IMG/VR virus record: IMGVR_UViG_3300028833_000111
Span: 1-64,000 of that record
Source of the DNA: a virus
Lineage: Duplodnaviria > Caudoviricetes
Length of the DNA stretch: 64,000 nt
Strand: one strand, 5' to 3'
The notes under the pieces were generated by a model. The model saw only the letters and a list, made by a program, of their open reading frames with translations, had not been told where the DNA came from and made no database searches. The translations under genes were made by a program, and so were the position numbers. Shown here in pieces: positions 1 through 64,000 of this stretch (positions are counted from its first letter, which is position 1; each line of letters starts with the position of its first letter).

Positions 1-2
1 AA

Positions 3-545
3 GGTATCGCATCAAATGAAGATGCAGTTAAGGTATTGACATCAATTGATAATAAGATGTCTATTATAACTGGTAAAGACTTTGGAGTTAAGGCTAAGTC
101 ATTGTCAAGCCCTTCATTGCCAAAAGTTTCAGTTAAAACAATTGGAACTGTAGCAGGAACAGCAATTGGCTCTATACTTGGCCCACTTGGTATGGTTGCT
201 GGTGGGTTAGTTGGCTCTAAGATAAGTGATGGAGTTAAATCATTACCTATCAATGGTAATTTTATGAAGGTAAATCCTACTAAAGATTCTGACACAGGAG
301 TTGGTAGACCTTCAAGTGTTGGTAAGACTGATATTAATTTAAATGTTAGCGGAACTATTAAACTTGAAGGGGGTGGTAAGTCAGTTGACTTTGATTTGGC
401 CAAGCTTATTGATACTCCAGAGTTTAAGAGACAACTTGCTGACATTGTTACAAGAAGAATTAATGAAAGCAGTAACAGTGGTAAGAGAAATATGGAGTCA
501 GAGAGAAATAATATGGCAAGCCAATATAATAAGTCAGGTAAATAA
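3..545 (+). CDS. C-terminal end of probable tape measure protein (5' truncated)
   Basis: Frame is open from nt 3 (GIASNEDAVKVLTSID...). Gly/Ala-rich hydrophobic stretch GTVAGTAIGSILGPLGMVAGGLVG and a DINLNVSGTIKL-type tail. Lies directly upstream of tube-initiator/gp53/hub genes, the usual myovirus order. Confidence 0.55.
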   Translation, partial: GIASNEDAVKVLTSIDNKMSIITGKDFGVKAKSLSSPSLPKVSVKTIGTVAGTAIGSILGPLGMVAGGLVGSKISDGVKSLPINGNFMKVNPTKDSDTGVGRPSSVGKTDINLNVSGTIKLEGGGKSVDFDLAKLIDTPEFKRQLADIVTRRINESSNSGKRNMESERNNMASQYNKSGK

Positions 546-590
546 AATTTGTATTTAATTTTTTAATATAAAAAATATATTTTAAACACT

Positions 591-3500
591 ATGGGTTTTT
601 TAAACACAACAGCAAAAATTCTTGATACAACTGCTAGAGTATTAAACGAAGCCGCTTTTGGGGATATTAGAAATATCTTCAGAAATGGTGGTTTATACGA
701 TTTTAGAATGCGTCCTATTGGATTGTATCAGAAAAGTTATGGATATATGCTAGACCATATCTATAGAAATATAGGTAATGCAGAATATGTATATGATGGA
801 TATAGCACTCCTATTGGTGAGTTATGTAATCCATTCTATAATACTATTGTGCGTGTACCTTGGTTCTATCTAGATGACTATAAAAACAGTACTGCAAATT
901 ATTTGGAGTATATTAGAGCAACATATGGAGCAACTCTTAGTGTTGAAAATATTAACAACAGTGAAAATTTATTCCATTTAAGCGATGACGCTTCTGCTGT
1001 TGGATTTGTACCTGGTGAGTATGCTATTGATGCATTGGCAAATGATGCTGATTTAATGCCAAATGTTAATGAAACAGGTACTGACACATATATGGCTTTG
1101 TATAGTGGTTATTATAACAGAGAGACTCTTAGAAATGCACAAGTTGCTAACGACAATAGAATTAGATACCGTTTTGGAATTACATCTGAAATGGCCGGTA
1201 AATTAGGAATAAATACTGAAAACATAACAGTAAATAAAACATATAATGCTAAAGAGCAAGAAAAAGATACAGGTAGGTTTGTTGATGATGTTTTTAGCCC
1301 ATTAATTGATTATGTCAGTCCATTGGAAAAATCAAACTATGGTCATTTAGTTGATTTGGGGTATTATACTGATTTTTATGAGTCTCTTACAGAAAAGTCT
1401 AAATCGTACTACGATATGAATGTTTTCAGCGGAAGAACATATTATCCTTCCATACGAAATTCTAGTGGGGAAGTTATAAAAGGCGGTGCTGAAAGGAATG
1501 TTGTAAAAGATAAAAATGGAAAAGTAATAGGGGGTGATGGAAACTGGATAAAAGGAGGCACTTATTTGTCAAGTTTAGGGATAACTACTGGCCATGATAC
1601 ATTAAAGAGGAAAATATATAATAGTAAATTAGAAGATGGCGTTGTATCTACTGCCATAAATGAACAGCAAATAAGATATATATTTGGAACTTTAGAAGAG
1701 CATTCAAATATCAGTGATATTAAAAATGGCGGAGTCTATGTTTACACAGAAAATGAATATGGCTCATCTACAGATATTACTTATGCTAGTTTTAATGCAG
1801 GAACAAGATTCAGTAGATACACATCTTATGGTTCAGGCTTAACTGCTAAAGATTTGTTATACAAAACAAATGAGAGTTTTAAAAACGGTAGTTATAAAAC
1901 AATCATAGCAAGATTCCATACTAATTATGAAGAAACTGAAGTTACAGATACCACTCAGACAGCAGTTAGCCAAAAATATGGAATATCTCATGGTAGAAAT
2001 CTTTTATCCAAAACTGAAACTGATTCAGAAGGATATAATAACCCATACTGTAGAGTTTGGACTTATCATCATCAATATCATAGGCTTAATGATGCTATAA
2101 GGCCATTACCTTATACTGCTCAAGAATTGGTTAATAATTATGGATTTAATCTTTTTACAGCAGACCATTCTTCACAGGGTTTTGAAAATGGCAGGGTAAG
2201 ACTTGAAAAATACGGAACTATAAATAAAAACAATGGGCTTGTTAATATAACTCCTATTGATAATGGTGATGAAAGCAAAAAGGTTAGCATAAAAAACTGT
2301 ATGTTTTCAATAGAAAATCTTGCTTGGAAAGATGCTTTTGGCACTGATGCAAAATCAAAAGAAATGTTTCAATCAAGAGGATTATCTCCAGAACAAAAGG
2401 GACCATTTGGAGGAAGAATAATGTGGTTTCCTCCATATGATTTAAAATTTAATGAAGATATTAGTGTAAATTGGTCAGAAACAAATTTCATCGGACGTGG
2501 AGAAGGAATATACACATATGCAAATACATCAAGAAGCGGACAACTTAGTTTTAAAATTTTAGTTGACCACCCTTCAATAATAAACTATTGGGAAAATAGG
2601 GGAAAAAGTGTTAGCAATTCAGTAGATGATGTTGACGACCCTGAACAAGAGTTATTGAGGTTTTTTGCTGGGTGTGATATGCTTTCAGGAAAGCCATCTA
2701 CTATTCCTGAAACTGAAGCAGCAATACAAGATGAAGCTATACCTTCTCCTGATACAAATGAAATAAGATTTTTTACATTTTTTCCAACAAATTATAGCGG
2801 TAAAGACGATGGTGGTGACTTTGCAACAAAATACTTAACAAATGGTTTTGGGGCAGGTAAAGTAAAGAATTCAAGTGGCAGCATTGTTGATTATAAAGTA
2901 CCTTATTCAAGACCTGATGAATCAACGTACGGAGGCTATGAAATGCGTCCTGGAAAACCTATAAGTGGCCCAGTTGCTTCTGATAGACAAAAAAACGAAA
3001 ATGATGAAATATGGGATGTAGAATTTAATGGAGAAACTGTAAAATTATACGCTCAAGAAGGAGAATCAACTGATAAGTGGTGGAATAGAAAATGGTATTA
3101 TAGGATTGATAATGCTTATAAAAACCAAATTCTTAAAAAAGCAAATTATGTTGATAGAGCCAGCTATGGTTTAAATTCTAGTGCTGGATTAACAAAAGTT
3201 GCAGAGCAATTTAATGTGGAAGATAAAAATACATTATATAGTTTTGCTGATGTATATGTTGCTTTGGAAGGCGGAGATTCATCAAGCGTATTGGCAGGAA
3301 CATTTGACCAAGCAAAAGTAGATAGTTTGAAAAATAAGATAAGCCAATATGGAATAGATAATATTGAGTGCATTGGTAAAGCTTCTTCTCCAGGTCATAG
3401 TGAAGCAAATGAATCTCTACAAAAAGATAGGGCGGCTACAATAAAAAAATGGCTTTTATCTAAGACAGGAGTAGATACTAATAATATAAAAGTATCGACA

Positions 3501-4715
3501 GGAGGAACAGGTGGAGAAGGAACAGGAATTAATAGTGGTGATGAAAGTGCTATTAATAATAAATTGTGGCGTAGTGTGGAGGTTGTTATTCATCTTAAAG
3601 AAACTTCTTCAAAGACTATACAAGCCGCTGCAAATGAAAATAGTACTCCTTTAGAAGATGGCGAATTGCATCAAAATAATTATGTAAATACACCTCATCA
3701 CACATTAGTATCTAAATCTAATCTAGGCATAGAAAAAATAAATTATTTCAATGATTTAAGCGCTAATAAAATGATTGAAGAAAAGTTTCCAAGAGATAAG
3801 GAAACAAGTACAAGACTTCATAATATTGGCGAAAATATGAATGGGTTAGCAATTAATTTGAATGAGAGCGTTAGAAATGGAAATGCAAGGATAACTGAAA
3901 TTGCAAGAAGTGCAGGAGATTTCACGAAAAAATCTGAATATTTTAGTTATAATGATAAAGGATTTATAACTCTTAATTCAGGGGGAAAGAGCGATAAAAA
4001 TTATACGTTAAATGCAATGCATGATAATGCAGCTCAAGATGAAATAGCAGGCTTAAATAATACTCTTGAAGATAAGTCAGAAATTGCAACAATTGAAGGA
4101 AATGATGATAAGAATTCAGCAGTTGATGGTACTAATGATAATAACAACTACGTTAGATATGACAACGAAGCAAAATTTTTCTCAATGTTAGAGAAAGAAG
4201 AACCTTTTTTACATCATAAGATAAGCGACAAAATTAAATATTTTGACCCGGCATTCCATTCAATAAGTCCAGAAGGATTTAATGCTAGACTAACATTCTT
4301 ACAACAATGCACAAGACAAGGGCCAACAATTGGAAGCAGTGATAATGGCAATGAAACAACAGCAAATAACTTAGCATTTGGTAGACCGCCTGTTTGTATT
4401 TTAAGAATTGGAGATTTCTACTATACTAAAATATTAATAGAAAGTCTTTCTTTTTCATTTGACCCGTTGATGTGGGACTTAAATCAAGAGGGTATTGGAG
4501 CTATGCCAATGATTGCTGATATAAATATGAGGTTTAAATTTATCGGAGGAAGCAGCCTTGCCGGACATATTACAAGACTTCAAAATGCATTGTCATTTAA
4601 TTATTATGCTAATACTGAGGTTTACGATAATAGGTCTGAATTGGCTGAATATGATGAAAATGGTAATATTGTTAAATTTGCGCCATTTACACCTAACGTT
4701 ATTACAAATAGTTAA
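591..4715 (+). CDS. Baseplate/tail-tube initiator-like protein with inserted OmpA-like domain
   Basis: 1374 aa. Motifs FPPYDLKFNE..WSETNFIGRGEGIYTY..TSRS..LSFKILVDHP and PPVCILRIGD..ILIESLSF are typical of gp48/gp54-like tube initiators. Internal GKASS..NESLQKDRA...WRSVEV segment resembles OmpA-C. Confidence 0.6.
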   Translation: MGFLNTTAKILDTTARVLNEAAFGDIRNIFRNGGLYDFRMRPIGLYQKSYGYMLDHIYRNIGNAEYVYDGYSTPIGELCNPFYNTIVRVPWFYLDDYKNSTANYLEYIRATYGATLSVENINNSENLFHLSDDASAVGFVPGEYAIDALANDADLMPNVNETGTDTYMALYSGYYNRETLRNAQVANDNRIRYRFGITSEMAGKLGINTENITVNKTYNAKEQEKDTGRFVDDVFSPLIDYVSPLEKSNYGHLVDLGYYTDFYESLTEKSKSYYDMNVFSGRTYYPSIRNSSGEVIKGGAERNVVKDKNGKVIGGDGNWIKGGTYLSSLGITTGHDTLKRKIYNSKLEDGVVSTAINEQQIRYIFGTLEEHSNISDIKNGGVYVYTENEYGSSTDITYASFNAGTRFSRYTSYGSGLTAKDLLYKTNESFKNGSYKTIIARFHTNYEETEVTDTTQTAVSQKYGISHGRNLLSKTETDSEGYNNPYCRVWTYHHQYHRLNDAIRPLPYTAQELVNNYGFNLFTADHSSQGFENGRVRLEKYGTINKNNGLVNITPIDNGDESKKVSIKNCMFSIENLAWKDAFGTDAKSKEMFQSRGLSPEQKGPFGGRIMWFPPYDLKFNEDISVNWSETNFIGRGEGIYTYANTSRSGQLSFKILVDHPSIINYWENRGKSVSNSVDDVDDPEQELLRFFAGCDMLSGKPSTIPETEAAIQDEAIPSPDTNEIRFFTFFPTNYSGKDDGGDFATKYLTNGFGAGKVKNSSGSIVDYKVPYSRPDESTYGGYEMRPGKPISGPVASDRQKNENDEIWDVEFNGETVKLYAQEGESTDKWWNRKWYYRIDNAYKNQILKKANYVDRASYGLNSSAGLTKVAEQFNVEDKNTLYSFADVYVALEGGDSSSVLAGTFDQAKVDSLKNKISQYGIDNIECIGKASSPGHSEANESLQKDRAATIKKWLLSKTGVDTNNIKVSTGGTGGEGTGINSGDESAINNKLWRSVEVVIHLKETSSKTIQAAANENSTPLEDGELHQNNYVNTPHHTLVSKSNLGIEKINYFNDLSANKMIEEKFPRDKETSTRLHNIGENMNGLAINLNESVRNGNARITEIARSAGDFTKKSEYFSYNDKGFITLNSGGKSDKNYTLNAMHDNAAQDEIAGLNNTLEDKSEIATIEGNDDKNSAVDGTNDNNNYVRYDNEAKFFSMLEKEEPFLHHKISDKIKYFDPAFHSISPEGFNARLTFLQQCTRQGPTIGSSDNGNETTANNLAFGRPPVCILRIGDFYYTKILIESLSFSFDPLMWDLNQEGIGAMPMIADINMRFKFIGGSSLAGHITRLQNALSFNYYANTEVYDNRSELAEYDENGNIVKFAPFTPNVITNS

Positions 4716-4720
4716 AAGAT

Positions 4721-5041
4721 ATGGCAACATACGATAGATATTATAAATTTAGACGTGATGGAAAAATTCTTCATGTTCCATTTATAGAAATACCAAAAAG
4801 AAATACTGATTATTACACTTATTATATGGCAGGAAAAACTAGACTTGACCTGCTATCTTATCAGTATTATGGAGATGCAAATTATGATTGGCTCATAATG
4901 CAAGCAAATCCTGAATATGGGTCATTAGAATACAAAATACCCGATGGGTCAAAGATAAGAATACCTTATCCTCTTGATAGCGTTATATCTCAATACAATA
5001 ATGATATTGATGTTTATGAAGAATTATATGGTTTATTATAA
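4721..5041 (+). CDS. Baseplate wedge gp53-like / LysM-type protein
   Basis: RLDLLSYQYYGDANYDWLIMQANP...G.KIRIP motif; position between initiator and hub. Confidence 0.75.
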   Translation: MATYDRYYKFRRDGKILHVPFIEIPKRNTDYYTYYMAGKTRLDLLSYQYYGDANYDWLIMQANPEYGSLEYKIPDGSKIRIPYPLDSVISQYNNDIDVYEELYGLL

Positions 5042-5047
5042 AATAAA

Positions 5048-8000
5048 ATGAAAAGAACCAATTTAAAACAAGTTGTAAATAACTTAATATATGTCGAGCC
5101 TAATTATATCAATTCTGTTGATGAATTTGATGTAAATGGTACAAATACTCATGAATTTACACCTCCACTAGAAGATTATAGCCTTTATGTCAACTTGGAA
5201 GTTGACGTAAGGGGTAGAACTGTTCAAACCACTAAAACATCAAATAGCAAAAAACTTATCCTAAGTTTTGAAACAAAAACTGATGGAAAAAGTACTATAA
5301 ATTTCATGCAGGGTTCTAAAATTCCTATCGGAGAAAATGGTGTTTATCTTAACTCTTTAACTACTAATTATACAGATATATATTTAGGTGATTTAAAAAA
5401 AATAGGCCCTAGCACAGAAACTTTTGGAATACAGTCTATTGATATTGCATATAATAATTTTATGGTTCCAGAAGTAACTGTAGAATTTATAGATGTTCGT
5501 GGTGTTGCATTATTTGCCCAAAAAGAATACTATGAAACAAATAAGAAAATTGATGAGGCAATAAGCAGTGGCAACGATACAGACATAGCTAATACTTTTT
5601 TCCAATGTTTTTTCACCTTTCCATACCCTAAGTTTACTTTAATGGTAAAAGGGTTTTATGGAGAGCCAGTGTCTTATGAATTAACAGTAGCAGATTTTAG
5701 AGCAAGATTTGATTCAAATACAGGAAATTTTGCTTGTACTGCTAAATTTGTTGGTTATTATTTTTCATTTTTAAATGATGTAATGCTTAATGGAATAATA
5801 GCCGCTCCTTATTCTGACTATATTGGTGCAAAATATTGGGAAAGTCAAAATTTCCAAATGGAAGGAAAAGATGGTGGCTTAGTTCCTGTACCTAAAATTG
5901 GATGGCTTTTAAGGAATATTAAGAATATTGAGTCTACCGCTGAAAAAATGGCTCAATCTGACCCGGTTGCTCAAGAAAAAACACAATTAGACCAAAAAAA
6001 AGATTATTTTACAAAAATAGAAAATTCATATAATAATTTTGTTGAAGAAATTAATAAAAGTATAGGAAAAAAACTATCTGAATCTAAAAATGTATCTGGA
6101 GACCAATATAAAGGTGTAAATATTGTTGCTAGAGGATTAACAAATAATGGTTATTTAAGTGGCCTTGTTTTATTAAGTCCATCTGAAAACGATGAAGAAT
6201 TTTGTGATTATGTAGATAATGAAGACCAATTAAAGGGTAGATATGATGATTTTATAGAGGAATTAAAAAAATATAATTCTGAGCACCCTAATGAAACTTT
6301 ACCAACTCCAAATAAGTTTTATGATTCTGAACCAAGACAAAGAATTTCAAATCAGCCTAACAGTGAAACTAAAGCCCAAATGGGAGGAAGTTGGAACGAT
6401 GATATTAAAAAAACACATCCACAAGTTTATAATAAATTAAAAATATACGTTAATAACGGTAATAAAGAAAATAAAAACCCTCTTCTTGAATATAAAAAAG
6501 CATATTTTTATGATGACAATGGTTTTTCTTATGCTTTAGAAAAATATAAGGATAAAAATGCTAAAGAAACAGAAAGGGTTGAACAAGAAATAGAAGATTT
6601 AAAGGATAAAGTAATATCAGAAGCTTTAGGGTTCTCTCCTACTGTTGAAAATATGACTAAAATTGTTATGGCGCATTTTGAAACATTTATAAGAATGATT
6701 TTTGAAACGTCTAAAACAATTTGTAATCAAGAGCCTAAGAGAACTATTCAATCTCTCGGAATAAATGATGCTACTGGTGCTAGTGACGTTAAAAGCCCTA
6801 ATAACTTTGTGCCTCCTTTTCCAAAAGTAGTTAAAGAAGTAAGAAGAAAGGGTTCAGTTATAAAAGAAGAAGCATGGGTTGGAGATTATTCTGGTGATTT
6901 TAGGGAAAAAGATTTGGTGCATGGAATAATAAATGGCATCAAACAAATATCAAAAGATGTACAAAGTTACGAAAATAAAGAAGCAGGGTCAGCGGCAGGT
7001 TCAGAAAGTTCAATCTCTGCTATTTCTAAATATCCATTAACGCCGTTAGACATGATTGCAACCGAAAATACCTATGCATCAGGAGGTTTTGATGAAAATG
7101 AGCCTTCTTCTATTTTAGGATTGGTTGGTTTAAGAGGCGTTCAAATATTAGGAACTACTAATTTTGAAGACTGGGGAGAAAAGGCTGAAACATTAGGAGA
7201 AGCAGAGGCGTGCAATTTCCTTAAAAATAATAAACTTAATAAGGAAATGATTCAGAAGTTATCATTACTTGCAGATAACCTTGATAGCGTAATGTCTATG
7301 ATGTATGGTAATGAAACTAATGATATTAAAAAACCTGAAGGCGGCGTTTGGCCTTGGAGATTAAGGAATGATGGTGGAATAATTTCTACTAGTGGAGACC
7401 TTGATATATGCAGAGTTAAATACGATTCTTTTTCAGTTCCATATCAGAATCTTTCATGGTCAAAAATAATGAATGAAGTTGTTAATTGTGAAAATGGAAT
7501 TAAGGCAATGCGGTCAGAAGATTATTTAAACACTGTATATATTCCTAACGTTAAAAAGAAAAATATTTTTACATTTGACACAAATGTTAATAAATTTTAT
7601 AAAATAGCTGAATCACAATTAACAGGCATTGATGGTATAGATTATTATAGTAAAAAAATTATAGATGAAAGCAAATACGATTCAAATAAATATGAAAGTT
7701 ATTTAACTGATGAAGCAAACAGAGTAATAGCATATATAATTGAAAATGCATATGCCATAACACCGTCAGATGGGTCTTGTATGCTTCCAACATCTAAAAA
7801 AGCTTTTTCAGATAAATCTTTTGGTAGAGGATATAATATGGATTATTTCCATGATAAAGAGCCAGGAGGCGGAGGAAGTGGAACAATTTTCAGAGATGGG
7901 TGGTTAGATAAAGATAAAAAAGAAGTTGTAAGAAAAGGGTCTGATGGATATAAAAAATACTTAGAAGAATTCAATAACATTGATTACACATTTACTGAAT

Positions 8001-11000
8001 TTTGCGGAGTATTAACAAATCTTAAGCCATACACAGAAACTGTCGGTAGCGACCCTGAAACATCAATTTTCGGTCAACAATTATATTATAAACAAAGTGA
8101 TAATAGGTCAAGAGCATTATTGTTTTTGGCATCACTAGGATATGCTATTGATTATAAAGAAATTATAGATAATTTTTTTGCTAAAAAAGAAAAAACAATG
8201 GCAGTAATACCATTACCAGGTGTTATGTTTGCAGGAGCACTTCTTTGGTCTGAAACAACGGAAGGTAAACAATGCTTAAATGGTTACAACACAGGTTGGT
8301 ATGGCTTAGAAATAAAAAATTTAAATGCACTACATAGAAGTGTAAAATCAAGGTTAATAGAAATATTTTTAAATTGGGTGTCAACAGGAGTTGAAGGAAA
8401 TAGTTTATTATGTTCTTTCAATAGTATAAGAAGTGGAATGGAAATAAAATTAATAAAACGCCCTGACAAATATGATGAATTTTTCGAAAATATAGGAGAG
8501 GTTGAAGATGAAGGCGCATTAGGATTGTTTGGAGGAAATTCATGGATTAAAAAATTTGATAATTCATACAATAATATAATAGACTTCTTAAAAGGAGAAC
8601 TTAGTGATGACTTCTTTAAAAATTATATAACAATTGATGAAGATGTTTGCGGAAGCACAAAAAATTTCACAAGAGGTTTAAGATTGGGGGTTAGAGATGG
8701 AGGTGCTAGTTCAGTACATGCTTGTAATTTTGCTCTTGCAGGGTGTGTTTTTTCAAAAAATTCAAAATATTTTAATGACGAATCAAACGTAGGAGTAAAA
8801 GTAAATACTAGTGAATTAAAAAGATTTTTTAAAGGATTCTTAGATAAAGTAAAAGAAAATAAAGTTGAAGATGAGGATACAAATGTTCAAATATCTCAAG
8901 CAAAAGAGCCTGATGATTCAAATGTTGATATAAAAATAGGAATATATAGATATTGTAAACTTTTATATGATAAATGGATAGCAGGAATAACTGAGGAAGA
9001 GTTTAAAGAAAAGTATACTATGAAAGAATTTTTTGAAAGTGATACAAGATATTTCTATTTCATAGATGCTTTTTATAATGAATCTAACTTTATTTTAATT
9101 AATATTGGGAATTATTGTGATGAAATAGTTAATTCATATAGAAACTCGCAATATTCTTTATTATCATTTTTAAGTTCCATTTATGCAAAAAATAAATTTA
9201 GTATATATGCCATTAACAATTTTTTAGACTTATCAAAAAAGGAAAATATGGAAAACATGTTCGATATTATACCTTATACAGATAGATGGCACATTAAAAA
9301 ACACCCTAATTTTATTGTGGTTTATGCTTATGAGGCTTCAAGCCATTTAGCTGATTTAGATAATAGTGAGTATGAAAATGATGGCTTTATGATTAATCAA
9401 GAGCAAAGTACCACTAATATATGGCCAGAACCTTTAAAAGCGCACTCTGAAGATTTTTCAAGTAAATATATAATACCTTGTTTTGGAGTTTCTTATGGAA
9501 AAATGTATCAAAGCTATTTCAAAGATATTAATATTTCTATGGATTCTCCTACAGTAACCGAACAATCAATTAAAGCACAATTCGCTATTGCTTGTCAGAA
9601 TAATGAAGGAGACCAAACAGGGGATAGGTCTAAACTTTTTACATATGGACAAGATTTGTATTCAATTTATTCTAACAACTCTTATTCTTGTGAAGTTACA
9701 ATGATGGGTTGTGCTTGGGTTCAACCAATGATGTATTTTGTACTAAATAATGTTCCAATGTTTAGGGGAACTTATTACATAATAAGAGTTTCTCATAACA
9801 TAACTCCTGGTAATATGGTTACTAAATTTACAGGAGTTAGAATGTCTAATGTTTGTACAAGGATTGCACGTGACGGAGGATTAAGAGCAAAAAATAATCA
9901 ATCAGGTAAGGGAGAAACAAATAGTGAAAATTCTGAAGCGCTTAAAAATAACGCAAATATTGATAATGATTGCGAATACAAAGAATTCCCGTTAACCAAT
10001 GAAGAATCAAATAATGGCGCATCTGAAGATTTAGCAAAAAAAATTAAAAAAGCAGAAGGTGGTTACTCTGATGACAAAGATGATAAAGGCGGTTGCACCA
10101 TGAAAGGCATCACAATTAAAACATACAGAAGTTATTATGGAAATGATAAAACTTGTAATGATTTAAAAAACATAACTGATGAAGAATGGAATCATATATT
10201 TAAAAAAGGTTTCTGGGATAAATGGAGAGCTGATGAAATAAAAAATAAATCTATTGCAAACCTTCTTGTCGACTGGTTGTATAATAGCGGTCCTAAACAT
10301 GGAATAGGAAAGCCTCAGCAAATATTAGGCTTACATCAAACATATAAAGTTACTGATAAGGAAATAAATGCTATCAATAGTTATTCTAATCAAAGAGAAT
10401 TATTTAATAAAATATGGAATAGAAGAAAAGAATTTTTCATATCAATAGCAAAAGGAAGTCAGAAAAAATTTCTAAAAGGGTGGCTAAATAGGCTTAATGA
10501 ATTTACATTTTCAGAAACCTATGAAAATGTTCAAGTAGCAAGAAATGGAGATAAGCACGTTTCAGATTTATCTACGGGATTTGTTAACGCTTTAAATAGA
10601 ACTGCCGCATCTTCTACTAACAATGTAAAAATTGGTATAGACCCAGAAAGGTCTAAAGGAGATACTGTTTATATAACAGGTGGAGGAAGTGGTTTTGACA
10701 CAGTATTCGATATGATGCTTAACACTTATTCAAGTAAAATAAGTGAAATAACTTGGGTAATACCTAATGGCGGAGACCAAAGTTCAACTCCAAAAGAATA
10801 CATTGTTAAACTTAAAGAAGGAAGTAGTGTTACTAACATTAAAGTAGCTAATGAATCAAGTCCAAATACTCCTATAAATTCTATACATGTTTCAAAAGGT
10901 GATGACAATAGTGGAATACATACTAGTTTCTGTAAAGCACTTGTAAAAAAATACAAGTCTAATACTAATGAATTGAGAAGCGATACAAATAACGTTCTTG

Positions 11001-11605
11001 ATGATTATGATGCTCTTTTCAATGATAGTAAATATAAATTACAGCCTTGTGGCGGTAGTGCTTCGTCATCAAATGATTCAGGAAACAACGCAAGCCAATT
11101 AGGAGAAGGAGGAAAAGAAAATGAATCTGGATTTATAGGAAATTGGAATGTAGGATTATTTGTAAAAAGGCTTCATTATTGGGCAGAAAATCACTGCGAA
11201 ACGGAGCATAAAAAGAATCCAAAAAGAGGAAAAAGAGATAAGCCAGGAGGTAGTTGTCATTTATGTACCGGTTCTATTAATAGAGCGTTAGATGATTCTG
11301 GCACAAATAGAAAATATTGGGGTGGAGAACCTTGGGAGGTATATGACAAAATGAAAAAATCCGGAAGCGAATTTACTGAAGTAACTGGTGGAACAAGTTC
11401 TAATAAAAGCGAATTTCCTTTTGGCCAAAAAGTAAATAAGGGAGATATATGTGTCATGTGGCAATCTGGTAGAAAACCTCCAAGGCATAGCTGTGCTTTT
11501 GATGGCTCTGATTGGTATTCTGATTTTAAACAAAATGGAGTATGTAATGTATATAAAGGCCGTAATAATTTTAATTTGGAGTGGCATTTATTCAGGCACA
11601 AATAA
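5048..11605 (+). CDS. Baseplate hub / tail-associated lysin: GH108 lysozyme + PG_binding_3 + C-terminal CHAP/NlpC-like amidase
   Basis: 2185 aa. EGGYSDDKDDKGGCTMKGIT (GH108 EGGY motif, ~10055) and FLKGWLNRL (PG_binding_3). C-terminal CTGSINRAL...GDICV...HSCAFDGSDWYSDFKQ (Cys-His amidase). Hub-like EVTMMG..VQPMMYF.L...PMFRGTYYI..V.H.I segment. Confidence 0.75.
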   Translation: MKRTNLKQVVNNLIYVEPNYINSVDEFDVNGTNTHEFTPPLEDYSLYVNLEVDVRGRTVQTTKTSNSKKLILSFETKTDGKSTINFMQGSKIPIGENGVYLNSLTTNYTDIYLGDLKKIGPSTETFGIQSIDIAYNNFMVPEVTVEFIDVRGVALFAQKEYYETNKKIDEAISSGNDTDIANTFFQCFFTFPYPKFTLMVKGFYGEPVSYELTVADFRARFDSNTGNFACTAKFVGYYFSFLNDVMLNGIIAAPYSDYIGAKYWESQNFQMEGKDGGLVPVPKIGWLLRNIKNIESTAEKMAQSDPVAQEKTQLDQKKDYFTKIENSYNNFVEEINKSIGKKLSESKNVSGDQYKGVNIVARGLTNNGYLSGLVLLSPSENDEEFCDYVDNEDQLKGRYDDFIEELKKYNSEHPNETLPTPNKFYDSEPRQRISNQPNSETKAQMGGSWNDDIKKTHPQVYNKLKIYVNNGNKENKNPLLEYKKAYFYDDNGFSYALEKYKDKNAKETERVEQEIEDLKDKVISEALGFSPTVENMTKIVMAHFETFIRMIFETSKTICNQEPKRTIQSLGINDATGASDVKSPNNFVPPFPKVVKEVRRKGSVIKEEAWVGDYSGDFREKDLVHGIINGIKQISKDVQSYENKEAGSAAGSESSISAISKYPLTPLDMIATENTYASGGFDENEPSSILGLVGLRGVQILGTTNFEDWGEKAETLGEAEACNFLKNNKLNKEMIQKLSLLADNLDSVMSMMYGNETNDIKKPEGGVWPWRLRNDGGIISTSGDLDICRVKYDSFSVPYQNLSWSKIMNEVVNCENGIKAMRSEDYLNTVYIPNVKKKNIFTFDTNVNKFYKIAESQLTGIDGIDYYSKKIIDESKYDSNKYESYLTDEANRVIAYIIENAYAITPSDGSCMLPTSKKAFSDKSFGRGYNMDYFHDKEPGGGGSGTIFRDGWLDKDKKEVVRKGSDGYKKYLEEFNNIDYTFTEFCGVLTNLKPYTETVGSDPETSIFGQQLYYKQSDNRSRALLFLASLGYAIDYKEIIDNFFAKKEKTMAVIPLPGVMFAGALLWSETTEGKQCLNGYNTGWYGLEIKNLNALHRSVKSRLIEIFLNWVSTGVEGNSLLCSFNSIRSGMEIKLIKRPDKYDEFFENIGEVEDEGALGLFGGNSWIKKFDNSYNNIIDFLKGELSDDFFKNYITIDEDVCGSTKNFTRGLRLGVRDGGASSVHACNFALAGCVFSKNSKYFNDESNVGVKVNTSELKRFFKGFLDKVKENKVEDEDTNVQISQAKEPDDSNVDIKIGIYRYCKLLYDKWIAGITEEEFKEKYTMKEFFESDTRYFYFIDAFYNESNFILINIGNYCDEIVNSYRNSQYSLLSFLSSIYAKNKFSIYAINNFLDLSKKENMENMFDIIPYTDRWHIKKHPNFIVVYAYEASSHLADLDNSEYENDGFMINQEQSTTNIWPEPLKAHSEDFSSKYIIPCFGVSYGKMYQSYFKDINISMDSPTVTEQSIKAQFAIACQNNEGDQTGDRSKLFTYGQDLYSIYSNNSYSCEVTMMGCAWVQPMMYFVLNNVPMFRGTYYIIRVSHNITPGNMVTKFTGVRMSNVCTRIARDGGLRAKNNQSGKGETNSENSEALKNNANIDNDCEYKEFPLTNEESNNGASEDLAKKIKKAEGGYSDDKDDKGGCTMKGITIKTYRSYYGNDKTCNDLKNITDEEWNHIFKKGFWDKWRADEIKNKSIANLLVDWLYNSGPKHGIGKPQQILGLHQTYKVTDKEINAINSYSNQRELFNKIWNRRKEFFISIAKGSQKKFLKGWLNRLNEFTFSETYENVQVARNGDKHVSDLSTGFVNALNRTAASSTNNVKIGIDPERSKGDTVYITGGGSGFDTVFDMMLNTYSSKISEITWVIPNGGDQSSTPKEYIVKLKEGSSVTNIKVANESSPNTPINSIHVSKGDDNSGIHTSFCKALVKKYKSNTNELRSDTNNVLDDYDALFNDSKYKLQPCGGSASSSNDSGNNASQLGEGGKENESGFIGNWNVGLFVKRLHYWAENHCETEHKKNPKRGKRDKPGGSCHLCTGSINRALDDSGTNRKYWGGEPWEVYDKMKKSGSEFTEVTGGTSSNKSEFPFGQKVNKGDICVMWQSGRKPPRHSCAFDGSDWYSDFKQNGVCNVYKGRNNFNLEWHLFRHK

Positions 11606-11624
11606 TTTCTTTTTTTAAAAAAAT

Positions 11625-11639
11625 TTTTGTACATTTGCA
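11625..11639 (+). promoter_or_regulatory. Bacteroidota-type -7 promoter element (TACATTTG, 11630-11637)
   Basis: TTTTGTACATTTGCA upstream of ATG 11654; matches TAnnTTTG and recurs at four other sites. Confidence 0.6.
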
Positions 11640-11653
11640 AAAAATACGAATTA

Positions 11654-12247
11654 ATGAAGAAATTAGGATACATAGTAACAGATAAAAAAATCAATAATAT
11701 AAAGGATTTCGTTGAGGTGGTTAATGATATTTCACTAACTGACTCAACGAAACCTGTTTTATTGGTTGGCATCGAAACAGCGAAGAAAAATATTGAGAAT
11801 TTTTCAATATTAAATAAAAAAGTAAATGATAATTTATTTTGGACTTTTAGAAAAACGGAGAAGCGTGTTGACTTTGAGAATGATATAAACTATTTTTATA
11901 ATTATATAATAAATAATATAACTAAAGATATAAAATATTATTATATTAATATATTAAATTTAAAATATAATAAAATAAAAAAATTATATAATATATTATT
12001 TTCCGGTGAAAAAAAATATATTTATATTAGTAATAATATGCTTTATATACTATATAACGGAAGCGTTTTGGGAATCTCAATATTGGTTCTTGAATATATA
12101 AATGTAGATACCAAGAAGTTGTTTAGAAAGTTATATTCAAATGAAAATAATATAATTTGTACTAACGCTTCTGATTGCGTTAAAAGTATTAAGGCTGAAA
12201 TAGGAAATAAAAAATACGTAGTTCCGTATTTTATGTCAATACTTTAA
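11654..12247 (+). CDS. Hypothetical protein
   Basis: ORF track 11627..12247; ATG 11654 preferred because the TTG start overlaps the promoter. Extremely AT-rich core. Confidence 0.7.
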   Translation: MKKLGYIVTDKKINNIKDFVEVVNDISLTDSTKPVLLVGIETAKKNIENFSILNKKVNDNLFWTFRKTEKRVDFENDINYFYNYIINNITKDIKYYYINILNLKYNKIKKLYNILFSGEKKYIYISNNMLYILYNGSVLGISILVLEYINVDTKKLFRKLYSNENNIICTNASDCVKSIKAEIGNKKYVVPYFMSIL

Positions 12248-12250
12248 AAA

Positions 12251-12667
12251 ATGATGTCTGTCAAAAAAGGAGTAATAATAGGTACATTTGTAGCAAAAAA
12301 TAGAATACTTTCATTTTTAGAAATGCTAAAGTATAAATTTGGCGTTAAATTAGATAAGGTATTTATCTATTCAATTAATACAAACGAAAAAGAATATCTT
12401 GTTACTTTTAAAACATTTGATAAAGATAAATTTATTAAAAAACTCTCAGGTTCAACCATTATGCATGTCAAGAATGGTTGTTTATTTTCTATTAATGCAT
12501 TAAACAGATTAATAGAAATTGAATATAATTCCAAAGAAGAAAAACCTTATAATGAAGTGGAAATTAACTGGGACTTTTATAAAGATAAACTTATCATTTT
12601 AACTAATGGAAATCTAAATATCAACGATTTATCAAAAATCGAAGATAAGTGCTCTTTTTTTACTTAA
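12251..12667 (+). CDS. Hypothetical phage protein
   Basis: 138-aa ORF in the same operon; no recognisable catalytic motif. Confidence 0.7.
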   Translation: MMSVKKGVIIGTFVAKNRILSFLEMLKYKFGVKLDKVFIYSINTNEKEYLVTFKTFDKDKFIKKLSGSTIMHVKNGCLFSINALNRLIEIEYNSKEEKPYNEVEINWDFYKDKLIILTNGNLNINDLSKIEDKCSFFT

Positions 12668-12672
12668 AATGA

Positions 12673-12680
12673 TATTTATA
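12673..12680 (+). promoter_or_regulatory. Putative late promoter TATTTATA
   Basis: Exact TATTTATA 17 nt before ATG 12698; the same octamer precedes the neck, fibre and minus-operon genes. Confidence 0.5.
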
Positions 12681-12697
12681 TATAAATTAGTAATATT

Positions 12698-12943
12698 ATG
12701 GCATTTATAATTAAACATTCACAGGATGTAAAGCCACAGAAGAGACATGTGGAATACAAACAGGAAGAAAATAAAAAAGAAATAGTTAACGTTATGGATA
12801 AAATTTCAATGGCTGAAGCAATTATTAATAATGAACCAGTAAAACAGATTAAGAGAATTAAGAAAGACAAAGGTCTTATTGAGAGAACAGAAAGTTCAAA
12901 GACAATCTTGACTGAGGATAATAAGCAACTTTTGGTAGATTAA
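12698..12943 (+). CDS. Hypothetical protein (late)
   Basis: 81-aa charged ORF after the TATTTATA motif. Confidence 0.7.
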   Translation: MAFIIKHSQDVKPQKRHVEYKQEENKKEIVNVMDKISMAEAIINNEPVKQIKRIKKDKGLIERTESSKTILTEDNKQLLVD

Positions 12944-12956
12944 TAGAAATTTAGTG

Positions 12957-13817
12957 ATGGCAAACTACAAATATTTAAAAGAGAATAATCTTTTTGAAGC
13001 ACACATGCGTTATATGAGGGCTTTGGGAGAATCATTTGCTCCAATAGAGGAAGCAGACGATGACCCAAATCAGCCTCAAGACCAAATGGGCGCAGGTGGC
13101 GCTCCTGGACAAGACCCAATGGGCGGTGGAATGCCAGACCCAAATGGAGGTATGCCTGGTCCTGATGCAATGGGTGGAGCAGACCAAATGGGAGGAGGAA
13201 TGCCTGGTCCTGATGGTGGTATGCCTGACCCAAATGCTGACCCTAATGCAGCAGCAGGTGGAATGCCTGGACAAGACCCTGCAATGGGAGGCGAAATGCC
13301 TGGTGCTGACCCTATGGCTGGAGGAATGCCTGATGGTTTGGATGAGGAAGAGCCTGAAGAGGAAGATGATGTTATTGATGTTGATGACTTGACAGATGCT
13401 CAGGAGAAGGTTAACGATAAGGTTAATTCAGTTGGAAGAGACTTAGGTAAAGTTGATTCAAGGATTGAGAAACTTATTGGCGCAATTGAAACACTTCAAA
13501 CAATGTTTGATAAGAATAATCAAGAGATTGCAGACCTTAAGACTGAATTTGAAAAGAGAAACCCAACTCAAACAGAAAAACTTAACTTACGCTCTCTAGA
13601 TTCATATCCATTTAAGGTAAAGCCCACAGATTTTTGGAAAGATAAAGCAGAGAATAGCAACTATTCAGCATACGCAGACAACGAAGAGCCAACGACTCAA
13701 GAATATGTCATAACAAATGATGATGTTGACGATTTCACTGAAAGAGAAATTGCAGACACATTTGCAGTTACAGATGATTTAGACCAGAACATCAAGAAAA
13801 TATTTGGACTTTATTAA
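12957..13817 (+). CDS. Acidic low-complexity protein with GGMP(G/D) repeats and coiled coil; possible prohead core/scaffold-type protein
   Basis: Repeats DPMGGGMPDPNGGMPGPD, an acidic tract EEEPEEEDDVIDVDD, then a heptad-like segment. N-terminal LKE/LFE/LGE motifs. Confidence 0.6.
   Translation: MANYKYLKENNLFEAHMRYMRALGESFAPIEEADDDPNQPQDQMGAGGAPGQDPMGGGMPDPNGGMPGPDAMGGADQMGGGMPGPDGGMPDPNADPNAAAGGMPGQDPAMGGEMPGADPMAGGMPDGLDEEEPEEEDDVIDVDDLTDAQEKVNDKVNSVGRDLGKVDSRIEKLIGAIETLQTMFDKNNQEIADLKTEFEKRNPTQTEKLNLRSLDSYPFKVKPTDFWKDKAENSNYSAYADNEEPTTQEYVITNDDVDDFTEREIADTFAVTDDLDQNIKKIFGLY
13065..13340 (+). repeat. Imperfect coding tandem repeat (GGMPG/DP units)
   Basis: Recurring ggaatgcctgg / ggtatgcctg and gaccc units. 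Confidence 0.8.
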
Positions 13818-13820
13818 GTT

Positions 13821-14306
13821 ATGAAAATTATAATCAACGAAAACCAAGTAAAACTTTTAAATGAAGATTTAAGCATACAAGGAGAGGTTTCTTATGAAAT
13901 GAAGGAATCTGTTGCTCTATGGTGCTTAACAAATGATTTTAGGTATTTTATACCAAATAATATTTTTGGTAGAAGGGTTAGTGTTGCTAATAGTGAACCT
14001 ATTAATAAAGAAATATGCACAGATATTATGAATGGAACACTCATTCCAGCAGATGAAGAAAAAGAGTTATTTGGCTATAATGATTATGATGATTTTGAGG
14101 ATGCTGACGATGAGCGTGAAGAGTATATGAACGGAAACACAATATATAAAGTTGAAACAAGCAAAGAAACTTATTATATAGAGGTTTCAAGCAATATCAC
14201 AGAATATTCTGGAGAAATGCTACTTCAAGATTTTGCTGATGGCGAAATTGATGAGCATAGTAATACTTATGAATTAGTCGGATGGTTTTATAAAATATAT
14301 AGATAA
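13821..14306 (+). CDS. Hypothetical acidic protein with N-terminal MKIIINENQVKLLNE leader (putative internal head protein)
   Basis: Leader resembles those of the ORFs starting at 19649 and 23046. Confidence 0.65.
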   Translation: MKIIINENQVKLLNEDLSIQGEVSYEMKESVALWCLTNDFRYFIPNNIFGRRVSVANSEPINKEICTDIMNGTLIPADEEKELFGYNDYDDFEDADDEREEYMNGNTIYKVETSKETYYIEVSSNITEYSGEMLLQDFADGEIDEHSNTYELVGWFYKIYR

Positions 14307-14349
14307 AAATATTTTTTCCCGGCTTAATAAAACCGGGAAAATATTTTTG
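14305..14349 (+). terminator. Intrinsic terminator-like inverted repeat
   Basis: aaaaatattttttcccgg...ccgggaaaatatttttg directly after stop 14306. Confidence 0.75.
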
Positions 14350-14375
14350 TTTTTAACATTTTTTTTGTATATTTG
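14346..14375 (+). promoter_or_regulatory. Bacteroidota-type promoter (TTTG -33 / TATATTTG -7)
   Basis: TTTG 14346-14349, 18-nt spacer, TATATTTG 14368-14375, upstream of SSB. Confidence 0.7.
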
Positions 14376-14425
14376 TATTATAGAATTTAAGTGTCTTGTG
14401 GCACATTTTTAATATTTTTAAATTT

Positions 14426-15415
14426 ATGGCTGAAAAAATTTTAACCGCAAACATTGATGCAGATGCAGTTGCAGAGCAGTACGCAAGAGAGCACGCTACA
14501 ACTACTACAAGTAAGAAAAAGACAGAATTTAACGAGAAAAATTATCTTCAAGCACGTTTAAAGCCTGGAGAAAAAAGCAAATCATTAACAATTAGACTAT
14601 TACCATTCTCCCCTGAAGGTGGTAGCCCTTTCAAAAAAGTTTTTATTCACACAGTTAAGGTCAACAAAGAACTAAGTTCTGGAGGTTGGCGCACTTTCGT
14701 ATGCCCTACGCATAACAAGATGGGTGATAAGTGTCCTTTCTGTGCAGTATCAGCCGAGGCAAAGGAACTCAGATATAACGCAGCAACAGAAGTAGAAAAG
14801 AAGAAGTTTGGCGATATTGAGTATATGAATAAGGCTAAAGCAGCATGGATTGTAAGATGTATCGAAAGAGGACACGAAGAGGATGGAGTTAAGTTCTGGT
14901 TATTTAACGACTCTAAATCTCAGAAGGGTGTATATAATGATATTATGAACATCTATTTTGAGAGAAAGAAAGCAGCAGAGAAGAAAGGAAAGACTAGCAA
15001 CATCTTTGACCTTAATGATGGTAAAGACTTAATCATCAATCTTTCAAAGGATGAGAATGGAAAGACTGTAACAAAGGTTGTTGATGATGATGAAAGAACA
15101 CCATTAACAGAAAGTTATGAGCAAGGAACTGCTTGGATAAACGACCCAAAACAGTGGACTGAGGTTTATACCGTTAAGCCATATGAATATATGGAAATTG
15201 TTGTTAAGGGCGGTGTTCCAGTCTTTGACAAAACTCAAAACAAGTACGTTGATAGTGCTGAAAAGGCAGAAGAGGACAAGAAAGCAGCAGAAGAAGAGTT
15301 GAAAGAGAACTTAACTGAGCATAAAAAGGATTTTTCTGACTTTCCAAAGGAAGAACCAAAAGAGGATAACTTTGGCGGCGTAATAATTGATGGTGAAGAA
15401 GATTTACCATTCTAG
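14426..15415 (+). CDS. Single-stranded DNA-binding protein (T4 gp32-like)
   Basis: IRLLP...CPTHNKMGDKCPFC zinc motif, G.KFW.F, IFDLNDGKDLII, acidic tail ending EEDLPF. ATG 14426 preferred. Confidence 0.85.
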   Translation: MAEKILTANIDADAVAEQYAREHATTTTSKKKTEFNEKNYLQARLKPGEKSKSLTIRLLPFSPEGGSPFKKVFIHTVKVNKELSSGGWRTFVCPTHNKMGDKCPFCAVSAEAKELRYNAATEVEKKKFGDIEYMNKAKAAWIVRCIERGHEEDGVKFWLFNDSKSQKGVYNDIMNIYFERKKAAEKKGKTSNIFDLNDGKDLIINLSKDENGKTVTKVVDDDERTPLTESYEQGTAWINDPKQWTEVYTVKPYEYMEIVVKGGVPVFDKTQNKYVDSAEKAEEDKKAAEEELKENLTEHKKDFSDFPKEEPKEDNFGGVIIDGEEDLPF

Positions 15416-15431
15416 GAAAATTTAACGTTTA

Positions 15432-16031
15432 ATGTGTAAATTATACTATTATTATGGAGTTATGGGTTCTAGCAAGAGTTTAAGGCTACTTGCTACAGCC
15501 CATGACTTTGATGAAAAAGGTATTCCAATTTTAGTAATTAAACCATCTGCCGATACAAGGGATGGTAAAAATTTAGTAAAGTCAAGAGCAGGTCTTGAGA
15601 GAGAGTGCATTTCAATTGACCCAGACGTTAATATTTTTGATGTGGTTAACGAATACATCAAGATTAGTATGGCAACACAGTCTAGTGGATTAAAATGGAT
15701 TCTGGTGGACGAATGCCAATTCTTAACAGAAGAGCAAGTTGACCAACTTTCTGACATCGTTGACTTTCTTGACATTAATGTTATATGTTATGGTCTGAGA
15801 ACAGACTTTAAATCAAAGTTATTTCCAGCGTCAAAACGACTCTTCGAATTGGCTGATGATATTGAAGAAGTTAAAACATCTTGTAACTGTGGAGAGAGAG
15901 CATCTATAAATGCTAGGTTTAATAAAGATGGCAAAATAATCACAGAAGGAAGCCAAATATTAGTTGGTGGTGATGATTTATATCACGCAATTTGTAGAAG
16001 GGATTGGAAAAAACTAATAAGAGAATCATAG
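15432..16031 (+). CDS. tdk: Thymidine kinase
   Basis: GVMGSSKS P-loop, ILVDECQFL, YGLRTDF, C-terminal CNC...AICR zinc site. Confidence 0.95.
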   Translation: MCKLYYYYGVMGSSKSLRLLATAHDFDEKGIPILVIKPSADTRDGKNLVKSRAGLERECISIDPDVNIFDVVNEYIKISMATQSSGLKWILVDECQFLTEEQVDQLSDIVDFLDINVICYGLRTDFKSKLFPASKRLFELADDIEEVKTSCNCGERASINARFNKDGKIITEGSQILVGGDDLYHAICRRDWKKLIRES

Positions 16032-16041
16032 AGAAATTATA

Positions 16042-17250
16042 ATGGTTATGAAACAAGCAATAAAGAAAAAGGTTTTTACAAAACCTAGTATTGATGAACT
16101 CAAGGCTGAAATGGGATTTGAAACAAAGGTTTCAAAAGAACCAATCAGAATGAGCGAACTTAAAATGTCAAGTGCTGAAAAGGAAACTGAATTTATTATT
16201 CTTCCTAAAGCATTTGAGGATGCACTTAAATTACCTGGAATTCCAAAGGGTTATTTGACAATAGTAACAGGATGGTCAAACACAGGTAAGTCTACTATTA
16301 AAAATTGCCTTATTGCTGCGTGCCAAAGAGAAGGTATAGTTCCTGTAATTTTTGAAACAGAGGGCAACTTTGATTGGAAATATGCAATTGACTGCGGAGT
16401 TGAAGCAGAACCAGTATATGGCCCAGTTGTTGACGATGAAACAGGAGAAATAACTGAGAAGATTGTCAATTATAAAGGATTCTTCTATTTCTTGGATAAT
16501 AAGGCTCTTGCTGAGAAGTATGGTAAGATGGACTATGCAGCAGGAAAAGAAGGTTCAAAACAGAGAAAAGAAGCAGTTCTAGAGGATATTGCTTATTGTA
16601 TTAATGATTTCCTTGACAGACAGGAAGATGGAAGATTCCCTTATCCTATTTGCTTTATTTGGGATAGTATTGGCTCAATACAATCATTTAAATCTTACAC
16701 AAGTAAGACTGGAAATAATATGTTTGATGCTGGCGCTATTTCACAAGCATTTAATAATATTATCAATAACAGAATCCCATCATCAAGAAAGGTTAGTGAA
16801 CCTTACACAAACACATTCTTCTGTGTTAATAAGATATGGAACGATTCAATGAATGGAATGCCTGGCGTGCCTTCTATTGAGTTAAAAGGCGGTAAGACTA
16901 TGTTCTATGGGGCAAGACTAATCATTCACCTTGGAGGCGTTGCAAAGGCTGCTGTGAAAGAATTAAAAGCAACTGCTAAAGGCGAGAATTTCAAATATGG
17001 AATTGTAACTAAGATAAAGACAACAAAGAATCAGTTACCTACTCCATATAATGTTACTTATGAAGGTACAATGTGTTGCGTACATAATGGATTAATTTCA
17101 GAAAGTGACATTGACACATATAAGAAAGAAAATATCAAACTAATTCTTGAAAACCTTGATAAGCAAAGGAAGAAAGATGGAAACGAGTCTGTTTCTGATT
17201 TAACAGAGGCAGATTTGGAATATACTGAGGAAGAAACTTTTGACGAATAA
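16042..17250 (+). CDS. RecA/UvsX-like recombinase
   Basis: GIPKG..TIVTGWSNTGKST Walker A, FETEG, FIWDSIGS Walker B, KGGK. Confidence 0.85.
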   Translation: MVMKQAIKKKVFTKPSIDELKAEMGFETKVSKEPIRMSELKMSSAEKETEFIILPKAFEDALKLPGIPKGYLTIVTGWSNTGKSTIKNCLIAACQREGIVPVIFETEGNFDWKYAIDCGVEAEPVYGPVVDDETGEITEKIVNYKGFFYFLDNKALAEKYGKMDYAAGKEGSKQRKEAVLEDIAYCINDFLDRQEDGRFPYPICFIWDSIGSIQSFKSYTSKTGNNMFDAGAISQAFNNIINNRIPSSRKVSEPYTNTFFCVNKIWNDSMNGMPGVPSIELKGGKTMFYGARLIIHLGGVAKAAVKELKATAKGENFKYGIVTKIKTTKNQLPTPYNVTYEGTMCCVHNGLISESDIDTYKKENIKLILENLDKQRKKDGNESVSDLTEADLEYTEEETFDE

Positions 17251-17258
17251 AACAATAA

Positions 17259-17286
17259 CGGGGTGGCTCTTAATTGAGTTACCCCG
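17259..17286. terminator. Hairpin between convergent recA-like and glycosyltransferase genes
   Basis: cggggtggctc-ttaatt-gagttaccccg; T-rich tail on the minus strand; overlaps the GT stop codon. Confidence 0.6.
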
Positions 17287-18874
17287 GTATGTATATACTA
17301 ATGTCACCTGTTTTACACTTTTTTCTTCTTCTAATAATTTCATCAAAATCAGCCTTTAGTTGCTCTACTGATTTTCGTGGTCTATCAATATTTCTTTTTA
17401 TTGTTGGAGTTTTTTTAAATTTATTATGCATTTTTTTCCATCTGAACCATCTAGATTCACAAGTTTTCTCATTTAGGTAAACAACTTTAACATCGTTATT
17501 TTTCCAACAAACATAATTGAATGATAATTGGTCTCTATGAGAACCATTTTTTATTTCCTCCCACCATTCATCCATTATTTTTATACATTTTTCATCATTG
17601 TGCTTTCTAAAAATGATATTGCTTTGAACTAGTCCATAGTCTTTTGGGAATTTTTCTTCCTTATAGCGTTTTATTTGTGGATTGGTGTTTTGTGAAGTGT
17701 CTTTTTTCATAGAAATCACAGCCCTTTCTTCTGCATATATACATTTTCTTGATGGATGTTTAGGGATTAATATTGATGCATCACTAACATCAACATTTTT
17801 AATAAAATCATTCATTTCTCCAATAATTTCAATATTTCCATCAATCCAAATTGAAATATCATAATCTTTAAGAATTAAATGTGGGTGCGTTTTTACATAT
17901 CTTTGTTTCTTTACCTGACTTAATTCATCTGTTTCTTTTGGTAATGGCATTATTTTCCAAACATCGTTCTGTAAATTAGTATTATCAGTAAAGCATATGT
18001 AATCAAAATCTTCTGAAACAATTTTAGGCGTTAATAAATTATCATAGTCACCAGTTATACAAGTATAAACTACTTTTTTTTTCTTAGAATTTTTTTTAAC
18101 TTCAATTGGCTTCTCTTTTTTAACCTCAGTTTTAAAATCCCATAGATTTTTATGTATTTCTAACCATTTTTCAATACTAATAGGATTATAATTATCATAT
18201 TTTTTGGCACTATCTACCCACGTTGCTGCTTTATAGTGTACAATATACTCATTATAGTTTATTTTCTTCCATTTCAAGCCTTTTCTAATGAATTGTTCAA
18301 AAAAATATGAACCAGTATCATAAGAATCACCATTTGCACTTAGTCCATACATATATTTGTCATTGAAATACCTTATGTTGTATTTTTTGCACAATTTAGT
18401 GTTAATATAACACATATAAGGCACTGCTCTTATCTTTGCTTTTGGATGAGAATCAGGCATTGGGTTTCTTGCTTTCCAAATTTCAGTTCCACCAACAAAA
18501 ACGAACTTTTCATCAATTAATTTTGAAATATCTTTTTTTAATAGTATATCAGAATCTAGAAGAAGAAAATTATCGTTTATAATATCCATACATTTATCAA
18601 TACTATAACAATGTTTAGCAGAACCATAATTGTTTCTAAATGCTGAAGATTTTATCCTATCTGGATATTTTTCAAGCCAAGTGCCAAAATCAATTATCTG
18701 TCCTTTAGTATTGTCAATTATTGTAACGTTGTCAAATTTAGCTGTAAACGGTAACTTATCACTATTATCAAAAATATAGATAATAGCGTCTTTAACGAAA
18801 AAATTAATACTCCTTACCAGACATTCAGTGAGATAAGGAGTATTGTAGTGTACAATAACAATATTTTTATTCAT
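17279..18874 (-). CDS. Two-domain glycosyltransferase (GT-A/GT2-like + DUF616-like)
   Basis: N-domain IVIVHYNTP..L..LVRS...FDNSD...LLLDSDILL (DxD). C-domain VVYTCITGDYDNL...ICFTD...SIWIDGN...HPSRKCIY.E...RDQLSFNYV. ATG 18874 follows the upstream stop at 18879. Confidence 0.8.
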   Translation of the reverse strand: MNKNIVIVHYNTPYLTECLVRSINFFVKDAIIYIFDNSDKLPFTAKFDNVTIIDNTKGQIIDFGTWLEKYPDRIKSSAFRNNYGSAKHCYSIDKCMDIINDNFLLLDSDILLKKDISKLIDEKFVFVGGTEIWKARNPMPDSHPKAKIRAVPYMCYINTKLCKKYNIRYFNDKYMYGLSANGDSYDTGSYFFEQFIRKGLKWKKINYNEYIVHYKAATWVDSAKKYDNYNPISIEKWLEIHKNLWDFKTEVKKEKPIEVKKNSKKKKVVYTCITGDYDNLLTPKIVSEDFDYICFTDNTNLQNDVWKIMPLPKETDELSQVKKQRYVKTHPHLILKDYDISIWIDGNIEIIGEMNDFIKNVDVSDASILIPKHPSRKCIYAEERAVISMKKDTSQNTNPQIKRYKEEKFPKDYGLVQSNIIFRKHNDEKCIKIMDEWWEEIKNGSHRDQLSFNYVCWKNNDVKVVYLNEKTCESRWFRWKKMHNKFKKTPTIKRNIDRPRKSVEQLKADFDEIIRRRKKCKTGDISIYIPG

Positions 18875-18878
18875 ATCA

Positions 18879-19649
18879 TTAATAGTCTTCATCTTCATCA
18901 TCTTCAAATCCACCTACATTTTCAAATTTTGGTTCGTAGAATAACTCAGGTTTACAATTAAGTCCTTTTTCAACTTTCTTTGTTTCTTGATTTATTTCAT
19001 TCATAAATAAATTAAGTTGTCTGTATTCTTCCATAGGTAGTAAAGGCTTATACTGAGTTTCATATGATTCTTTGTTTGTTTTCATAATGTCAGTAATTTT
19101 TGACCTTATGCTATCATATTTTGCCTTTTCTTTTGCAAATACAGGATTAAAAAAGAAGTCGTTCCAAATTGCAGGGTTTTGAAATAATTTTAAAACTGTT
19201 GTGTAAAAACAATGGAATTCATCGCCTCCACTTCCAGAATTTAAATCAGAATATTTCCAATCTTTTGTTCCAACCAATGAACGTGACCATTGATTGTCTA
19301 ATATGGCTAGATGTAATGGCCCGTTTGTTCTATCTGCTACATATGACAAATTTCTTAAAAATCCGCCACTTCCAAACATAAAATTGTTGAATTTTGACAA
19401 GTAAACTAAATATTCATTGCTGTGCTTGTTATATCCAACATTTTTCCAATCATTCCAAGCATCTTCCAACTCGTAATCTTTGTATCTGTCAGTATGAAGA
19501 TTTTCAATTTTTGCTAATTCTTGAAAGACTGGACTATAATCTGTTGTATGCCTACCACTTCCAAATACAGGTGCTTTTTGTATGGCTTCTTTTAAAATTT
19601 GTGATATAAATATATTTAATTTATTTTCTCTTATATTAATTTTTTTCAT
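18879..19649 (-). CDS. Hypothetical protein with MKKINIRE...ILKE leader (putative internal head protein)
   Basis: 256-aa ORF with the shared leader and an acidic tail FEDDEDEDY. Confidence 0.65.
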   Translation of the reverse strand: MKKINIRENKLNIFISQILKEAIQKAPVFGSGRHTTDYSPVFQELAKIENLHTDRYKDYELEDAWNDWKNVGYNKHSNEYLVYLSKFNNFMFGSGGFLRNLSYVADRTNGPLHLAILDNQWSRSLVGTKDWKYSDLNSGSGGDEFHCFYTTVLKLFQNPAIWNDFFFNPVFAKEKAKYDSIRSKITDIMKTNKESYETQYKPLLPMEEYRQLNLFMNEINQETKKVEKGLNCKPELFYEPKFENVGGFEDDEDEDY

Positions 19650-19661
19650 AATGTATCTAAA

Positions 19662-20678
19662 TTAAAAATCTTCATCGTCATCTTCTACTTGGTTCTTTAT
19701 ATTTGCCAAGAATCTGCCAAATAAATCTAGCCTACAAATAAATTTACCATCTGAATAGTAAACATAAAACGTATTTGTTTTTTGGTCTAATTTTAAAATG
19801 AAAGTTTCACCATCAACAACAACATTTGCTCTTCCTTGATTTGAGAACGTATCCGGAGCGTAATCAAACCAAACAGGGCTAATTACTCCTTGTGACAATG
19901 GTTTTTTCCTATATAAGAAATTATATTTGCCATCTTTTTTAACTTTTGCAAAACCATTTATGAAATAGTATGGAACTTCATCTAGTTCTTTCATAAGTTG
20001 GTAATTATGTTTACCAAGTTGCCATCTTAAGTCAACATCATCAATACCAAATTCTTGCATTGTTTTGCTTCCTTCAAATGGCTTCCAAGTTCTTCCACAG
20101 TCATTGCTTATTTCAACAGGGTATGCGTTTTTAAAGTCTTTAATAAAGCAAACCCAACCATCGTGGTTTCCTGAGAATATAAAGCCATTAATTTTATACA
20201 TTGCTTCTGGGTCATTATATCTCAAGTATTCGCATAAAGCAAGAGCACAAGTACTTGTTGTAAGAGTACCGTTAGTATTTATGTATTTTGAATAATAGTA
20301 ATCTTTCTTAATCTTTTCAAAAGAATTAGGAGAAAGGATTTTCTTTAATTGAAATTCAACACTTGGGTTTCCATAAACCTTTATAGCAATATCAGGGTCA
20401 TAAATAATGAAGTCTTTTAAACTCTTAACCTTTAATTTGAACATCATATTACCATATACACCTCTCGCATTCTGTCCTTGTGTTGAAAGTTTGTAAGTGC
20501 TATATATTCCTGCTCCATACATATTACCACCTCTAGAACCAGTAAAGAATCTCTCAAAACCAAGTTTGCTTATTCCTTCCTCTGCTGTTGGTGATGTTCC
20601 ATGATAAACGTAGAAGCCACCATCCCTTTCAAATTCTTCCTTTAATAATTTATCTGTTATTTTTCCAAACAATTTCAT
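19662..20678 (-). CDS. PARP/diphtheria-toxin-like (H-Y clade) ADP-ribosyltransferase with C-terminal WG-like repeats
   Basis: YVYHGTS....I...GF...GNMYGAGIYST...YG..MFKLKV; later FINGFAKVKKDGKYNFL and FSNQGRANV (WG-repeat-like). Confidence 0.75.
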   Translation of the reverse strand: MKLFGKITDKLLKEEFERDGGFYVYHGTSPTAEEGISKLGFERFFTGSRGGNMYGAGIYSTYKLSTQGQNARGVYGNMMFKLKVKSLKDFIIYDPDIAIKVYGNPSVEFQLKKILSPNSFEKIKKDYYYSKYINTNGTLTTSTCALALCEYLRYNDPEAMYKINGFIFSGNHDGWVCFIKDFKNAYPVEISNDCGRTWKPFEGSKTMQEFGIDDVDLRWQLGKHNYQLMKELDEVPYYFINGFAKVKKDGKYNFLYRKKPLSQGVISPVWFDYAPDTFSNQGRANVVVDGETFILKLDQKTNTFYVYYSDGKFICRLDLFGRFLANIKNQVEDDDEDF

Positions 20679-20685
20679 ATTGATA

Positions 20686-22179
20686 TTATTTTAATAAATT
20701 ATTAAAAATTTTAATGAATGATTCTCTAACGTTGTTCATCATTGCTTCTGCTTCTTGTTCTGTATTTGGTAATGCCTTATATTCTTCAACTGACATTCCT
20801 ATTGCGTTAAGCATCCACAATAATGTGCTATTGCTTACAGATTCAGTGATGCCATAAATTAGGTTAACTATATTTTCAAAATCTGAGCCAATGGCGTGGA
20901 ACACTGTTTTATTTAAACCTCCATAAGTTTTCAATTGACTCATGTTATTCATTAACAATCTGTCAGAATAGTCAGTATCAATTTGAAGCCTCTTTAAAAC
21001 AAAAGCAACCAAAACGCCTTTGTAAAGTTTTTTCTTGTTTTCATCAACCTCACGTAAAATTGTTTTTGAATTATCAGCAAGATATTCAATTGATTTTGTT
21101 ATTACGTTTCCTCCTGATTTTAATATATTTATTAAATTGGTATCGTTGGTTTTAACAGCGTGCGCTTCAAGGTTTTTAATAATTTCAGCATCAGACTTTT
21201 TGTTACCTGCACCAGTTGCTGCTGCTAATATATCTCCCCTCTTTTCATCTTCTGCTTTGTCTTTATCAGTATCAAAGTTACCATTGTTCATGTTGTCAAA
21301 ATCATAGTTACTTTGAGCACCTTGCTGCAAAACAGTTTCGCTATAGTCATAATAAGGGCTTATGCCATTTAATCCAAATTTGGTATTATTATATTGGCCG
21401 TAATCTTTATCGTTTGTGAGCGTATCAATTTGCTTTTGTATCATAGGATTTGAATCATATTGTGCCTGTGATACGCCATAGTCTTTCATGGTTTGTTTAA
21501 TGCTTCTGTGAACAACATCTTTAGGGTTTACAATATATAAAGGAGTAGCTCCAGGAACAACGTCTCTATTAAAGAATTTTGACCACTGTCTCTTTGTCGC
21601 CAAATAAGTAGGTTGCCCTCCTTTTCCAGCGTTAACCCACTGCGAAAGTACCATACATGTGTTTTTATAAGATAACTTTGTTACCTTACTTAATACATCG
21701 TCACCAACATATTGGATACTACCAACAGCATTAACGTAGCTTAAGAATTTAGGGTCGTTAAGGTTTTCTTCCATTGCCTTGATAATATCATCAATGAAAG
21801 AAGCGTTATCTGCATATATCTTACTTGATGCATCACTATTCAACACGTTTTGAACCTCTTGTTCAACGTTTGCTTCTAGAGCATTTAAATTGTTAATGTC
21901 ATATACATATCCACACTGCTCAAATGCATCCAAAATTCTTGGAAACATTTTTTTGCCATATATAAAGTCCTTATACTTATCAAGTTTTACTGCTTTAATA
22001 ACAGAATCACCATCTGCTTTAAGTCCTTTTGCTACACCTGAACCAGCAACAAGGTTTGCAGTCTTTTCGTCTGAATCAAAATAAAATAGAACGTGAGGCT
22101 CTATTTTAGTTGTTCCATCTTGTGATGTTACTTTATAGTTTGGTATATATGCAGCACCTATTTTTAATAATTTTGCCAT
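20686..22179 (-). CDS. Protein with central ArdC-N-like ssDNA-binding domain
   Basis: LSYKNTCMVLSQ...PTYLATKRQWSKFFNRDVVPGATPLYIVNP matches the ArdC-N pattern YS..N..L...Q...T.VA...QW....R.V..G...I.I..P. Confidence 0.6.
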   Translation of the reverse strand: MAKLLKIGAAYIPNYKVTSQDGTTKIEPHVLFYFDSDEKTANLVAGSGVAKGLKADGDSVIKAVKLDKYKDFIYGKKMFPRILDAFEQCGYVYDINNLNALEANVEQEVQNVLNSDASSKIYADNASFIDDIIKAMEENLNDPKFLSYVNAVGSIQYVGDDVLSKVTKLSYKNTCMVLSQWVNAGKGGQPTYLATKRQWSKFFNRDVVPGATPLYIVNPKDVVHRSIKQTMKDYGVSQAQYDSNPMIQKQIDTLTNDKDYGQYNNTKFGLNGISPYYDYSETVLQQGAQSNYDFDNMNNGNFDTDKDKAEDEKRGDILAAATGAGNKKSDAEIIKNLEAHAVKTNDTNLINILKSGGNVITKSIEYLADNSKTILREVDENKKKLYKGVLVAFVLKRLQIDTDYSDRLLMNNMSQLKTYGGLNKTVFHAIGSDFENIVNLIYGITESVSNSTLLWMLNAIGMSVEEYKALPNTEQEAEAMMNNVRESFIKIFNNLLK

Positions 22180-22197
22180 AATGTTTTATATTATATT

Positions 22198-23046
22198 TTA
22201 AGGATGTCTACGATTTCTATTCCTATTATTTTGTTGCTGTTGGTTATCTCTTCTTTGTATTGCTTTAGCAAATCTGGCTGCTTGTGCATCATATCCATTT
22301 GGCTTAAGTGAAGCATAAAGAAGAGTAGGCTTATCAATTTCAACACTTACTTTAGCGTTGTTTTTATAGAATTGGCTCAATCCATTAAGATTACCATTAA
22401 TAGGTGTGAAATCAAGTTTTTTAGCATCATCTTTGTTTGGAAGAATAACGTGTAAGCCATTATTCATACTTCTATATGCAAATAAAGGCGTAATGCCAGC
22501 GTCTTGAATAATCTTCATTGCCAAACTAATGTCGTTGAAATCATCAGAATCAATATCAACGAAGCATAAAGGTCTATCTGGGGCATCAAAACTTCTTCCA
22601 GCGGCATATGCCATAGGATTATTGCCAAAATGTTGCGCCATTCTCCTATTCTTAGCAAATCTGTCAGAGTAAATCTTTGTGTATTTGTCAATCATTGCTT
22701 TTGAGCGTGCATTAAGATATATGTAAGCCCTTGCTCCTAATTGCTGACAAAGAGTTTTAATAGAAGCCTCTGCATTGTTAAACTCGTTCTCATCTTTAAA
22801 GTAGAATTGCTTGATGAATTGGCGTGAATCTAGCATATCAGGATTGTCCTTCTTACGTTTAATAAGTTCAACGAAATAAATTGTATCTCCAGGTTTCGTG
22901 AACTGTATAATTTCTCTTACATTTTGGAAATTATCAATCTCAACAGTACCATCTGGAGCTTCTGTTCTATCTTCGCCAATCATTTCATTGATAGATTGTC
23001 TTAAAGCATTTTTTATGATAGATTCAGTTATAATAACGTTTTTCAT
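22198..23046 (-). CDS. AEP (primase-polymerase) superfamily-like protein with N-terminal ITES...INE leader
   Basis: LCFVDIDSDD (motif I, hhDhD) and YRSMNNGLHVIL (motif II, S..G.H). Basic C-terminal tail. Confidence 0.6.
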   Translation of the reverse strand: MKNVIITESIIKNALRQSINEMIGEDRTEAPDGTVEIDNFQNVREIIQFTKPGDTIYFVELIKRKKDNPDMLDSRQFIKQFYFKDENEFNNAEASIKTLCQQLGARAYIYLNARSKAMIDKYTKIYSDRFAKNRRMAQHFGNNPMAYAAGRSFDAPDRPLCFVDIDSDDFNDISLAMKIIQDAGITPLFAYRSMNNGLHVILPNKDDAKKLDFTPINGNLNGLSQFYKNNAKVSVEIDKPTLLYASLKPNGYDAQAARFAKAIQRRDNQQQQNNRNRNRRHP

Positions 23047-23061
23047 CTAATTTAATTTTTA

Positions 23062-23075
23062 TATAAATATTTATA
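23062..23075. promoter_or_regulatory. Palindromic TATAAATATTTATA: back-to-back putative late promoters
   Basis: Perfect 14-bp palindrome giving TATTTATA on each strand between divergent starts 23046(-) and 23098(+). Confidence 0.6.
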
Positions 23076-23097
23076 AGTAATAAATAAGTTAGGTAAA

Positions 23098-24258
23098 ATG
23101 CAAATTACACAAGAACTAAGGGATTTGTTCAGAATTGTAAGAACAAAAATAGGTGCTCCTATAAGAATTGTACAGTTAGAAGATGAACAGTTGTGTGACC
23201 TTCTTGAAGTTGCTGTTGGAGATTATGCATCATATGTTCAGAACTGGGTAATCGAATCTCAATGGCTTAATATGATGGGTAATAATACGCTCATCAATAA
23301 CCCTGCTGACCTTGCCTTTGCACTAAGCACAAGAACTCTTGATTGGTCTCGTGATTGGTCTGAATGGTTTTCAAAAGAAGTTGGTTTGCAGCAGAGAGGT
23401 ACAAAATGGGAATTAAAGAAAGATTTCTTCCAAATTGAAAAAGGAAAGCAAGTATATGTAATTCCTGCTGGTAGAGAAATTAACAAGGTTATGTACATTA
23501 CTCCTTCAACAACAAAGGCTGCATTGTATGGTAACTTGGGTACACTTGATACAGGTATTGCAGGAGGATATGGACAATATGGTAATATGGGTAATGGTAT
23601 GGGAATTACTGGATTCTATATCGGTTCATCATATGATACAGCACTTATGGCTGCTGACTTAAAATATAAGAATTCATTGCTTCGTGGCGATTTGGCTTAT
23701 CAAGTAACAGCTGGCCCAAATGGTACTCACCTCGTACACTTGTTATCAACCCCAGGTTCTCCAAATATGGTTGGCGGTCTTGCTGCTGATGACACTTGGG
23801 GATGGAATAGATACCATTCTTGCTATTGTTGGTACACATACTATGACGTATCTACCGATGGAGATAATACGGCTGAACAGTGTATGCTAGATAATAAGGA
23901 TTCAATTCTTATTACCCCTGACCAAGTGCCTTTGAATAAAATGAGATATGAATTATTTAACGAACCAACACAGCAAACTGTAAGACAGTTGCTTGTAGCA
24001 GAGGCTATGATTACGCTTGGTATCATTCGTGGTACATACAGTGGAGCAGTTAAGATTCCAGAAGCAGAAATGCAGATGGACTATAATATGTTGCTTGACC
24101 TTGGTAAACAAGATAAGGATAGAGTATTGAATGAATTGAAGGAAAGACTTGATAGAATGCTTCCTTGGAATTTGATGAAGAATCAGGCAGATATGAACGA
24201 TAGTTTATTAAAAGTTTTACAAATGAAGCCAATGCCTTTCAATTTTATGGTAAGATAA
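23098..24258 (+). CDS. Neck / head-tail adaptor protein (T4 gp13-like)
   Basis: R.KIGAP..IVQLEDEQL.D...A N-terminus; C-terminal A.AM..LG.IRG.YSG...P......D...L...G......L.EL. Confidence 0.75.
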   Translation: MQITQELRDLFRIVRTKIGAPIRIVQLEDEQLCDLLEVAVGDYASYVQNWVIESQWLNMMGNNTLINNPADLAFALSTRTLDWSRDWSEWFSKEVGLQQRGTKWELKKDFFQIEKGKQVYVIPAGREINKVMYITPSTTKAALYGNLGTLDTGIAGGYGQYGNMGNGMGITGFYIGSSYDTALMAADLKYKNSLLRGDLAYQVTAGPNGTHLVHLLSTPGSPNMVGGLAADDTWGWNRYHSCYCWYTYYDVSTDGDNTAEQCMLDNKDSILITPDQVPLNKMRYELFNEPTQQTVRQLLVAEAMITLGIIRGTYSGAVKIPEAEMQMDYNMLLDLGKQDKDRVLNELKERLDRMLPWNLMKNQADMNDSLLKVLQMKPMPFNFMVR

Positions 24259-24262
24259 TTTC

Positions 24263-24296
24263 AAAAAAGAGTGGTTTTTTTAGTCACTCTTTTTTT
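24263..24296 (+). terminator. Intrinsic terminator
   Basis: aaaaaagagtg...cactctttttt after the neck gene. Confidence 0.75.
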
Positions 24297-24323
24297 GTTT
24301 TTTAACAATTTTTTGTATATTTG
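24294..24323 (+). promoter_or_regulatory. Bacteroidota-type promoter (TTTG / TATATTTG)
   Basis: TTTG 24294-24297, 18-nt spacer, TATATTTG 24316-24323; near-identical to the 14346 promoter. Confidence 0.7.
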
Positions 24324-24337
24324 TAAAAAGTACATGT

Positions 24338-24994
24338 ATGATTAGTAATAGAAAAAATGATATGGCTGTAGAAAGAGAGATTGCAGCATTTTTAGATAAG
24401 AATTTATATGAAAATAAAGAACTTTTTACAGAATATGCCAGAACAGATGGAAAAGAAGAGCAACTTTCAGGCTCTGATTTACTTTTAAGCACCACAAATG
24501 GTAAATTAAATCGTTCAGTTATTGATGAAAAGGTTGCAAAAAATTACGCTAATAAAATTCTTAACACTTTTTCACTAGAATTATCATTTTTGAGTAAAAA
24601 TGGTTTAAAAAGGTGCGGATGGCTGATTGATACAACAAAAAAAACAGAATATTACCTATTTGGGTGGATTTTAGAGGCTGATATACCTTATATAGAGAGT
24701 AAAGAATGGTACGATACAGATAAAATTGACAGAAATAATATCAAAAAACTAGAATGGGCGTTAGTGAAGCGTGATAAGATAATGAAATTTTTAGAAGAAC
24801 GTGGTTGGACTCTTGAAATGTTGGCAAAACAAGACGAACAAATTAGAAAAAGAGGGTTTGTTAAAACAAAAGAATTTATAAATGATGTTCGTTTTAGTTA
24901 TAGTGATGCTTATATTGAAAAGCCAATCAATTTACTACTAAAAAAAGAGACTTATCTGAAATTAAGCGAACTAAATGGTATAATAAATGGCTAA
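24338..24994 (+). CDS. Putative PD-(D/E)XK nuclease-fold protein
   Basis: E.EI...LD...EQLSGSDLLL...VIDEK pattern. Confidence 0.45.
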   Translation: MISNRKNDMAVEREIAAFLDKNLYENKELFTEYARTDGKEEQLSGSDLLLSTTNGKLNRSVIDEKVAKNYANKILNTFSLELSFLSKNGLKRCGWLIDTTKKTEYYLFGWILEADIPYIESKEWYDTDKIDRNNIKKLEWALVKRDKIMKFLEERGWTLEMLAKQDEQIRKRGFVKTKEFINDVRFSYSDAYIEKPINLLLKKETYLKLSELNGIING

Positions 24995-25382
24995 AAAAGC
25001 AGAAAAAAAAGAAAACTTTAAAGTAGTAATCGCTGGTTCAAGAGGATTTAGTAATTACAAGTTACTTTATGAAAAATGTAATGATATTTTGCGTGAAAAA
25101 AGCAAAACTCACAATATAATTGTTGTAAGCGGACACGCAAAAGGTGCTGATACTCTTGCTGAAAAGTATGCTAATGATAAGGGGTTTGACCTGGAGATAT
25201 ACCCAGCTGATTGGAAGAAATTAGGAAAGTCGGCAGGGTTCAGAAGAAATGAACAAATGGCTGAAGTTGCTGATGGATTGATTGCTTTTTGGGATGGGAA
25301 GTCTCACGGAACACAGCACATGATTAAAATTGCAGGAGAAAAAGGAATTAATACAAGAGTCGTGAAATATTTGGAATTATGA
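24987..25382 (+). CDS. YspA/DUF2493 SLOG-family protein
   Basis: VVIAGSRGF, VVSGHAKGADTLAEKYA, PADW...GKSAGFRRNEQM, AFWDGKSHGT.HMI. Confidence 0.85.
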   Translation: MAKKAEKKENFKVVIAGSRGFSNYKLLYEKCNDILREKSKTHNIIVVSGHAKGADTLAEKYANDKGFDLEIYPADWKKLGKSAGFRRNEQMAEVADGLIAFWDGKSHGTQHMIKIAGEKGINTRVVKYLEL

Positions 25383-25624
25383 TTGAAGAATATGATTTGA
25401 TAAAACATATAGACAAAAATGTAGGTTCCAATGGCTATTCTCACGATAAAATTTATATGTATTTTGGAACGTGTAGAATGAAAGACATTTCAACTGATAA
25501 ATGGTATAATGCTTGTATGTACAGAGAGTGGAGCAAAGAAGCAGACAATACTATAGGAGATACGTTTGTGAAAGAAAAAGAATCATTTGAAAAAGAGTTT
25601 AAAGTTTATGAAGCAAAAATATAA
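25379..25624 (+). CDS. Small hypothetical protein (DUF1653-like)
   Basis: Y.Y.G....D.....ACMY........FV.E...F...F pattern. Confidence 0.45.
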   Translation: MIEEYDLIKHIDKNVGSNGYSHDKIYMYFGTCRMKDISTDKWYNACMYREWSKEADNTIGDTFVKEKESFEKEFKVYEAKI

Positions 25625-25813
25625 GTATGAAAGTTATAATTATTCTATCATAGGAATAAAAAAATATCTAAAAGTTACATACTCCCCGACAACATTGGGA
25701 GATATACGTGCATTCATAACATTGATGCCGAAAGAGAGTTAACGGCAATGCTTTCAGGGAAAATAGCAGCAGAAATAGACAGACAAATTTTAGAATATTT
25801 AAATTATGAATAA
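25608..25813 (+). pseudogene. Frameshifted mini-gene homologous to a segment of a gp23-type major capsid protein
   Basis: Frame 0 from ATG 25608: MKQKYKYESYNYSIIGIKKYLKVTYSPTTLGDIRAF (stop 25740-25742). The -1 frame from 25715 reads HNIDAERELTAMLSGKIAAEIDRQILEYLNYE* (stop 25811-25813). Not listed in the ORF track. Confidence 0.7.
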
Positions 25814-26075
25814 ATTTAAGTTTGAAAAATACAATTATTCAAGTGTTTTAAAGAAAAAATTACATTATAGATATATTGTATCAAATATTGAGTATGAATC
25901 ACGTAGGACTTTGTTTGGCGAAACTGATAAAGATATTCTGAAAGACTATATGGATTTAATGAAAAAATATTGTAATCAAAAAAAGTTTGAAGATTTTGAT
26001 GTAGAATTAGAAGCCGAAATAATTATGCCTCATAAAACATATAAATTTAATGAAACAAATTGTAAAAAAGAGTAG
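25806..26075 (+). CDS. Hypothetical protein
   Basis: 89 aa; N-terminus KFKFEKYNYS resembles KYKYESYNYS of the preceding mini-gene. Confidence 0.6.
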   Translation: MNKFKFEKYNYSSVLKKKLHYRYIVSNIEYESRRTLFGETDKDILKDYMDLMKKYCNQKKFEDFDVELEAEIIMPHKTYKFNETNCKKE

Positions 26076-27213
26076 AGCAGAAGCAAATAACATATCAAAT
26101 GAACAACTGATATATACTTTATTGGTTGATGGTAATAGTTTGCTTAAAATGTCATTGGTTGATAAAAGAATGAACCAAAATGGCGAAGAATATGGTGCTG
26201 TTTTTGTATTTTTAAGGCAATTAGGTCAACTTTTACAGAAAAAGGATTTCAAATATTGTGTTGTTTGTTGGGACGGTGATGGCTCTGGGGTATTAAGATA
26301 CAATTATTATAATGATTATAAGGCTAATCGTGATAAACATTATGAACTTATAAGTGGAGAGTCAGATTATGATAAGGGTATAAGGGAGTATATGAAAAAG
26401 GTATATGCATACCATAACAAAAATAAGAAGGAAGTAAAACGTGCTGAGACTGATGATGAAAATTTCCAAAGGCAGCGTTTACTAATTCAAGAAATTCTTG
26501 AAAACTTATATATAAGACAGTTCATATATGACGATGTAGAAGGTGATGACCTTATAGCTTATTATGTTCACAATAAGAGACCTAATGAGAGAGTAGTAAT
26601 TGTAAGTGGTGACAGAGACCTTACACAATTAATAAACGATGAAGTTTGCCAATACATACCATCACTTAGGAAATTCATAAGTCCAAAAAATTCTGTTGAG
26701 GAACTTGGAATTACTCATGAGAATACATTAGTGAAGAAAATATTGTGTGGTGATGCTTCTGATAATATAAAAGGTATTAAGGGAATTGGCGAACAAACAT
26801 TGTTGAAACTATTTCCAGAAATGAAGGATAAGAAAACATCTTTAGAGGCTGTTATTGAGCGTTCAAAAGAGTTATTGGAAGAGAGGAAGCAAGCCAAGAA
26901 AAAACCTCTTAAATCGCTTGAAAATATTGTTAATTGTGTAACTGATGGTATACAGGGCAAAGACATATATAATATCAATAAGAAGATTATTGACTTATCA
27001 GAACCTTTGCTAACAGATGAGGCTCGTAAAGGCCTAAAAGAAGAGTCTTATGCCCCATTAAACTGCGAAGGAAGGGATATAAAAAATGTGTATGATATTG
27101 TGTATCAGAATGGTATGTATGATTTAACAGACGAAAAAATATTTGGAAACCTTTTCGGAATGTATGAAAAGATAATAAAAACAGAAAAAGAATTTTCTAA
27201 AAAAACAGCATAA
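26050..27213 (+). CDS. 5'-3' exonuclease / flap endonuclease (T4 RNase H-like)
   Basis: LLVDGNSL, YKANR, EGDDLI, SGDRDLTQL, GDASDNIKGIKGIG. Confidence 0.92.
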   Translation: MKQIVKKSRAEANNISNEQLIYTLLVDGNSLLKMSLVDKRMNQNGEEYGAVFVFLRQLGQLLQKKDFKYCVVCWDGDGSGVLRYNYYNDYKANRDKHYELISGESDYDKGIREYMKKVYAYHNKNKKEVKRAETDDENFQRQRLLIQEILENLYIRQFIYDDVEGDDLIAYYVHNKRPNERVVIVSGDRDLTQLINDEVCQYIPSLRKFISPKNSVEELGITHENTLVKKILCGDASDNIKGIKGIGEQTLLKLFPEMKDKKTSLEAVIERSKELLEERKQAKKKPLKSLENIVNCVTDGIQGKDIYNINKKIIDLSEPLLTDEARKGLKEESYAPLNCEGRDIKNVYDIVYQNGMYDLTDEKIFGNLFGMYEKIIKTEKEFSKKTA

Positions 27214-27218
27214 TTTTT

Positions 27219-27249
27219 TTTGTTTTTTGGAAAAAGTTTTGTATATTTG
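27219..27249 (+). promoter_or_regulatory. Bacteroidota-type promoter (TTTG / TATATTTG)
   Basis: TTTG 27219-27222, 19-nt spacer, TATATTTG 27242-27249. Confidence 0.65.
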
Positions 27250-27287
27250 CATTGTTAAAAGACGTTAAATTTAAAATTTTATGAAAT

Positions 27288-27548
27288 ATGGATGAGGAAC
27301 TAATTAGAAAGTATCAAGAAGCGATTTCTTTGTTACAGTATAGAAATCCTAAGTATTCGTATCACGGTGAGTTTGTTAGTGACTTTTCAGGTAGAAGTGC
27401 ATTCAAACTTACATATTATACAAGGCTTGATTCCCCGGATAGTCCTTGGAGTGCTACATCTTTTAATAGTAAGACATTTAAATATATGAAAACTAATGAA
27501 GCAGCACTAAGGTATTTTATTAAAATGGTACAAAATAGAGTTTTTTAG
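27288..27548 (+). CDS. Hypothetical protein
   Basis: 86-aa ORF after an early-type promoter. Confidence 0.65.
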   Translation: MDEELIRKYQEAISLLQYRNPKYSYHGEFVSDFSGRSAFKLTYYTRLDSPDSPWSATSFNSKTFKYMKTNEAALRYFIKMVQNRVF

Positions 27549-27578
27549 ATATATGTTTAACATTTAATTAAAAAGTTT

Positions 27579-28328
27579 ATGGCTAACTTAAAAGAACAAA
27601 ATTACAAGGAAGAGAGATTTGAATTTGCATTGTATGTTAACAACAACATCATTTGTAAGCGAAACTTTAAAATCAATGACTACATCGAGCATAGTATGGA
27701 GTCTGTTGAATTTAAGGAGAAAGTAGATGAAATCGTTGAAATGATTGATAACGATTTGAAATCTAAGAGTAGAGTTTACACTTGGTATTTCTTCAATCCT
27801 ATGGAACCAGATGCATTCGAAGAGTTTGTAGGAAAGCCTATTGAGCCTTGGGAGTGTACATTTAAGTTCGAGGTATCGGATAAGAAGAGAGTTGTATTAA
27901 GTAAAATTTGGGATGGCTACGCATATCCAAAGGCAATTAGGGATAAGGTAGACATTAGTAATAAAGTGGTGAAGATTACTTCTAAGGATGGTAGAGTTTA
28001 CACATACGACAAGGAAGCATTCTTCAAGTCTAATGAGGACAGACTTACTTTTGAGCATCAGGTACTCAAGGGTATGATTATGGATAAACCAGACTTATTG
28101 ATTCAGATTACTAAGCAGATTTGCGAAACTTGTTCAATACACGAAGATATGTTTAACAAGATTAGCGATTACACAATGACTGAATATTATGGAAAGGATA
28201 AGGATGGTAACGAGGTAAGTTACAATTTCAACATAGAGGCTCAGAATAGAAAACTAGAGAGAAAGTGGCTTAAGTTATCAGCAGAAAGTGCAAAAAAGAA
28301 GTTAGAGGAAAAAAATAATAAGAAATAA
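27579..28328 (+). CDS. Hypothetical protein upstream of helicase
   Basis: 249-aa ORF tightly coupled to the helicase gene. Confidence 0.7.
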   Translation: MANLKEQNYKEERFEFALYVNNNIICKRNFKINDYIEHSMESVEFKEKVDEIVEMIDNDLKSKSRVYTWYFFNPMEPDAFEEFVGKPIEPWECTFKFEVSDKKRVVLSKIWDGYAYPKAIRDKVDISNKVVKITSKDGRVYTYDKEAFFKSNEDRLTFEHQVLKGMIMDKPDLLIQITKQICETCSIHEDMFNKISDYTMTEYYGKDKDGNEVSYNFNIEAQNRKLERKWLKLSAESAKKKLEEKNNKK

Positions 28329-28331
28329 ATT

Positions 28332-29774
28332 ATGGCAAAAACCGCACAAACAAATAAACTTGGTTTTCTTGGAGAAGACTTTCAATATAAATTAGTCCAT
28401 GAATTTATTGAGGACAAAGAATTTTTCAAAGATTTGTGCGATATAATAGACCAAAACCTTTTCACTGACCCCAACTTGAAAACACTTGTTGGGGTCATGA
28501 GGGAATATTATAAGAAAGAGCAAGTACCTGCAAATTATGATATGATTAAGATTGCTCTTGCTAATAAATCCCATAATGAAACCGAAAAGGAATATTATGA
28601 TGCCATAGTCGATAAAATTCATGGTATATCTTCTGAGGGTTCTAATTATATCAGAGAACTTGCTGAAAAGTTCTTTAAGCAACAGAATATGATTCGTGTT
28701 GCGAATGAAATAATTAAAATTGCCGGAAAAGGTGATATTGAAAACTATGATAAGTGCGTTGATATTCTCAATAAAGCATTAATACAAGGTACAAATGAAG
28801 ATTTGGGATATTGTGTTTTTGATAATGAGAATGAAACTTTGTCAGAGGATTATAGAGTAGCAATACCAACGGGTATTGGTAAAATTGACGAAACTCTTGA
28901 AGGTGGTCTTGGTAAAGGTGAATTGGGTTGTATCATTGGTTCATCATCATTTGGAAAGACATCTTTAACAACAGCAATGGCTTCTTTTGCTGCAACATAT
29001 CGTTGCCCACAGAATAATGACGATGGATATAAGGTGTTGCAGATTGTTTTCGAGGATAGAGTAAAACAAATCCAAAGAAAACATATGGGAAGAATTACTG
29101 GAATTGAGGCAAAGGATTTGTCAAAGCCAGGAATCATTGAGAAAGTAAGAGAACAACTCGCAAAATATGAAGATAGGGAACTTTTACAGAAGAACTTAAG
29201 AATAATAAGACTCCCAAGTGGTGAAAAAACCGCTGATGATATTAAGAGGCTTATCATAAAATTGAAAAATACGGGATTCAGTCCTGACCTTGTAATCGTT
29301 GACTATTTCGAATGTTTGCTTTGTAAAGGCGATTCGAGTGACGATAAATGGGAGAAAGAGGGTAAGACAATGAGAAAGTTCGAAGCAATGGCAGGTGAAC
29401 TTAACATTGGCATTTGGATTCCAGTTCAAGGCACAAAAGATTCTCTTAATGTTGAGGTTGTTACTATGGATAAGGCAGGAGGTTCTTTCAAGAAGATTCA
29501 GATTGCTCACATAGTAATGTCAATCGCAAGAACAGTAGAGGACATTGAAGAGAGTAAAGCAACAATTGCAATATTGAAAAATAGAGCAGGAAAAGCAGGT
29601 AAAGTATTTAATAACGTTGAATTTAATAATGGTACATGTAGAATTAGTACCGATAATGTCGATGAGTTTAATAGTATGTTAGCGTTTAATAGGGATAGAG
29701 AAAAAGACAGGGAAAACACACAAAAAGCTATAGCAGAAATTATTGCAAATCGACAACAAAAAGAAAAAAAATAA
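28332..29774 (+). CDS. dnaB: Replicative DNA helicase (DnaB/gp41-like)
   Basis: IPTG...IDE.LEGGLGKGEL..IIGSSSFGKT (Walker A), LVIVDYFECL (Walker B), ILKNRAG. Confidence 0.9.
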   Translation: MAKTAQTNKLGFLGEDFQYKLVHEFIEDKEFFKDLCDIIDQNLFTDPNLKTLVGVMREYYKKEQVPANYDMIKIALANKSHNETEKEYYDAIVDKIHGISSEGSNYIRELAEKFFKQQNMIRVANEIIKIAGKGDIENYDKCVDILNKALIQGTNEDLGYCVFDNENETLSEDYRVAIPTGIGKIDETLEGGLGKGELGCIIGSSSFGKTSLTTAMASFAATYRCPQNNDDGYKVLQIVFEDRVKQIQRKHMGRITGIEAKDLSKPGIIEKVREQLAKYEDRELLQKNLRIIRLPSGEKTADDIKRLIIKLKNTGFSPDLVIVDYFECLLCKGDSSDDKWEKEGKTMRKFEAMAGELNIGIWIPVQGTKDSLNVEVVTMDKAGGSFKKIQIAHIVMSIARTVEDIEESKATIAILKNRAGKAGKVFNNVEFNNGTCRISTDNVDEFNSMLAFNRDREKDRENTQKAIAEIIANRQQKEKK

Positions 29775-29793
29775 TTTTAATCGTGGAAAATAC

Positions 29794-29832
29794 TGGTTGT
29801 CATTGGGTTACGGATGGCAACCAATTTTTTTA
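29794..29832 (+). terminator. Intrinsic terminator
   Basis: tggttgtcat...atggcaacca stem followed by a T-run after the helicase. Confidence 0.65.
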
Positions 29833-29944
29833 TTTCGAAATCGGATAATTTTAACATTTTTTTGCATATTTATTCTTACATCAAGATGATTAAATGGTTA
29901 ACCGAAAAAAAATGTAAAATAATGAAATTTAAAGTTTTGCTTTA

Positions 29945-32137
29945 ATGGAAGTAAGAAAAAACGATAATTCTTTTGAGGAATACAATCCTACGAAGATAAA
30001 GCGTGGTATCTGTGAGGCATATATTGCCACAAATGAGATTTGCCCAGACGGTCTCATTGAATCGTTAATTAGGAATTTGTTCATTTATGACAAAATTTCG
30101 TCTCAAGAGATTAGAAGACAGGTAGAGGAAGCTCTAATGTCTGTAAACAAAAAAGTTGCAAGAGCATATATTTCAAAGTATGAGGAATCAGAAGGAAAGA
30201 ACAAAACGTTAAAGAAGGATAGCGACTTTATACGTGACTACATTAATGCATCAAACGCTTCAACTGGTTCTAAGTATGATTCAAACGCTAATGTTGAAAA
30301 CAAGAACGTTGTCACATTAGGTCAAGAGTTACATAAAGGAAAGAACATTCAGCAAAACAGGTATATAATGCACAATAAGATTAAAGCATTATATTCCAAA
30401 AAGTTGGCAGACCAATATCTTAAAGACCTTGAAAGCCATGTTCTCTATAAACACGATGAGAGTGGAACACCTGGATATCCATATTGCGTTGCTATTACGA
30501 TGTACCCATTCTTGGTCGATGGTTTAAAGAGCCTTGGCGGTCAATCTACAGCCCCAACAGATTTAAAATCATTCTGTGGAGAATTCATTAACCTTGTTTA
30601 TTCAGTGTCATCCCAGTTTATGGGAGCTGTTGCTACGCCTGAATTTTTAATGTATATGGACTATTTCATTAGAAAAGATTATGGTGATGACTACTTAACA
30701 AAGTTGAATGATAAGGTTGAGATTAATAGAAAGGGAAGAACCTTAGAACAAGTTATTGAGAACTGTTTCCAACAAGTTGTACACTCAATGAATATGCCAG
30801 CTGGTAACAGAGGTTATCAAACAGTGTTCTGGAACGTTGGTTATTTTGACAAGAATTATTTTGAAGGCGTGTTCAGTGATTTTAGATTCCCAGACGGAAC
30901 AGCACCAATTTGGGAAACATTGTCTTGGTTACAGAAGAAATTTATGAAGTGGTTCAATGAGGAAAGAACAAAGTATGTACTTACATTCCCAGTTGAAACA
31001 ATGGCAATGCTCACTGATGGACACGATATAGTTGACAAGGAATATGCAGATTTCACAGCCCAAATGTGGGCAGAGGGACATTCATTCTTCTGTTATCTAA
31101 GCGATTCACCAGACTCTTTGAGTTCTTGTTGTAGACTTAGAAACTCTCTTAAAGATACAGAGGACGATGAACATAACCACACAACACACCAATTCTCAAT
31201 GGGTACAGCATCAGTGGCGACTGGTTCAAAATCAGTTATGACAATTAACCTCAATAGAGTAATTCAAGATGCAGCAAGAAAGTATTTCAACGAGGTTGAG
31301 AACAAGGAAATAGAAAATGGAAAACAGATTGATATTAAGTCTGTAAAGGATAAGAAGACCCTCTACAACTACATTTCTAATGGCATAACAGAAATGACAG
31401 AAAGAGTACATAAGTATCAGAGAGCATTTAATGAAATAATTAAAGATTTCCTTAACGCTAATATGCTTGATGTTTATAGAGGTGGTTTCATCAGTATGAA
31501 AAAACAATATCTTACAATTGGTGTTAATGGATTGACAGACGCAGCAGAGTTCCTTTCAATTGACGCAAACCTTAACGAAGAATACAAGGAATTTGTGAAT
31601 TTAGTTCTTGAAACAATTAATGTTTCAAATAAGAAGGACAGAACAAGAGACTGTATGTACAATACAGAGTTCGTACCAGGTGAGAATCTTTCAAACAAGA
31701 ACTACAATTGGGATAAGAAAGATGGATATTTTGTTTCTCCAAAACATATAATGTACAGTAGTTATTTCTTCAACCCAGAAGATACAAAGTTATCAATATT
31801 GGATAAGATGAAGTTACACGGAAATGATTATGTTAAGTACCTTGATGGAGGACAAGCAGCACACCTTAATATAAATGAGCATCTTTCATTTGACCAATAC
31901 AGACAATTATTGAAGGTGGCTTCTGAATATGGATGTAGTTATTTCACATTCAATTGCAGAAACACAGTATGTAACGATTGTGGGCATATAAGTAAAGATA
32001 CACTAGATGTTTGCCCTAAGTGCGGAAGTAAGAATCTTGATTATCTAACAAGAATCATAGGATATTTGAAACGTGTTAGTTCATTTAATGAGCCAAGACA
32101 AGTTGAGGCTGAAATGAGATATTATAATAAGGAATAA
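29945..32137 (+). CDS. nrdD: Anaerobic (class III) ribonucleoside-triphosphate reductase
   Basis: N-terminal ATP-cone, PYCVA, SSCCRL finger, C-terminal CNDCG...CPKCG zinc site, glycyl-radical motif TRIIGYL. Confidence 0.95.
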   Translation: MEVRKNDNSFEEYNPTKIKRGICEAYIATNEICPDGLIESLIRNLFIYDKISSQEIRRQVEEALMSVNKKVARAYISKYEESEGKNKTLKKDSDFIRDYINASNASTGSKYDSNANVENKNVVTLGQELHKGKNIQQNRYIMHNKIKALYSKKLADQYLKDLESHVLYKHDESGTPGYPYCVAITMYPFLVDGLKSLGGQSTAPTDLKSFCGEFINLVYSVSSQFMGAVATPEFLMYMDYFIRKDYGDDYLTKLNDKVEINRKGRTLEQVIENCFQQVVHSMNMPAGNRGYQTVFWNVGYFDKNYFEGVFSDFRFPDGTAPIWETLSWLQKKFMKWFNEERTKYVLTFPVETMAMLTDGHDIVDKEYADFTAQMWAEGHSFFCYLSDSPDSLSSCCRLRNSLKDTEDDEHNHTTHQFSMGTASVATGSKSVMTINLNRVIQDAARKYFNEVENKEIENGKQIDIKSVKDKKTLYNYISNGITEMTERVHKYQRAFNEIIKDFLNANMLDVYRGGFISMKKQYLTIGVNGLTDAAEFLSIDANLNEEYKEFVNLVLETINVSNKKDRTRDCMYNTEFVPGENLSNKNYNWDKKDGYFVSPKHIMYSSYFFNPEDTKLSILDKMKLHGNDYVKYLDGGQAAHLNINEHLSFDQYRQLLKVASEYGCSYFTFNCRNTVCNDCGHISKDTLDVCPKCGSKNLDYLTRIIGYLKRVSSFNEPRQVEAEMRYYNKE

Positions 32138-32139
32138 GC

Positions 32140-32163
32140 AAAGGGTACAAAAAGTACCCTTTT
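32140..32163 (+). terminator. Intrinsic terminator / attenuator after nrdD
   Basis: aaagggtac-aaaaa-gtaccctttt. Confidence 0.7.
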
Positions 32164-32173
32164 ATTTACAAAT

Positions 32174-32392
32174 ATGATACAGATTTTTAGAAAAGAAGGC
32201 TGGAAGTTAAACGAAAACGATAAAGTAGTAAATGCCATTTTAAAAAGGTGTGAATTGAATGAAGGGGTTTGCCCTTGTCACCATAACAGTGAAGAGTATG
32301 AAGGAAAAGACTTGCATTGCCCTTGCACTGATTACACAATTAAAAATAACTGCGAATGCGGATTGTATATAAAAGAGGAAAATAAGTTATGA
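32174..32392 (+). CDS. Ferredoxin-thioredoxin reductase catalytic-subunit-like protein
   Basis: LN.N...V..I......G.CPC...CPC......CECGLY (canonical CPC/CPC/CHC). Confidence 0.8.
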   Translation: MIQIFRKEGWKLNENDKVVNAILKRCELNEGVCPCHHNSEEYEGKDLHCPCTDYTIKNNCECGLYIKEENKL

Positions 32393-32664
32393 TAAAGAAG
32401 GTACTTAAAATGTCAGCCACCTGGTGCGGTCCATGTAGAGCATATCACAATACTTTTGAAAATGTAAGCAAAATAGAAAAGTACAAAGATATTGAATTTA
32501 AGGAATTGGATGCAGAAGAAAACGAAGATGAATTTGTTAAATACAAAATAAGAGCAGTTCCTACTACTATTTTACTAGATGAAAATGACAAAGTGGTTTC
32601 TACCGTAAGTGGAAACATACCACAACAAGCGTTAACTAATTTTATAGATTCTAATAATGGTTAA
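32389..32664 (+). CDS. trxA: Thioredoxin
   Basis: ATWCGPC and IRAVPT. Confidence 0.9.
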   Translation: MIKKVLKMSATWCGPCRAYHNTFENVSKIEKYKDIEFKELDAEENEDEFVKYKIRAVPTTILLDENDKVVSTVSGNIPQQALTNFIDSNNG

Positions 32665-33148
32665 GTATCACGATGCAATGGTGGTATTTGAAGAAATACC
32701 AAACGAAATTACATTAGCCATCAACATAACAAATTGCCCTTGTAAGTGTCCTGGATGCCATTCAAAGTTCTTATGGAGCGATATAGGCACAGAACTTACA
32801 GAGGAAGAACTTGAAAAACTACTTAAAGAAAATGATGGCATAACTTGCGTTTGCTTTATGGGTGGTGATGCCACGCCACAGGAGATATGTGATTTGGCTG
32901 AGAAAACTAAGAAAGCACACGAAAATTTGAAAATAGGATGGTATAGTGGAAGAGATAATTATTATAAAAATATAGATTTCAGTTGGTTCGATTATATTAA
33001 ACTAGGACATTACGATGATGAGCTAGGAGCATTGAATAAGAAGACAACTAATCAGAAATTATACAAACTGACCCACATAAAATTAGATGGTGGGATTAAA
33101 GAGATTGACTTTAAAGACATAACAAGTATGTTTTGGAAAAAGGGCTAG
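32657..33148 (+). CDS. nrdG: Anaerobic RNR activating enzyme (radical SAM)
   Basis: NCPCKCPGCHS (CxxxCxxC), FMGGD, TNQKLY. Confidence 0.92.
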   Translation: MVKYHDAMVVFEEIPNEITLAINITNCPCKCPGCHSKFLWSDIGTELTEEELEKLLKENDGITCVCFMGGDATPQEICDLAEKTKKAHENLKIGWYSGRDNYYKNIDFSWFDYIKLGHYDDELGALNKKTTNQKLYKLTHIKLDGGIKEIDFKDITSMFWKKG

Positions 33149-33165
33149 TGATAGCCCTTTTTTTT
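33137..33165 (+). terminator. Intrinsic terminator
   Basis: aaaaagggcta-gtga-tagccctttttttt. Confidence 0.8.
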
Positions 33166-33224
33166 GTTTACATAAACCAGTAAAAAGTTATTTTTTAGAT
33201 AATTATATAGTAAAAATTACTGTA

Positions 33225-33614
33225 ATGGCTAAGAGACAATTCTTTAATATAAAATATCCTTTTACCACTAATGATTATCAGAATTTTTTTGTTGACGTTA
33301 ATATGTCAGAAAAAGATAAGGTTAGAAGTCAGATAATGCATGTGGTATTCACACCTAAAGGACAGAGAATAAGAAATCCAGAGTTTGGAACTGACCTTAT
33401 TAAATATATTTTCAGTCCAAATGATAAAGAGGCATGGGAAGGTGTTAAAAATGAGATAATTACAGCAGTACAAAGATATGTGCCAGGGTGCGTTATGAAT
33501 AACGTTAGAGTGGTTCAAAGCGATGATGAGAGGGCAGAGATATTTGTTAGAATGGATTATTCTGTAAAACAAGGAAATAAAATAACAAATGACAGTATAA
33601 TAACACAATTATAA
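33225..33614 (+). CDS. Baseplate wedge subunit gp25-like
   Basis: IKYPF...VFTPKGQRIRNPEFGT.L..YIF.P. Confidence 0.88.
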   Translation: MAKRQFFNIKYPFTTNDYQNFFVDVNMSEKDKVRSQIMHVVFTPKGQRIRNPEFGTDLIKYIFSPNDKEAWEGVKNEIITAVQRYVPGCVMNNVRVVQSDDERAEIFVRMDYSVKQGNKITNDSIITQL

Positions 33615-35632
33615 TGGAAAAAAAGATAAATTTTTTATCAAGGACATTTGATGATTATAAATCAGAGTTAATAAGTTTTAGTAATAAATATTATCCTGAA
33701 TTAGCAGACAGTTATAATGACTCAAGCGTTGGTGCTTGGTTCATTGAACTTGTTGCAGCAGTAAGTGATAACTTGTCGTATCATATAGATAGAATGTACC
33801 AAGAAACTAATGTTAATAGTGCTAAATTAAAAAGTACTGTTCTTAACATTGCAAGGTCAAATGGTTTAAATGTTCCTGGTCCAAAGGCAAGTATGTGTGA
33901 AGTGAAATTATCTTGTACTTTGCCTGTTGGTGATGATGATTCTGGAAGTATATCACATCCTAATTGGTCTTTTGCACCTATAGTTAAAAAGAGTACTATA
34001 GTATCTGCTGGTAATCTCAACTTCCAACTTTATGAAGATGTTGATTTTGGCGAACAATTTAATAAAGACGGATATTCAAATAGAACTTTTTCTCCATTAA
34101 AAGATAGTAATGGAGTAATAACAGCATATACAGTGTCAAAAACCACTTTGGCAATAAATGGTAGCACAAGAATATATAAGAAGGTTATTCTTAAACAAGA
34201 CTTGAAGCCATTTATGGAAATTATTCTTCCTGAGAAAAATGTCATGAATATTGAGTCAATAATTTTTAAAGAAACATCAAACTTTAATAAAGACCCTGAG
34301 CTTCAAGAATTTTATATAGACTCAGAACAATATAAAATGACAGAAGAAGCAGCAGAAACATTCAGATTTTTTGAAGTTGACTCATTAGCTGAGCAGTATA
34401 GATTTGCCACTGAAACAAAAATAGATAATGGAGTTTTAAAAGATTATTTTAATCCTGAATTATATGATGATTATACTGAAAGTGGCGATGATGATAGTGG
34501 TACTACGAGAACAACTAGATATTATAGAGGCAAATGGAAGCCAATAACTCAGAAATTTATTACTGAATATACAGATAATGGATATATGAAGATTATCTTT
34601 GGTAGTGGAGTTCTTTATGATGAATTGCCAGAAGTTAAGGAAAAATTTTCTGAAAGAATGTTGTCACAAATCATTAACAATGATATGTTAGGTGTTTTAC
34701 CTAGAGAAGGATGGACGATGTTTATACTTTATAGAGTTGGCGGCGGCATATCAAGTAATGTAGGAGAAGGTGCTATTAATTCTATTACTCTTACTGTAGC
34801 AGAATTTAAACAGAGAGTATCAAATGATGAAAATGCAGCATCAATAAGAGGACAAGTATTAAATTCATTATCAGTTACTAATACAAGCCCAGCTGTAGCA
34901 GGTAAAGATGCCCCAACAACAGAAGAAATAAAATACTTAACAAAATATAATAATTCTTCACAAGAAAGATGCGTTACAGTTAAGGATTATAAATACAGAC
35001 TGATGATGATGCCTCCTAAGTATGGAGCACCTTATAGAGCTGCTGTTATCGAAGAAAACAATAAGATAAACATTAGTATGCTAGGCCTTAATGCAGATGG
35101 GAGATTATCAAAAGCGTTACCTGAAACGTTAGTTGAAAACATAGAAGAATATTTGTCTCATTATAAGACTATAAGTGATTATATTGAAGGAAAAAGCGGA
35201 AGAATATACAATATAGGTTTCTCTATTGATTTATTTGTAAGTAAAACTTATGATAACCCTACGGTATTAACAAACGTTATTGAGAAGATAAAAGATTATA
35301 TGTCTGTTGAAAAGCATGATATGGGAGAAGATATATTCTTAGGAGACCTTGAAAAAGAAATAATGTTGGTTGATGGAGTTATATCAATAATTAATTTTGA
35401 AGTGTATAGTCTTTATAATGGTAAATATAGTTCTGACAGGTGCCCTTATCCTGAAGCAGATTTAACTGGCACTTGCGCTACAAAAGTTTCAAACGTATTT
35501 AAAATTGATGATGCTGCTGATTCTTTCAAAATAGATTTAGATGCTATAGACCATGTATTATATTCTGATTATAATAGTATGTTTGAAATATATTCTGATT
35601 CTGACATACAACTTAGGTCAAAATTAATTTAA
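33614..35632 (+). CDS. Baseplate wedge subunit gp6-like
   Basis: RTFDDYKSEL...YYP....DSSVG..FIEL.A.V.D.LSY.ID; IIFGSG; QERCVTVKDY. Confidence 0.88.
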   Translation: MEKKINFLSRTFDDYKSELISFSNKYYPELADSYNDSSVGAWFIELVAAVSDNLSYHIDRMYQETNVNSAKLKSTVLNIARSNGLNVPGPKASMCEVKLSCTLPVGDDDSGSISHPNWSFAPIVKKSTIVSAGNLNFQLYEDVDFGEQFNKDGYSNRTFSPLKDSNGVITAYTVSKTTLAINGSTRIYKKVILKQDLKPFMEIILPEKNVMNIESIIFKETSNFNKDPELQEFYIDSEQYKMTEEAAETFRFFEVDSLAEQYRFATETKIDNGVLKDYFNPELYDDYTESGDDDSGTTRTTRYYRGKWKPITQKFITEYTDNGYMKIIFGSGVLYDELPEVKEKFSERMLSQIINNDMLGVLPREGWTMFILYRVGGGISSNVGEGAINSITLTVAEFKQRVSNDENAASIRGQVLNSLSVTNTSPAVAGKDAPTTEEIKYLTKYNNSSQERCVTVKDYKYRLMMMPPKYGAPYRAAVIEENNKINISMLGLNADGRLSKALPETLVENIEEYLSHYKTISDYIEGKSGRIYNIGFSIDLFVSKTYDNPTVLTNVIEKIKDYMSVEKHDMGEDIFLGDLEKEIMLVDGVISIINFEVYSLYNGKYSSDRCPYPEADLTGTCATKVSNVFKIDDAADSFKIDLDAIDHVLYSDYNSMFEIYSDSDIQLRSKLI

Positions 35633-35637
35633 ATGCT

Positions 35638-35868
35638 ATGAATAATTGTAATTGTAAAAAAATAAATAATTTTAATGAATTTGGGAGTGCTATAAGCGAA
35701 ACAATGGAAAGGAAAAAATTAAGCGTATGGGAAAAAACAAAAGTATGCTGGACGTTTTTCCTTTTCTATTTTCTATTTACCACTTCTTCTATAAAAAATT
35801 TTATGCTTAATGATAAATTAGAGCCTAAGATACCTTCTTGGTTTTATAAAAAAATTAAACAGCATTAA
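35638..35868 (+). CDS. Small protein with CxC N-terminus and hydrophobic segment
   Basis: MNNCNCKK; CWTFFLFYFLF putative TM; abuts neighbouring genes. Confidence 0.6.
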   Translation: MNNCNCKKINNFNEFGSAISETMERKKLSVWEKTKVCWTFFLFYFLFTTSSIKNFMLNDKLEPKIPSWFYKKIKQH

Positions 35869-38800
35869 TGGAACAAAGTTACAGAATAAAAGCAAATGTT
35901 GGCAAAGACCAAGTTTTAAATGTAAATTTAAAACAAGATATTGATATATATGAAATATTGTCTCTTAAATTAAATCAAGAGAACATTTATAAGTTATACC
36001 CTGACGGCAATAAAAATAGTTCTATGAATGGAGTTATTGTTGGTAGGGTTCTTGCTAATGAAGCATTTGGAGTTCCAAACGTTAAGGTAACTGTGTTTAT
36101 ACCAATTTCTGATGTTGACGCTTTAAGACAAGATATAAGAGCAATTTATCCTTATAACTCAGTTACTGATGCTAATAGTGAAAATGTAAAATTTAACACG
36201 TTACCAAATTATAAAAAATTTGAAAAACATCAAGAAGTTGGTTCATTCCCTAAAAAGCAGCTTGTATTGGATGAAGATTCAGTTTTGGAAGTATATGACA
36301 AATATTACAAATTCACAACAGTCACAAATAAAGCAGGTGATTACATGATATTTGGTATACCTACAGGCGAACAGATAATTCATGTTGATGTTGATTTATC
36401 TGATATTGGCGTTTTATCTCAAGAGCCAAGAGATTTTATATATAAGGGATATTCAAGAGACCTATTTGAAAGCCCTACTCAGTTTAAAAAGAGTACAAAT
36501 TTAGATAGTTTACCACAAATACAAAATCAAACAGCTACAGTTACTGTTTATCCATTATGGGGAGATAAAAATGCAGGAGAAATAGCAATAACAAGAAAAG
36601 ATATAAATTTGCAATATACATTTGAGCCTACTTGTGTTTTTATTGGCTCTGTTATTACAGATAACAATCCAAATACAGTTAGTTATAATTGTATTCCAGA
36701 TAGAAATGTAGGAGAAGCAGGGCAAATGTCTGCAAGTAAGGGTAATATAGAAATGATAAGAAAAACCGTCAATGATACAGTTGAAGAATATAAAGTTAAA
36801 GGAACTGAGTTAATTGATGGCGATGGAGTATGGTGTTATCAAATACCTATGAATCTTGATTATGTAGGAATGGATGAAATAGGAAATATTATAGCAACAG
36901 ATAACCCAAAAAAAGGTATACCCACTAGGTCAAGAGTCAGATTTAGAGTAACAATTGATGAAAAAGGTAATGATGGTTCATCAAGACATAGGGCTAAATA
37001 TCTAATCCCTAACAATCCTTACATTTATGATGATTTATTAATACCTGCCGTAGAAAAAGACGTTCTTGATACTGATGCAATGTATGAATTCGGTTCAAAA
37101 ACCCCTGAATCTTGTTTTAGAGATTTGTATTGGAATAAAGTATATTCAGTAAAGAATTATATCCCAAGAATACAGATGTCTAAAATAGAAAAATCAGAAA
37201 ATTATATTGCAATTAAAGGGGTTAATAAAAAAGACGCTAGAAATAATAACCCTATACCATATAATAAGATGAACCTTAATTTTAATGTTTCTTCTTTTTA
37301 TCTTACAAGAGCTATAAGTGATAATAACAATATTATTTCAGAATTTTGGGATTATATTAAATCATATTCTAATACGTTTACTAACGATAATATGAGGGAT
37401 GAAATTATAGAAGAAACAGATGCTGTAGGACTTGACTTTTACAATGATTGGTTAAATGGGTGCTTATATTTTCCTTCTTGGCATTGGAGAGTTAAACAAA
37501 AGAAATTAGAAATGAAAGGCAACGAAAACAATTATGATAATGATTTTTGTGAATGCACAAATAATGATGACAAGCAAAAAGCAAGCACTTTATATCTTTA
37601 TAATAATTGTTCTTTGGTTTATGAAAATAACGATATGGTAATAATGACAGGAGGATGGCTAGGAGATGACATAGGAGATAAAATATACAGAAACACTATT
37701 TTTGAAAAAATGTTTACCTCGATACCTTTTGGTAGTAAAAATTTTTATAGTGGAATAATAAAAAAAGTCACAAATAAAGACGGATTAGATGTATTTTATT
37801 ATTCTTTTGGAAATAAACTTGGAAGTTCAAAGCCATCAACAATAACTGATAATGGACATGAATTATATGAGTATGCTAGGCTATTTTCAACAGATTTAAT
37901 ACTTCTTGGAAGTTTAAAAGATTGTGATATTGATGGCGTGCCAAAAATAGTAAATAATTTGCCTTCTACAACGTCAAATATACCTCCATATGGAAGATAT
38001 ATTAAGAATGAAGGAGAAGTAAGCCAAGAAAATAGAGAACAAACAGATTATTCTTATAATGGAATGAATTGGGATGAAACAAGAGATAGTGGAGGCATAA
38101 AATTTGGAGCAGGATTATTTTTTGGCATGACAAAAAAAAGATGGAAGAAAAAAATAAATAAAATTTTAAGGCCATACAGCGACATAAAAACGTGTATTAA
38201 TCTTGAAAGAATAAGCGAATTAGGAACTAATTTGGATGCTGATTATTTAATGATGGTAACAGATTCTGATGGAAATCTTTCAGTTGCTAATGGCGCTAGT
38301 GGATTGATTGATGGCCTTATAACAGAAAAAGAATTAGAAGGTATTGATTTAAGAGCATGGTTTGCAACATTAAATTTCAATAAACTTGTTGGAGTTAAAG
38401 AAAATACAACTACAGGCTATAAAACGTATCTTTTAACTTATTTTTATCCAACTAATTTTGATGGTAGGTTAGGTGATAAAATTGATAGATATAATAAAGC
38501 CGACTCAATAGCTGGTGATTATACTTTTAAACTTACAAAAGACGATAAAAATAGAGATTATCTTGATTTTAGATTTGGCTCTACGTCAGGTAATGTTACC
38601 ATTGAAACAGAAAAAAACACAGATGTGTTTACTGAAAATAATTCTGACATAAATGGAATAAATAACAATAATAATGAACCGCGTGGAGGAAAAAGAGCAA
38701 GAACAAGAGGTGGCACAATTGATAGAGAAGGAGGAAGCCGCGTCAATATGGGTGACGTAGGTGGAGGTGGTACTTCTACCAATTATACTGTCGGAGAAGG

Positions 38801-39014
38801 TTCAGTTACATATACTGTTAACATTGGAAAGTCAAACAGACATTTCTATGGATATAAATTAACTGATAACGTTACACCTTTAATAGAAAATACTTGGAAT
38901 TTTACTAATTACCCTTATGCGTTTCCTTTGTATAATAATTCATTCTATTTTTATTTTGGAATTAACCAAGGTAGTACTGCTATAGATAAATTTTATGAAA
39001 ACTTTTATTCTTAA
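35868..39014 (+). CDS. Large structural (baseplate-associated) protein
   Basis: 1048 aa in the baseplate operon; GVIVGRV...GVPNVKV...TNKAGDYMIFGIP.G prealbumin-like beta motif. Confidence 0.6.
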   Translation: MEQSYRIKANVGKDQVLNVNLKQDIDIYEILSLKLNQENIYKLYPDGNKNSSMNGVIVGRVLANEAFGVPNVKVTVFIPISDVDALRQDIRAIYPYNSVTDANSENVKFNTLPNYKKFEKHQEVGSFPKKQLVLDEDSVLEVYDKYYKFTTVTNKAGDYMIFGIPTGEQIIHVDVDLSDIGVLSQEPRDFIYKGYSRDLFESPTQFKKSTNLDSLPQIQNQTATVTVYPLWGDKNAGEIAITRKDINLQYTFEPTCVFIGSVITDNNPNTVSYNCIPDRNVGEAGQMSASKGNIEMIRKTVNDTVEEYKVKGTELIDGDGVWCYQIPMNLDYVGMDEIGNIIATDNPKKGIPTRSRVRFRVTIDEKGNDGSSRHRAKYLIPNNPYIYDDLLIPAVEKDVLDTDAMYEFGSKTPESCFRDLYWNKVYSVKNYIPRIQMSKIEKSENYIAIKGVNKKDARNNNPIPYNKMNLNFNVSSFYLTRAISDNNNIISEFWDYIKSYSNTFTNDNMRDEIIEETDAVGLDFYNDWLNGCLYFPSWHWRVKQKKLEMKGNENNYDNDFCECTNNDDKQKASTLYLYNNCSLVYENNDMVIMTGGWLGDDIGDKIYRNTIFEKMFTSIPFGSKNFYSGIIKKVTNKDGLDVFYYSFGNKLGSSKPSTITDNGHELYEYARLFSTDLILLGSLKDCDIDGVPKIVNNLPSTTSNIPPYGRYIKNEGEVSQENREQTDYSYNGMNWDETRDSGGIKFGAGLFFGMTKKRWKKKINKILRPYSDIKTCINLERISELGTNLDADYLMMVTDSDGNLSVANGASGLIDGLITEKELEGIDLRAWFATLNFNKLVGVKENTTTGYKTYLLTYFYPTNFDGRLGDKIDRYNKADSIAGDYTFKLTKDDKNRDYLDFRFGSTSGNVTIETEKNTDVFTENNSDINGINNNNNEPRGGKRARTRGGTIDREGGSRVNMGDVGGGGTSTNYTVGEGSVTYTVNIGKSNRHFYGYKLTDNVTPLIENTWNFTNYPYAFPLYNNSFYFYFGINQGSTAIDKFYENFYS

Positions 39015-39016
39015 AA

Positions 39017-42000
39017 ATGGAAACAACTAATAAAATATTACTTAATAGTTCAGTAAATAGGAAAAATGTTAATGAAAACATGTCATTAAATGTAAATCTC
39101 TATGGTAATAGGAAATTATTACCTGAAGATAGCATTAATGATTCATTAGATTCATACAATGTTTTTTTAGATGAAAGAAAATCAAGCAATAAGTTTAGGC
39201 TGATTTTAACAATCTATCCTTATTGTTCTAATGTTTTATTTAATCCATTTACTGAAATAGTTAAATATGAAGGAAGTAAAGATGTTAAAGTGCTTAATTA
39301 TGAAAGCCCAATGACTACATCGCAGCTCGAATCATATATAGGTAATCCTGGTTGTATAATAGGAAAAAAGCATGATACAAGTTTTAAATGGAATGTAACT
39401 CAGAGAAGAGAAAAATCAGTACCATCTAATTATGAGGCAATTAGAGATACACAACTATCTAATGCTAATTGTGGATTTGACTATCATTGCGGTATTGATA
39501 TTTTTAATAACCATATAATGAGGAAAAAAACATTTAAAGCAGTTAACTATAATGAAAATAATTCTCCAAAAAGCGTTGGTAACTTTGGAGAAGCTTATAA
39601 AAACGGAAATTATAGAGATGTGCTGGTTAATGAACTAGGAATTCCTCATGTTTATATTGATGGAGATTTTAACACAATTGATGATTATATGAGGGATAGG
39701 GATGGACATATAGTATCTCAGCATTTCCCAAAAATAATGGAAGGTGGCTTTTCTCATCAGAGAACAAGAATTCCAGATGGTACTGAAGCCATAATTGAAA
39801 GAACTATTTTCCCTCTTCATCTTTACCAAGGGTATGACATTTTTTCTTTTAATGAAGCTATAAAAGAAAGATTATTAGACGATAATGGATGGTATGGGTT
39901 TTCAAACCAATCAACCACTAATACTATAAAACTTATTGATACTGATAATGGAGGAAGTATCAGCGCAGTAGGTGATGAATCAGATATAAATAAAACAATT
40001 AATAATAGAATTTATTGCGATTATATAGATTTATATCCTGGTAGAAATTTGTTTTCATTTACTCCAATATATAATAGCTTTAGAAAAAGGCTTGAAAAAA
40101 ATTGGAACTATTGTTTAACATACCCAAGCGAAAGTATAACAAGTATTCCAGGTGGAGGAGAATTTCCATTTTTTAGAACAGATTCAAATGGTAATATTTC
40201 TTTAAAAGTTTATATGTTTGATGAAGGAACAAAAGATGACGATGAGACAGATTTATTAACTGTTTATTCCGTTTGTCAACATGGTTTAAAAGAAGGAGAT
40301 ACTGTTAATATATATAAAGGCAATGAGTTATTTTACGAATCAACTGAAGTATACAAAATAGTAGATAAATACGTTTTCCAAGTCATAAAAGATTCTGGAA
40401 ACATGTCAGATATGTGGGTTGAAGTTGAAGATAGAACAGCACAAGGAACTAGAATTGCTAACCCTGTTGGAGCTAATGATTATATTTCAGGAAAAACAAG
40501 TGGAGGTGTTTATGTTACTAATGGCAAAAGATACCCCATTTGTGAAAGTAATAGGTGTAATATAGACCCTAACGCGCAAGATATTCATTTTAGAAGGGTA
40601 GTCAATGATGTTGAATGTGAATATTACGTTAGAAAATTTTCAAGATTACCTAATTTTAAATTTAAAGATGAAGAAGTAAACGAATACTCATTATATGATG
40701 ATAAATATAAGGAAAAAGTAGGTACAAATAGAAGGAAAAATGAGAATAGAATACCTTTAATAAAAAGGTTTTCAAATCCTACAGACAGCAATAGCGACTT
40801 TGAAAATCACATATCAAAAGTAGGTTTTTCAAATACTGCATATAATGATGATGTTACACAAATTGTTTACACTGATGATATAGATATTTCATACCTAAAA
40901 GACAATTTAGGCAGGCCTTTAAGCGACATATTTCTTACTATTGTTAAAAATAACAAAGGATATAGAGAGTGGTATGGTATAGGCAAAAGTTTACAGCCAG
41001 AAAGCGATTTAGTAGAATATTCGCATTGTTTTGGAAAGGTAAATTCAAGTTTCCTTTTATCTGATTATTTTAGAGAAAATGTAGACAATTCTTTAGCAAT
41101 TCAAGATGTAAGAGATATAACAGCCACGAATAAAAAGGGTATTAAAATGTTTACGTCTACTAATAATGTTTCAGGCGATATTGTTAAAACAAATTCGTTT
41201 AATGATGCAGATGAAATAGATTTTGACAATACTTGGAGCTATTATGGAGATATATGTTGTTATTCTCCATTAGATTGCGATGAACAAATAATACAGACAT
41301 CTATGAATAGATTCAATACTGTTCAAAGAGAACTTTTTAATCTTAATGGAAAGGCATTGGAATACTATAATAAAGGCGTTATTGTATATGATGAAATAAA
41401 AGATACTGAGCACAATTTAATTTATTCTAACTCTGGTGGAGGAGACCCTTATAATTTATTTAAAGACAGAACATTAAAGCACACTAAACAGGTGGCTGTT
41501 GGAAATTCTTTGAATAATCTAATGACAGCAGAAGAAGGATATTATTATCAAGCACATTATAGAATACCTTTGAAGACTGTTTCTAAATCAGTAAAAAGTG
41601 ATAAGGCAATAGAATATGAAATTGAAGATGTAAAAAATACAGAAAAAAGCATAGGAGGAAGAAAAATATTTGAATTCAAAACAAAATATGAAAATGATTT
41701 TGTAAGAAATGATAAATCTGTGCTTTATAAGCGTTCAACAAATGAATATTTCTATTTGTCTGTTTATGAAATTTCATCATCTACAAGATTTACTTGTGTT
41801 ATTAATGATGAAGATTTTAAAACAGTATCATCAATACAAGGGTTATTAAATAAAGATAATATAGATGATTATGTCATTATCAAAAAAAGTGAAGGAGTTC
41901 CTTCTTATGCCAGACTTGTAAAAGATGGTTCTTGCAGATATTATTGGAGAGAAATACTTTCAAATGGTATAGAAGATGACTCTAAGGTTTATCCATTTAC

Positions 42001-42211
42001 AAATGGAGCATTTTATGTAACCCAGCAAATTAATTTCTTTTTGAGAAGACAAGACCCTAAAAAAGAAAATCTTGGAGATAATAAGATGGATATACCAGAT
42101 ATAGAAGATAAATTTGATTATGTGCCAGATGGAGAAGATATAAACAATTATCCTAATTTTATACCTGATGATAAAACTAATTATGAGGAAACAGAAATAG
42201 AAACATGTTAA
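39017..42211 (+). CDS. Large structural protein
   Basis: 1064 aa, contiguous in the baseplate operon. Confidence 0.55.
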   Translation: METTNKILLNSSVNRKNVNENMSLNVNLYGNRKLLPEDSINDSLDSYNVFLDERKSSNKFRLILTIYPYCSNVLFNPFTEIVKYEGSKDVKVLNYESPMTTSQLESYIGNPGCIIGKKHDTSFKWNVTQRREKSVPSNYEAIRDTQLSNANCGFDYHCGIDIFNNHIMRKKTFKAVNYNENNSPKSVGNFGEAYKNGNYRDVLVNELGIPHVYIDGDFNTIDDYMRDRDGHIVSQHFPKIMEGGFSHQRTRIPDGTEAIIERTIFPLHLYQGYDIFSFNEAIKERLLDDNGWYGFSNQSTTNTIKLIDTDNGGSISAVGDESDINKTINNRIYCDYIDLYPGRNLFSFTPIYNSFRKRLEKNWNYCLTYPSESITSIPGGGEFPFFRTDSNGNISLKVYMFDEGTKDDDETDLLTVYSVCQHGLKEGDTVNIYKGNELFYESTEVYKIVDKYVFQVIKDSGNMSDMWVEVEDRTAQGTRIANPVGANDYISGKTSGGVYVTNGKRYPICESNRCNIDPNAQDIHFRRVVNDVECEYYVRKFSRLPNFKFKDEEVNEYSLYDDKYKEKVGTNRRKNENRIPLIKRFSNPTDSNSDFENHISKVGFSNTAYNDDVTQIVYTDDIDISYLKDNLGRPLSDIFLTIVKNNKGYREWYGIGKSLQPESDLVEYSHCFGKVNSSFLLSDYFRENVDNSLAIQDVRDITATNKKGIKMFTSTNNVSGDIVKTNSFNDADEIDFDNTWSYYGDICCYSPLDCDEQIIQTSMNRFNTVQRELFNLNGKALEYYNKGVIVYDEIKDTEHNLIYSNSGGGDPYNLFKDRTLKHTKQVAVGNSLNNLMTAEEGYYYQAHYRIPLKTVSKSVKSDKAIEYEIEDVKNTEKSIGGRKIFEFKTKYENDFVRNDKSVLYKRSTNEYFYLSVYEISSSTRFTCVINDEDFKTVSSIQGLLNKDNIDDYVIIKKSEGVPSYARLVKDGSCRYYWREILSNGIEDDSKVYPFTNGAFYVTQQINFFLRRQDPKKENLGDNKMDIPDIEDKFDYVPDGEDINNYPNFIPDDKTNYEETEIETC

Positions 42212-45192
42212 AATACAAAGTTAGACCTTCTAAGGAAACCGAATTTATGGATTTCCCTATAAGAGAATTTTATGTATCTCCTGATTTAAACTATATATCA
42301 GGAGTAACTGATTATAATGTTGGCCTTGTTGATGGGGAAGAAGTTGTAATAAGGAGTCCTTATTTAATTGGTGATGAAATTAATACAATAAATGCAAAAA
42401 CTGTGTTTACTCAAGGTAAAGTTGGAGTAAAAATAACTTTACCTGTTTCTTCTATTACAAAAACAATGCGTTTTGATGTTTTAACTGATTCTGATGGATG
42501 CTATTATGTTAATAAAAATAAAAAAAATAGGATAGATTGTAACAATGATAATTATTCAGGTGGATATTTTTTTGAAGAAGTAGAAGAAAAATATGTAGAG
42601 TACAGAGGCGATATTTCTTATTTTTTTCATGGCGAAATAACAGGTTATCTTGTTGGCCATAAGTTTTACCAAGCAAATTATAATGATTCTTTCATTAATA
42701 TTGAAACTTATGTTCCTATAGAAGATGGTAAAATGACTATAGGAGATTATGTATATTATATAGAATTTAGAAAAGAAAATGGAAAACCAGAAATAACACT
42801 TAACAAATATAGTGACCCAATTAAAGGTAATGAATTTATAGGTTTATTAAATGGCTATTCATGCACAACAATGTCAGATACAGATGGTAGTGTTTTTATT
42901 AAAGAATATAAATCTAAAGATTGGAAAAGAGTAACAAATTTCAGTATAATAAAGCATGAAAACCCAAAACTTGAGCCTGATGACGTGATGTATGGGGGTT
43001 ATAGGCATTATGCTACTTATCAAGATGAAAATTATTATCTAAAAGACGTTTATCTTGATAATGACTATGTTGGTTATGGGATTATGATGGGGAATACGTT
43101 TTATGAAAACATTCCTGGCACTGTAGTCGATGATGTTTATGAAGCCCATAAAGATTTAATTTTTACAGATAATACAATTTATTTGCCTGAAACTGATGAA
43201 TATTTAGAAGTTAATAATAGTTTAGTGTCATTTACTGGAGGAGGTAAAATTATGCTATTTATTGATACTACAGAACATTCAGATATAGAAGTTGGTAATT
43301 TTATAATAGCTGAAAGTAACTCTCCTTTATATGTAGAAAAAACAGTAGAAGAAGATGAAAATAGAAAGTATATAACATATTGCAATAATAGATATGACGT
43401 TAAAGAACATATTTGCGATAAAGTTTTAATAGACGGCGTTGAATTTCCTTTAACGTATTTAAATGATGAAAGGACAAGTGCATCAACTATAATAAATGGT
43501 GAGACTTTGTATCTTGAAGTGTCTTCATCTAAAGCAAGGCTAACGAATGATGTTTACTACAAGTCAAACAATTCTGCATCTAATGTTATGGTTGAATATG
43601 GAAAGAATAAAAATTGGTATACAGTAATCGAAAATAGTGGTGTAACAATAAATGATATTAACTATCCATTACAAAAAAGAGAATTCGAAGATGACGAAAG
43701 TAATGAAGTGACATATTCATATTATGTTGAACTTTATGAAATAGTAAAAGAAACATTTGAAGTAGTTGAATTAAATGGTTCAAGCACATATGTATGTTAC
43801 CCTGTTGTTAATATTGATTTATTGACGAATTATGAAGAAGACCAATTCCAAAGGGAAATAACATCAATTGTTGTAGATAATTGGAAATCATTCAATTTTA
43901 CATTAAGAAAAGACACTTTTGGAAAAAATCCATTTACACCAGGAAATGGCTTAGATAATGCATTAAAATCTGAAAAGCCTTATTCTACTTCTGATGCATC
44001 ATTATTGGAAAATAAAATAAAGATACTAAGAGTTCAAAATTATTTGACATTTAAATTTCCTTTATTAAATAAAACTGCTAATAATTTAAATAGGGATGAT
44101 ATTATAAAAAATGATTTTGTTAATGATATAAAAAGGGGCGTTGTTAATGAAGTTGTTGACATGGAGAAAGATGTTTATTATCCGGTTTATAAAACAGATA
44201 AAGGATTTAAGCCAATAAATCAACTTAGGTTTAATCTTCATTTTAGAACAAGAACCCTTGATAATTGGAAAATAATTGAAGATGATAGAGAATTTAAAGA
44301 TACAACTACATTAAATTCTGAAATGTCAAATTGGTTTATTATTGATTATGATTATTATAAAAATGAATTTAAAGGCGAAAAGATTAAGTTACAAAACGCA
44401 TCAGATTTAATTGGTTTGATGAATTTTTCAACAAACGAAGTTAAAAATCAAGCTAAAAAAATTTCAAAATCATTTTTGAGGCTTTCTTATTATAGTACAA
44501 ATGACAAAAAAACACAAGTATTATTAGCCACTTCTACAATTTTTCTTGATGAAAATTATTTGTATAAAAGGTATATAGATTCACATAGAGTTGCAGATTT
44601 GGATTATGTTGATGTTAAGGATATGCAGCTATTAAATCTTTCAGTAGAAGAGGCAATATCACCTGTGATTACAAATTGTAGCGAGGTATATAGTGATGCT
44701 TATCTTAATGATAATTTAAGACTAAGCAGTAGATTTACAGTTAATGACAAATACAATACAAGGACTTCATCAGAAGGATATTACATATATATGTTTAAAG
44801 ATTATGCTAAAAAAATGCGTGAGCAAACAATTTATTTAAGCATAGAATTTAATCATGCAGGAATCGGTAAGACAGTGCAATTCATGTACCCAAGAAAGCC
44901 TATAAGTGGAGATGACGATGGCTTAGGTAGACCTCTTTATTTAGATAGCACTAGTGATGTTAAAACGCTTAAAGAAGGTTTTAAAATTAATGATATTTAT
45001 AAACAAATTTACATTCCAATTAATGTTATATATGATGAAGAAAACAACAAATATGTTTATTATTTACCTGATAGTATAAGGGAAAATGAAAAATTAGGTG
45101 TTGAAGACGAAATAATGGAATTTAATTTGTTTGAAATAAAATACGCTAATGAAGCATTAATAGAAAATTATAATGAAGATAATAAGTACTAA
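42205..45192 (+). CDS. Large structural protein
   Basis: 995 aa, overlapping neighbours in the baseplate operon. Confidence 0.55.
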   Translation: MLKYKVRPSKETEFMDFPIREFYVSPDLNYISGVTDYNVGLVDGEEVVIRSPYLIGDEINTINAKTVFTQGKVGVKITLPVSSITKTMRFDVLTDSDGCYYVNKNKKNRIDCNNDNYSGGYFFEEVEEKYVEYRGDISYFFHGEITGYLVGHKFYQANYNDSFINIETYVPIEDGKMTIGDYVYYIEFRKENGKPEITLNKYSDPIKGNEFIGLLNGYSCTTMSDTDGSVFIKEYKSKDWKRVTNFSIIKHENPKLEPDDVMYGGYRHYATYQDENYYLKDVYLDNDYVGYGIMMGNTFYENIPGTVVDDVYEAHKDLIFTDNTIYLPETDEYLEVNNSLVSFTGGGKIMLFIDTTEHSDIEVGNFIIAESNSPLYVEKTVEEDENRKYITYCNNRYDVKEHICDKVLIDGVEFPLTYLNDERTSASTIINGETLYLEVSSSKARLTNDVYYKSNNSASNVMVEYGKNKNWYTVIENSGVTINDINYPLQKREFEDDESNEVTYSYYVELYEIVKETFEVVELNGSSTYVCYPVVNIDLLTNYEEDQFQREITSIVVDNWKSFNFTLRKDTFGKNPFTPGNGLDNALKSEKPYSTSDASLLENKIKILRVQNYLTFKFPLLNKTANNLNRDDIIKNDFVNDIKRGVVNEVVDMEKDVYYPVYKTDKGFKPINQLRFNLHFRTRTLDNWKIIEDDREFKDTTTLNSEMSNWFIIDYDYYKNEFKGEKIKLQNASDLIGLMNFSTNEVKNQAKKISKSFLRLSYYSTNDKKTQVLLATSTIFLDENYLYKRYIDSHRVADLDYVDVKDMQLLNLSVEEAISPVITNCSEVYSDAYLNDNLRLSSRFTVNDKYNTRTSSEGYYIYMFKDYAKKMREQTIYLSIEFNHAGIGKTVQFMYPRKPISGDDDGLGRPLYLDSTSDVKTLKEGFKINDIYKQIYIPINVIYDEENNKYVYYLPDSIRENEKLGVEDEIMEFNLFEIKYANEALIENYNEDNKY

Positions 45193-48082
45193 AATTTCTT
45201 ATGATGATTTAATATCTAAACTTCCAGGTATTATACCTTCAATAGTTAACTATTGGAGTTTACCACAATTATATAATTGTGGAAATTATAATGAAGGGGA
45301 AAAGTATTATAATCATTCATCTGCCGTAAAAAGAGCTTATGAGTTCAATGTTAATGAATCAGAACTAGAATATGGTACTTATTTCGTTGAATTTGATAAG
45401 AAAAACTTAATAGATTTGCCTACAGCTAATTATGGACTAATACCTTCTGATGTTATAATACCAAAAGAAATTGCTGAAAAAATAACAGCAGAAACAGATT
45501 TTTATGTTAACATACCTGATAAAAATGGTGGCTTTTATGATTTGTCTTGGCCAAAAAAGAAGTCAGACCCGCATTATGAAGGTAGAAAAATAATAAGTGG
45601 AGGTACAGAAATAAAAATACTTACATATTATACTCTTAATAAATGGTATGCTTTTTTTAAAGAGTATTACGATAAAATAAAAAGAAAGGATTTCCCTGTA
45701 ACGTATGATTCTGCTGTTGAATTTTATGAAAAGGAATATAAAGTAAAAAATGCTGATTTAAGAAAAAAATATGAAGAATTAGATGCCATTTGTGAATCAA
45801 GAGGTGGAAAAGAAATGTATGATTGGATTTCAAATAATTGTATTGTTCAATATATTATACCAGAAAACCTTGTAGATGAATGGCACACAACTTATTTGTA
45901 TTTTCCTGATGCGTTAAAATGGTATGAGTGGTTTAAAGAAAGATATGAAAAATATGATAAGGTTTTATATTTAGAAGACTGTAAAGATACAGAAACTTGT
46001 GATGATTGTCTTGAATATTTAAGGCTTGGAGGCGCAGATTTTTTTGCTGGAGAAGACAGAAAAGGAGGATTAAAGGCTTTTATTGAAAATATAACTTTAA
46101 ACCAATCGTATGCTACAAAATCAGCCTCAATAACAATACCAATAACAATAACAAGTTCTATTGATGATTTGGGCGAAATGGCCATTTTATCAAGTGAATG
46201 GAATGAAGAAACTAATTATCATAATACTTTATCAGAAAAAGGATATAGCACTAATGGGCTAAAAGGTGGTACTATGGTTCATAGCGCTTATGAGTTAGAT
46301 GAAAATGGAGATAAGGTTTTATTACCAGATACATATATGATAACAAACGGCTCTAATAAAGGTTATACATATAACGAATTTTACGAAAACGTTTGGACTG
46401 AGAGCAATTGGACACCATACACAGAGTATTATAGGGATGACCTTCATAAAGAAGAATTTTATTCTACTGCATACAAAGATGGAAATACTAAAGTTGAAAT
46501 AACAGGATATACAATTTCCCCAATTAACGGAAAAATGATATATAATCCAATAGATGATGATGTTAAAGAAGAAATAGAAATAAACATAATAGAATCAACT
46601 TGTATTGATGGTATAACTTATAACGTAATTAAAGGAAAATATGTTGAATTATGTTATGACACTGAAAGGTTTGCAAATTTAAAATATAAAAAGCATAAAA
46701 AATTACAAATATTTAAAGATGGTGATTTGGAATATGCTGTTTTAAATGGCAAAAGAAAATATATTGAATTAAATTCTGAAGGTGAAGAAAGAATTTACTT
46801 TTTAAGAGAATCTAATTGTTACGATGAAGGGTGTGTTGTTAAAAACGGAGAATATATTATTTTTGATGAATGCCTTTATTTGGTAGAAAATAAAAAGGTA
46901 ACAATACAAGAAGATGAAGCCAAAAGAATATATTCTATTGTAGATGGGTACTTTAACATAAATGACAATAGATTTTACATATCAGGAAACACTGTTGTTT
47001 TACCTAAAGAATATTCTTATAATGAAGATAGTAATTCATATATTTTTGATTTTAGGGAATTAACTAAAATGGAAATGACTGTTATGAACTTTAAAAAATT
47101 AGTAATAAAAGATGATATACTTACAATATATTATATATATGAAGTTACTGATTGTACAAAAATAAGTGGAAGAACTGACTCTAAAGCAGATTTATTGAGA
47201 AGAAAAGAAATAACAACAGATGATTTGGGAAATGAATTACCTGGTTATTTTAGAAGCATTGTAAGCATAGATGGAGGAAAAGACCAATCAAGATACAACG
47301 TGCCATATGATGAATGCACATTAGATATATTGTATAAAGTTGGAGAAGTATCTGATTTATATCCTAATGAAAATTTATCAACAAATGGAAGCAAATTTTA
47401 TGATGGAAATATTTTAACAAATATTGTTTTTTATTATAAAGACATTTATGGAAAAACTGTTATATCAGTAAACGCTGATAATGATAACGCTTTAGATGCT
47501 ATAAAAAGATGTGAACAATTATATGAAACAAAAAGTAAAACTGATGATACCATAGTTAATGTGCTACTTTGCGATATAACATATTATTTAGGCGCAGTTA
47601 TACAAAAAATAAACGATAACTATAGATTGGCATCAAATTATCATAAAGGCGTTAAATATGTTGATACTGTATATGTTTCAAAATCAGTAGGAACTTATTA
47701 TTTAAACGAAGATAGAAGTTTTACTTTCAATTATTACTTACTAACGCAAGATGTACAAAAATTGCAGATAAGTGATTTTAATGCTGCTGTAGATTGGGAC
47801 ATTTCAACATATTTTGAAATGGTTCCTAGATTATATTATAAAAAAGGGGTTAGTAATGATAACTATGCAGGATGGTATGACAATAATAATATAATCGTAG
47901 CTCCATTATTTAGAAATGAATATAATTTGGCTTCTTCTTATCCTCAAAATGTAGATGCTAATATTTATATAGATAGAGGTATAAGCGCAGCGTTTGAAAA
48001 GCATTTAAAATTGCAAGAGGTTAGAACTATGGAAAGCCTCATGAACCTTCAAAATGGAGGCTTTAAAATAAATGAGTATTAA
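45173..48082 (+). CDS. Large structural protein
   Basis: 969 aa; C-terminal IYIDRG..AAFEKHLKL.EV. Confidence 0.55.
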   Translation: MKIISTKISYDDLISKLPGIIPSIVNYWSLPQLYNCGNYNEGEKYYNHSSAVKRAYEFNVNESELEYGTYFVEFDKKNLIDLPTANYGLIPSDVIIPKEIAEKITAETDFYVNIPDKNGGFYDLSWPKKKSDPHYEGRKIISGGTEIKILTYYTLNKWYAFFKEYYDKIKRKDFPVTYDSAVEFYEKEYKVKNADLRKKYEELDAICESRGGKEMYDWISNNCIVQYIIPENLVDEWHTTYLYFPDALKWYEWFKERYEKYDKVLYLEDCKDTETCDDCLEYLRLGGADFFAGEDRKGGLKAFIENITLNQSYATKSASITIPITITSSIDDLGEMAILSSEWNEETNYHNTLSEKGYSTNGLKGGTMVHSAYELDENGDKVLLPDTYMITNGSNKGYTYNEFYENVWTESNWTPYTEYYRDDLHKEEFYSTAYKDGNTKVEITGYTISPINGKMIYNPIDDDVKEEIEINIIESTCIDGITYNVIKGKYVELCYDTERFANLKYKKHKKLQIFKDGDLEYAVLNGKRKYIELNSEGEERIYFLRESNCYDEGCVVKNGEYIIFDECLYLVENKKVTIQEDEAKRIYSIVDGYFNINDNRFYISGNTVVLPKEYSYNEDSNSYIFDFRELTKMEMTVMNFKKLVIKDDILTIYYIYEVTDCTKISGRTDSKADLLRRKEITTDDLGNELPGYFRSIVSIDGGKDQSRYNVPYDECTLDILYKVGEVSDLYPNENLSTNGSKFYDGNILTNIVFYYKDIYGKTVISVNADNDNALDAIKRCEQLYETKSKTDDTIVNVLLCDITYYLGAVIQKINDNYRLASNYHKGVKYVDTVYVSKSVGTYYLNEDRSFTFNYYLLTQDVQKLQISDFNAAVDWDISTYFEMVPRLYYKKGVSNDNYAGWYDNNNIIVAPLFRNEYNLASSYPQNVDANIYIDRGISAAFEKHLKLQEVRTMESLMNLQNGGFKINEY

Positions 48083-48096
48083 AAGTTTTAAAATTA

Positions 48097-49002
48097 ATGA
48101 ATGGTGTATATGGAACAACTGTTCCGGCAAGAATAACTAGTAATGATGTAGATATATTCTATGCTTATCATGAAACAAGGAATAGTGATAGTGTTGAAAA
48201 TGCTGTTTTTACAAAATTACCATCATCAATATTAAGTGATGTAATTTATGACGGAGAAAGCGGCTCAACTGATAATATTCTTGAAGGACTTTATAATTTA
48301 AAATTGCCTTTGCAATATTTTAATAGAAAAGGGTTTTATACTGTATATATAAAGCCAAAAGAAATACCTGCTGTTATTGCTGATGTTAGTACTTTAACAT
48401 CATTCCCAAGCGTTAGAGGCATTATTTTGGACAGCACAGCCGGTGGAATAGATAGCGCATTAACAAATAAGATTACGACAAATAATTCTTTGGTAGGATA
48501 TAGAATTATATATTTAAGCGATAATGGAGACAGAGAAGACTATTTTAGATTGGTGACAAGTAATAATAAGTGTGAGCCTATTATACAGACTTCTAACGAT
48601 TCAAGCAATAAATCATATACATATAGGTATAATGAAAGCTCAACATTATCATTTTTAACGTTAACACCTTCATCTGCTCCTAGTTATAAAGCAAATGCTG
48701 CTCCATTTATAGGAAAGCCAACACAAAGGATTTTGTTGGTAAATACAATGTTTGAGCCTGTAATGTTAGATATTGAAATGACAGAGCATGATTTGAATAC
48801 TATGGCTTACATGCTAGAAGGTTCACAAGTTAGAGACCTTGATAATGGTTTGGTTACTACATTTGATGAAAATAATCAGATTTATCATCAGACAGAACAT
48901 TATACCCTTAAAGATAGTGCAACAGGAAAACCTGTATTTGAAGTTAAAAAGAATAAAGTTGATGGTATAGACTTTACCCAGACAATTGAAGACAAGCTAT
49001 AA
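48097..49002 (+). CDS. Structural protein (baseplate operon)
   Basis: 301 aa, beta-rich. Confidence 0.55.
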   Translation: MNGVYGTTVPARITSNDVDIFYAYHETRNSDSVENAVFTKLPSSILSDVIYDGESGSTDNILEGLYNLKLPLQYFNRKGFYTVYIKPKEIPAVIADVSTLTSFPSVRGIILDSTAGGIDSALTNKITTNNSLVGYRIIYLSDNGDREDYFRLVTSNNKCEPIIQTSNDSSNKSYTYRYNESSTLSFLTLTPSSAPSYKANAAPFIGKPTQRILLVNTMFEPVMLDIEMTEHDLNTMAYMLEGSQVRDLDNGLVTTFDENNQIYHQTEHYTLKDSATGKPVFEVKKNKVDGIDFTQTIEDKL

Positions 49003-49004
49003 AA

Positions 49005-52000
49005 ATGGCAAAATACATAAAATCTCATAGTAATTACGTTATAAGAACGAAACATCAAGCTACAAATGATGGTACTATCTTTGAAAGAGATATTACCACC
49101 ATTGGTGGCCGTGACCAATTCGCACGTGGTCAAGTTCCTATATATAAAACTGGTAACTTTGTTATTACCATAAATAATGATAGGAGCGACTACAATAAAA
49201 AGTCAGAAATGGATTGGCAAAGAAATGATGAAGGAGAAATATGGACTCTTAATAATTTAAGAAATTTTGAAAAAGATGAAAAAACATCTGACGATAGAAA
49301 AATTGTTATTAAGAAAGATTATTATGATATTCGTGATTTTGCTTATTATGGTTCTTGTGCTGAATTAATGAGAGGCTCCGTTAACAATATATTAAAAAAT
49401 TATCCCGGAGAACTTTTTATACCTTACGAAACTTTGTATATTGGAGAAGATGGAAGCGTTCAATATACTAAAGAAGCAGCTGATTTAGCGTTTGGTGAAG
49501 GAAATTATAAAATAGAAAGGAGAGGTATAAAAGGCTATTATACTTCCTTTGAAAAAAGAAAATCAAGGATAATAGAGTATGATTGCGATGGAGTCATTGA
49601 AGAGCATGAATTAAAAACAGTATCTCTTTTACTTGACGAAGATGAACTAACAGAGGAAGAGTTAGAAGAACTTGAAATGGGAATACCATATACAAGGGAA
49701 TTCAAATATCTTACTGACGAATTTGGAAATCTTTTAAAAGATGATAATGGAAATATAATAGGAATTAAAAGTCTTTCTCTTATAGATAATCCATTTGGTA
49801 TTAATATACATGATAAATTTGTTCCAGAAGGAGCAAATCCATTAAGGTATTTTGCTGAAGGGGGCATTAATAACTATGTAGGCTATTTAAAGCTAAACGA
49901 TGATGATAAAATTGATATTGATGGAGAGTGGAAGATTGATGCTGAACATGAATATACTATTACAATAGAAAGTATAGTATTAGATGGAATAGGAGAAAAA
50001 GTATTTAGAGAAGAAACATTCAATGCCGATGGTAGTCTTTGCCCAAATGATGAATGTTTAAGCAATTTAAACGTAAACTTGCTTGCTTTTGAGGAAGTTG
50101 AGAAAAAATTTGGATGTATACTTGAATGCTTAGACCCAGGTAAATATATTGGAAGAATAGAATTATGCTTTAGAAAAAATCATTATACATTTAAAACTAC
50201 CCCTGGTTTACAAAGGGATGAAAATGGAGAGCCTATCATAGATTGCTGTGATGGGTCTTTGGAGTTTGATAGTGGTGATGGATTAGATGCAGATACTGAA
50301 ATAGAAGGTAAATATAAAGGAGAAGATACTCAAGTAGATTCTTTCATTGTTGATGACTGTGAATATAGATTAACAATCTATATGTTTATGGGTAATAACA
50401 ACGAAATAAAATATCTAGTTGAAGATGTTGACCAAGCAGGAAACATAGATTTTAATTTTGGTGACGAAGATAGCCCTTGCGTTACTGATGAGGCATCAGC
50501 AATTACTGATTTTGGCGGAAGTTTTTATTGGAAAAACTTTGTTTCAAGAATAAGACCAACAGAAGAAATAATTGATGATTATTTTGATAATCTAGATTTA
50601 TTTGAAAAAACATTGTTAAATAGATATAGTGACCCACTATATACTGCGACATTTGAATTACTGTCAGACAATGATTTTGGAAATTATACATATATAAGAC
50701 AATTCACATTCCCAACTACATATGGAGGATGGAACTTGGGTTCTGCAACAAAAGCATTCACAACATATATAAACTCTTTATCAGAAGTTGGAGAATATTA
50801 TGATTCTAAATACACTGATAACTTATGGCGTTCAATGACGCATGAGTCTATTAAAAACTTTGACTGGACATATACAAGGCATTATACTCCTGGAGAAGAA
50901 GAACCTTATACTGAAGCCGGAACTAAAATTCAAAAAATAATAAGATTATACGGTAGAGAATTCGATGAGGTTAAATCCTTCATAGAGGCTATTGATGACT
51001 TTAACACAATAACTTATGACGATGTAAATAATTTACCTGACTATTTCTTCTCTGATAAACTTGAAGAACAAGGATGGGACGTTAAATTTATACATACTTT
51101 ACATTTATCTGAATATATAAATGGTCATATGTCTGTGCCTGTTGATATACATAGACTATTTAAAGAAAAATATGATGAGGATGGAAATAGGATATGCACA
51201 GAGGACGCAGAGAAAATGAATTATTTCTATGACCATCCACTTAAAGGCCCTGATACGCATGACATAAATGAAACGTTTAATGTAAATGTTGATGATTTAT
51301 GCGCAACATCTGATTGTTATACAGACTTTGATATAGGGCTACAGGCTTTGCAAACCGATGAAGATATTACTGAATATTTTGAAAGACATAAAATAACTAT
51401 ACAAAGAGTATTCAATACTGAGAAGATAACAGTAGTACCATACAGTTGCTCAAATATTACAACCATTAAGGAAACTAAATATAGTAAAAAATATTTTGAT
51501 AACAATAAATCAATAGTTGATTTTGAATTTGACAAAGAAGAATTAGACCCATGTCTTCTTGATGGCGATTTTGACATGCAATCAATAGTTAAAACAGGTG
51601 AAAATGTTAGAAATGGATACCATAATGATTGCGGCGAAATTATAAGAATTTATTGTGACGAAGAAAAATATACTTCTGATGATGTTAATAATGAATTCAT
51701 GAAAAGACTTTACTTAAATAGCCCTGAAATATGGAGGCATAAGGGAACTATTGAAGGTATGGAAATGCTTTTATCAATGTTTGGACTTAGAAGCAAAAAT
51801 AGAGTATTAACAGATGAAAAGTATTTTGTAAATCAAAAAGACCTTGAAAATGTAGATACTAATATTATATTTGACGTTGATAAAACTGAATTAAATTCTT
51901 GTTCATTATCAAACATAATAAATTTAACAGCAGAAAAAGGAAGTTGCTTAGCTACAACTGATTTGGGTAAAACATATTATAAAAATTATGAAGATAAACT

Positions 52001-53777
52001 TTATAGACTTTATGATTATGATATAAGGGAATACACATTATTCACAACAAGAGAAGATGATGAATGGCTTCCTGAGAAAAATATGTATAAATATGACTGG
52101 ATTAATTCGACAAAACTTGTTACATATGATACTCCATCATACAAAAACGGAGAATATATAGCATATCAAGGTTTGCCTGTTTCATATAGAAACGAAACTG
52201 ACTTTAACGGAAACGAATTAAGACATCTATACCCTCACTTTAACACAAATGGTATTTATGATGGAAATCCATATTATCAGATGGATGGTGGATGGCTGCA
52301 AAAGAAACCGTTTGTATTTGATGTATATAATAATATAATACCTGAAGATTATGAATCAGATAATAGGAAGAATAAAGCGTTATTCACAGAGACAGTTAAA
52401 AACATTAAAACAGTTAAAACGCTTGGTGAGCTGTTGTCTAATCCTTCAATAGCAACGCATAGCGGAGATATTTGTCAAGTGACTGATTTGACAGGTAGAT
52501 ATGCTGTAATAGATGGATATTTGTACCCTCTTTATACAGAGTTTAATGAAAACGAAGCAGAAAGAGGATACAGCTTCTTCTATGTTCCTGTATCTAATCA
52601 TTCAATGTCTGTAGGTAATGAATTATTTACTGATTATGTTGTTGTAAGTAATCCATATTCAGCAGGATATAAAGAAAGAATAGATTTACTAGATGAATAT
52701 TATGAAAATAGAGAAGTAAAAATTTATATCCTACAAAAAGAAGTGGAAGATGAAAACACTAAAGAAAAGAAAAAAGTATACGATATAGATGTATATTCAA
52801 AAGATAACTCTATAAGCACATTTACTATTTTTGAAAATGGTAAATATATGGAAGGCGATAATTATACAAATTATTTCAGACTTAATAATGTTGATTTCTA
52901 TAATGAATTAAGCGTTCTCGGATGGCAACAACTGAAAGATGATGAGTATGAATATTATAGGATTAATACAATAACTGACTATAGAAAAGGTAATAATCCT
53001 CATACTGGTCATATGATGTATGACAACGGTCACAAATATTTGACATACTTCCAAAAGATTTTCAAAACAGTAATAGATGAAGATTTGATAGACTATAGAT
53101 TATATGATGAATATGATGATAAGTATACTTATGAAATAGAAGATTTAGGTTTCACTAACCTTATAGATAGAGATGTTTGCGAACCAGATTATGACAAATT
53201 CTTAAGAGAGGATAGCAAATGCCACTTCTTTGGTAAACTCATTTCAAAAATAGATGAAACATGTAATGATTCAAGAAAGAATATGTCTTGCTTTGAAAAG
53301 AGAGAAAAGGCAAATGCTTCTCAATTTGATAACATTAGCAATGAATGTGTTGTAAGAGACGATTCATATAAATTGACTGACATATTTAGAAAGTCTAAAA
53401 TAGATGATTCTACAGGTAAACTTTTGATTAAAAATCTTAAATATGGAAGCGTTTATGACAGCTTTGGAGAATATGCAGAACATTACAATAGTAAAACTGA
53501 TACTTGGGAAAATGGGTATGATGAAAGTAAGATTGATAACGTAACAGACCAAATTGTAAACACAAAGAGAATTGAAATTGAATTCTTTATAAAGAATAGA
53601 CACGAATATTCTAAAGAGTGGTTAGAAGAAATTAAGTACATAGATTCTGTTATATTACCTTACTTGGAACAAATGATACCTTCTACCGTTATATGGAGAG
53701 TTAAGTATACAACAAGGGATAAGGAAGATTGGTGCGAACCTGACGTTAAGCCTTGCCCAACTGATAATAAAAAATAA
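49005..53777 (+). CDS. Baseplate wedge gp7 / tail protein I-like large protein
   Basis: RLYGREFDE.K.FI, IWRHKGTIEGMEMLLSMFG (KGT motif) and C-terminal LEQMIPST. Confidence 0.6.
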   Translation: MAKYIKSHSNYVIRTKHQATNDGTIFERDITTIGGRDQFARGQVPIYKTGNFVITINNDRSDYNKKSEMDWQRNDEGEIWTLNNLRNFEKDEKTSDDRKIVIKKDYYDIRDFAYYGSCAELMRGSVNNILKNYPGELFIPYETLYIGEDGSVQYTKEAADLAFGEGNYKIERRGIKGYYTSFEKRKSRIIEYDCDGVIEEHELKTVSLLLDEDELTEEELEELEMGIPYTREFKYLTDEFGNLLKDDNGNIIGIKSLSLIDNPFGINIHDKFVPEGANPLRYFAEGGINNYVGYLKLNDDDKIDIDGEWKIDAEHEYTITIESIVLDGIGEKVFREETFNADGSLCPNDECLSNLNVNLLAFEEVEKKFGCILECLDPGKYIGRIELCFRKNHYTFKTTPGLQRDENGEPIIDCCDGSLEFDSGDGLDADTEIEGKYKGEDTQVDSFIVDDCEYRLTIYMFMGNNNEIKYLVEDVDQAGNIDFNFGDEDSPCVTDEASAITDFGGSFYWKNFVSRIRPTEEIIDDYFDNLDLFEKTLLNRYSDPLYTATFELLSDNDFGNYTYIRQFTFPTTYGGWNLGSATKAFTTYINSLSEVGEYYDSKYTDNLWRSMTHESIKNFDWTYTRHYTPGEEEPYTEAGTKIQKIIRLYGREFDEVKSFIEAIDDFNTITYDDVNNLPDYFFSDKLEEQGWDVKFIHTLHLSEYINGHMSVPVDIHRLFKEKYDEDGNRICTEDAEKMNYFYDHPLKGPDTHDINETFNVNVDDLCATSDCYTDFDIGLQALQTDEDITEYFERHKITIQRVFNTEKITVVPYSCSNITTIKETKYSKKYFDNNKSIVDFEFDKEELDPCLLDGDFDMQSIVKTGENVRNGYHNDCGEIIRIYCDEEKYTSDDVNNEFMKRLYLNSPEIWRHKGTIEGMEMLLSMFGLRSKNRVLTDEKYFVNQKDLENVDTNIIFDVDKTELNSCSLSNIINLTAEKGSCLATTDLGKTYYKNYEDKLYRLYDYDIREYTLFTTREDDEWLPEKNMYKYDWINSTKLVTYDTPSYKNGEYIAYQGLPVSYRNETDFNGNELRHLYPHFNTNGIYDGNPYYQMDGGWLQKKPFVFDVYNNIIPEDYESDNRKNKALFTETVKNIKTVKTLGELLSNPSIATHSGDICQVTDLTGRYAVIDGYLYPLYTEFNENEAERGYSFFYVPVSNHSMSVGNELFTDYVVVSNPYSAGYKERIDLLDEYYENREVKIYILQKEVEDENTKEKKKVYDIDVYSKDNSISTFTIFENGKYMEGDNYTNYFRLNNVDFYNELSVLGWQQLKDDEYEYYRINTITDYRKGNNPHTGHMMYDNGHKYLTYFQKIFKTVIDEDLIDYRLYDEYDDKYTYEIEDLGFTNLIDRDVCEPDYDKFLREDSKCHFFGKLISKIDETCNDSRKNMSCFEKREKANASQFDNISNECVVRDDSYKLTDIFRKSKIDDSTGKLLIKNLKYGSVYDSFGEYAEHYNSKTDTWENGYDESKIDNVTDQIVNTKRIEIEFFIKNRHEYSKEWLEEIKYIDSVILPYLEQMIPSTVIWRVKYTTRDKEDWCEPDVKPCPTDNKK

Positions 53778-53786
53778 TTTAAACTG

Positions 53787-54737
53787 ATGAAAAAAGGTAA
53801 AGGTTGGAGAGCTATAATATATGATGCTCCTTGGGCTTTTTTTAAAAAAAATCAACCGGGTGTAATTGTCTCGGAGGATGGTAAATCCTGCGAGACGGTT
53901 GATGATGATAAATCAAGCATAATTATTATTGCATATAAAAATACAGAACAAGTTAAAAGAACAAGGGGACACGTATTTTTTAGGCAAAAAGGAACTGAAT
54001 TATTTGATATTGTTTGTCTAGACCAAAATGCTTCAGTTGTTATTCATCAGTTGGAATTGAGAGTAGATGACGTTACAATTGATGGATGCAGTACTCAAAA
54101 ATATTTAGATTTGAAAGAAGCAATTAAAAATAGAGTCTACTGGGTTGAAGATAGCGTAAGAACACCTTGTACTGATTTCGTTCTTAAAACGCCAACCCAA
54201 ACAACAATATTAGATGAGGGAGAAACTTATCCTATAAAAGTCACTGCTAAAATATACGATAAAGAATATGACGCATCGGCAAACGTTTATGTAACTAATG
54301 CTGATGAAGAATCTGAACCAGTACGTGTTGAAACTATATTCTCAATTGATTGTATTAAGAATTACATTACTAAGAAAACTGGAGGCTCAGTAACTTGTTC
54401 TATTTATCCTAACAACAAAGAAGTTGAATGCAAGGGAAATGTTACATTTAAACTAAATAAAAATGATACTACGTATGTTACATATGAAATAGGATTGGCA
54501 TGTGCTGGAGTAATAAATAAATTCCAAACAACTAAATGTAATGCTATAGAAAGAGAATTTTCTGAGCAAGGAAATTTATTATGGACAGTTGATACCGATA
54601 ATGGAAATGTTAACGTAATAAATCAAGGCCCTCCTTTACAGATTTCAGTTAAAAACGGAGTTTCAAAAGTTAAACTAATAGCCACAGAAACCACATATAA
54701 TATAAGCCAACCAATAACTATAAATTTACCTAATTAA
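53787..54737 (+). CDS. Putative tail/fibre-associated beta-rich protein
   Basis: 316 aa, Ig/BACON-like segments. Confidence 0.5.
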   Translation: MKKGKGWRAIIYDAPWAFFKKNQPGVIVSEDGKSCETVDDDKSSIIIIAYKNTEQVKRTRGHVFFRQKGTELFDIVCLDQNASVVIHQLELRVDDVTIDGCSTQKYLDLKEAIKNRVYWVEDSVRTPCTDFVLKTPTQTTILDEGETYPIKVTAKIYDKEYDASANVYVTNADEESEPVRVETIFSIDCIKNYITKKTGGSVTCSIYPNNKEVECKGNVTFKLNKNDTTYVTYEIGLACAGVINKFQTTKCNAIEREFSEQGNLLWTVDTDNGNVNVINQGPPLQISVKNGVSKVKLIATETTYNISQPITINLPN

Positions 54738-54742
54738 AGATT

Positions 54743-55246
54743 ATGTATACATTTAGTGCTACTCTTACAAGCGATTACTCTATAAATGTAGATACAAATA
54801 CATATTGGAGTTGTAAAGTTATTGGGAATTTTATGCTTTCAAAATATGATGGAGAAGGTGGTGAAATTGTTGATATTATAATACCTGAAGATGTAACAAA
54901 TGCCAATGGGACAGTCATTTTTTCTTATGGCGATGAAAGATGCAAATATCCAGATTTGCCTGTATATTTAGCCAATCTTTGCTACATTGATACTGAACCA
55001 AAATATAGAATTTGTAATGATGAAAAAATAATATTCTTTGAATACGAAGAAAATAGAGAAGTCTTTTTTGTTTCAGTTAGATGCTATAATGGATGGAAAG
55101 TAGAATCAACAGATTTAAAATTTATAACCAATAACAATGAAATAATGATTATATCTTCAGGTAAAGACGGGGAAGTAAAAATTATACCTGATAATGATTG
55201 TGGAGGTAAAAATATTGTTAAAATAAAATTAATCAAAAAAAGGTGA
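54743..55246 (+). CDS. Putative BACON/Ig-like tail accessory protein
   Basis: INVDTNTYWS...LSKYDGEG and VRCYNGWKV motifs. Confidence 0.5.
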   Translation: MYTFSATLTSDYSINVDTNTYWSCKVIGNFMLSKYDGEGGEIVDIIIPEDVTNANGTVIFSYGDERCKYPDLPVYLANLCYIDTEPKYRICNDEKIIFFEYEENREVFFVSVRCYNGWKVESTDLKFITNNNEIMIISSGKDGEVKIIPDNDCGGKNIVKIKLIKKR

Positions 55247-55270
55247 TACATTGTAGTATCACCTTTTTTT
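55235..55270. terminator. Bidirectional intrinsic terminator
   Basis: aaaaaaaggtgatac-attgta-gtatcaccttttttt between convergent genes. Confidence 0.85.
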
Positions 55271-55274
55271 ACTT

Positions 55275-56300
55275 TTAGTTATATAGATATTCTAAATTTG
55301 TCAACTTTAAATAACAAGTTATTCCTTGAACTTGTACACTTACATCTAATTGTGCTTCTATATAAGTATTATTATATTTGTATTTAGATTGAAGATAGAT
55401 GTTTAATGTTGAATTATCATATTCAACAACCTTAGTAACAGTAAACTCAACTCTATTAGCATAATTACTTCCATCATTATTACAACCCCACCAAACATTA
55501 AGTTGTATGTTTTGTAAAATTCTTAAGCCATAAGGTTCTCCAGTTTCAGAAACTTCTATGCCACTTTTAAGTACCTTTGAAATGCTAATATCGCCGTCCA
55601 ATCTATTTTGATTATTAGCCTCTCCAAAATATACAGACGTAATATCAACTTTTTTAGACCTTTCTGCATTTGAGCAAGCATTATTAGAGCAATCTAAAGT
55701 AAGAAATACATTATCTAATTCATAGCCGGTGCAATATGGATACCAATAGTCAACTTGCCCATCCAAGTCAACAGATATGCCACCTAGTTTATTTTCGTAT
55801 AAATCAAATTTATTCAATCCTTCTAAAGTAAATTCTGCGTTAAATTCTGCGTCAATACACTTTGTTTTTTCAGTTCCATCTAATCTTATTTCTCCATTAC
55901 AATCTATACTTCCTCTAAATGGATTAAATTCATAATTCTTTTTTGATATACTAACTGTAACACTTTCAACATCATACAGTTCTATTGTTGCAACACCATC
56001 TTGTATAGTTCCTTCGGCTACAATTTTACTATCAACATACCAAGTAACTTTAGCACCTTCAACATTTGACCTAATTGTAAATTTACAAGGCACTGGTGGC
56101 TCAGGTCCAGGACCGGGTGGTGGATTATAGCATGATTTAACAGTCAAAGTTGCTTCGCTACTACAATCCGCGTCTTCATAAATTACTTTATAAGTAACAG
56201 GGTTTTCTCCTTTGTTTTCTGGATATTCAAAAGAAAATTCACTAGCTGTAGATGAACATATTACATTATTGTTGCTATCTTTTAATGACCAATTTCCCAT
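55275..56300 (-). CDS. Ig/PEGA-like multi-domain putative virion surface protein
   Basis: Pro-rich linker NPPPGPGPEPPVP then FTIRSNVEGAKVTW (PEGA-like). Confidence 0.55.
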   Translation of the reverse strand: MGNWSLKDSNNNVICSSTASEFSFEYPENKGENPVTYKVIYEDADCSSEATLTVKSCYNPPPGPGPEPPVPCKFTIRSNVEGAKVTWYVDSKIVAEGTIQDGVATIELYDVESVTVSISKKNYEFNPFRGSIDCNGEIRLDGTEKTKCIDAEFNAEFTLEGLNKFDLYENKLGGISVDLDGQVDYWYPYCTGYELDNVFLTLDCSNNACSNAERSKKVDITSVYFGEANNQNRLDGDISISKVLKSGIEVSETGEPYGLRILQNIQLNVWWGCNNDGSNYANRVEFTVTKVVEYDNSTLNIYLQSKYKYNNTYIEAQLDVSVQVQGITCYLKLTNLEYLYN

Positions 56301-56309
56301 TATTGTTTA

Positions 56310-56327
56310 TATTTATATTTATAAATA
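56310..56327. promoter_or_regulatory. Bidirectional putative late promoters (TATTTATA x2 on +, x1 on -)
   Basis: TATTTATA at 56310 and 56316; palindrome TATTTATAAATA 56316-56327 between divergent genes. Confidence 0.55.
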
Positions 56328-56353
56328 TAATAATCTAATAAAACATATTGTTT

Positions 56354-57703
56354 ATGTCAAGTTTTGAAGTACATTTATACAACGTTAGTACAGGTAAATA
56401 TGATATATTAATGACAGAGGGAGTAAATAGTGAAACTCTGGAAGTGAAATTTCCAAAAAATGATACAACTCAAGATAGGTCTTACAAAATAGAATATACT
56501 GATGATTATGATTGTCATATTGAAAAAATTATTACAATTCCAGCCGGTACTAATTGCCAGACAAAATATTGCACTTGCGATGATATACAAGATTTAAGAA
56601 AAGAAGAAATAAATCAAGTTACATTATCATCAGCAAAAAATAAAAATTATGTTTTAAAACTTTCAGGCAAGGATTGTACATTATCCTATAATGTTGCTTT
56701 TTTTGATAATATTGATAATAGTCTTGCTAAAGAAGTGACTATGCCTAGTTGGTTAAAAAAACCCGTATTAACGACAACCGGCATTACATTTGAAACAGCT
56801 GAAGAAAATGAAACGAACGTTGAAAAGTATGTTTATGCAAAGATATTAGTTAATGGAGAAGTGTGCGACTACGTTATAAAAATAACTCAAGCAGCAAAAG
56901 AGTGCATATTTAAAGTTCAATTTAATAATACTTGGGCTGAAGACGTAATAATATATGTGGTTAGTGAGGATAAACTAAATCCAGATGGTACTATAAAAAG
57001 TTATGATTATAAATATGAAGTAGGCTTTTCACACACTGAAATAAAGGATTATAAATTAAATCCTGGCGAAAATAGAGATAATTTACGATTAGTGTGTGTT
57101 GCTCCTGGTTGGAAAGTCACAATTAAAAATGACCCTGTTTATGTTCATTGTAATGATTCAACAATATATAGCATAACATTGGAAAAAACTGTATCATTAG
57201 TTGGTATGTACACTAGAAATGATGATACTAAAACTACAACACTTGGAGAATTTAGGCTTAAGGATACAGAACCTTATACAGATAGTTATTTTACTGGCAG
57301 TAGTGACGTTATAGAACACTATATTAAATCAGACGATTTTGAATCAAAATTCGTGTTCCATTTAAAGTGGAATGTTTATGTAGGTTGTAAATGTTACGAA
57401 CCATTCTCTACTTATACAGATGAACCTGTTACAAATCTTGGGCCTATCTATTGTTCTTTTGATATTGGAAAATCTGTAGGAACATTTAAAAATGGAGACA
57501 ATGTTAATTTAAACGGAAGATTTATATGCTATAATCCTTCAGGTGAAGGGCATGTGTCTTATAACTATGAAACTTGTAGTGGCGGACAGGAAACAGATAC
57601 AAGAATAGGATTAGGAACATCATATACTACGGTATCTGAATGGAGACGTGATATAACACTTAACGGCTTAACTATCGTTTTAATAACGCTTTGTCCATTC
57701 TAA
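56354..57703 (+). CDS. BACON/Ig-like multi-domain putative fibre/adhesin
   Basis: MPSWL....GITF....N.......A.I.V......IKITQAA BACON-like unit; CTC linker. Confidence 0.6.
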   Translation: MSSFEVHLYNVSTGKYDILMTEGVNSETLEVKFPKNDTTQDRSYKIEYTDDYDCHIEKIITIPAGTNCQTKYCTCDDIQDLRKEEINQVTLSSAKNKNYVLKLSGKDCTLSYNVAFFDNIDNSLAKEVTMPSWLKKPVLTTTGITFETAEENETNVEKYVYAKILVNGEVCDYVIKITQAAKECIFKVQFNNTWAEDVIIYVVSEDKLNPDGTIKSYDYKYEVGFSHTEIKDYKLNPGENRDNLRLVCVAPGWKVTIKNDPVYVHCNDSTIYSITLEKTVSLVGMYTRNDDTKTTTLGEFRLKDTEPYTDSYFTGSSDVIEHYIKSDDFESKFVFHLKWNVYVGCKCYEPFSTYTDEPVTNLGPIYCSFDIGKSVGTFKNGDNVNLNGRFICYNPSGEGHVSYNYETCSGGQETDTRIGLGTSYTTVSEWRRDITLNGLTIVLITLCPF

Positions 57704-58524
57704 TAATTGATTAATATTTCTTTATCATTATCTATGTCCTCTATTGATTTTATTTCAAAATCGTAGAGGGCATATTCATTTGATAAGTCAACGAATTTAT
57801 GTTCTTTCTTCTCCAAATCCCATACAACAAATCCATGCTGAGTTATTGTCTCTCCAAACGTTTGTTGTATTAATGAACCAGGATATACAATTTTCACGTC
57901 TCCCCTTTTTATTTCTTGCCTTTTATGAATATCTCCCGCTGCAACAAAATCGCATCCTTCAAAAGTATCGCATGATACTCCTGAATCAATTACAGTTCCA
58001 TTATTAAGTGTCGCCCCAACAATTGTTCCATGATAAAGTCCAATAACAGTATTATCAGGAAAGTCTTTTTTTGCTTGGTCAATATTTGGTCTTCTATAAT
58101 CTGCAAATATTGAATATAATGCCCATGTTACATTATCATCATGTATTATACCACTATCATAGCCAAGATATGAATCAAGATGAATTGAGTTTTCAAATTG
58201 TGATGCTGTAAAAATTGCTGTTAATGTGTCTATTCGTGACATATTGCCAACCATTAGGTCATGGTTTCCACTTATCACAACAACCTTTCCAAATTGTTCC
58301 AATTGACGAATCCAAGCTGAAACAAATGCTATTAATTCATTGCTAATGCTGTTTTTAGAATGTACAATATCCCCTGAAACTACAATTCTTATTTCATCGT
58401 AGTTATATCCTTTTATTTCTTCCTTTATTTTTTCATTTAATTCATTAAGTTTTAAAGTGTATTCATCCATTCTAAGGAATGGCCTTATATGAATATCAGC
58501 TAAATGTATAATTTTACGTATCAT
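57700..58524 (-). CDS. Mre11/SbcD-like metallophosphoesterase (gp47-like nuclease subunit)
   Basis: HLADIH, SGDIVH, GNHD, YHG, GDIHKRQ, YPGSLIQQ.FGE. Confidence 0.9.
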   Translation of the reverse strand: MIRKIIHLADIHIRPFLRMDEYTLKLNELNEKIKEEIKGYNYDEIRIVVSGDIVHSKNSISNELIAFVSAWIRQLEQFGKVVVISGNHDLMVGNMSRIDTLTAIFTASQFENSIHLDSYLGYDSGIIHDDNVTWALYSIFADYRRPNIDQAKKDFPDNTVIGLYHGTIVGATLNNGTVIDSGVSCDTFEGCDFVAAGDIHKRQEIKRGDVKIVYPGSLIQQTFGETITQHGFVVWDLEKKEHKFVDLSNEYALYDFEIKSIEDIDNDKEILINY

Positions 58525-58543
58525 GTTATCTTTTTAACTTTGT

Positions 58544-58558
58544 TGCAAATATACAAAA
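58544..58558 (-). promoter_or_regulatory. Bacteroidota-type -7 element (TATATTTG, 58546-58553 minus)
   Basis: Minus strand reads TTTTGTATATTTGCA upstream of the Mre11-like gene. Confidence 0.6.
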
Positions 58559-58577
58559 AAAATATTAGATAGAGAAA

Positions 58578-58585
58578 TATTTATA
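58578..58585 (+). promoter_or_regulatory. Putative late promoter TATTTATA
   Basis: Exact octamer 19 nt before ATG 58605. Confidence 0.5.
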
Positions 58586-58604
58586 TTAAAAAATTATTTT
58601 AAAA

Positions 58605-60077
58605 ATGGAGAATATTTGGACTGCTAGTACCGAGACAAAGTGGATTTCTTTCTGCGAGGTTGGTGATGTTAGTTGGGAAGAATGGCTTCAAAACCGTTGT
58701 ACAGAAATAACAGGAGAAGCAGGCGATAGAATAACAATATATGTATTCGAAGCAACAAGCCCATATGACGAAGAAACAGGCTCTATAAAAATAGTTACAG
58801 ACGATAAAGTTATTGAGAAAGAAATAACACGTTGCGTTCCTAAAATTGATTCATCTGAGGTTTCTATTAATTATACTATAAATGGAAAAGACTGCGATAA
58901 TTGTGTTACCGTAGAACCATGCGAGGGAGGTATATCAAATAATGATAATACAGGAGTAAACATTGAAAATATTGTTTTAACAACTGTATATATATTGGAT
59001 AATGGCTCCAGAATGGAACCTGTTACTGAAAATTTAACATTAAATGATGTTAATGTTACTTTTATTTATAATAATGGTGAAACATCTTTAGTCCTTAAAA
59101 AGAACGATGGAGCAGACAGATTTGTTACTGTTAGAGTAGAATATAAACAAGACATAAGTATTTACAAAGATAAAATAATAAAGCAATTAGGCCTTAGAAA
59201 AAGTGATGGAACTTATAAAGATGACGTTATTACTATAATTAAAGAAGGAGAAAAAAAGGAAACATATAGTAATTTTGATTTTGGGGATGAATGCAAAGTT
59301 ACAAATCCAATTTATTGTGACGCTGGTACTATGGCTTTTAGCCACAAAGGTACTTTAAAAATTTCATATTCTAAATCAACAGGAAAAACTATATGTAATG
59401 ACGAGGTAGAAATTGATAATGGAAATACTGAAACAGTAATGATACCTGATAATATGGTTAGCTATTCTGTAGATAATAACGAGTTTTTTTATTTTACAGA
59501 TGGAAATATACTTAATTGGGTAGCTAATACAGGTACTACAAATTTAAAAGCAACCGTAAAAGCAATACTAACTAAGACAGATGGAAGTACTGAAGAAGTA
59601 ACTAGAGAAATTTCCGTTCCTACAGGTGATTGTGGAAAATGTGCTTATATAATATTCACTTCAGATAGTTCGTCTATACCTTATACTGGTGGAGATATTA
59701 CATTTACATATTATCTTTCATATAGTTCAATTGCAGATGAAACAGAGGCAATAAAAGATTCAAATTTATATGATTGTTTAAGGGGAAGTTTTTTGAATAC
59801 TAGTGGTGATAAGTCTAAATTTAGCATAGGAAATGAAAGTGAAAAATCAACCGGAATATTTACAACGGTAGTTAGTTTTGTAGAAAGCAATAAAAAATGT
59901 GGAGTAGATGGCGATATATTTAAATTTTCTGTTAGCTGTGATGGAGATAAGATATGCACTCCAAAAACAAAAGAAATAACTTTGCCGCAAGACAGAAGAA
60001 GTGAATATACTAGCATTGACCCAAATGGAAATATTACATGTGAAGGAGGAACGTTTAAATTTACTCCAAAGAAATAG
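58605..60077 (+). CDS. Ig-like repeat putative fibre/adhesin protein
   Basis: 490 aa, beta-rich, Cys pairs; IPYTGG.ITF and I.CEGG.F.F BACON-like starts. Confidence 0.55.
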   Translation: MENIWTASTETKWISFCEVGDVSWEEWLQNRCTEITGEAGDRITIYVFEATSPYDEETGSIKIVTDDKVIEKEITRCVPKIDSSEVSINYTINGKDCDNCVTVEPCEGGISNNDNTGVNIENIVLTTVYILDNGSRMEPVTENLTLNDVNVTFIYNNGETSLVLKKNDGADRFVTVRVEYKQDISIYKDKIIKQLGLRKSDGTYKDDVITIIKEGEKKETYSNFDFGDECKVTNPIYCDAGTMAFSHKGTLKISYSKSTGKTICNDEVEIDNGNTETVMIPDNMVSYSVDNNEFFYFTDGNILNWVANTGTTNLKATVKAILTKTDGSTEEVTREISVPTGDCGKCAYIIFTSDSSSIPYTGGDITFTYYLSYSSIADETEAIKDSNLYDCLRGSFLNTSGDKSKFSIGNESEKSTGIFTTVVSFVESNKKCGVDGDIFKFSVSCDGDKICTPKTKEITLPQDRRSEYTSIDPNGNITCEGGTFKFTPKK

Positions 60078-60117
60078 TAATAAATGTTACAATAATAGAT
60101 TTTAAAACAACAATATA

Positions 60118-63100
60118 ATGGGAGAAATAGTAAGGAATGACCTTAGTTGGATAGCAAAAGCTGTAGATAATAATGGAAATAGAATAGATGGAGCAGGAGG
60201 ATGGGTTACAATTAGTCCATCACAAGGCGCTGGTGACTCTAATATTAACATAGAAGTTAAAAACTCTGATAGACGAGCAGATAGCGTTGAAGGCTTTGTT
60301 GAAATAAAATGTACATCTTGTAAAACACTTGAAGGTGATGATATTATAAAGAAAATAAAAGTGTGCAGATGCGCTTGTGATTGCGAAAATTGGACATTTA
60401 ACCAAGTTGTTGATACTGTTAAAGATGAAGGTTTAGCAGCAGGCACTACAATTGCCACTTTTCAAAAGAAAAAACTTGATTGTAATTCTAATCTTATGTC
60501 AGCCACCATTAGAAAAGAGGGAGAAGAAACAGGAACAGCATTAAAAATAGAAAATCAAAGTATTAAGTTAAATTATAATATAAATGCAAATAAAGAATTA
60601 CATACAGTTAATTATATTGTTGATTTAAAGTTTGATGGTGGAGATGACGGAAATACATGTCCTGAATACACCATAACGCAAGATGCCCTTGTATGCGATT
60701 GTAAAAAGGTGTTTGATGAGGCAGAAATAAAAAACAGCCTATGTATATCAACATTTGGTGTTAAAAAGGGGGGAACTATAGGAACTTATACAGTTAAAGA
60801 AGGTAATTGTCCCATTGATTATGCTAAAGCCACTTTAGTGCCAATATATCCTGGTGGTAGTACCTATAATTTACGATTAATAGATGGCGAAATTAAATTG
60901 CCTGCAAGTAGAAATATACTTCCAAATGACGAAAGAGGTGCTAAAATTTTTAAATTTACACTAATGTATGGTCAGGATGCAAACAACAAAGAAACTTGTT
61001 TTGAAAAAGAAATAGTACAACCTGGAGTTGATTGCAATTGTGATGATGTTAAATTTGTTTTTAAATCATCTGCTTTAGTTAAAATTGACGAAGAAACTTA
61101 TCAAATACCGCAAAGTGGTTTAACAGCAAATACATTAATAGGAAATTACAGTTTTGTACAGGGGGCATCATGCAAAGATTGTGATGACTGTATACAGGTG
61201 TTAGTAAAGAAAATTGAGCCCGATGGTACTGAGACAGAGTTAAGTAATTTGAAATTGCTTAACGGAGAGATGCGTTTAACACAAGATATAGGTGAAAACG
61301 AAAATCTATCTCCAATTACTTATGTTTTTTCTCCTAGATATAATTTATCTAAAACAAGTCGTAATTGCGATATAAATGGAGATTTGGCACTTGATTGGCA
61401 AGATTGTACTCCTATAGAAATAACGCAGAAAGAACTAGGTTGCGAATGTAAAAACATAGAAGTAACAAGAATATCTAGTAATTTAGACCCTGTTACTTTA
61501 CCAACTGTTGGAACTCATGGAGATTTTGTTGCTGTAGCCAAGGCAACAGCCGGTATATTTGGAACCAATGGCCAATTAATTAAATCATGTGGTAAATTAT
61601 TTGGATACCAACAAAGTACATTAACTATTAGACCTACTGAAGAAGAAATAGAGCAATATAATGGGTTTGTTTATGAAGAGCACGAAGGAGAACAAAAAAA
61701 TAGTATTTTAAGTGTACCAACAGGACAGACTGATAGTGAAGGAAATTATGCTACTTATTATTTTTATGCAAAGGTTGGAAGCCATCCAGAGATAGATTCT
61801 CCTTTTGGGTTTGCAGGTAATGTATATCTTTTAGCTGATGGCTCTACAGAGGCATTAAAATGCTCCGGAAAAGACTTTGAAATTGTAATAGACCCTGACG
61901 CTTGTGATTGTATAATACCTGATAAGGTTAATAACAAAACAAATCCAATAATTGATAAAGTGCCATGCACTGGTACAACAATTCCTTCACAAACTGTAAG
62001 AAATCCAAAATGTATTATGGAATTTAGAGGAATACATAAAAATATGATTCTTTTAATAACTAAATACACTCATCCTGAAGGTGCAGAAGATTTAATTACT
62101 AATATAACAGTAGGAGATAAAACCTCTAATGGCGAAATGTATGGAACATATCCGAAAAACTATGCAGTCAAAATATATGGAAATGTTGGAGAAGGAAGTC
62201 CTACTGAAGAAAGAAAACTTGGAACTATTGAAGTAACTCCTGTTTGTAATCCTGAGTATGATAGTGAAGGACATTATATAGCAGGTACCGGATGGATTTG
62301 TGAACCTAAAGAATATGAAATAATTCAAGAAAAATGTCCAAATTGTGACTGTGATGAAATTAAAACTAAACTTACAATTGAAAAAGAAGATGAAGAATAT
62401 CAATATAATAGATTATTAATTTCATATAATAAACCATTAAACGAACAATTTGAACATGATGAAAATAATAAAAGATACAAAATTGCAATTAATACTGGAA
62501 TAACAAATTGTCCTGTTATTAAAATTGATGGCCAAGTATTAGATGAAGATGGCGTTGAGTGGAAATATGTTACTTATAAAGATGAATGGGGAGAAGATAA
62601 AAATTGGTTTAAAGTTAGAGTAGAAAAAGAACTAGATTATTGGTCTGGTGGAGAAGTATTTTATCTTGTTTTCTATATGTACACTCATAGAAATACAATA
62701 AAGTTTGATGAATATGAACCTTATCCAGACCCGCCGATGCTTAAATTTATTGTTGGGTATTATGAAAAGGAATCTGGCAATTGGAATGAATGCCAAGATT
62801 TAAGTTTTGAAAGAAAAATTTATGACACTGCATGTGTTTGTAATTTACTGAAAGACCCTTATTTTAATAGCGGTTACTTTACCGATACTTATACTGATTA
62901 TTATAAATATTATTTAAATCCAAATAGTAATAAGTTTACAATAAAGTTAGGAGAAAATGATACAACTAAACAAGTAGAGCTATTTAATGATAATTTAAAA
63001 GGTTGCATAGATTTAATTATAAAAATTAAAGGCGAAAGCGAAGGGGAATATACAGAAAGTACAGAATATACATATATAAAGGATGGCGCAAACTTATTTA

Positions 63101-64000
63101 AAATAGAGATAATCTATGAAAATAAAGTTAAGATAACACTATTTTCCATACTTCAACAAGAATATCGTATAACATTAGATTCTATTGGGGCTGTGATAGT
63201 TCCTAGGCATAAAAATGAAAATGGAGAATACGAAAATTGTGACCCACTTGATGTAATTGTGCAACAAGACGCATGTAATTGTAGCAGATTAGATAAATAT
63301 AGTTTATGCTCTTATGAACACACGTTTAACATTGATATAGATATAAATGATACTACTGGTAAAACTGATGTTTTTAAATATTACAGCGCTCTTAAAGGAT
63401 GTATTAGCATATACATTTTAAACGGAGAAACAAAAATTTATCCTGGCCAATCTTTCGATTATCTTGATGAAAATAATCAAAGGTTGTTTACAGTAACATT
63501 GGAAGATTCTTCAACTGTTAAAATCACTTTAGATAATAAAGATATTATTTTGCCAACTAGTGGTATTGAATTACATGGAGGATTTTATTATGGAGAATCT
63601 GGAAATGAAGAAACAGAATGCTGTACTTTTAAAATTAATGTAAATAAAAGTAATTGTAATTGTGACGATTTTTTCAAAGATATAAAAAATAAAAATAAAA
63701 CTTTATATATAAACGAGACAGGGTGCAATGATGACCATTATATAGAAATATCTGCGCCACCTTGTGATTTAATTCAACTTTATTTGTCTTGTGATGAAAA
63801 TACAGATGAAGGTTGCCATTGTTCTGACATTGATATTGATGGAAATGGTACTGTAGACTCTAACGAAGAATATGTATGTTTATTCACTGAGAATTCGCAG
63901 TTTCCTCCAAAGTATGATTTTGTTCATAGCCTTCCTGGTGCAACAGGAGATTCGCAACAAATAGTATTTAATGACCTTCCAGATGGAGTAGCATCAAGAA
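60118..64000 (+). CDS. Very large Cys-rich Ig/BACON-repeat fibre-like protein (3' truncated)
   Basis: ATG 60118, MGEIVRNDLSWIAKA...GWVTISPSQGAG (BACON-like). Frame stays open to the window end (>1290 aa), so it is absent from the ORF track. Nine periodic CxC junctions. Confidence 0.75.
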   Translation, partial: MGEIVRNDLSWIAKAVDNNGNRIDGAGGWVTISPSQGAGDSNINIEVKNSDRRADSVEGFVEIKCTSCKTLEGDDIIKKIKVCRCACDCENWTFNQVVDTVKDEGLAAGTTIATFQKKKLDCNSNLMSATIRKEGEETGTALKIENQSIKLNYNINANKELHTVNYIVDLKFDGGDDGNTCPEYTITQDALVCDCKKVFDEAEIKNSLCISTFGVKKGGTIGTYTVKEGNCPIDYAKATLVPIYPGGSTYNLRLIDGEIKLPASRNILPNDERGAKIFKFTLMYGQDANNKETCFEKEIVQPGVDCNCDDVKFVFKSSALVKIDEETYQIPQSGLTANTLIGNYSFVQGASCKDCDDCIQVLVKKIEPDGTETELSNLKLLNGEMRLTQDIGENENLSPITYVFSPRYNLSKTSRNCDINGDLALDWQDCTPIEITQKELGCECKNIEVTRISSNLDPVTLPTVGTHGDFVAVAKATAGIFGTNGQLIKSCGKLFGYQQSTLTIRPTEEEIEQYNGFVYEEHEGEQKNSILSVPTGQTDSEGNYATYYFYAKVGSHPEIDSPFGFAGNVYLLADGSTEALKCSGKDFEIVIDPDACDCIIPDKVNNKTNPIIDKVPCTGTTIPSQTVRNPKCIMEFRGIHKNMILLITKYTHPEGAEDLITNITVGDKTSNGEMYGTYPKNYAVKIYGNVGEGSPTEERKLGTIEVTPVCNPEYDSEGHYIAGTGWICEPKEYEIIQEKCPNCDCDEIKTKLTIEKEDEEYQYNRLLISYNKPLNEQFEHDENNKRYKIAINTGITNCPVIKIDGQVLDEDGVEWKYVTYKDEWGEDKNWFKVRVEKELDYWSGGEVFYLVFYMYTHRNTIKFDEYEPYPDPPMLKFIVGYYEKESGNWNECQDLSFERKIYDTACVCNLLKDPYFNSGYFTDTYTDYYKYYLNPNSNKFTIKLGENDTTKQVELFNDNLKGCIDLIIKIKGESEGEYTESTEYTYIKDGANLFKIEIIYENKVKITLFSILQQEYRITLDSIGAVIVPRHKNENGEYENCDPLDVIVQQDACNCSRLDKYSLCSYEHTFNIDIDINDTTGKTDVFKYYSALKGCISIYILNGETKIYPGQSFDYLDENNQRLFTVTLEDSSTVKITLDNKDIILPTSGIELHGGFYYGESGNEETECCTFKINVNKSNCNCDDFFKDIKNKNKTLYINETGCNDDHYIEISAPPCDLIQLYLSCDENTDEGCHCSDIDIDGNGTVDSNEEYVCLFTENSQFPPKYDFVHSLPGATGDSQQIVFNDLPDGVASR

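Follow-up and report, generated by a model that had tools for sequence, protein, structure and literature searches.

A capsid-derived small gene of rumen jumbo phages and its frameshifted copy in a viral contig

Phage satellites encode capsid-redirecting proteins, among them Ccm of the PICIs, CpmB of the SaPIs and Sid of P4. These are accessory proteins that resemble or bind the capsid or scaffold of the helper and so interfere with assembly. They are, however, encoded by satellites and consist of whole domains or scaffold mimics, whereas the gene described here lies in the phage's own genome and carries a 47-residue capsid fragment. On the host side, the Gol peptide of T4 triggers Lit, an abortive-infection sensor; the Gol region is a part of gp23 other than the segment considered below. 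The triggers of Lit and of CapRel SJ46 illustrate that immune sensors can read short capsid segments or small phage proteins. In the case of CapRel SJ46, both the capsid protein and Gp54 are sensed (PMC13728456). Bacterial immunity is repeatedly triggered by capsid proteins, whose conserved surfaces phages cannot easily alter. The literature that we searched described no phage-encoded capsid-fragment antagonist and held nothing relevant on capsid-fragment decoys or partial duplications of gp23. Here we report a capsid-derived family of small proteins that is previously undescribed and clade-restricted, together with a frameshifted copy of its gene.

The locus and its capsid homology

The window, that is, the whole stretch of 64,000 nucleotides that was analysed, takes up the first 64 kb of an IMG/VR viral contig that is 94.8 kb long and has a CheckV completeness of 30%. 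Its relatives are jumbo phages of 317-412 kb from gut or rumen metagenomes of sheep, cattle and goats. The frameshifted mini-gene is held in a run of plus-strand genes at 24338-27213, which consists, in order, of a 218-aa ORF, a SLOG/YspA-like gene, an 81-aa ORF, the mini-gene, gene X (89 aa) and an rnh/FEN-like gene (387 aa). The features of this region are:

24263..24295, plus strand: terminator-like hairpin with T-run, ending the preceding 386-aa gene
24294..24323, plus strand: Bacteroidota-type promoter-like element (TTTG, 18 nt, TATATTTG) preceding the operon at 24338-27213
24987..25382, plus strand: SLOG/YspA-like gene, 131 aa (Pfam PF10686, E 1.9e-16)
25379..25624, plus strand: 81-aa ORF, missing from that position in the relatives L002, L003 and L011
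25608..25661, plus strand: mini-gene codons 1-18, a 5′ module paralogous to the start of gene X
25658..25664, plus strand: A7 run, neither at the junction nor conserved in relatives
25662..25715, plus strand: mini-gene codons 19-36 in frame 0, capsid-derived strand and short P-domain helix
25713..25715, plus strand: site of a 1-nt deletion, TTC in the window against TTTC in L003 in the DNA alignment
25715..25813, plus strand: mini-gene codons 37-68 in the -1 frame, capsid-derived part of the spine helix (to 25801), a short tail and the original stop
25806..26075, plus strand: gene X, 89 aa, the donor type of the mini-gene N-terminus
26050..27213, plus strand: rnh/FEN-like gene, 387 aa, the synteny anchor for locus comparison

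The mini-gene starts at ATG 25608, overlapping the stop codon of the upstream ORF at 25622-25624, and this start opens an ORF of 44 codons. Frame 0 supplies the 36 codons that end at 25715; the -1 frame, which is open from 25640, contributes, from 25715 onwards, 32 more codons to a TAA at 25811-25813, which overlaps the next gene, whose ATG is at 25806. Joining frame 0 (25608-25715) to the -1 frame (25715-25813) yields a peptide of 68 aa. A preliminary description of this DNA had put forward the same joined product, with operon-style overlaps with the stop at 25624 and the ATG at 25806, and on re-reading 25608-25813 we found its coordinates, frames and overlaps to be correct.

That description had also put forward an alignment with T4 gp23 across the junction, and this was borne out by profile searches. 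The joined peptide matched the Pfam family Gp23 (PF07068) at 35.0 bits (E 1.4e-8), well above the curated gathering cut-off of 24.4 bits; residues 20-66 correspond to profile positions 149-195, so that the match spans the junction, while the -1 part by itself reached only 20.4 bits against Gp23. The joined peptide also matched PHROG_138, 'major head protein' (E 1.2e-8), and a profile of the mini-gene family matched residues 258-310 of T4 gp23 (6uzc) with an E of 3.8e-8. When the joined peptide was searched by tblastn against the whole 94.8 kb contig, no second capsid-like copy or other Gp23-like sequence was found, in agreement with the earlier remark that the mini-gene lies away from any capsid gene in the window. 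The capsid mimicry proposed for the product applies to the residues from about 19 onwards, but does not extend to the N-terminal 18, which are not capsid-derived.

Residues 19-65 of the window peptide are equivalent to residues 264-308 of T4 gp23, with the frameshift point between the equivalents of V281 and H282. Compared with residues 258-310 of T4 gp23 (PF07068), the mini-gene has the same strand, short P-domain helix, spine helix and head-length (ptg) cluster; in T4, the ptg mutations A268, A275, D285 and D287 fall within the mimicked segment (PMC9546572). In an AF2 model of low confidence (pLDDT 68), the strands span residues 4-10 and 19-25 and the helices residues 26-29 (short) and 38-65 (long), and the intact protein is predicted to be a beta-hairpin followed by a short helix and a long helix. 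A Foldseek search of this small, low-confidence model against the PDB gave no match. In contrast to T4 gp23, the mini-gene keeps only about 47 of the 376 profile positions, and its product is without the A domain, P-loop, N-arm and insertion domain and takes its N-terminus from another gene. Of a full HK97-type fold with A and P domains (~376 positions), only positions 149-195 were matched, and the mini protein cannot be a shell-forming capsid protein.

A host-type promoter had been proposed upstream of the operon, and a Bacteroidota-like element is indeed present at 24294-24323, where TTTG, 18 nt and TATATTTG fit the Bacteroidota promoter consensus. Near-identical copies of the element begin at 14346 and 27219, each of them intergenic and before a plus-strand gene. 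The three sites (14346-14375, 24294-24323 and 27219-27249) have in common TTTG, a T-rich spacer and TTTTGTATATTTG, and are candidate Bacteroidota-type early promoters. A sigma-70 promoter scan was not above shuffles, and the TATTTATA motif was not enriched and occurred nowhere near the mini-gene. Since the count of the promoter pattern alone was not above chance, we regard early expression of the mini-gene operon from a host promoter as no more than plausible.

In relatives, the mini-gene lies directly 3′ of the SLOG/YspA-like gene. A database protein labelled ASCH-like by JGI (P0045) has a C-terminus related to the 81-aa ORF (25379-25624) fused in frame to a mini-gene. A search of the ESM Atlas with gene X returned sub-threshold hypothetical clusters only. 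In the distant relative G002, the interval at 253.5-271.9 kb has the capsid gene between a UvsX-like gene and the conserved 386-aa gene; the same interval in the window (17279-23046, minus strand) is occupied by a five-gene minus-strand operon with a glycosyltransferase and others, the capsid gene being elsewhere. Immediately downstream of the G002 capsid gene is a 433-aa zinc-ribbon-rich ORF (L014:3-1301, minus strand) with a putative homing-endonuclease-type look.

Members of the family and their origin

Homologues were sought by tblastn of the joined peptide in loci that had been fetched via the rnh-like gene. This revealed four same-locus homologues, each read in a single frame: L003 (88 aa, 72% identical), L011 (92 aa), L002 (97 aa) and L208 (98 aa). 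Intact orthologues are thus present at the same locus in related genomes, a point on which the preliminary description had proposed a check. A database search with the homologue alignment extended the family to at least 95 protein clusters, in which lengths range over 61-170 aa and a precomputed PF07068 match is present in most cases; the intact single-frame homologues measure 67-100 aa, and there are database members on contigs of 277-415 kb. Intact short forms of 67-71 aa (P0055, P0051, P0047, P0052 and P0073) have the same ILEYL..YE tail as the window copy, and because they end alike, the absence of a longer C-tail from the window copy represents an established variant rather than decay. 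Another member, P0042, has ~90% identity to the window copy in its first 50 residues, and its reading frame continues without a break across the shift site.

The mini-gene is absent from five complete relatives (387-412 kb), and among 80 rnh loci surveyed it was present only in the clade with at least 76% rnh identity. The mini-gene locus behaves as a variable cassette. A tblastn search of 50,697 deposited phage genomes returned annotated capsid genes only, in one place per record, and a related-locus search with the mini-protein alignment was dominated by full-length capsid genes. In runs X5 and X6, flanks that are 94-98% identical to the window enclose a divergent mini-gene allele at ~25611-25785, the loose end of which reads M-R-K-F-K-Y-E-K-Y-D-Y.

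A Gp23-type capsid gene of 650-666 aa is found in the more distant relatives G002-G004, and IMG/VR holds 509 related capsid genes. In 80 related capsid proteins, the segment RKLRATWS...EIDREILRDL is almost invariant. The mini proteins correspond to residues about 436-500 of these 80 proteins at 44-53% identity overall, while the short forms reach 72-75% identity to the capsid over residues 18-64 (47 residues). From these alignments, the donor is a Gp23-type capsid of the rumen jumbo-phage lineage and not that of T4. Such genes (for example L014:1453-3405, 650 aa) represent the direct donor lineage, with identity of up to 72-75% over the common segment, but the mini-gene occupies a locus of its own; in G001, some 38 kb separate it from the probable capsid gene. 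Comparison of mini-genes with capsid genes shows saturation at synonymous sites (pS 0.83-1.0) and a pN of 0.27-0.41, which indicates that the capsid-derived copy is old and has not been homogenised, and that there is no ongoing gene conversion between the two.

The start of the mini-gene has a different source, since 8-12 of its first 17 residues are identical to X of the same genome, as against 0-1 of 17 to the capsid protein. Because the N-terminus matches X and the remainder matches the capsid, the ORF is a chimera of an X start and a capsid fragment. We propose that about 141 nt of the lineage's own Gp23-type capsid gene came to lie behind a second copy of roughly the first 18 codons of X and were fused to it. 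The capsid piece provides most of the spine helix, together with the short P-domain helix and the strand that leaves the linker equivalent to the E-loop. The family would then be a clean example of gene birth, in which a fragment of a structural gene was fused to the start of a neighbour. G007, which has no mini-gene, also encodes an X-type N-terminus. YNYS is found in both the mini-gene and the X of the window and YDYS in all others, and the N for D in both window copies suggests a concerted change or gene conversion of the common 5′ module. Two or three small genes next to each other begin with the pattern K-[YF]-K-[YF]-E-x-Y-[DN]-Y-S (25608-25661, 25806-25860 and L208:1602-1748).

The 94.8 kb contig does not contain the phage's own capsid gene, and G001, a relative of 317 kb, lacks the gene as well. 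The sample of G001 did, however, yield a 35.9 kb contig with a full capsid gene, and this contig shares 295 bp with the end of G001 at 97% identity; we therefore rejected the idea that the capsid gene of G001 is split into dispersed pieces.

The one-base deletion in the window copy

The preliminary description had noticed a single missing base, for which it offered inactivation, recoding or an assembly error. Where L003 has GCATTTCATAAC in the DNA alignment, the window has GCATTCATAAC, which is one T short in the TTT run. The loss of one T from this run (25713-25715) breaks the mini-gene in the window phage: translation from ATG 25608 stops after 44 aa, leaving the helix part out of frame. In both run X1 and run X3, Logan contigs span 25502-26100 and agree with the window throughout (0 differences, 0 gaps), although these are contigs, in which a minority intact allele is invisible. 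X1 is possibly the source sample; X3 belongs to a different sample and study, so the disrupting mutation is verified in independent data at the level of contigs rather than raw reads. We consider that the window copy is probably a recently inactivated copy of a clade-restricted, capsid-derived small gene, as one of the options offered earlier had it, and the mini-gene is dispensable in the window phage.

That the gene is intact, and the base was dropped in sequencing or assembly, is very improbable. The low depth of the Logan contigs, about 6x per contig, would leave room for such an error, but the re-assemblies from two samples carry the same deletion, there is no long homopolymer around the site, and 3 contigs on record have the truncated ORF of 44 aa. 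No more credible is programmed -1 frameshifting or transcriptional slippage that restores the 68-aa protein in the window phage. This reading draws on the -1 frame, which is open up to the original stop, and on the in-phase A_AAA_AAA at 25658-25664, to which the preliminary description had pointed. The phase of that heptamer was given correctly, but the run lies 50 nt upstream of the frame change in the homology, and since frame-0 homology runs on to 25715, it is not the evolutionary junction. A slip at the A7 run would swap 17 homologous residues for unrelated ones; the run is not supported as a route into the homologous frame, and it is not conserved. The junction itself, GCA TTC ATA, has no slippery X_XXY_YYZ heptamer, and the RNA downstream of the shift has no structure beyond that of shuffled sequences (MFE -10.9 kcal/mol, z +0.54). 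Moreover, L002, L003, L011, L208 and all database members are read in a single frame. A genuine recent loss of function is thus indicated by the contigs that reproduce the deletion, the junction that is not slippery, the unconserved A7 run and the missing downstream fold. After the break, both halves of the window copy still look constrained, each with a purifying signal in its own frame, which would fit a very recent break.

Selection and possible function

In all ten pairwise comparisons, pN/pS was 0.33-0.58 (Fisher p 2e-3 to 8e-10), and the purifying selection in relatives on which the earlier idea of a decoy depended is thus present. The mini-gene evolves faster than the neighbouring enzymes, at 52-72% as against 74-85% amino-acid identity. 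It is improbable that the family is a neutral, functionless relic of illegitimate recombination. Its patchy distribution, the internal deletion variants P0042, P0043, P0081 and P0069, and the loss of the gene in the window would all suit a relic; however, at 49-72% amino-acid identity the reading frames have remained open in an AT-rich genome, all ten pairs have a pN/pS significantly below 1, and residues are retained even though synonymous sites relative to the donor gene are saturated. If it has a function, the intact protein would mimic a nearly invariant capsid surface and bind whatever normally recognises newly made capsid protein. We tentatively favour a host factor or an immune sensor as its target, which would make the protein a counter-defence antagonist, and place the capsid protein or its assembly partners as a second and rather unlikely choice. 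In the latter case, the intact protein would modulate or poison capsid assembly, affecting head size or the assembly of a co-infecting relative. The segment lends some colour to this, as it corresponds to T4 gp23 264-308 with the head-length cluster A268, A275, D285 and D287 (PMC9546572), and since it is nearly invariant across the 80 relatives, a protein binding it would act broadly. We nevertheless think such an effect on assembly doubtful, because the mini-gene lies in a non-structural operon behind a host-type promoter rather than in the head module, many complete relatives lack it, and it would affect the phage's own capsid too. The accessory distribution, the fast evolution, the position after the SLOG gene under a host-type promoter, and the frequent variants and losses favour a host-directed mimic over an assembly modulator.

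It is possible, then, that the family consists of stand-alone copies of the most invariant part of the phages' own capsid protein, the short P-domain helix and spine helix of the T4 head-length region, which would be made from an early host-type promoter, occupy whatever reads this surface and either blunt capsid-sensing immunity or disturb the assembly of capsids by co-infecting relatives. As the mimic of an immune trigger, such a protein could, alternatively, activate the sensor instead of blocking it. If the proposal is true, a selected, free-standing copy of a capsid surface would be a new kind of tool for counter-defence or assembly interference, and natural variants are on offer for testing it, namely the long form, the short form, the internal deletions and the null allele in the window.

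Capsid-fragment genes may, judging from their sequences, be a recurrent theme in this clade. G001, the contig of L011, encodes a stand-alone 171-aa protein like capsid residues 1-86, the N-terminal region (L022:1207-1722, minus strand), and a 370-aa protein like capsid residues 257-385, the insertion domain, at 35-38% identity (L019:1303-2415, minus strand).
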